A DNA stretch of 22,098 bases from a bacterium (GCA_043803945.1 JAZDJN010000100.1:1-22098); one strand, 5' to 3'. Counted from the first letter of the stretch, positions 1-22,098 are shown. Numbers and translations: made by a program. Notes: a model not told the origin generated them from the letters alone.

Positions 1-112
1 CACGCCTGCCCGACTTGCCTGCACGCCAAGGTGGGCCTGTTACTTGCCTGCCGGTAGGTATGGCAGGCAGGCGGGGAATCCAGATCAAAGAAATCATTTG
101 ATTTCTGATCTG
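1..112. repeat. Nested REP-like palindromic element (GCCTGC/GCAGGC units ending in GCGGGGAATCCAG), followed by a hairpin; probably cut by the window edge
   Basis: Three GCCTGC units in 4-51, answered by GGCAGGCAGGCG at 62-73, then GGGAATCCAG. Hairpin CAGATCA-aa-GAAATCA/TGATTTC-TGATCTG at 80-111. Resembles the widespread CCTGCCTGCCGGCAGGCAGG and GCGGGAATCCAG intergenic repeat types (recognised from memory). Confidence 0.6.
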
Positions 113-267
113 CTGTCCGGTATCAATGCGTTCTCTCTTAAACGCAAGAGAGGCATAGCCATATGTACATAACCACCGTCAGAGACGGTGATTTCTATGC
201 CTTACTAAAAAAGGATGCTCACTGCGTTGACGATTGTGATTCGTGGGCAATTCTAATCCAAGTGTCG

Positions 268-2655
268 TTATTTTTTGTTCTTGACATATTTATCGGCCCA
301 TTCAAACATCTCTGCAAGTGTATGGAGATTGGATTCACGCGCAGAGTATCCATGGCTTTCGAATGGCAGCAGCACCAGCCGTGCTGTCCCTCCATTGCCG
401 CGAATTGCCTGAAAGAGCCGGTCGGACTGGATTGGGAACGTACCCTGATTATTGTCCGCTTCACCATGTATCAGAAGAATCGGTTCATTAATTTTATTGG
501 CATACATGAACGGGGAGACTTTCATATACACATCTTGTGCATCCCAGAAGGACCTTCTTTCGCTTTGGAATCCAAACGGAGTCAACGTACGATTATAAGC
601 ACCGCTTCGTGCTATACCGGCAGCAAATAAATCGGAATGAGCAAGGAGATTCGCCGTCATAAATGCTCCATAACTATGGCCCGCAACGGCGACACGCTTT
701 GGATCAATGACACCCATCTGATCCAGCTTATCGATGGCAGCTTTAGCGGAACTCACAATCTGTTCGATGAAGGTATTATTCATGGTTTCAGGATCGCCGA
801 CAACAGGCATTGTCGCATCATTTAGTACAGCGTAACCCTGAGTGAGGAACAGGAGTTGCGAGGCCCCCCTGAAGAAGGTGAAGGCATTCGGTGAGACGCG
901 AACCTGTCCGGCTGTTCCGGCATCTGAGTATTCAAGCGGATAAGCCCAGATTATACATGGCAACCGCGTCCCCTCTTTGTATCCGGGAGGCAAATACAAG
1001 GTTCCGGAAAGTGGCACACCATCAGCACGCGTATACTTGATCAACTCTTTCCGAATCCCGGTCAGTTGAGGTGCGGGATCCTTAAACTGTGTCAGAGGAG
1101 TGCTAGATTTGCTCTGAGCTTCCAGAAGGAAATAATTTGGGACCTCGGTTTTCGATTCAGAGCGAATCACAAAATTCGAACGCGATCCTTTCACAAATCC
1201 CATGAATCGTTCCAACTTTTTCTCATCGGATTGGAAGAGTCGTTCTTTTTGAAGTGTGACAAGATTGAATTTATCGATGAAAGGCCTCTCGCCCTGTTCT
1301 GAGGCTCCATCACCGGTGAGGTAGATCCAATCGCCGTCTTGCAGTAATGTCGTCTCACCATTCGGTTTCCGGTCCGCCAGAGGGCGGCCTGGATCATTGT
1401 AAGCATCCTGTGTGCTGAGGTCAAACAGAGTTTTCTTTGTCTCAGGTTTTTGCAGATTTACAAACCAGGTTGTTCTCCACCGACGATCGCGATTTGTCTC
1501 AGTCAGAATCGCTGCATCCTTTTGTGCTGTCCAGGCAAGGCCGCTGAATCGATGCTGGACTTTCATAATTTCAGAAGGTTCTGCCGTGAAGGGTGCAGAG
1601 AGTGTTAACACCCGATCACGATTCGGTACCTTCTGCATAGGATCGCCTCCATCCAGAGCTTCAGCCCAAACCAACGTTGCCGGATGCAGGGATTGCCAGT
1701 CGATGCTGCGCGGCCCTTTTTGTACACCCTGTGTAGGAACATCATCTGCAATCGGAAGGTCTGCCAGTACCTTAACATGCTTTCCCTTTGCATCCCAGAT
1801 CTCGATGCTTCGTGCAAAGGACGAAGATGGAACACGATATGAAAATGGCTGCTTTATCCTGCTGACGAGCAGATATTGTTCCGAGGGAGAAAAATCGATA
1901 CTCGTGTACATATCTGGTTTCCCAAGTAATTGCAGCGCACCATTCGTGCTGCTGACGAGACCCAACTGTGACATTGAAAAGTATGCAAAGAGTTCTTCAT
2001 CATAGGGGGTCTTGAGAAGGTCCTGAAATGTGGGCGTTCGCGAAATGCGGCCTGAAGTCTCTTCCACATTAGGTCCAATCGGCACCGATTGCGGCTTCGG
2101 AGATTTGGAGTTAGTCGAAGGTACCATTTTCACAAGAAGATGCACATTATCCCCCATCCAGCTCACGGGTTGACCGAGGATATCATTGAGGTGGAATGAT
2201 CCAACCCGATGGCATTTTGCACTCTTTACTTCTGCAACCCAAAGTTCTACACCATTTTCAACATCTCTTGAAAAAGCGATTTTTGTACCATCGTGCGACC
2301 ATAGCGGCATACCAATTTTTGCATTTGCAGGAATGTCGATGCGAACCGGTTTGCCTTGTGGTAATTGTTGAACGAGTATTCCTTTGGTATAATTGAGACG
2401 CTGCCGAGCGTGGAGCTGTGGAGAGATCCTCATGCCGGCAATTCGATGGATTGGCTGCACAACCAGAGAGAGCGGCGGCATCGCATTAGACTCGATGAGC
2501 ATCATAGCATCGCCACGAGGACTCATACTCACCGAAGGTGTTGGAGGAGCATCGACGATATCGAGAACTTCTTTTGGAGGGACTTTATATCGTATTTGGG
2601 CATTGAGGGAAAGTGAGACAGTTAGTGCGAACAGGATGATAATCATTCGACGCAT
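268..2655 (-). CDS. S9 family serine peptidase (prolyl oligopeptidase fold; glutamyl endopeptidase/S9D-like), exported
   Basis: 795 aa. Signal peptide MRRMIIILFALTVSLSLNA-Q, beta-propeller-like N-region, nucleophile GHSYGA, acid HGEADNN, base ESHGY. AAGGAG SD at 2663-2668. Confidence 0.93.
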   Translation of the reverse strand: MRRMIIILFALTVSLSLNAQIRYKVPPKEVLDIVDAPPTPSVSMSPRGDAMMLIESNAMPPLSLVVQPIHRIAGMRISPQLHARQRLNYTKGILVQQLPQGKPVRIDIPANAKIGMPLWSHDGTKIAFSRDVENGVELWVAEVKSAKCHRVGSFHLNDILGQPVSWMGDNVHLLVKMVPSTNSKSPKPQSVPIGPNVEETSGRISRTPTFQDLLKTPYDEELFAYFSMSQLGLVSSTNGALQLLGKPDMYTSIDFSPSEQYLLVSRIKQPFSYRVPSSSFARSIEIWDAKGKHVKVLADLPIADDVPTQGVQKGPRSIDWQSLHPATLVWAEALDGGDPMQKVPNRDRVLTLSAPFTAEPSEIMKVQHRFSGLAWTAQKDAAILTETNRDRRWRTTWFVNLQKPETKKTLFDLSTQDAYNDPGRPLADRKPNGETTLLQDGDWIYLTGDGASEQGERPFIDKFNLVTLQKERLFQSDEKKLERFMGFVKGSRSNFVIRSESKTEVPNYFLLEAQSKSSTPLTQFKDPAPQLTGIRKELIKYTRADGVPLSGTLYLPPGYKEGTRLPCIIWAYPLEYSDAGTAGQVRVSPNAFTFFRGASQLLFLTQGYAVLNDATMPVVGDPETMNNTFIEQIVSSAKAAIDKLDQMGVIDPKRVAVAGHSYGAFMTANLLAHSDLFAAGIARSGAYNRTLTPFGFQSERRSFWDAQDVYMKVSPFMYANKINEPILLIHGEADNNQGTFPIQSDRLFQAIRGNGGTARLVLLPFESHGYSARESNLHTLAEMFEWADKYVKNKK

Positions 2656-2693
2656 AGCTCAACTCCTTTTTGATAGGTGAGAGGAATTGGTTC

Positions 2694-2722
2694 AATCTAT
2701 AAATCAACGAGAGGAAAAGCAA
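2694..2722 (-). promoter_or_regulatory. Putative sigma70-type promoter for the S9 peptidase
   Basis: Minus strand TTGCTT-N17-TAGATT, 38 bp upstream of the ATG. Confidence 0.45.
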
Positions 2723-2729
2723 CCCATGA

Positions 2730-4757
2730 TCAGAATCTTATATCGAGCTGCATGCTGAATCGATTGTCGCGATCACCCTGAATCTCACCCAATCCTGATC
2801 CAATCGATCTCGCTCCATCCTTTAATAATTCGGAATATTTCACTGAGAATCCGATCGAGGAGGTAACTTCTGCATCAATTGTACAATACCATCGCATTCC
2901 TCTCCCATAAAGAGCCGGGTTGGCGAACACCCCAACAAGATCATGCTCATACTCGTAGACCCTGCTGTTATATGAATCAGTATGAAAAAAGATTACCCTG
3001 TTTTCCATGTGCAGCCATCGCAAAATTATACTATGAATATCCTGGTACAACAGGTATCCCTTTTCGAGAGAAGCAGAGCTGCCAATCCTGAGTATCTCCA
3101 ACCTGCTGCCCCACCGAATTGCTGGAGTAACCATCCATTGAAGATTGACTCGAAGATTTTGTTTTATAGTTTCCATCCAGGAATTTCCCAGACCGGACTC
3201 ACTCTGTGACGCGACTGAAAAGTCTTCCGACCTCTTATTCCGATAATTCAACTGAATTCTAAGATTGGTGATAGGCTTCAATTCCAGCACGAAGCGATAT
3301 TCTTTCCCTTGCGACGGCATCACGCTGGAAGTTGTCTTCCATCGAAATGAATAATGGTCAAAATATCCTGACAACGAAAACCAATCGACGGTTGATAGTT
3401 TACCGCCAAGATAAAGCCCAAATTCATTCCGCACATCATCACCATGCTCTCCCATTGCACCACCAAGGAGGCTCTGGAATTCCTTGGGATAGGAACGCAC
3501 ATGAAATAAAAATTCGACTCCTTTTCTCGGCATGCTCTGCAACCCTAGTGTCAGAGCTGTTGAAGCGGACTGATCTCTCGCGACTTCAGCAGCAATTGAG
3601 AATGAGTGCAGTGTATAGAGAAGATCCAGACTCATATTGGAAGTTTCGTTCCCATTGAAGGCAAACAAGCTTCGCTGCTGTACGACCTTACTAAACGAGT
3701 GTCGTTGCGCCGCAATGCCAATTCGCAATTCCTCAACTGGAATGAGGACTGAGCGAATCCCAAAGGTCCTTGCCTCGGCTGACCGTTTATCCCTCAGTTC
3801 ACTTTCTGTTCTGAATAGACCTGTTGTGTTAAGGCTGGTGATTTGATCGTTTTCATTGAGTGAAGCATTAATATCTCTCTTCGAGTAAAAACCGAGCAGA
3901 CTCCATCCATCGCCCTGCAACTCTGTACCAACACCACGAAAGAGAGCGTTCTCATTACTGGAGAGAGAAGAATGCATCCCGCTCTCCAATGTCCTGGATG
4001 TCATCATCACATCTCCAGACTTTCCTCTTATCGAAGAACCTGAGAATACCAATCCCTGGCCCGTGAAGAGGACAAAATCACCGAGTATCAACCGGGTTAA
4101 GTACTGCGGCAGGTGAACCTGGATATAACCAGAATAGTGATCGGCAAGCTGCAGTTCACCGGCATCTTTCTCTGTGAGAAGACCCATGCTTATAGCTGCC
4201 AGAGGACCTTGTGAAGAGTATTCACTTCCGGAATTCCAGATGTTGTACTGAAGATTCAAACGCTGGTAGAGCTTATCGGGTGAACCGAGATACTTGTGCT
4301 CCGTAAAGCCCCTTCGCTCCTGCATGTCTCTTATCCATCGTACTCGGTAGGAGCCGTTGTACCGTACCTCCATCCCCTCGTTATCGAGTGTTAGACACTG
4401 GTTGATGATCGAAAACAATTCAGGCGATATGCCGTCGACAGAAAGTAAATCTTCGACATGAAGAACCCGGCCCTCAGTTCTCTTCTCAAGTATGTTTAAT
4501 GCGATGATCGGAGTGACACCGGGTATCTGAAGTAAATCTCCAACTGTCGCACTCCGGAGATTGATGGGATGCTCTTTTAACTGATAAAAGTAATCGAGGA
4601 GCTGCGATTCTTCACCTTCGGGATTCAACTCCCCCAGCCAGGATTCAAGCAAATCCCAGGATTGCATTGACAGCGAATCTTTTTTCTGCTGAGATTGTGA
4701 AGAGAGATCATCTTCAATCAACAGAATAAGCAAGAGAGACAGTATCCATCGTTTCAT
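2730..4757 (-). CDS. Helix-hairpin-helix (ComEA-like) domain-containing outer-membrane beta-barrel protein
   Basis: Start moved to ATG 4757 (MKRWILSLLLILL, signal-like), 5 bp after the upstream stop. HhH motifs PINLRSATVGDLLQIPGV and VEDLLSVDGIS. The remainder has alternating amphipathic strands and ends in QLDIRF (terminal Phe, BAM signal). Confidence 0.8.
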   Translation of the reverse strand: MKRWILSLLLILLIEDDLSSQSQQKKDSLSMQSWDLLESWLGELNPEGEESQLLDYFYQLKEHPINLRSATVGDLLQIPGVTPIIALNILEKRTEGRVLHVEDLLSVDGISPELFSIINQCLTLDNEGMEVRYNGSYRVRWIRDMQERRGFTEHKYLGSPDKLYQRLNLQYNIWNSGSEYSSQGPLAAISMGLLTEKDAGELQLADHYSGYIQVHLPQYLTRLILGDFVLFTGQGLVFSGSSIRGKSGDVMMTSRTLESGMHSSLSSNENALFRGVGTELQGDGWSLLGFYSKRDINASLNENDQITSLNTTGLFRTESELRDKRSAEARTFGIRSVLIPVEELRIGIAAQRHSFSKVVQQRSLFAFNGNETSNMSLDLLYTLHSFSIAAEVARDQSASTALTLGLQSMPRKGVEFLFHVRSYPKEFQSLLGGAMGEHGDDVRNEFGLYLGGKLSTVDWFSLSGYFDHYSFRWKTTSSVMPSQGKEYRFVLELKPITNLRIQLNYRNKRSEDFSVASQSESGLGNSWMETIKQNLRVNLQWMVTPAIRWGSRLEILRIGSSASLEKGYLLYQDIHSIILRWLHMENRVIFFHTDSYNSRVYEYEHDLVGVFANPALYGRGMRWYCTIDAEVTSSIGFSVKYSELLKDGARSIGSGLGEIQGDRDNRFSMQLDIRF

Positions 4758-4762
4758 CGTAA

Positions 4763-5575
4763 TCACTTTCCAAGATTGTAGTGAATTTCGAATTGGTGAG
4801 TCCAACCCAATTCACTATGGCTGGAGGCACCATACCCAATCTCACATGACGAAATGCGAATGCTAAATCCTGCAGTGAATGTTGAAGGATTATCGCCCGT
4901 GCCGCATCGGAGAAGAAACACATCCATGAAGGACTTTTCCAATCCCGCCCGCAGACTGAGTGGATAGCGGACATCTTTTTCAAGGCTCATCACAAACCGA
5001 AAATCTTCGGCGGGCCCATACTCAAGTCCAAGGTTGAGTATTTGAGGTAATCGCTCATTGGTTCTTCCGATGCGGGAACACGCAACATTTTTCCAGCAGC
5101 ATCCCAATTCTAATTGCTGGAAAGGTTTACCGATAATTCCAATATTCATCGTCCCTTGCTGCGTTGATCCATAACCTGCAATCGTGAGCGAATAGACAGC
5201 GGCACTTACACCAACGGCAAAGTTTTCTGAGAGTGGAAACCCTATACCGGTATGAATCGAGGTTTCGTTGTAGAGATCAAAACCAAAATGCTCGATACTG
5301 GCTCCTGCAACTCCGGTTGAAATCGGTATCGTGCCGGCGAGAGCAGCCGATCGCAATTCGTGAAGCTGGAAAAGCCCTGGAGAATAGAGGATTGAAAAAC
5401 TCTGTTGAGAGTAATAGGCCAGTCGTGCGGTATTCGCAGCGACAGCCCACGCCCCGCCGGCTGCCATGAACGATCGGCCCATGGCGTGAGAGCGTGTACC
5501 GGAGGGATATTGTTCTCCGGCTCTAAGGAGGAGCAGAGGTATCCCAACAAGAAGCAAGAGCGTTCGTGTTGTCAT
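4763..5575 (-). CDS. PorV/PorQ/FadL-like outer-membrane beta-barrel protein
   Basis: Start moved to ATG 5575 (AAGGA SD, hydrophobic signal MTTRTLLLLVGIPLLLLRA), which removes the overlap with the divergent gene. N-terminal GTRSHAMG...NTARLA matches the G-x-R-x-x-A-M-G...N-P-A motif of this barrel class. C-terminal LGWTHQFEIHY strand. Confidence 0.72.
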   Translation of the reverse strand: MTTRTLLLLVGIPLLLLRAGEQYPSGTRSHAMGRSFMAAGGAWAVAANTARLAYYSQQSFSILYSPGLFQLHELRSAALAGTIPISTGVAGASIEHFGFDLYNETSIHTGIGFPLSENFAVGVSAAVYSLTIAGYGSTQQGTMNIGIIGKPFQQLELGCCWKNVACSRIGRTNERLPQILNLGLEYGPAEDFRFVMSLEKDVRYPLSLRAGLEKSFMDVFLLRCGTGDNPSTFTAGFSIRISSCEIGYGASSHSELGWTHQFEIHYNLGK

Positions 5576-5586
5576 GGGAGTTTTCC

Positions 5587-5617
5587 TTGAAGGTTGAAGG
5601 GAAATTGGATATATTTG
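5587..5617 (+). promoter_or_regulatory. Putative promoter for DUF4835/porD
   Basis: TTGAAG(5587-5592)-N17-TATATT(5610-5615). TATATTTG also fits the Bacteroidota TAnnTTTG element. Lies in the 70-bp divergent gap. Confidence 0.55.
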
Positions 5618-5645
5618 AATTGAATACATAACAACCGGGTTGCTT

Positions 5646-6557
5646 ATGAAAACAAAAATTCTTCTCACAGTGCTTGTCATCGTCACGGTTTTTCAGTTCG
5701 CCCAGGGACAGCAGGAACTGAATTGTAAAGTCACAGTCAATGTCGATAATATCCCCTCAGCACGCCGCGACTACCTACGTACCTTTGCTGAGGACGTTGA
5801 GCGCTACTTGAACGGGACACGTTGGACCGACGAAGATCTCAGTGGTGAGAAAATTGATTGTAACATCCAGATCTTTTTTCTTCCTCCCCCTGGTGAAAAC
5901 CAATACTCCGCCCGTGTTATCATTTCCAGCCTTCGCCCTGTCTTTATTGAAAACGATAAATCGACACGCACCACGCAGGTGTTTAATTTCGTTGATGACA
6001 AGTGGGAGTTCACCTATACGCTCAATCAATCGATTACCAAAGACGATTACCGTTTCGAGCCTTTAGCTAGTTTCCTTAATTACTATGCGTACGTGATCAT
6101 TGGCCTTGATCTGGAGACATATGTAGAATCTTCCGGCGCCAACGCTTTTCAGAAAGCACAAAACATCTGTAATCAGGCAGCAGGGACGTCCTATGCGAAA
6201 GATTGGCAGAGTCAGGCAGGAAGCTACAGCCGCTACGGATTCATGGAAGAACTTCTGAATCTTCGTTACCAGCAATTCCGCCGTGGATTCACTTCGTACC
6301 ATTTTGACGGATTGGACCTCCTTGCTACCGACAAAGCCCAGGGATTGAAAGCAATGCTGAAGGCCATCGAATCAATAGCTGAAATGAGAAAACAAAATCC
6401 CAGGAGCATCCTCATTCGCTATTTCTTCGATGCGAAGTACCGTGAGATCGCCGATGCATTTCAAGCATCGACAGAGCTCGATTCCTTTCAGCGGCTTATT
6501 GCTGCGGATCCTTCTCACCAGAGTACATACGAGGAATACCAGGCAAGACGGCGATAA
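5646..6557 (+). CDS. porD: DUF4835 family protein (type IX secretion system-associated PorD)
   Basis: About 303 aa from ATG 5646, with signal peptide. Family-typical QELNCKVTVN, YLNGTRWT, EKIDCNIQI, LNYYAYVIIGLD, YHFDGLD, FFDAKYREI and DPSH motifs. Confidence 0.82.
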   Translation: MKTKILLTVLVIVTVFQFAQGQQELNCKVTVNVDNIPSARRDYLRTFAEDVERYLNGTRWTDEDLSGEKIDCNIQIFFLPPPGENQYSARVIISSLRPVFIENDKSTRTTQVFNFVDDKWEFTYTLNQSITKDDYRFEPLASFLNYYAYVIIGLDLETYVESSGANAFQKAQNICNQAAGTSYAKDWQSQAGSYSRYGFMEELLNLRYQQFRRGFTSYHFDGLDLLATDKAQGLKAMLKAIESIAEMRKQNPRSILIRYFFDAKYREIADAFQASTELDSFQRLIAADPSHQSTYEEYQARRR

Positions 6558-6691
6558 CGTGCCCGGATTCTTCTATCACTGTATGGTGTCAGTAGAGAAT
6601 ATTCCCTGAATGGGTATGCGGAAATCCATGAACCGGAGAGACCTCCCTTTCCAGTGCACACAACAAACCTCTGCCTGTAGCTCCCTAAGTA

Positions 6692-8800
6692 CTACTCACG
6701 CGTAATGCTTGTGATCAGATCACCAATCTGAATTTTATCAACAACGTCCATTCCTTCTATAACCTTACCAAAAATTGTGTAGCGGCCATCGAGTCGCGGC
6801 GCTGCAGTATGGGTGATAAAGAATTGACATCCTTCGGTATCCTTGCCAGAACTTGCCATCCCCACCATACCGCGCTGATAATTCTGGAGAGAAATTTCAG
6901 TTCGGATACTGTATCCCGGGCCACCCCACCCATCCCGACGCGGATCACCACCCTGGATAACAAAACCCGGTACAACCCGATGAAAGAGTAATCCATCATA
7001 AAACTTCTTTTCGACCAATCGAATAAAGCTCAACACGGTAAATGGAGCATCCTCTTTTAAAAGTTGAATTTTAATAATCCCTTTATTCGTCGTGATGACA
7101 ATACGCTGGTCAGCCTTTATGGCTGACAATTCTTTAAACTCTTCTTCCTGGCGTGCTACGAATGCAGTTTCGAGTATTTTGCTGCTTAGCTCGGCTCCCG
7201 TTACCGCCTTTATCGCTACACTGGCAATAGTGGAGATTGTCCGATTTGGTGTTTGCATTGCTTTTTCCAGCAAGGGGAGAAATCGCTTATCCTTTAGCCT
7301 GCCCATTGCCATGATCATAAAACGCATCGGCTCAACATCATCCGGGACGTGCAGGCGGCTATACCCCTGCGAAAGAGCCTGAATCAAATTCTCCGATTCA
7401 CCGGGTTTATTGAAGAGAGTAAAGACCGTTGAATCGCCAATGGCATTTGCCACGAGGCCCATAATTGCAATATCGCCGCGCTGTAATGAGCGCAATGCCT
7501 TCTCGTATAATTGTCCGCGGACCTCGTCCCAATTTGGTAGTTCTTTTTGAATGCGTGATCGGGCCGATTGAGCCAGGAAAAGCCTTAAGTTATCCCAGGC
7601 AGTCATGGCAACTCGCACAGAATCATCTGTGGCATCCAGCAAGATGAGAAAACTCTTCCCCGAAGAGATATAGCTATACCCTTCGATGACCTTCGTTCGC
7701 TCAAGCACTGTTAGCTGCCGGTTGGCAGAAAAATTTGCTTTCAAGAATTCTGAAGGAAACAGTTTTGCCAGTGTGGCAATAGCCTCGCCCCTGATCATCA
7801 CAGCGTCCTTGTTAGGAGTTGAAGCAAGTGCGAGTAAAGTTCTTTTGAATGCCGTCGTATCTTTCCACGTCTTCAACTGAGCGACCGGTACTCGTGACCA
7901 GGATTGCAAAGCTGCGATCAAGACATGGCTGTTGGTTGAATTAAGAAAAAGTGACAGTGATGGAAGCACAGATCCATCACTTACTGCTTTGTTGCCATAC
8001 GCCTGAGCAAGCTGAACCTGGACCTTCCAGTCATTTTTTTTCTGTTCTGCACTTCGCAGCAAAGACAATATCGAGGCTGATTCTTCAGCCTTTGTGGCGC
8101 CCAGCATGGCGGCAAGTTGAGTCCTCACCTCAGCCGCTGGGTCGTTGCACAATGTCTTTAAATCGTCTACTCTTTTAGAGAGTTCAATATCGAGCATCCT
8201 GTAGGGATTCATCTGCGTCAGGCTGAACAACGCAGCCCATCGGACTGCTGGATCAGCATCTATTAAAAGATCGAGACAACACCACACTGCGCGTTCATTC
8301 TTGATGTCACGCCGTGCAAATCGTGAAAGTGAAAGCGCTGCATCATATCGGTAGGATGCCGGTTTCGATTTCGTCTCCATTTCAGCTATCGCATAGAGTG
8401 CTTGTTCATCCCCCAATTTACCAAGTGCCTCTGTCAATTTTGTGACGACCGGCGCAACCCGCTCTATCGAGAGCTGGGTGAGAAGTGAATCCTGTGCGAG
8501 CGGTGATGCAATCTGGCCAAGAGCAAACGCTGCTGCAGCCCTCACGGTTGAGTCGGGATCTCTCAGAAGCGGTATGAGTGTTTTGACTGTTGTCTCATCC
8601 TGAATATTTCCAAGCGCAATTGCAGCATGAAAACGGATGACCGGTTGTGTGTGTTGGAGATAAGCAACGAGCTTGCCGTTTCCCGGTGAGCGTTCGTCCT
8701 GAAGCTTCAGGATATTCTTTATAGCATCGTCCATTGTCTGACTGATGAGAAGAATTGGAAATATGACGATGATTGCTATGGGAATAAATCTTTTCAACAT
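6692..8800 (-). CDS. HEAT-repeat protein with C-terminal cyclophilin-type peptidyl-prolyl cis-trans isomerase
   Basis: 702 aa with signal peptide. HEAT/PBS repeats (IRFHAAIALGNI, DSTVRAAAAFALGQI, DPAVRWAALFSL). Cyclophilin motifs FYDGLLFHRVVPGFVIQGGDP, GMAS, QFFI, LDGRYTIFGKV. Confidence 0.92.
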   Translation of the reverse strand: MLKRFIPIAIIVIFPILLISQTMDDAIKNILKLQDERSPGNGKLVAYLQHTQPVIRFHAAIALGNIQDETTVKTLIPLLRDPDSTVRAAAAFALGQIASPLAQDSLLTQLSIERVAPVVTKLTEALGKLGDEQALYAIAEMETKSKPASYRYDAALSLSRFARRDIKNERAVWCCLDLLIDADPAVRWAALFSLTQMNPYRMLDIELSKRVDDLKTLCNDPAAEVRTQLAAMLGATKAEESASILSLLRSAEQKKNDWKVQVQLAQAYGNKAVSDGSVLPSLSLFLNSTNSHVLIAALQSWSRVPVAQLKTWKDTTAFKRTLLALASTPNKDAVMIRGEAIATLAKLFPSEFLKANFSANRQLTVLERTKVIEGYSYISSGKSFLILLDATDDSVRVAMTAWDNLRLFLAQSARSRIQKELPNWDEVRGQLYEKALRSLQRGDIAIMGLVANAIGDSTVFTLFNKPGESENLIQALSQGYSRLHVPDDVEPMRFMIMAMGRLKDKRFLPLLEKAMQTPNRTISTIASVAIKAVTGAELSSKILETAFVARQEEEFKELSAIKADQRIVITTNKGIIKIQLLKEDAPFTVLSFIRLVEKKFYDGLLFHRVVPGFVIQGGDPRRDGWGGPGYSIRTEISLQNYQRGMVGMASSGKDTEGCQFFITHTAAPRLDGRYTIFGKVIEGMDVVDKIQIGDLITSITRE

Positions 8801-8821
8801 GGGGCACCTTGCATTGTCAAC

Positions 8822-9631
8822 TTAGTGAATGCCAAACAGTGTTTTGGTATTGGTTGTTGTAATCTCCGCGATTTTTTCGATCGGGAGATGAAGTACATCA
8901 GCAAGTTTTTGGGCGATAAATCGAATATATCCTGGTTCATTCTTTTTGCCGCGATGCGGAACCGGAGTCATATACGGCGAGTCAGTTTCGAGCAAGAGTT
9001 GTTCAATGCCTATTGCCCTGATGGTCTCGACCACCTTTGCATTTTTAAATGTCACGATGCCGGGGTAGGAAACGTAGAATCCCAGGTCAAAAACTCTCCT
9101 GCATTCTTCCACAGTTCCTGGAAAACAATGAAACACACCTCGTTTTTTTCGATTGGACGATTCTTGCAGGGAAGAAGTTCCCCACCCCGGGTGTAAGTGC
9201 GCAACTTCGCTAACCAGGTCGATGGTTTCCTGAACTGACTCACGTGTATGAATCACTACCGGTAGATTTCTGACTGCTCCAATCTCCAACTGCTTTCTAA
9301 AGACGCTGCGTTGAATATCGCGGGGCGAAAAATCATAGTGGTAATCGAGGCCGATCTCTCCAATCGCAACGACCTTCTTTTCATGGCTCAGTGCCTCAAT
9401 TTCCTTCAGAACCATTTCATCGGACTTGGAAGCTTCGTGGGGGTGAACACCCACACAAGCATAGACATCATCATAGACCGTTGAAAGTTGCACAGCTTCC
9501 CTGCTCGATTGAAGATTGGTGCCTGGAATAATAATGGCTTCAACTCCGGCTTCGCGCGACCGAACAAAAACCTGTTCCAGTTCTGTGCCATATTCTTCGC
9601 GAACAATATGAGCGTGTGAATCGATAAACAT
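8822..9631 (-). CDS. tatD: TatD family metal-dependent hydrolase/nuclease
   Basis: Canonical start MFIDSHAH at 9631. Motifs GVHPH, GEIGLDY, VIHTR, HCF and ETDSPY...PHRGKKNEP. The 34-aa N-extension in the ORF track is non-homologous. Confidence 0.93.
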   Translation of the reverse strand: MFIDSHAHIVREEYGTELEQVFVRSREAGVEAIIIPGTNLQSSREAVQLSTVYDDVYACVGVHPHEASKSDEMVLKEIEALSHEKKVVAIGEIGLDYHYDFSPRDIQRSVFRKQLEIGAVRNLPVVIHTRESVQETIDLVSEVAHLHPGWGTSSLQESSNRKKRGVFHCFPGTVEECRRVFDLGFYVSYPGIVTFKNAKVVETIRAIGIEQLLLETDSPYMTPVPHRGKKNEPGYIRFIAQKLADVLHLPIEKIAEITTTNTKTLFGIH

Positions 9632-9729
9632 CAGTTTGTTGGAGAATCGTGGATTCGGTGCTTCACCAGTGAATAAAGTCTCTGGCTCATCGGTGTTCGA
9701 GTGTAAAATAGTGTACTCATGCTTTTCAT
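9631..9729 (-). CDS. Possible 32-aa small ORF (MKSMSTLFYTRTPMSQRLYSLVKHRIHDSPTN)
   Basis: Hand-translated. Preceded by TAAGGAG, which contains the TonB receptor stop. Its TGA overlaps the tatD ATG (TGATG). No recognisable homology. Confidence 0.3.
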   Translation of the reverse strand: MKSMSTLFYTRTPMSQRLYSLVKHRIHDSPTN

Positions 9730-9737
9730 GCAACTCC

Positions 9738-11975
9738 TTAGAACATTCCTTCGAGAATGAGGTAGTATGTTCTTACCGGTGAAAGGTTACCAAGAAATTC
9801 TACATAGTGGTAGTTCAGCAGATTGGTAACATTCAATCCCAATCTCAGAGGAAGACCAAGTCTTACAAGATCATAGGATAGTCGTGCATCGACAACCTTA
9901 ATAGGAACACGTTTTTCTCCATCCGTGATTTGCGCAAAGTATACAAGTTTCTCATCAATCCGTTCCACACGAGAGATGTATCGGGCATCCACACCTGCAT
10001 TCCAATGATCCAGAGTGATGGAAAGAGTACAGTTGAGAAGATGGCGCGGCCTGAACTTCAATACTGTATCCTGATTCACATCAAGAGGCGAGATATATGT
10101 ATAGCCAAATTCTGTTGAGATATACTTCTTCAACCAATCGATCCTGAACGATATTTCGGCACCACTGATTCGGGCTTTTGTGACATTCTCGAATTGAATC
10201 ACCGGACCTGGACCTGCATCTTCAGTAATACTGGCCGGTGTGCGCTTGTAACTCTTGATTATCACACTTGGTTCAATCAGGTTCTGAAATTCGTTATTAA
10301 AGAGAGAGAAGTCGAACGAGAGATACTGGCCAAAGGCTCTCTTTATTCCTACTTCGAACGAGATACTTTTTTCTACTTTGAGTTCGGTATTGGGAAGCAC
10401 GACGACCTGGGAAACATTCGTCGAACTCTCGATGAATATCTCTCCAATACCCGGATATCGGAAGCCAGAACCCACCGATGCACGGATACTGGTCTCATCA
10501 TCGGGAGAGTAGACAACACCTATCTTCGGATTCAATTGCAGCGTAGCGGGAAGAATTGAGACGCGCTGCCAATCCAATCTCCCGCCAAGCGTGACCTTTA
10601 GCTGATCGATAATGCTAAATTCATCCTGAGCATAGACTGCTGCTCCTGCACCGGGCTGCCTGCCAAAGAGATTTGCATCGACCCAATCATACTGACAGGA
10701 AATTCCAAAGGTAAAAATATTGCTGGGAGAAAATTCGTATGTTGCCTGTGCCTCTCCATGAAAGAGATGCGCTGTAGAGACATTGTTCAATCTGCCGAGA
10801 CTATCATCCCTCCAGAAATTTCCAAAGTACATACCCTTCACCGAATAGATCAGTTTCTCAGAGAAGATTTCCTTGTAGGCAATTCCCACACTTCCCCGCT
10901 TTGTAGTGACCAGGCCGTTGAGTTGTCCATCATCCGGACGTAACGGTTCACTCAGGCTCTTCCACCAGAAGTAATTCCCATGCTGACGGTCGAGAAAATT
11001 ACAGAGCAATGAAATACTTTGTGTCGGGGTAAAATCATATCGTGCCTTGGCGAACAGACCCCATCGATGATAGGTATCATTCTGCCGATAACTTTCATCG
11101 ACACTGCGCGAGATACTCAGAAGGTAGCTGAGTGCTCCTGATTTATTTGCATAGCTTACGATACCGCCAGAATTGAACCTCCGTTTCGATGTCCACTCCC
11201 ACTCTGGATATCGTGTCTTATCATACATCCCTGAGTAGAATCGAAATCTGGTTTCGTGCCCGGATTGAAGCTCTCTGGTAATAACATTGATCACACCGCC
11301 AAGAGCACTCGAACCATAGAGAGCTGAGCCGGCTCCCTTGACCACTTCTACCCGATCGATCATGTGGGTTGGTATCGTCTCCCAATTAATCTCACCGGTA
11401 TCGCCGGTGAGATACGGGAGGCCATCAAGAAGAAGTAATACTCTGCTCCCAACCCCCCTGCTATATCCTGATGAACCGCGGATATTGACCTGATCCAGCG
11501 TCATATTCACACCGGGGATATAGCGCAACACCTCATCAAAAGTAACGCTGGTACGTTGTGCAATCTCTCGGGCAGAGACGGTCGAGATACTCACCGGTAC
11601 ATCCTGGTAACTTTGTTCACGGCGGCTCCCGGTGATGACCATCATGTTTGCCAGAATTTCTGCCTGAAGAAGCGAGACATCAAGCTGTGTCTTTTCACCG
11701 CTGCGGACAAGAATACGCAGCGACGACTTCTTCTCATACCCGACCATTGAAGCAACCACCGTATAGGAACCAGGAGGGATATTATCAATTCGATACTCTC
11801 CCTTTCCATCGCTTACGGCACCGAGGAAGGTTCCCTGCAGCATAATCGTTGCACCGGTGAGTGGTTCAGCCGTTTGGCTATCGTTGATAGTCCCTCCAAT
11901 GGATCCGTACCTGGCCTGACTCATCGCCGGACAAGTGAGAACAAACAATAGTATGATGGTTTTGAGGAGTTTCAA
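9738..11975 (-). CDS. TonB-dependent receptor with N-terminal CarboxypepD_reg-like domain
   Basis: 745 aa, TTG start overlapping the upstream stop. Signal peptide; IGGTINDSQTAEPLTGATI N-domain; TonB-box region MVITGSR; plug motifs NIRG, LLLDG and IDRVEVVKGAGSALYGSSALGGVINVIT; barrel end NVTNLLN...ILEGMF. Confidence 0.95.
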   Translation of the reverse strand: MKLLKTIILLFVLTCPAMSQARYGSIGGTINDSQTAEPLTGATIMLQGTFLGAVSDGKGEYRIDNIPPGSYTVVASMVGYEKKSSLRILVRSGEKTQLDVSLLQAEILANMMVITGSRREQSYQDVPVSISTVSAREIAQRTSVTFDEVLRYIPGVNMTLDQVNIRGSSGYSRGVGSRVLLLLDGLPYLTGDTGEINWETIPTHMIDRVEVVKGAGSALYGSSALGGVINVITRELQSGHETRFRFYSGMYDKTRYPEWEWTSKRRFNSGGIVSYANKSGALSYLLSISRSVDESYRQNDTYHRWGLFAKARYDFTPTQSISLLCNFLDRQHGNYFWWKSLSEPLRPDDGQLNGLVTTKRGSVGIAYKEIFSEKLIYSVKGMYFGNFWRDDSLGRLNNVSTAHLFHGEAQATYEFSPSNIFTFGISCQYDWVDANLFGRQPGAGAAVYAQDEFSIIDQLKVTLGGRLDWQRVSILPATLQLNPKIGVVYSPDDETSIRASVGSGFRYPGIGEIFIESSTNVSQVVVLPNTELKVEKSISFEVGIKRAFGQYLSFDFSLFNNEFQNLIEPSVIIKSYKRTPASITEDAGPGPVIQFENVTKARISGAEISFRIDWLKKYISTEFGYTYISPLDVNQDTVLKFRPRHLLNCTLSITLDHWNAGVDARYISRVERIDEKLVYFAQITDGEKRVPIKVVDARLSYDLVRLGLPLRLGLNVTNLLNYHYVEFLGNLSPVRTYYLILEGMF

Positions 11976-12499
11976 AATGGTTGTGGAGGAATCTTGTAGA
12001 AGTTGATATGGAAATTAATATTTCTCACTAGTTGGGAATTCCCTATGGACACTGAGACCGGTTGTGATGGATCCGCCGTTGAGGCATATACTCCAACGAC
12101 GCGTAAACTACGAACTGCAAGTTCGGGTTTCATTTGCTGAATAATGCCGATATATCGATAGAGGCCCGGGGGCAGCTTGAATCGGTACGATATCGAATCG
12201 ACATAGAGTGGTAAGCTCGTACTAAGGTCAGGATACAATAGTATCTTGGGGGGATCGGAAAACAGTCCGGTTAAGATGAGCACAGAGTCCAAAGGATAGA
12301 GTTGCGATGCAAAGATCCACATTCCAATCAGGCTGTCTGCGGGTGGCCAGGTATTTTTTTCAAATGTGATCAGGCCGCTGATTCCCGGTTCCTGGGTGAT
12401 CGAGTCCTCTGTGGGCGGCTCCAATCCTCCATCACAGGCGGCAAAGCCCAGGCTCAAAGCGAGAAAGAGAATGATAGGCAAAGATTTTTTTTTCAGCAC
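11972..12499 (-). CDS. Hypothetical lipoprotein
   Basis: 175 aa, GTG start 1 bp after the upstream stop. Basic n-region, hydrophobic core, lipobox FAA-C, then acidic DGGLEPPTEDS. Beta-rich body. Confidence 0.8.
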   Translation of the reverse strand: MLKKKSLPIILFLALSLGFAACDGGLEPPTEDSITQEPGISGLITFEKNTWPPADSLIGMWIFASQLYPLDSVLILTGLFSDPPKILLYPDLSTSLPLYVDSISYRFKLPPGLYRYIGIIQQMKPELAVRSLRVVGVYASTADPSQPVSVSIGNSQLVRNINFHINFYKIPPQPF

Positions 12500-12500
12500 A

Positions 12501-15032
12501 CTAGTACTTTCCTAATTCCAATTCTTTAATACGCATTTCAACTGCATGGTCGTCTGGATTCAGCGTTCTCATCCGGTGTAAGACGTTGAGCAGTGGAGCG
12601 TATTGTTTCCGTACTTCGTATAACCCCGCAAGTGAGCGTAAGGGTTCCAGCGCAGCTTGCAAGTGAAACTGCGATCTCTTCAACTCATCAATGGCCATAT
12701 CCAACATACCCAGTTTCTGATATTGATCGGCAAGAGTCTGATAATGTCGCTGAGAACTTTCGGTGCTGTTTTCAGTTTGAAGAACACTGAACGAATGAAA
12801 GAGAGTATCCAACGTCTGGTTGACCGTTGACCCCGGATCAGTCTTCTTGAGCAAATCAGCATATCGCTTTGCAGCAAGAGTATCTCCCAACTGGAGAGAC
12901 AACAGTACCTTGAAAGTGTAAAGCAGTGTTTGTGCCTGATTCGCACTGATGGCTTTAGTCAGAAAAGAATCCGCCTGAGTCAGGTATCCCATTCGCCAGT
13001 ATTGAATCCCGATATTGGCACTAAGAGCATTTTTTTTCTCGAGAGGTATTCCGGGCTCCTCTGCTTCTCTTAACCACTGTATAGTTTGCAAATGACGAGC
13101 GGCCATTTCCAGGTAAGGTCCTGCCTGGGGAATCAATTTGATTTCTTCAAAAAGTATTACTGCGTTATCATACTCTCCTGCAAATTCCAAGGCAACACCT
13201 TTTTGGAATGCAATAAGAGCAGATTTCCCATTTCCTCCCTCTATTTCCTCAAGAATCTTCCCGGCGAGATAAGATTGATTCTTCTCCAACCAGCGGAGAC
13301 TTTCCCAAAAGAGTCGCCTTGAATGAATTTCTGATTCGAGAGTTTGTGTACCGGAAGGAATTTTATTTAAAAGGTCAAAGGTAGTATCCAACACAGTATC
13401 CGCTCTCTTCTCCAGCATCGAAACCCGGATGATTTCCAGATCTGCCATACGATGGAGCGAAGTGAAGCGATACCGATGCGATTGTGCCATTTGCGTTTCA
13501 AACTCGCGTAAGCCGTTTCGGTTCACGGCGACCACGAAGTACTCTATCTCAAAATCGCGAATAGACCTTTCAAGTTCTTCTGTCGGCAGCATTGGTGAAA
13601 GATCAATCACCTTTCTCCCTTTTGAAAATAGAGCCACTTCTTTATAAATCGAACAGAGGGTAACATCTTCAGGTGTATTCTCAGACAGCCAACGACCTGC
13701 AAGCGAAACCGGTTTCGCAAAGCACACAGGCGAGTCCTTCTTATCACGATTCTCCTCATAGAATTCCAATGGAGATCGAGTGTAGCCAATCTGATTACGA
13801 ATGAAGGCATAACTCCAAACCATATTCGGTAGCAGCAGCACGATGAGGAGAGTCATTGCTAGAACGAATCCTGTCGGTGATTTTTGTTGATTCTTCCTCC
13901 AACCATCGATCGCTTCGTGAGCACCTAATGCCCCAAAATAGATAAGGAGAATGAGGAACGGGTAGAGAAATCTTGTATCAATGATGGGATAGAGTAAAAT
14001 GATTGTTGTGTAAAAAAGAAGAAAGAGTACCAAAAGATTGTGCAGAATGAAACGAGTATACGTCTTGACAATCCCATATCCCGCCAAGCCAAAAGATATC
14101 ACTATGAGAAGCGGATTGACATACCGTACTATAGCGGCTGCAAGAGAAAGGGGTGATTCACTCATCCTCACCACCGATCTGCTTGTTTCACCATACTCCG
14201 GACTGAACACTAATCGTGCGATGCTGCTCAGGTAGACCCAGCCATTATTCTCAATCCGTGCAATAAATTCCGAAACTATCGAGTCCTGATTTGATGAAAA
14301 AAAATGGCTCAGGAAGAGCACAGAATTTCTCAGAGGCGGATTTTCCAGTTGGGCTATTATCATCTCATTTCGTACATACCACAAGCCGTACAGGATCAGT
14401 GGAACAATCGCTATCAGCATGGCTCGTTTGTATTCTTTACGCAGCAAATAGAAAAGAATTACCGCGGCGAAGAGCGTTATGCCGATCTCTCGCAGGAGTA
14501 CTGCAGAGGCAAGGAGCAATATCATCGCCACCGCTAATAACCGTTGATATTCTTTCCAGGCAGTGATGCGTTCGACCGTCAGAAAAAGCAGAACACAAAC
14601 CAGAGCAAAGGAAATATCAGAAAGTGGCTGCGAGGCATAAAGAATGGTGAGTGGATTCAGCACTAGAACTGCCATTGCAGCATTCGCAACAGTCTTTGTG
14701 CTTTTCTCTTCAACTAATCTCCAGAATGCAATCATAAGAACTGCCGTCAGCAGAATGTTCAGGAATTTTGCAGCTTCGATATTCAAGGGGAAAAAGAAAG
14801 CAACTGGGCTCAGGAGCATGCTGTACAACGGTGCATGGATCACATAACTCACTGGATATGGCAATGTTGAATCTACAAATCCTTGTCCCGATGAGAGAGA
14901 CTCAGCCCAGATCAGATACCGAGCGCTGTCAGGGCGATAGAGCATCATATCGTTCAATCCAAAGAGACTAAACGAAAGGAATATCAGCACAATTATGGCT
15001 GGAATTGGTTCAATTTTTCGAATATTTATCAT
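12501..15032 (-). CDS. GT-C fold membrane glycosyltransferase (ArnT/PMT-like, family 39-like) with C-terminal TPR region
   Basis: 843 aa with many hydrophobic TM segments in the first ~410 aa. PDSARY acidic motif after TM1, PLYSMLL, LSD, LLREIG and RFLYP motifs. C-terminal TPR-like helices (FQKGVALEFAGEYDNA, LADQYQKLGMLDMA, LNPDD). Confidence 0.8.
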   Translation of the reverse strand: MINIRKIEPIPAIIVLIFLSFSLFGLNDMMLYRPDSARYLIWAESLSSGQGFVDSTLPYPVSYVIHAPLYSMLLSPVAFFFPLNIEAAKFLNILLTAVLMIAFWRLVEEKSTKTVANAAMAVLVLNPLTILYASQPLSDISFALVCVLLFLTVERITAWKEYQRLLAVAMILLLASAVLLREIGITLFAAVILFYLLRKEYKRAMLIAIVPLILYGLWYVRNEMIIAQLENPPLRNSVLFLSHFFSSNQDSIVSEFIARIENNGWVYLSSIARLVFSPEYGETSRSVVRMSESPLSLAAAIVRYVNPLLIVISFGLAGYGIVKTYTRFILHNLLVLFLLFYTTIILLYPIIDTRFLYPFLILLIYFGALGAHEAIDGWRKNQQKSPTGFVLAMTLLIVLLLPNMVWSYAFIRNQIGYTRSPLEFYEENRDKKDSPVCFAKPVSLAGRWLSENTPEDVTLCSIYKEVALFSKGRKVIDLSPMLPTEELERSIRDFEIEYFVVAVNRNGLREFETQMAQSHRYRFTSLHRMADLEIIRVSMLEKRADTVLDTTFDLLNKIPSGTQTLESEIHSRRLFWESLRWLEKNQSYLAGKILEEIEGGNGKSALIAFQKGVALEFAGEYDNAVILFEEIKLIPQAGPYLEMAARHLQTIQWLREAEEPGIPLEKKNALSANIGIQYWRMGYLTQADSFLTKAISANQAQTLLYTFKVLLSLQLGDTLAAKRYADLLKKTDPGSTVNQTLDTLFHSFSVLQTENSTESSQRHYQTLADQYQKLGMLDMAIDELKRSQFHLQAALEPLRSLAGLYEVRKQYAPLLNVLHRMRTLNPDDHAVEMRIKELELGKY

Positions 15033-15148
15033 TAACCGCGTCGTTAAGCTTCACGCTGAAGTATTGGAATGCGACTTCTTTATTGATGTTAAATTTAGAC
15101 CATCTGAATGTTTCATGCAAGGTATTTTTCTTTGCAGCCTTCAGCATC

Positions 15149-15177
15149 TTGACTGGCTTCTCCTTTTTGCGTATTTT
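15149..15177 (+). promoter_or_regulatory. Putative promoter for the Zn-ribbon gene/rpsU unit
   Basis: TTGACT(15149-15154)-N17-TATTTT(15172-15177) in the divergent intergenic region. Confidence 0.5.
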
Positions 15178-15269
15178 TAACGTGGTTGTAAAGGTATTGT
15201 CACTACAGTATGCAATGGAAGTGTGAGGTGTAATCCCTCCTCCTATTGTTTCAGCGCGAAGGAACGTTT

Positions 15270-15728
15270 ATGGCGAAGAATAAATTCATGACCATCGACT
15301 GCCCGTATTGTCATAAGGCAACGAAGATGGAGCTTGTGGGCGATATGCAGGCGGAAAACGGAGGAGAAGCATTAAAAGTATGGTACCGTTGCACCCGGTG
15401 CAAGCATAGCGCTTTGATTGACAAACAGGTGATTCAGAAAGCGAAAGGCGGTTCGCTGGAAAAAATCAGCCGCGAGCAATGCACAACCTATACAAAAGAA
15501 CAAGTATTCAATATCGGCCAATCGATCTACCACACAGATTGGGATGATATGGGAACTGTGTTGAACAAGCAGAAGACCTCCGATGGAACTCATTCCATTA
15601 CAGTCTCTTTTGAGAAAATAGGTGAGCGGCGCCTCCTCGAAAATGCTCCCAATGTGGAGCCGGAGGAACCCGGAGAATCAATTCCCCAAGTAAGTGAACA
15701 TCATATTGTACAAGAACCCTCAGCATAA
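15270..15728 (+). CDS. Hypothetical protein: N-terminal Zn ribbon (CPYC...CTRC) and C-terminal Tudor/SH3-like domain resembling the PcrA/UvrD CTD
   Basis: ATG 15270 preceded by AAGGA. Two CxxC pairs; [18 protein letters not shown]...[15 protein letters not shown]; acidic, low-complexity tail. Confidence 0.8.
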
Positions 15729-15741
15729 AGCGAGATACGTT

Positions 15742-15751
15742 AGGAGGTGAT
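15742..15751 (+). promoter_or_regulatory. Extended Shine-Dalgarno sequence of rpsU
   Basis: AGGAGGTGAT, 10 contiguous nt complementary to the canonical 16S 3' tail (AUCACCUCCU). GGAGG lies 7 nt before the TTG start. Confidence 0.8.
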
Positions 15752-15754
15752 TTT

Positions 15755-15952
15755 TTGGTCGGCATTATTATCGGTGACAACGAACCGATTGATAGAGCGA
15801 TACGGCGATTCAAGAAGAAATATGAACGGTCGGGAATTTTAAAAGAATTCAAGAAGCGTGCATTCTTCACAAAGCCATCTGTGAAAAAACGGATGAAAAA
15901 GGTAAAAGCTATTCGCCGCGCACAACGAGCCATGCTCGAAGAAGCCATGTAA
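15755..15952 (+). CDS. rpsU: 30S ribosomal protein bS21
   Basis: 65 aa basic protein with [14 protein letters not shown]...[20 protein letters not shown]; TTG start. Confidence 0.97.
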
Positions 15953-15983
15953 ATCACCATGTTGATTTTCAGCGCTTAACAAC

Positions 15984-16018
15984 AAAGCCCCTTGAGGTAC
16001 TTTCAAGGGGCTTTTTTT
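15984..16018 (+). terminator. Rho-independent terminator after rpsU (possibly bidirectional)
   Basis: AAAGCCCCTTGA-ggtactt-TCAAGGGGCTTT perfect 12-bp stem running into T7 (16012-16018). Lies between convergent rpsU and the aminopeptidase gene. Confidence 0.9.
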
Positions 16019-16037
16019 GTTTTACGACACTTCTCCC

Positions 16038-17477
16038 TTATTGAATCGGTTGGTTGCCAATTCCTTTCTTTTTCATCAGAGCCTCGATGGCATCAATCTC
16101 CTTTGGAGATTCCCATGAGAGGATTTTGTTTCCAGTCTCCGTGATAAGAACAGTATCTTCAATCCTTACGCCGATATTATAGTATTTCGGATCAACACCC
16201 GCAGATCCCGCGGGAACATAGAGCCCCGGCTCCATGGTATAAACCATCCCTGGTTGATACATCATCCCACCCATATCATGAACCTGTAATCCAACGCCAT
16301 GACTGTAGCCGTGCGGTGCAAACTTTCTGTACTCAGTACGGTCTTTGGTTTTCAAAATGCCGATCTTCACCAAGCCTTCCATTTGAATACTATCGACGAT
16401 CGCGCTAACTTTCGAAACAGGATTTCCGGATTTCATAGTTTCGATGGCCGCCTTATTCGCCTGAAGGACTATCTCATAAATCTGGCGCTGCGCCGGACTG
16501 AATTTTCCATTCGCTGGAAACGTGCGTGTGATATCGGAAGCATAGTCCATATACTCTGCACCGCAGTCAGCAACAATGATATCGCCATCGTTGATCGGCC
16601 GGCGGCAAGCGTCATAGTGCAGAACCAGAGAATTTTCACCCGCACCAACAATGGAGGAATACGCAGCCTGACGACTTCCTAATTTGCGAAAAACATATTC
16701 ATACACTGCCTGGAGATCGAACTCATGCATCCCCGGTTCACACGACATCATGGCCTGATTATGGGCAAGCGCGCTGATATGTGTCGATTTTTCGATCAGA
16801 CTAATTTCCTCAGGCGATTTAATTCCTCGCATCTTCTGGATAATCGATGTGGGGTCGCTCACCGTGTAGGTAGAATCTTTTTTCTGCAGCAGTTCGGTCA
16901 AGGTCCGGGTATCGAGCCCCATCCGCATCCCCATCCTTTGCGGTACCTCCTCTGAGGCCAGGCGTCCATAAATCTTTTTGGGATTCGCTGCAGCGAGAAG
17001 AGCAGGGAGCATTTTCGCAAAGTCGCTGTTCGGCAAAGCATAGGCCAGCCCCCGGAGTGCTACAGCGCCTTCAGGCCCATAATACTTTCCTGTCCATTGC
17101 TCACTTCGCGGATTTCTTGGCTGAACAAAGAGTATCTCTCGCACTGTGATCTCCTCATTCGGATTTGTTACACTCTTCACCTTAATTCCTTTCGGCACCA
17201 GCACGAGCAGAGCGTTCGGTTCAGGGAATCCGGAGAGATAGAGCAAATTCAAATCTTGCTTATAAAGTCCTTCTCCTTGGGGACGCGCACTTTGGAAAAA
17301 GGCGATTGCACCGTCACCAATTTGTTTCATAATATTCTCGCGCCGCTCCCGATAGACTGATCCTGCAAGCATATCCTTGTCATGTTCAACGAGGAGCTTG
17401 AGGTCCTGCGCAAGCATCAACCCACTCAACAATAAAACCATTAATCCCACCAGTGATAGCCGGTTCAGTGTTCCCAC
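16038..17477 (-). CDS. pepP: Xaa-Pro aminopeptidase (aminopeptidase P, M24B) with signal peptide
   Basis: AMP_N domain (YKQDLNLLYLSGFPEP). Catalytic domain with RGIKSPEEI, LHY, metal ligands ADCG/SDITRT, HGVGLQVHD, TMEPGLY and GVRIED. GTG 17477 preferred because GGAGG lies 5 nt upstream; in-frame ATG 17489 is the alternative. Confidence 0.88.
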   Translation of the reverse strand: MGTLNRLSLVGLMVLLLSGLMLAQDLKLLVEHDKDMLAGSVYRERRENIMKQIGDGAIAFFQSARPQGEGLYKQDLNLLYLSGFPEPNALLVLVPKGIKVKSVTNPNEEITVREILFVQPRNPRSEQWTGKYYGPEGAVALRGLAYALPNSDFAKMLPALLAAANPKKIYGRLASEEVPQRMGMRMGLDTRTLTELLQKKDSTYTVSDPTSIIQKMRGIKSPEEISLIEKSTHISALAHNQAMMSCEPGMHEFDLQAVYEYVFRKLGSRQAAYSSIVGAGENSLVLHYDACRRPINDGDIIVADCGAEYMDYASDITRTFPANGKFSPAQRQIYEIVLQANKAAIETMKSGNPVSKVSAIVDSIQMEGLVKIGILKTKDRTEYRKFAPHGYSHGVGLQVHDMGGMMYQPGMVYTMEPGLYVPAGSAGVDPKYYNIGVRIEDTVLITETGNKILSWESPKEIDAIEALMKKKGIGNQPIQ

Positions 17478-17720
17478 TGGATCCTCCATTTCTTGTTCAT
17501 GAGATGTGAAATAATTTATAGGATATCATGTCCATGCAGATTTGTTGCTGCTGATTATCAAACCATCCGTATCAATGTCAGAATCCAATATTGTTAAGGT
17601 ACTGGAGATCCGAGCCAAAGCCTCTCGAAGCTCGATTGCTGTATAAGACGAGGCAACAGAATTGAAGTTTCTTGATAGAGTATTCTTCACTATAGTCGTA
17701 ATTCTTTTCTGTCCAAGAGA

Positions 17721-20498
17721 TCATCTCATGAGGATCATTTTCTGTGTGGAGTGATAACCATTCGCTTCAAATCGATAGAAATAGACTCCTGAGGCAGCAC
17801 TGATGCCATTGTTCGCCTTACCGTTCCAACTCACAGAATACCTGCCGGCTTCCTGCAGCTCATTAATCAGGGTGGCCACTTCCCGCCCCAGCATATCGAA
17901 AACTCGTATATTTACCATGCCTGAGGTCGGTATGCTATAGATAATTTTTGTGGAAGGATTAAACGGATTGGGATAGTTTTGTGAGAGTTCATACACCAGT
18001 GGAATTCCTTCCACCTGTTCAACAGCGACAAGCCCGGTAACGGCGGCAATCACGGGACGCAGACGGAGATTGGCCATATTCGCTGGCAAAGCTAAACTGG
18101 AGGCGGGGTCACTGAAGTTTATCCAATTGTTGGATGTAAAAATCGACGAGCGATTTGTGACAGCAAGCCCAGCGTCAGTACGAAGGATGAGCCTGTCGCC
18201 CGAAGTAGGAGTTGATACAACAATGTGATAGTCCGTATTTGCGACAACGTTAACATTTGTTCCTGTCAGATCAATATAATTGTTTACACCGGCACTCAGT
18301 TTGGCAAAGGGATGATTAACTGTGGAACCAAGTTTGCTGTTTGGTATTCCGGCAACACTGCCGGGTTTATTCGAGTACACTTCACATGCCAAAGGTCCTG
18401 TTCCTAAGATCGGAGTAATGTTTTGAGTAGTAATGTTGAGATACAACCCAACAAGGGATCCTGATGTTGCTGGTGTGAAACGAACAGCGAATTTCTTGCT
18501 GTTATCGAGAGTGGTAGTGCTGTTCGTTCCATCGACTTCATAAGCCAGAATTGTGCGGCCGGCAACTGCATTCGCATTAATCGCCCTGACCATAGCTTTA
18601 AAGACATCCATCTTCCCATAACCCCAAATCGGATTTGGTGTTGCTCCAGTGAAGTTGTCGGTATTAACTGTCGAGATTAAGAGAGATTTAATCTGGGCTG
18701 CCGTCAGTGCAGGTTTTGCCCCCAACAATAAAGCTGCCGCACCTGCGACATGAGGCGAAGCCATACTCGTACCCTGAGAAAGGTAGTGTTTTTGATCTGG
18801 ATACAGTGTCGTTGGAATGCCGGATGTATCAACTGATGATGATAGTGCCGATGCAATGCCCTGACCAGGAGCAGCAATGTCGGGTTTCTGCCTCCCATCG
18901 CGTGTGGGCCCGATGGAACTGCTCGACGCAATATTTGAAGTTCGATTTGTAGTTGTGGAATATGTTCGGCCGCCCCACGCGAACGTAGGCCACGACCATT
19001 TTGTGACATAATTCGCGACTGTAATTGCACCCTCAGATGTTCCCGGCATGCCGATCGTAAGATTGGTATTACCTCCGGCAACCGATACGCTTTGGGTTCC
19101 CACCACATCCTTCACAAGCCAGCCATCGTACTTCTGTAATGAGCTCGAGTTGTTTGTGACAGTAATTTTCCATGTGCCGCTCTTGGGAACATTTGAATTA
19201 TTCTCACTCACGATAACCTGTAAGTAACGTCTGCCACTAAAAGAATAGATCCGATTGTTAAGGGTCATAGTCCCATCAGTAGTGGAAGGTGCAGTACCCG
19301 ATTGGTCTGCGAGTCGCGTATAGCTAATTCCGGAAGGTGAAGTCAAGCTCACAGAGACATTAATGTTATTATCGAAACAAACCTCCAACCAGAAGGAATC
19401 ATTGTCCAATCCAGAGGTCGGTGTATAGGAGGGAACATTTACATCGAATGTTGTGGATCCTGCTGCAGGAATCGTACCTCCAATGTGAATAGGGTTATCG
19501 CCATCATTACCGGCGGAAATAGCCACGACTCTTCCGGGAGTCTGGACAAATGTATTGACAGCTTGCTCATAGTCTCTTGTACCATCGTGAGGGCCTGAGT
19601 GACCGCCGATGCTCCAATTCAACACAACCGGTTTCCCCAACTGTTGAGACTTCTGGCGTGCATAATCCAGGCCGTCGATCATTCTCGATTCGCTAAATGA
19701 ACCATCTCCGCCTTTGACAGCAATAATATCCGCTTCGGGTGCGACACCTGTAAAATTTCCTTTTGCAGCCAAACCATTACTAACCGCAATCCCCGCAACA
19801 TGGGTACCGTGACCGTTCGTGTCTTTTTCCCGAACGAATCCTGTCGGAGTTCCGTCCAATTCATTTTCTATCTGCTGCTGTGTATATTCAACACCATAGG
19901 AAAATGGGGATGGGCTGTTTTCATTTCCCGTGGGAGAGATCGTCTGATCCCAGATGAACAGAATTCTTGATTTAGTAGTGTCAAGGGGATTACGAAAATC
20001 GAGATGCCTCCAGTCAATTCCGCTGTCATAGATTACAACAATGACACCCTTACCCTTGTAGGGTGTCTTGTTTACAAATCCGGAGTGCAATAAGGCGACC
20101 CCGATTTCCGGAACACTAAGGTCCAGTTGAGGATAATTGATCGAACCGGGATCGATTGAGGAGACATTCTGCTGCTTCACCGCGCCACGCATCTGATCTG
20201 CAGTCAGCCTGGCAGTAACGAATGTATTCCATACAGAACCGATCTGCACTCCGAGTATTCTCAGGGCATCTGGTTGCGTTGTGTGAATGATTGCCTCATA
20301 GAGCGGGATTCCGGTTTGGGTGGTACCAGTTTGGATTACCATCTTATCAAGATGCATCGATTCGATTCCATTTTCTTCCAGAAGCATTTGAAAAGATGGG
20401 TGGAGCTTCAATCGTTCAACCTCTTTCAATTGCTGTGAAGATAGAATTGAAGCAGCCGCGAGAATAAGGAAGAGACTATATCGAATGCGAGTCAGCAT
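17721..20498 (-). CDS. S8 (subtilisin-family, Csp-like) serine protease with propeptide, inserted beta-domain and T9SS type A C-terminal sorting domain
   Basis: 925 aa with signal peptide. Triad YDSGID, GHGTHVAG, GTSMASPHVAG; oxyanion SAGNDG; long beta-rich insertion between the oxyanion Asn and catalytic Ser. CTD ELSQNYPNPFNPST...DMLGREVATL...SGVYFYR...KMILMR. Confidence 0.94.
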   Translation of the reverse strand: MLTRIRYSLFLILAAASILSSQQLKEVERLKLHPSFQMLLEENGIESMHLDKMVIQTGTTQTGIPLYEAIIHTTQPDALRILGVQIGSVWNTFVTARLTADQMRGAVKQQNVSSIDPGSINYPQLDLSVPEIGVALLHSGFVNKTPYKGKGVIVVIYDSGIDWRHLDFRNPLDTTKSRILFIWDQTISPTGNENSPSPFSYGVEYTQQQIENELDGTPTGFVREKDTNGHGTHVAGIAVSNGLAAKGNFTGVAPEADIIAVKGGDGSFSESRMIDGLDYARQKSQQLGKPVVLNWSIGGHSGPHDGTRDYEQAVNTFVQTPGRVVAISAGNDGDNPIHIGGTIPAAGSTTFDVNVPSYTPTSGLDNDSFWLEVCFDNNINVSVSLTSPSGISYTRLADQSGTAPSTTDGTMTLNNRIYSFSGRRYLQVIVSENNSNVPKSGTWKITVTNNSSSLQKYDGWLVKDVVGTQSVSVAGGNTNLTIGMPGTSEGAITVANYVTKWSWPTFAWGGRTYSTTTNRTSNIASSSSIGPTRDGRQKPDIAAPGQGIASALSSSVDTSGIPTTLYPDQKHYLSQGTSMASPHVAGAAALLLGAKPALTAAQIKSLLISTVNTDNFTGATPNPIWGYGKMDVFKAMVRAINANAVAGRTILAYEVDGTNSTTTLDNSKKFAVRFTPATSGSLVGLYLNITTQNITPILGTGPLACEVYSNKPGSVAGIPNSKLGSTVNHPFAKLSAGVNNYIDLTGTNVNVVANTDYHIVVSTPTSGDRLILRTDAGLAVTNRSSIFTSNNWINFSDPASSLALPANMANLRLRPVIAAVTGLVAVEQVEGIPLVYELSQNYPNPFNPSTKIIYSIPTSGMVNIRVFDMLGREVATLINELQEAGRYSVSWNGKANNGISAASGVYFYRFEANGYHSTQKMILMR

Positions 20499-20525
20499 GA
20501 GAGAATCCTTAAGGGATGAGATATG

Positions 20526-20912
20526 CTAATGAATAATATTTTTTGAACTATTCTGAATCGAGCGCACAACGATAGAACCGGCAACCTTTTTCAACTCCGC
20601 TAATGAGAGTCGGGCTGTTATAATCTCTCCGAAGACACTCCCAGGTTGAATTCCAAGCTTCTTTAATTCTTCTACATTATTCGTCCTGATAATGACTCCC
20701 ACTTCGACCCTTCCATCAGACCGGGTTGAAACATCATATTCAGATTCATTGGCAAGCCCTGTCGTGAGGAGTTTCGCCAGGAATGGATCGAGTTTAGTTT
20801 GTTCCTCAAGAGTGAGCGTATAGCGTTCCTGTTGAACCGTGGTTGATGTGGATGCGCATCCAGAAAAACAGAGAAACGCTCCAATCGCTGCAATAAAGAA
20901 TAATAATTTCAT
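20526..20912 (-). CDS. Lipoprotein consisting of a stand-alone S8 propeptide-like domain (candidate protease inhibitor/chaperone)
   Basis: Start moved to ATG 20912 (128 aa; MKLLFFIAAIGAFLCFSG-C19 lipobox), which removes the overlap with the upstream gene. Residues 67-128 align ungapped with residues 63-124 of the downstream protease at 20/62 identity. Confidence 0.8.
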   Translation of the reverse strand: MKLLFFIAAIGAFLCFSGCASTSTTVQQERYTLTLEEQTKLDPFLAKLLTTGLANESEYDVSTRSDGRVEVGVIIRTNNVEELKKLGIQPGSVFGEIITARLSLAELKKVAGSIVVRSIQNSSKNIIH

Positions 20913-20967
20913 AGGGTGTGCAGGGAAAAATTGATGTGAGTAGATATAGGCGGTTTCAGTTGTTGAG

Positions 20968-21504
20968 TTATTTTGAAGGTTTCTTTGCTTCGGGATGCTT
21001 CTGCAATTGGATGTATTGCTGGAAGGTCTCATAGTCGGTTGATCGGTGGCAGTGAATTATCTTCCATCGATCACCCTTCCGCTGCACGACAAATGTCGTA
21101 GGAAGGTACTCTTCAAGGAGCACACCATCAATCGTGGAGTTCTGCTGCAGGATAAAGAAAGCATACCCTCCATCTCCAAACGAGCGAACTGTCAGGTTCT
21201 CAATGCGAATGTCGTAATCTGTAATATGCGAGCGTGCGTTTCTGAGCCTGGCTTTTGTGGAATCAAGGGGCTCGGACCATCCCCACGGCGTGATATAATA
21301 AATATCGGGTTCGAAGTAGTACTCCAGCAAACTGTCGGTATTCACGGATTGGCCGGTGTATGCTTTTTTCATTCCGTCGTAGAAGAAGTTCACCAAATCC
21401 GTTATGGCAGATTCTTCCTGCGCAGTGGAACGAATAGGGGGTTCCGTTTTTTTCGCTGTGCATCCAATGATGAAAACACAACAGAGGAGAACTAAGGTTT
21501 TCAT
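20968..21504 (-). CDS. NTF2/SnoaL-like (DUF4440-like) domain lipoprotein
   Basis: 178 aa. Lipobox IIG-C; IENLTVRSFGDGGYAFF and TTFVVQRKGDRWKIIHCHRS typical of NTF2-like folds. GGAGGA upstream. Confidence 0.85.
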   Translation of the reverse strand: MKTLVLLCCVFIIGCTAKKTEPPIRSTAQEESAITDLVNFFYDGMKKAYTGQSVNTDSLLEYYFEPDIYYITPWGWSEPLDSTKARLRNARSHITDYDIRIENLTVRSFGDGGYAFFILQQNSTIDGVLLEEYLPTTFVVQRKGDRWKIIHCHRSTDYETFQQYIQLQKHPEAKKPSK

Positions 21505-21505
21505 A

Positions 21506-21739
21506 CTATCCTCCTATTTGAGACATGGTTCGAGTTGGTCGGACATAGTCCGGGCTATTGATAAGATGATCGCGTTCTTTTTTCCAAACTGCCTTCACAA
21601 TTGTTTCCTGTATTTCAATCTCTGAAGTCTGGCCTTTGAGAAGTTCTCGCAAATCAATCTCCTCCTGAAAAAAGAGGCACGTTCTTAATTTTCCGTCTGC
21701 AGTCATTCTCACTCTGTTGCAATGGGAGCAAAACCTTTG
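21506..21739 (-). pseudogene. moaA: 3' fragment of GTP 3',8-cyclase MoaA (C-terminal Fe-S domain only)
   Basis: FCSHCNRVRMTADGKLRTCLF (CX2CX13C) and terminal MSQIGG are MoaA signatures. The ~30 in-frame residues upstream are not MoaA-like and the ORF opens only at 21829, so the radical-SAM domain is missing. Confidence 0.82.
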
Positions 21740-21968
21740 GAGTTCATCGAGATATTTTACAAGCTTCAATCGTGGATCAATATATCTATAGGCACGTGTA
21801 AAATCAAGATAAGCCCTTCTCACCCTCAATCGACTTTCTGACCCAGGGATGTTTCAAGAAGAGCTGCTTCTTGATTTTCAATCCATATTAGATTATCTTA
21901 TGACCATAGATTTAGATGGTAAGCGTATTCTTGACCCTCGTGGTCATTTTTTTTCATACTAGAGAGCC

Positions 21969-22094
21969 GGTCGAAAAGTCCGCCACGGAGACACAGAGTT
22001 CACTGAGATCAATAAATGTTTGCTATATCCTCAATATTTCAAAAAGACTATCTCTGTGCTCTCTGTGACTCAGTGGCAAAGTCACTTTTCGACC
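21969..22094. mobile_element. MITE/REP-like inverted-repeat element (~126 bp; may extend beyond the window)
   Basis: Outer perfect 11-bp IR GGTCGAAAAGT(21969-21979)/ACTTTTCGACC(22084-22094). Inner 28-bp IR 21982-22009 vs 22050-22077 with 23/28 matches, built of CACAGAG-like units around a 40-bp AT-rich loop. No transposase. Confidence 0.65.
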
Positions 22095-22098
22095 AGAT

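Follow-up and report, generated by a model that had tools for sequence, protein, structure and literature searches.

Tannerella forsythia produces potempins, lipoprotein inhibitors whose genes lie directly upstream of those for T9SS peptidases; one of them, PotC, is described as inhibiting the S8 subtilase mirolase, and its gene lies directly upstream of that of mirolase (PMC9890683). Stand-alone propeptide-like proteins that inhibit subtilases are also reported from eukaryotes, the examples given being Pleurotus POIA1, the yeast proteinase B inhibitor, Arabidopsis SPI-1, Toxoplasma MIC5, and Plasmodium SUB1-ProM (PMC6993865). In Clostridium, the CspB prodomain is described as working in trans, with its C-terminal P3–P1 residues blocking the active site, and C. 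difficile CspB cleaves after Gln (PMC3567191).

The window analyzed here, the whole of a 22,098-nucleotide stretch of bacterial DNA, carries on its minus strand a gene pair that can be compared with each of these systems. A gene for a 128-aa lipoprotein (20526..20912, stop codon included) is followed, after a spacer of 27 nt (20499..20525), by the gene for a 925-aa S8 protease with a T9SS sorting domain (17721..20498); the ORF coordinates confirm this layout, which had been proposed in an earlier, sequence-only reading. As with the potempins described, the gene for a small lipoprotein (~100–130 aa) immediately precedes, in the same orientation, that of a T9SS peptidase; an S8 subtilase with its own prodomain can be the partner enzyme; and the role proposed is to block, at the envelope, a protease that the cell itself secretes. 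Potempins are, however, described as β-barrels (five-stranded OB-fold or eight-stranded up-and-down) that are unrelated to the peptidase and insert loops into its cleft, and their inhibition, Ki, structures, and surface location are reported as measured, whereas the present lipoprotein is modeled as an α/β prodomain homolog predicted to insert a free C-terminus. We rejected a potempin homolog as the identity of this protein because the modeled propeptide fold differs from a β-barrel. The sequence-only reading knew of no description of the arrangement for T9SS S8 proteases. The gene order proves to be known from PotC and mirolase (PMC9890683), and the novelty lies in the lipoprotein's derivation from a prodomain and in its fold; a bacterial arrangement with a tethered prodomain-copy inhibitor was not found in the literature searched.

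With the stand-alone propeptide-like inhibitors (MEROPS I9 and mimics), the lipoprotein shares small size, a free-standing form, a modeled propeptide fold (POIA1 aligns to it at Z 5.1), and a subtilase as the likely target; SUB1-ProM is likewise encoded beside subtilase genes. The inhibitors listed in that account are all eukaryotic and soluble, whereas the present protein is bacterial, lipid-anchored by its signal, and part of a two-gene unit with a T9SS cargo. It also has clear sequence homology to its neighbor's prodomain, yet goes undetected by the Pfam Inhibitor_I9 model. Clostridium CspB (4i0w) is the closest structural likeness of the protease and has, like it, a β-rich insertion in the catalytic domain. 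The CspB prodomain is described as staying bound and gating the active site by its C-terminal residues, and here the last aligned residue is Q or H in only 40/74 family members; unlike the lipoprotein, that prodomain is part of the same polypeptide, carries no lipid anchor, and belongs to a Gram-positive spore former without T9SS secretion. ORF2, the subject of work by Kobayashi et al. in 2015, is said to be an external chaperone, encoded by an adjoining gene, of a propeptide-less Aeromonas sobria serine protease that reportedly needs it to fold. It too is a separately encoded partner beside a bacterial subtilase, but the protease studied here keeps its own prodomain.

Homology and fold of the lipoprotein

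The 128-aa protein begins MKLLFFIAAIGAFLCFSGC, also given as MKLLFF...FSGC, and residues 1–19 (20856..20912, minus strand), read directly from the sequence, comprise a putative signal peptide and lipobox ending in Cys19. Its ORF is nested in a longer 168-aa ATG frame reaching 21032. That upstream ATG was ruled out as the start, since homologs begin at the signal peptide and the gene upstream would be overlapped. The latter gene, 55 nt upstream on the same strand (20968..21504), encodes a SnoaL_3-like lipoprotein (PF13474, E 1.2e-5), and homologs of it lie upstream of the pair at three other loci scanned (L008, L009, and L023; phmmer E 4e-53 to 3e-41), making it a partly conserved neighbor. Within the 27-nt spacer, a consensus scan found no promoter- or terminator-like site; its totals of 7 promoter-like sites against a shuffled mean of 8.1 and 7 terminator-like sites against 3.9 are near the shuffled counts, and its σ70 promoter consensus may not apply to the host phylum. 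We infer that the lipoprotein and protease genes are co-transcribed as a single unit.

BLASTP of the two proteins aligned the lipoprotein to protease residues 28–121 with 28/94 identities (E 6e-8). The 20/62 ungapped identities previously counted between lipoprotein residues 67–128 and protease residues 63–124 were reproduced on recount, the second matching block (residues 40–49 vs 31–40) contains 5/10 identities, and LDLSVPEIG, noted as the continuation of the protease where the lipoprotein ends, follows directly after aligned Q124. At the profile level, 74 stand-alone homologs compared with 60 proteases by hhalign gave 99.7% and E 4.7e-26 over 126 columns, the stand-alone profile aligning to the protease N-terminus along its whole length. 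This same family profile (A1) matches 20127-20477 at E 1.6e-23, and in the models the secondary-structure elements occur in the same order in the lipoprotein and in the cis prodomain (residues ~22–124; 20127..20435, minus strand). The sequence comparisons thus indicate a likeness beyond chance, with the lipoprotein a true homolog of the cis prodomain, as the sequence-only reading had supposed.

The AlphaFold2 model of the small protein has a pLDDT of 89.6 and places strands at residues 69–77, 90–94, 97–102, and 116–121 and helices at 80–85 and 104–111. A VIA-align wide scan of 48,161 PDB chains, which is independent of Foldseek, returned subtilase pro-regions or POIA1 in all of its top 17 rows, with Z from 8.4 to 4.5, where Z 5–8 is a range that the tool calls common. 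The best row was 8c4x_B (Z 8.4, rmsd 2.5 over 74), and others included ProN-Tk-SP (7.4), PCSK9 and the subtilisin BPN' prodomain (6.1 each), and the CspB prodomain (5.8). Foldseek against the PDB gave no match at E≤0.001, its best being 0.053 with unrelated folds interleaved, and a profile search of PDB sequences gave nothing below E 0.08, with 8c4x_B at E 0.38 as the single relevant row. The model and the wide structural scan, together with the hhalign alignment to the protease N-terminus, point to an α/β subtilase-propeptide fold, as had been anticipated, across 20529..20825 (minus strand).

The protease and the predicted complex

The protease is assigned to S8 by PF00082 (E 7.1e-47), and its C-terminal sorting domain (residues ~840–925; 17724..17981, minus strand) scores 44.7 bits against a cutoff of 23 with TIGR04183, whereas PF18962 (Por_Secre_tail) falls just under its cutoff at 26.4 vs 27 bits. 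By the curated TIGR04183 cutoff, the protein is therefore classed as T9SS type A cargo, one of many in a source genome where the sorting-domain region of the protease alignment profile (A2) has ~150 other matches. Among 8000 scored candidates, 1167 relatives of the protease were found at E≤1e-20. In the catalytic domain (residues 125–642; 18573..20126, minus strand), D158, H230, N331, and S578 are invariant in a 60-sequence alignment; from standard subtilase motifs, we take D158/H230/S578 to be the catalytic triad and N331 the oxyanion Asn. The closest solved structures are Csp proteases, with CspB 4i0w at 26–27% identity, rmsd 3.3–3.6, and TM by target of 0.83–0.85, and the β-rich insertion spans residues ~338–466 (19101-19487, minus strand). 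The protease is not a Csp ortholog, because its score with the NCBIfam CspBA model is far below cutoff (135 vs 1250 bits; CspC, 108 vs 675); its likeness to Csp is structural only.

Modeled together, the catalytic domain and lipoprotein residues 20–128 gave a complex score of 0.95 in each of 3 runs, a value that may reflect likeness to known structures because prodomain:subtilase complexes are solved; the best of 3 control complexes scored 0.03. Of 80 solved complexes, 58 reach the mark used for this score, as do 2 of 110 mismatched pairs; these counts apply only roughly because our own alignments were supplied. At least 90% of contacts agree between runs, and partner pLDDT is at least 88. The C-terminal tail, residues 122–128 with the SKNIIH end (20529..20549, minus strand), lies entirely inside the predicted interface, in keeping with the expectation of a tail in the active-site cleft. 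On the protease side, the interface comprises residues 158–159, 228/230, 328–331, and 576–578, and further contacts reach the inserted β domain at 364–368, 398–402, and 414–427. The lipoprotein is thus predicted to lie against the catalytic domain, its tail at the catalytic residues, where it could act as a plug.

We consider it reasonably probable that this lipid-anchored, free-standing paralog of the prodomain of the neighboring Csp-like S8 protease serves as a membrane-tethered inhibitor mimicking the prodomain after cleavage. The protease would cross the inner membrane by Sec, fold in the periplasm on its own prodomain, autoprocess near ...NYPQ|LDLSVPE, and exit by T9SS; mature enzyme stripped of its own prodomain near the envelope would then be captured by the lipoprotein, which would bind as a cleaved prodomain does. 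In such a complex, the lipoprotein β-sheet would pack on two surface helices (protease ~266–278 and 308–317), its N-terminal helices would contact the inserted β domain, and the free, product-like tail ...SKNIIH-COOH would occupy the S4–S1 cleft against Asp158/His230/Ser578. The expected outcome is a 1:1, reversible, membrane-tethered block shielding the cell's own envelope proteins, a logic like that of the potempins with the inhibitor made from the enzyme's own prodomain; the inhibition itself, its stoichiometry, and the membrane leaflet concerned are what we infer from homology and modeling. Since the enzyme already has an intact cis prodomain, the need for another blocker is not self-evident.

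Were this tethered prodomain-mimic inhibitor borne out, it would be the first bacterial stand-alone family of subtilase-propeptide inhibitors and a second, independently evolved solution to the potempin problem, namely how an organism that exports a large proteolytic repertoire by T9SS (this genome encodes ~150 sorting-domain proteins) spares its own envelope. It would also illustrate a simple route to a specific inhibitor, in which a duplicate of the enzyme's prodomain, ending at the processing site, gains a lipid anchor. Such proteins would constitute ready-made, highly specific inhibitors for an abundant environmental class of subtilases, and the exchange between cis and trans prodomains would be directly open to study.

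A broader version, which we regard as doubtful, is a lineage-wide, detached, lipid-anchored immunity module. Exchange of the cis for the tethered prodomain would create a reversible envelope-bound latent pool, release rather than synthesis would set extracellular proteolysis, and the copy might also serve paralogs or neutralize the proteases of neighboring kin. The same complex could instead belong to a retention or hand-over factor that replaces the cleaved cis prodomain and holds latent protease on the envelope or vesicles until a signal arrives, positioning and timing mattering more than self-protection. The Csp-like character of the protease fits this idea, given that CspB is described as keeping its prodomain bound as a switch (PMC3567191), as does the reported retention of karilysin on cells and vesicles by PotA (PMC9890683); the tight predicted complex, with its contacts to the inserted β domain, likewise recalls the CspB jellyroll and prodomain. 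Type A cargo, however, is described as already surface-attached through its sorting domain (PMC10202324), and no release signal or extra domain is visible in the 109-residue mature lipoprotein, leaving a retention factor rather improbable.

The stand-alone family: linkage, selection, and stop position

A word-index search with the small protein found only itself; an exhaustive HMMER search then recovered a family of 91 clusters that includes no full-length protease and in which 90 clusters are ≤173 aa. This family of at least 91 clusters is thereby named, and no Pfam model reached it here: hmmscan of the small protein at E≤1 returned only DUF5352 (E 0.13) and neither Inhibitor_I9 (PF05922) nor PF18425, and Inhibitor_I9 is absent among the best 25 of 31 Pfam families listed for 74 members. 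PF18425 (CspB_prodomain) is matched weakly, at E≤1, by 8 of the 74 (best E 4.3e-4). The nearest ESM Atlas clusters are labeled hypothetical protein, and an I9 cluster listed at only 0.87 is a lead and no more.

The SPII-type signal proposed for the single protein recurs throughout the family. A script requiring a Cys that follows a hydrophobic stretch and precedes the KLDP motif found the lipobox Cys in 67/74 members, and C19 is nearly invariant in the alignment; of the seven others, one escaped the motif rule, and gene calls that are short at the N-terminus account for most of the remainder. In 55/67, the residue preceding the Cys (position −1) is G (34), A (14), or S (7). A lipoprotein signal thus appears common to almost all members. 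The linker from Cys to domain is short (median 13 residues), and at least two D/E at +2 to +5 after the Cys, which we take to be a surface-export-like motif, occur in only 3/67.

Linkage to S8 genes, which the sequence-only reading had made a point to survey, is strong: 34 of 37 stand-alone copies (36 genomes) directly adjoin a same-strand S8 protease gene, with 30 of the linked copies upstream and 4 downstream. A locus search with the protease alignment, driven by the sorting-domain pattern, returned 73 loci with just 4 S8 catalytic regions and no stand-alone copy among them. Conversely, 18 related proteases examined have no adjoining copy, among them sister paralogs in two genomes (G006 and G633) and the second protease of the source genome; the partner is therefore dispensable for the protease family.

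Linkage also bears on whether the lipoprotein is a trans-acting chaperone that helps the catalytic domain of its own protease or a paralog to fold or refold at the membrane, with inhibition as a by-product. Subtilase prodomains catalyze folding, the interface predicted here is the canonical one for a prodomain and suits chaperoning as well as inhibition, and the lipoprotein gene comes first in those 30 of 34 linked pairs. The CspB prodomain, moreover, is described as supporting maturation when given in trans (PMC3567191). A second chaperone nevertheless looks redundant, because the paired proteases keep a recognizable prodomain: profile A1 detects it in every one aligned except the diverged L041, and the 60-protein alignment shows nearly invariant positions in it. 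The same genomes carry paralogous proteases without a partner, and a lipid anchor on so short a linker fits surface capture better than the folding of a 900-aa cargo. On balance, we judge a chaperone role fairly unlikely and retain the tethered inhibitor as the preferred reading.

Distances among copies track those among the cognate catalytic domains (Spearman 0.68 in 19 pairs; 0/2000 permutations as high), bearing on the co-phylogeny that the sequence-only reading had proposed to test, although the significance is overstated because kin are not independent. On a careful tree, which left out L033_S and L034_P (extreme branch lengths) and the duplicate loci L011–L013, stand-alone copies form their own old clades spanning several families and do not group with the neighboring prodomain. 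The duplication of the prodomain claimed by the sequence-only reading therefore stands as homology and is qualified in age: it is old, and the lipoprotein is an old, conserved copy of the neighboring protease's own prodomain. A single origin of all stand-alone copies is not rejected (AU p 0.43), and the best tree has 5 label changes. On the catalytic-domain tree, proteases with and without a partner are intermingled (10 changes, of which at least 5 are forced).

Lipoprotein orthologs have dN/dS of 0.07–0.43 (7/9 pairs, those with finite dS), against 0.09–0.25 for protease orthologs, which points to purifying selection on a conserved gene rather than a remnant. The proteins end in the column of the residue that closes the prodomain, just ahead of the conserved (L/T/N)D(L/V)SVPE, in 29/74 members and within 2 residues of it in 54/74, so that the stop position is conserved at the junction between prodomain and mature enzyme. 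Although the gene copies the first part of an adjoining gene on the same strand, a nonfunctional leftover of partial duplication of the protease 5' end is very improbable given these dN/dS values, the 91 clusters in public data, the conserved stop position, the old clades across several families, and an acquired, conserved lipobox absent from the signal peptide of the protease itself; selection and conservation likewise exclude a truncated pseudogene, the alternative raised at the outset.

The residue in the last aligned column is most often Q (22), H (18), or N (10), and C-terminal tails differ in distant clades of the family. By eye, joint deviations of the lipoprotein tail and the cognate prodomain tail are seen in the g17, f40, and f52 lineages, too small a set of independent lineages for us to count this as evidence.

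The gene pair and its homology

A 128-aa ORF on the minus strand (20526-20912) stops 27 nt ahead of the ATG of a 925-aa protease ORF (17721-20498, also minus strand), which encodes an S8 subtilase (PF00082, E = 7.1e-47). The small protein starts with MKLLFFIAAIGAFLCFSGC, and its signal peptide closes in a lipobox cysteine. An alternative ATG at 21032 would lengthen the frame; it was rejected, since the extension would run into the upstream gene and homologues begin at the signal peptide. The protease carries a type A sorting domain for type IX secretion (T9SS; TIGR04183, 44.7 bits against a cut-off of 23); Pfam's own sorting-domain model gave 26.4 bits against a cut-off of 27. Across 60 aligned relatives, residues D158, H230, N331, and S578 do not vary, and by standard subtilase motifs we take D158/H230/S578 to be the catalytic triad and N331 the oxyanion Asn.

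The sequence-only reading had described the small protein as resembling the protease prodomain, with 20 ungapped identities over 62 positions and a second matching block. Our recount was exact for the former and gave 5/10 identities for the latter, and LDLSVPEIG comes after the aligned Q124 in the protease, as claimed. BLASTP extended the match to 28/94 identities (E = 6e-8). The presence of a prodomain-like lipoprotein beside the protease is confirmed. When a profile of 74 small proteins was compared with one of 60 proteases, hhalign returned a probability of 99.7% (E = 4.7e-26). The alignment begins at the signal peptide and reaches the final residue of the small protein, placed on ...NYPQ just ahead of the DVSVPETGA stretch that the proteases conserve.

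In its AlphaFold2 model (pLDDT 89.6, pTM 0.73), the small protein has two N-terminal helices followed by strand-helix-strand-strand-helix-strand, an order of elements that recurs at the N-terminus when the full-length protease is modeled (pLDDT 84.2). Foldseek with this model against the PDB retrieved nothing at E ≤ 0.001; its best rows were the propeptides 8c4x_B, ProN-Tk-SP, CspB, and that of Tk-subtilisin (rmsd 1.9 over 65 columns), with unrelated folds interleaved. In a Foldseek-free scan of 48,161 chains, the top 17 rows were all subtilase entries matched over the pro-region or pro chain, or the stand-alone inhibitor POIA1 (Z 8.4-4.5), the first unrelated fold being an ACT-type domain at row 18; a Z below 8 can mean a common arrangement, and the fold call leans on Z and sequence homology together. 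The ESM Atlas gave the same picture, as leads only. A prodomain-like fold had been among the expectations of the sequence-only reading, and the model scan and hhalign both point to it: in silico, the small protein is well supported as a prodomain homologue with a predicted propeptide fold.

Searching 1.84 billion representatives exhaustively with HMMER yielded 91 proteins at E ≤ 0.001 (28 at E ≤ 1e-10); 90 of them do not exceed 173 aa, and full-length proteases are absent; a word-indexed protein search with the small protein returned only the query itself. In the 74-member alignment, conservation reaches 90% or more at C19, K40, D42, L45, G67, G87, and V116. By script, 67/74 members have a cysteine between a hydrophobic stretch and the KLDP motif, preceded at -1 by G (34), A (14), or S (7); the rule missed 1 further member, and most other misses are N-terminally short gene calls. 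Acidic residues after the cysteine are the type of export mark that directs lipoproteins of Bacteroidota to the surface, and two or more at +2 to +5 occur in only 3 of these 67. A Pfam search with the small protein gave no match at E ≤ 0.1. Across the 74 members, the commonest Pfam family was CspB_prodomain (8 at E ≤ 1, best 4.3e-4), and Inhibitor_I9 was absent among the matches listed (25 of 31 Pfam families). The small protein is a member of a real family without a Pfam assignment.

Linkage and evolution of stand-alone prodomains

The protein served first as query against 41 relatives, and a profile then as query against 401 genomes of the phylum and 401 of the class; we read the loci with HMMs made from our own alignments. 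This retrieved 37 separately encoded prodomain homologues (stand-alone copies) in 36 genomes. An S8 protease gene directly adjoins 34 of the 37 on the same strand, bearing out the linkage proposed from the sequence alone. The copy lies upstream of the protease in 30 cases and downstream in 4, all from one family of the class. The gap ranges from -11 to +239 nt (27 script-measurable pairs, first-Met rule). Among the exceptions, the protease start lies 1.3 kb off at locus L010, past an inserted ORF; L057 has no protease within 6.4 kb downstream, with the contig ending 177 nt upstream; and at L136 the contig start truncates the copy, and the 1.5 kb downstream lacks a protease. The protease frame is split into two or three beside an intact copy at L134 (genome G714) and L141 (G675), which could reflect sequencing error or protease decay while the small gene persists.

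In the reversed loci (L053, L054, L055, and L137), the copy sits 15-50 nt downstream of a shorter protease of about 750-800 aa. The ~1.3-kb insert of L010 (G012) contains an ORF resembling a GIY-YIG nuclease by eye, together with short direct repeats.

Eighteen related proteases lack an adjoining stand-alone copy, including the second protease of the window's genome (contig C10) and, in G006 and G633, paralogues that are sisters of paired proteases. In the window's own family, 12/22 sampled genomes matched, all 12 with a stand-alone copy; in G004, also of this family, a protease is unaccompanied. Only one stand-alone copy was found in the window's genome.

A careful tree, built from 37 stand-alone domains and 39 prodomains, had only 94 columns to draw on and left many forks unresolved. 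The window's copy belongs to a stand-alone clade of 24 rows drawn from three families (support 98/92); another such clade holds 9 rows (97/92), and four long-branch rows stray. Except for the stray L040, no copy groups with the prodomain of its own neighbor. The best tree needs 5 label changes between stand-alone and prodomain; constraining the copies to a single clade lowers the log-likelihood by 4.26 units (AU p 0.43), which does not reject one common origin.

Were the small gene a decaying protease paralogue, its dN/dS should approach 1; the observed values were 0.07-0.43 (7/9 pairs, those with finite dS), beside 0.09-0.25 for the protease in the same genomes. The stop position, at the junction of prodomain and mature enzyme, is likewise conserved: 29/74 members end at the column of H128 (composition Q 22, H 18, N 10), 54/74 no more than 2 residues beyond it, and 63/74 no more than 3. 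At paired loci, copies end 0-3 residues past the column ahead of the proteases' (L/T/N)D(L/V)SVPE. As to the suggested co-phylogeny, copy distances track those of the cognate catalytic domains (Spearman 0.68, 19 pairs; 0/2000 permutations as high), which is consistent with co-inheritance, the kin among the 19 pairs not being independent.

Predicted complex and candidate function

The closest solved structures to the protease are CspA, CspB, and CspC (for CspB 4i0w, 26-27% identity, rmsd 3.3-3.6, TM by target 0.83-0.85). The best NCBIfam models, CspBA and CspC, both scored far below their cut-offs; judged by its model, the protease is Csp-like by likeness, not orthology. The CspB study (PMC3567191) describes a prodomain that remains bound once autoprocessing is done, works when given in trans, obstructs the active site with the P3-P1 residues at its C-terminus, and is contacted by an inserted jellyroll domain.

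We modeled protease residues 125-642, the catalytic domain, from a 60-row alignment together with residues 20-128, the mature lipoprotein, from a 74-row alignment. The complex scored 0.95 in each of three runs, against 0.03 for the best of three controls; the score mark, rough here with our own alignments used, was reached by 58/80 solved complexes and 2/110 mismatched pairs. At least 90% of contacts agreed between runs, and partner pLDDT was at least 88. On the lipoprotein, the confidently predicted interface comprises the whole tail (122-128), the sheet (72-76, 89-101, and 117-120), and the N-terminal helix (39-47). The tail is predicted at the catalytic residues; the sequence-only reading had expected its end in the S1-S4 cleft. 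At the active site, the protease contributes catalytic residues and their neighbors (158-159, 228/230, 328-331, and 576-578), with further contacts from strands 266-270 and 296-302, helices 270-278 and 308-317, and an inserted beta domain (364-368, 398-402, and 414-427). The predicted binding is the canonical prodomain mode. Prodomain:subtilase complexes have been solved, and the high score therefore shows likeness and is no proof that this copy binds.

According to one source (PMC10202324), T9SS cargo folds in the periplasm ahead of export, and T9SS proteases fold there as prodomain-blocked zymogens. At the envelope, the lipoprotein could bind mature enzyme as a cleaved prodomain would, with its free C-terminus serving as a plug that resembles a product. 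The homology and fold, along with linkage, selection, and the predicted mode of binding, have good in silico support, and an inhibitory function is the most probable reading of the small protein. That it serves primarily as a folding chaperone, as the sequence-only reading also entertained, appears unlikely, the main counter-argument being the protease's own intact prodomain. A role in retaining the protease is similarly improbable.

An inhibitor would have partial precedents. In Tannerella, a lipoprotein inhibitor gene precedes a T9SS S8 protease gene in the PotC-mirolase pair, and potempins are beta-barrels unrelated to their targets (PMC9890683). The gene arrangement is alike, whereas the small protein here is a homologue of the protease's own prodomain. 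Stand-alone propeptide-like subtilase inhibitors also exist, those listed in PMC6993865 being soluble and fungal, plant, or apicomplexan. The sequence-only reading knew of no description of the arrangement; a lipoprotein inhibitor gene beside a T9SS S8 gene is thus already known, and a bacterial lipoprotein copy of a subtilase prodomain was not found among the papers listed by full-text searches of a literature that covers few subscription journals. The small protein would extend both known kinds: propeptide-like inhibitors that stand alone, and lipoprotein inhibitors encoded together with the T9SS proteases they block.

Genomic surroundings

Directly downstream of the S8 protease lies an M24 Xaa-Pro aminopeptidase gene (16038-17489, minus strand), and an S9 prolyl-oligopeptidase-type gene (268-2655, minus strand) shares the pair's strand, which suggests a protein-degrading neighborhood. 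About 150 open frames of the genome match the sorting-domain part of the protease profile and therefore indicate a very large T9SS secretome. Directly upstream of the pair is a SnoaL_3/DUF4440-like lipoprotein gene (20968-21504, minus strand); homologues (phmmer E 4e-53 to 3e-41) also lie directly upstream of the pair at L008, L009, and L023, three loci of the same family as the window. A 107-aa MoaA-like ORF (21506-21829, minus strand; Mob_synth_C, E = 1.2e-19) holds only the C-terminal part of the protein, and no frame carries it on upstream toward the contig end; from its sequence, it looks like a truncated remnant beside a dispersed repeat. This repeat occupies the contig's last ~140 bases (21958-22098) and probably explains the contig end at 22098. 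It has 24 further matches in the genome, several at 98-100% identity, among them one at 70732-70834 of contig C10, just upstream of the paralogous protease.
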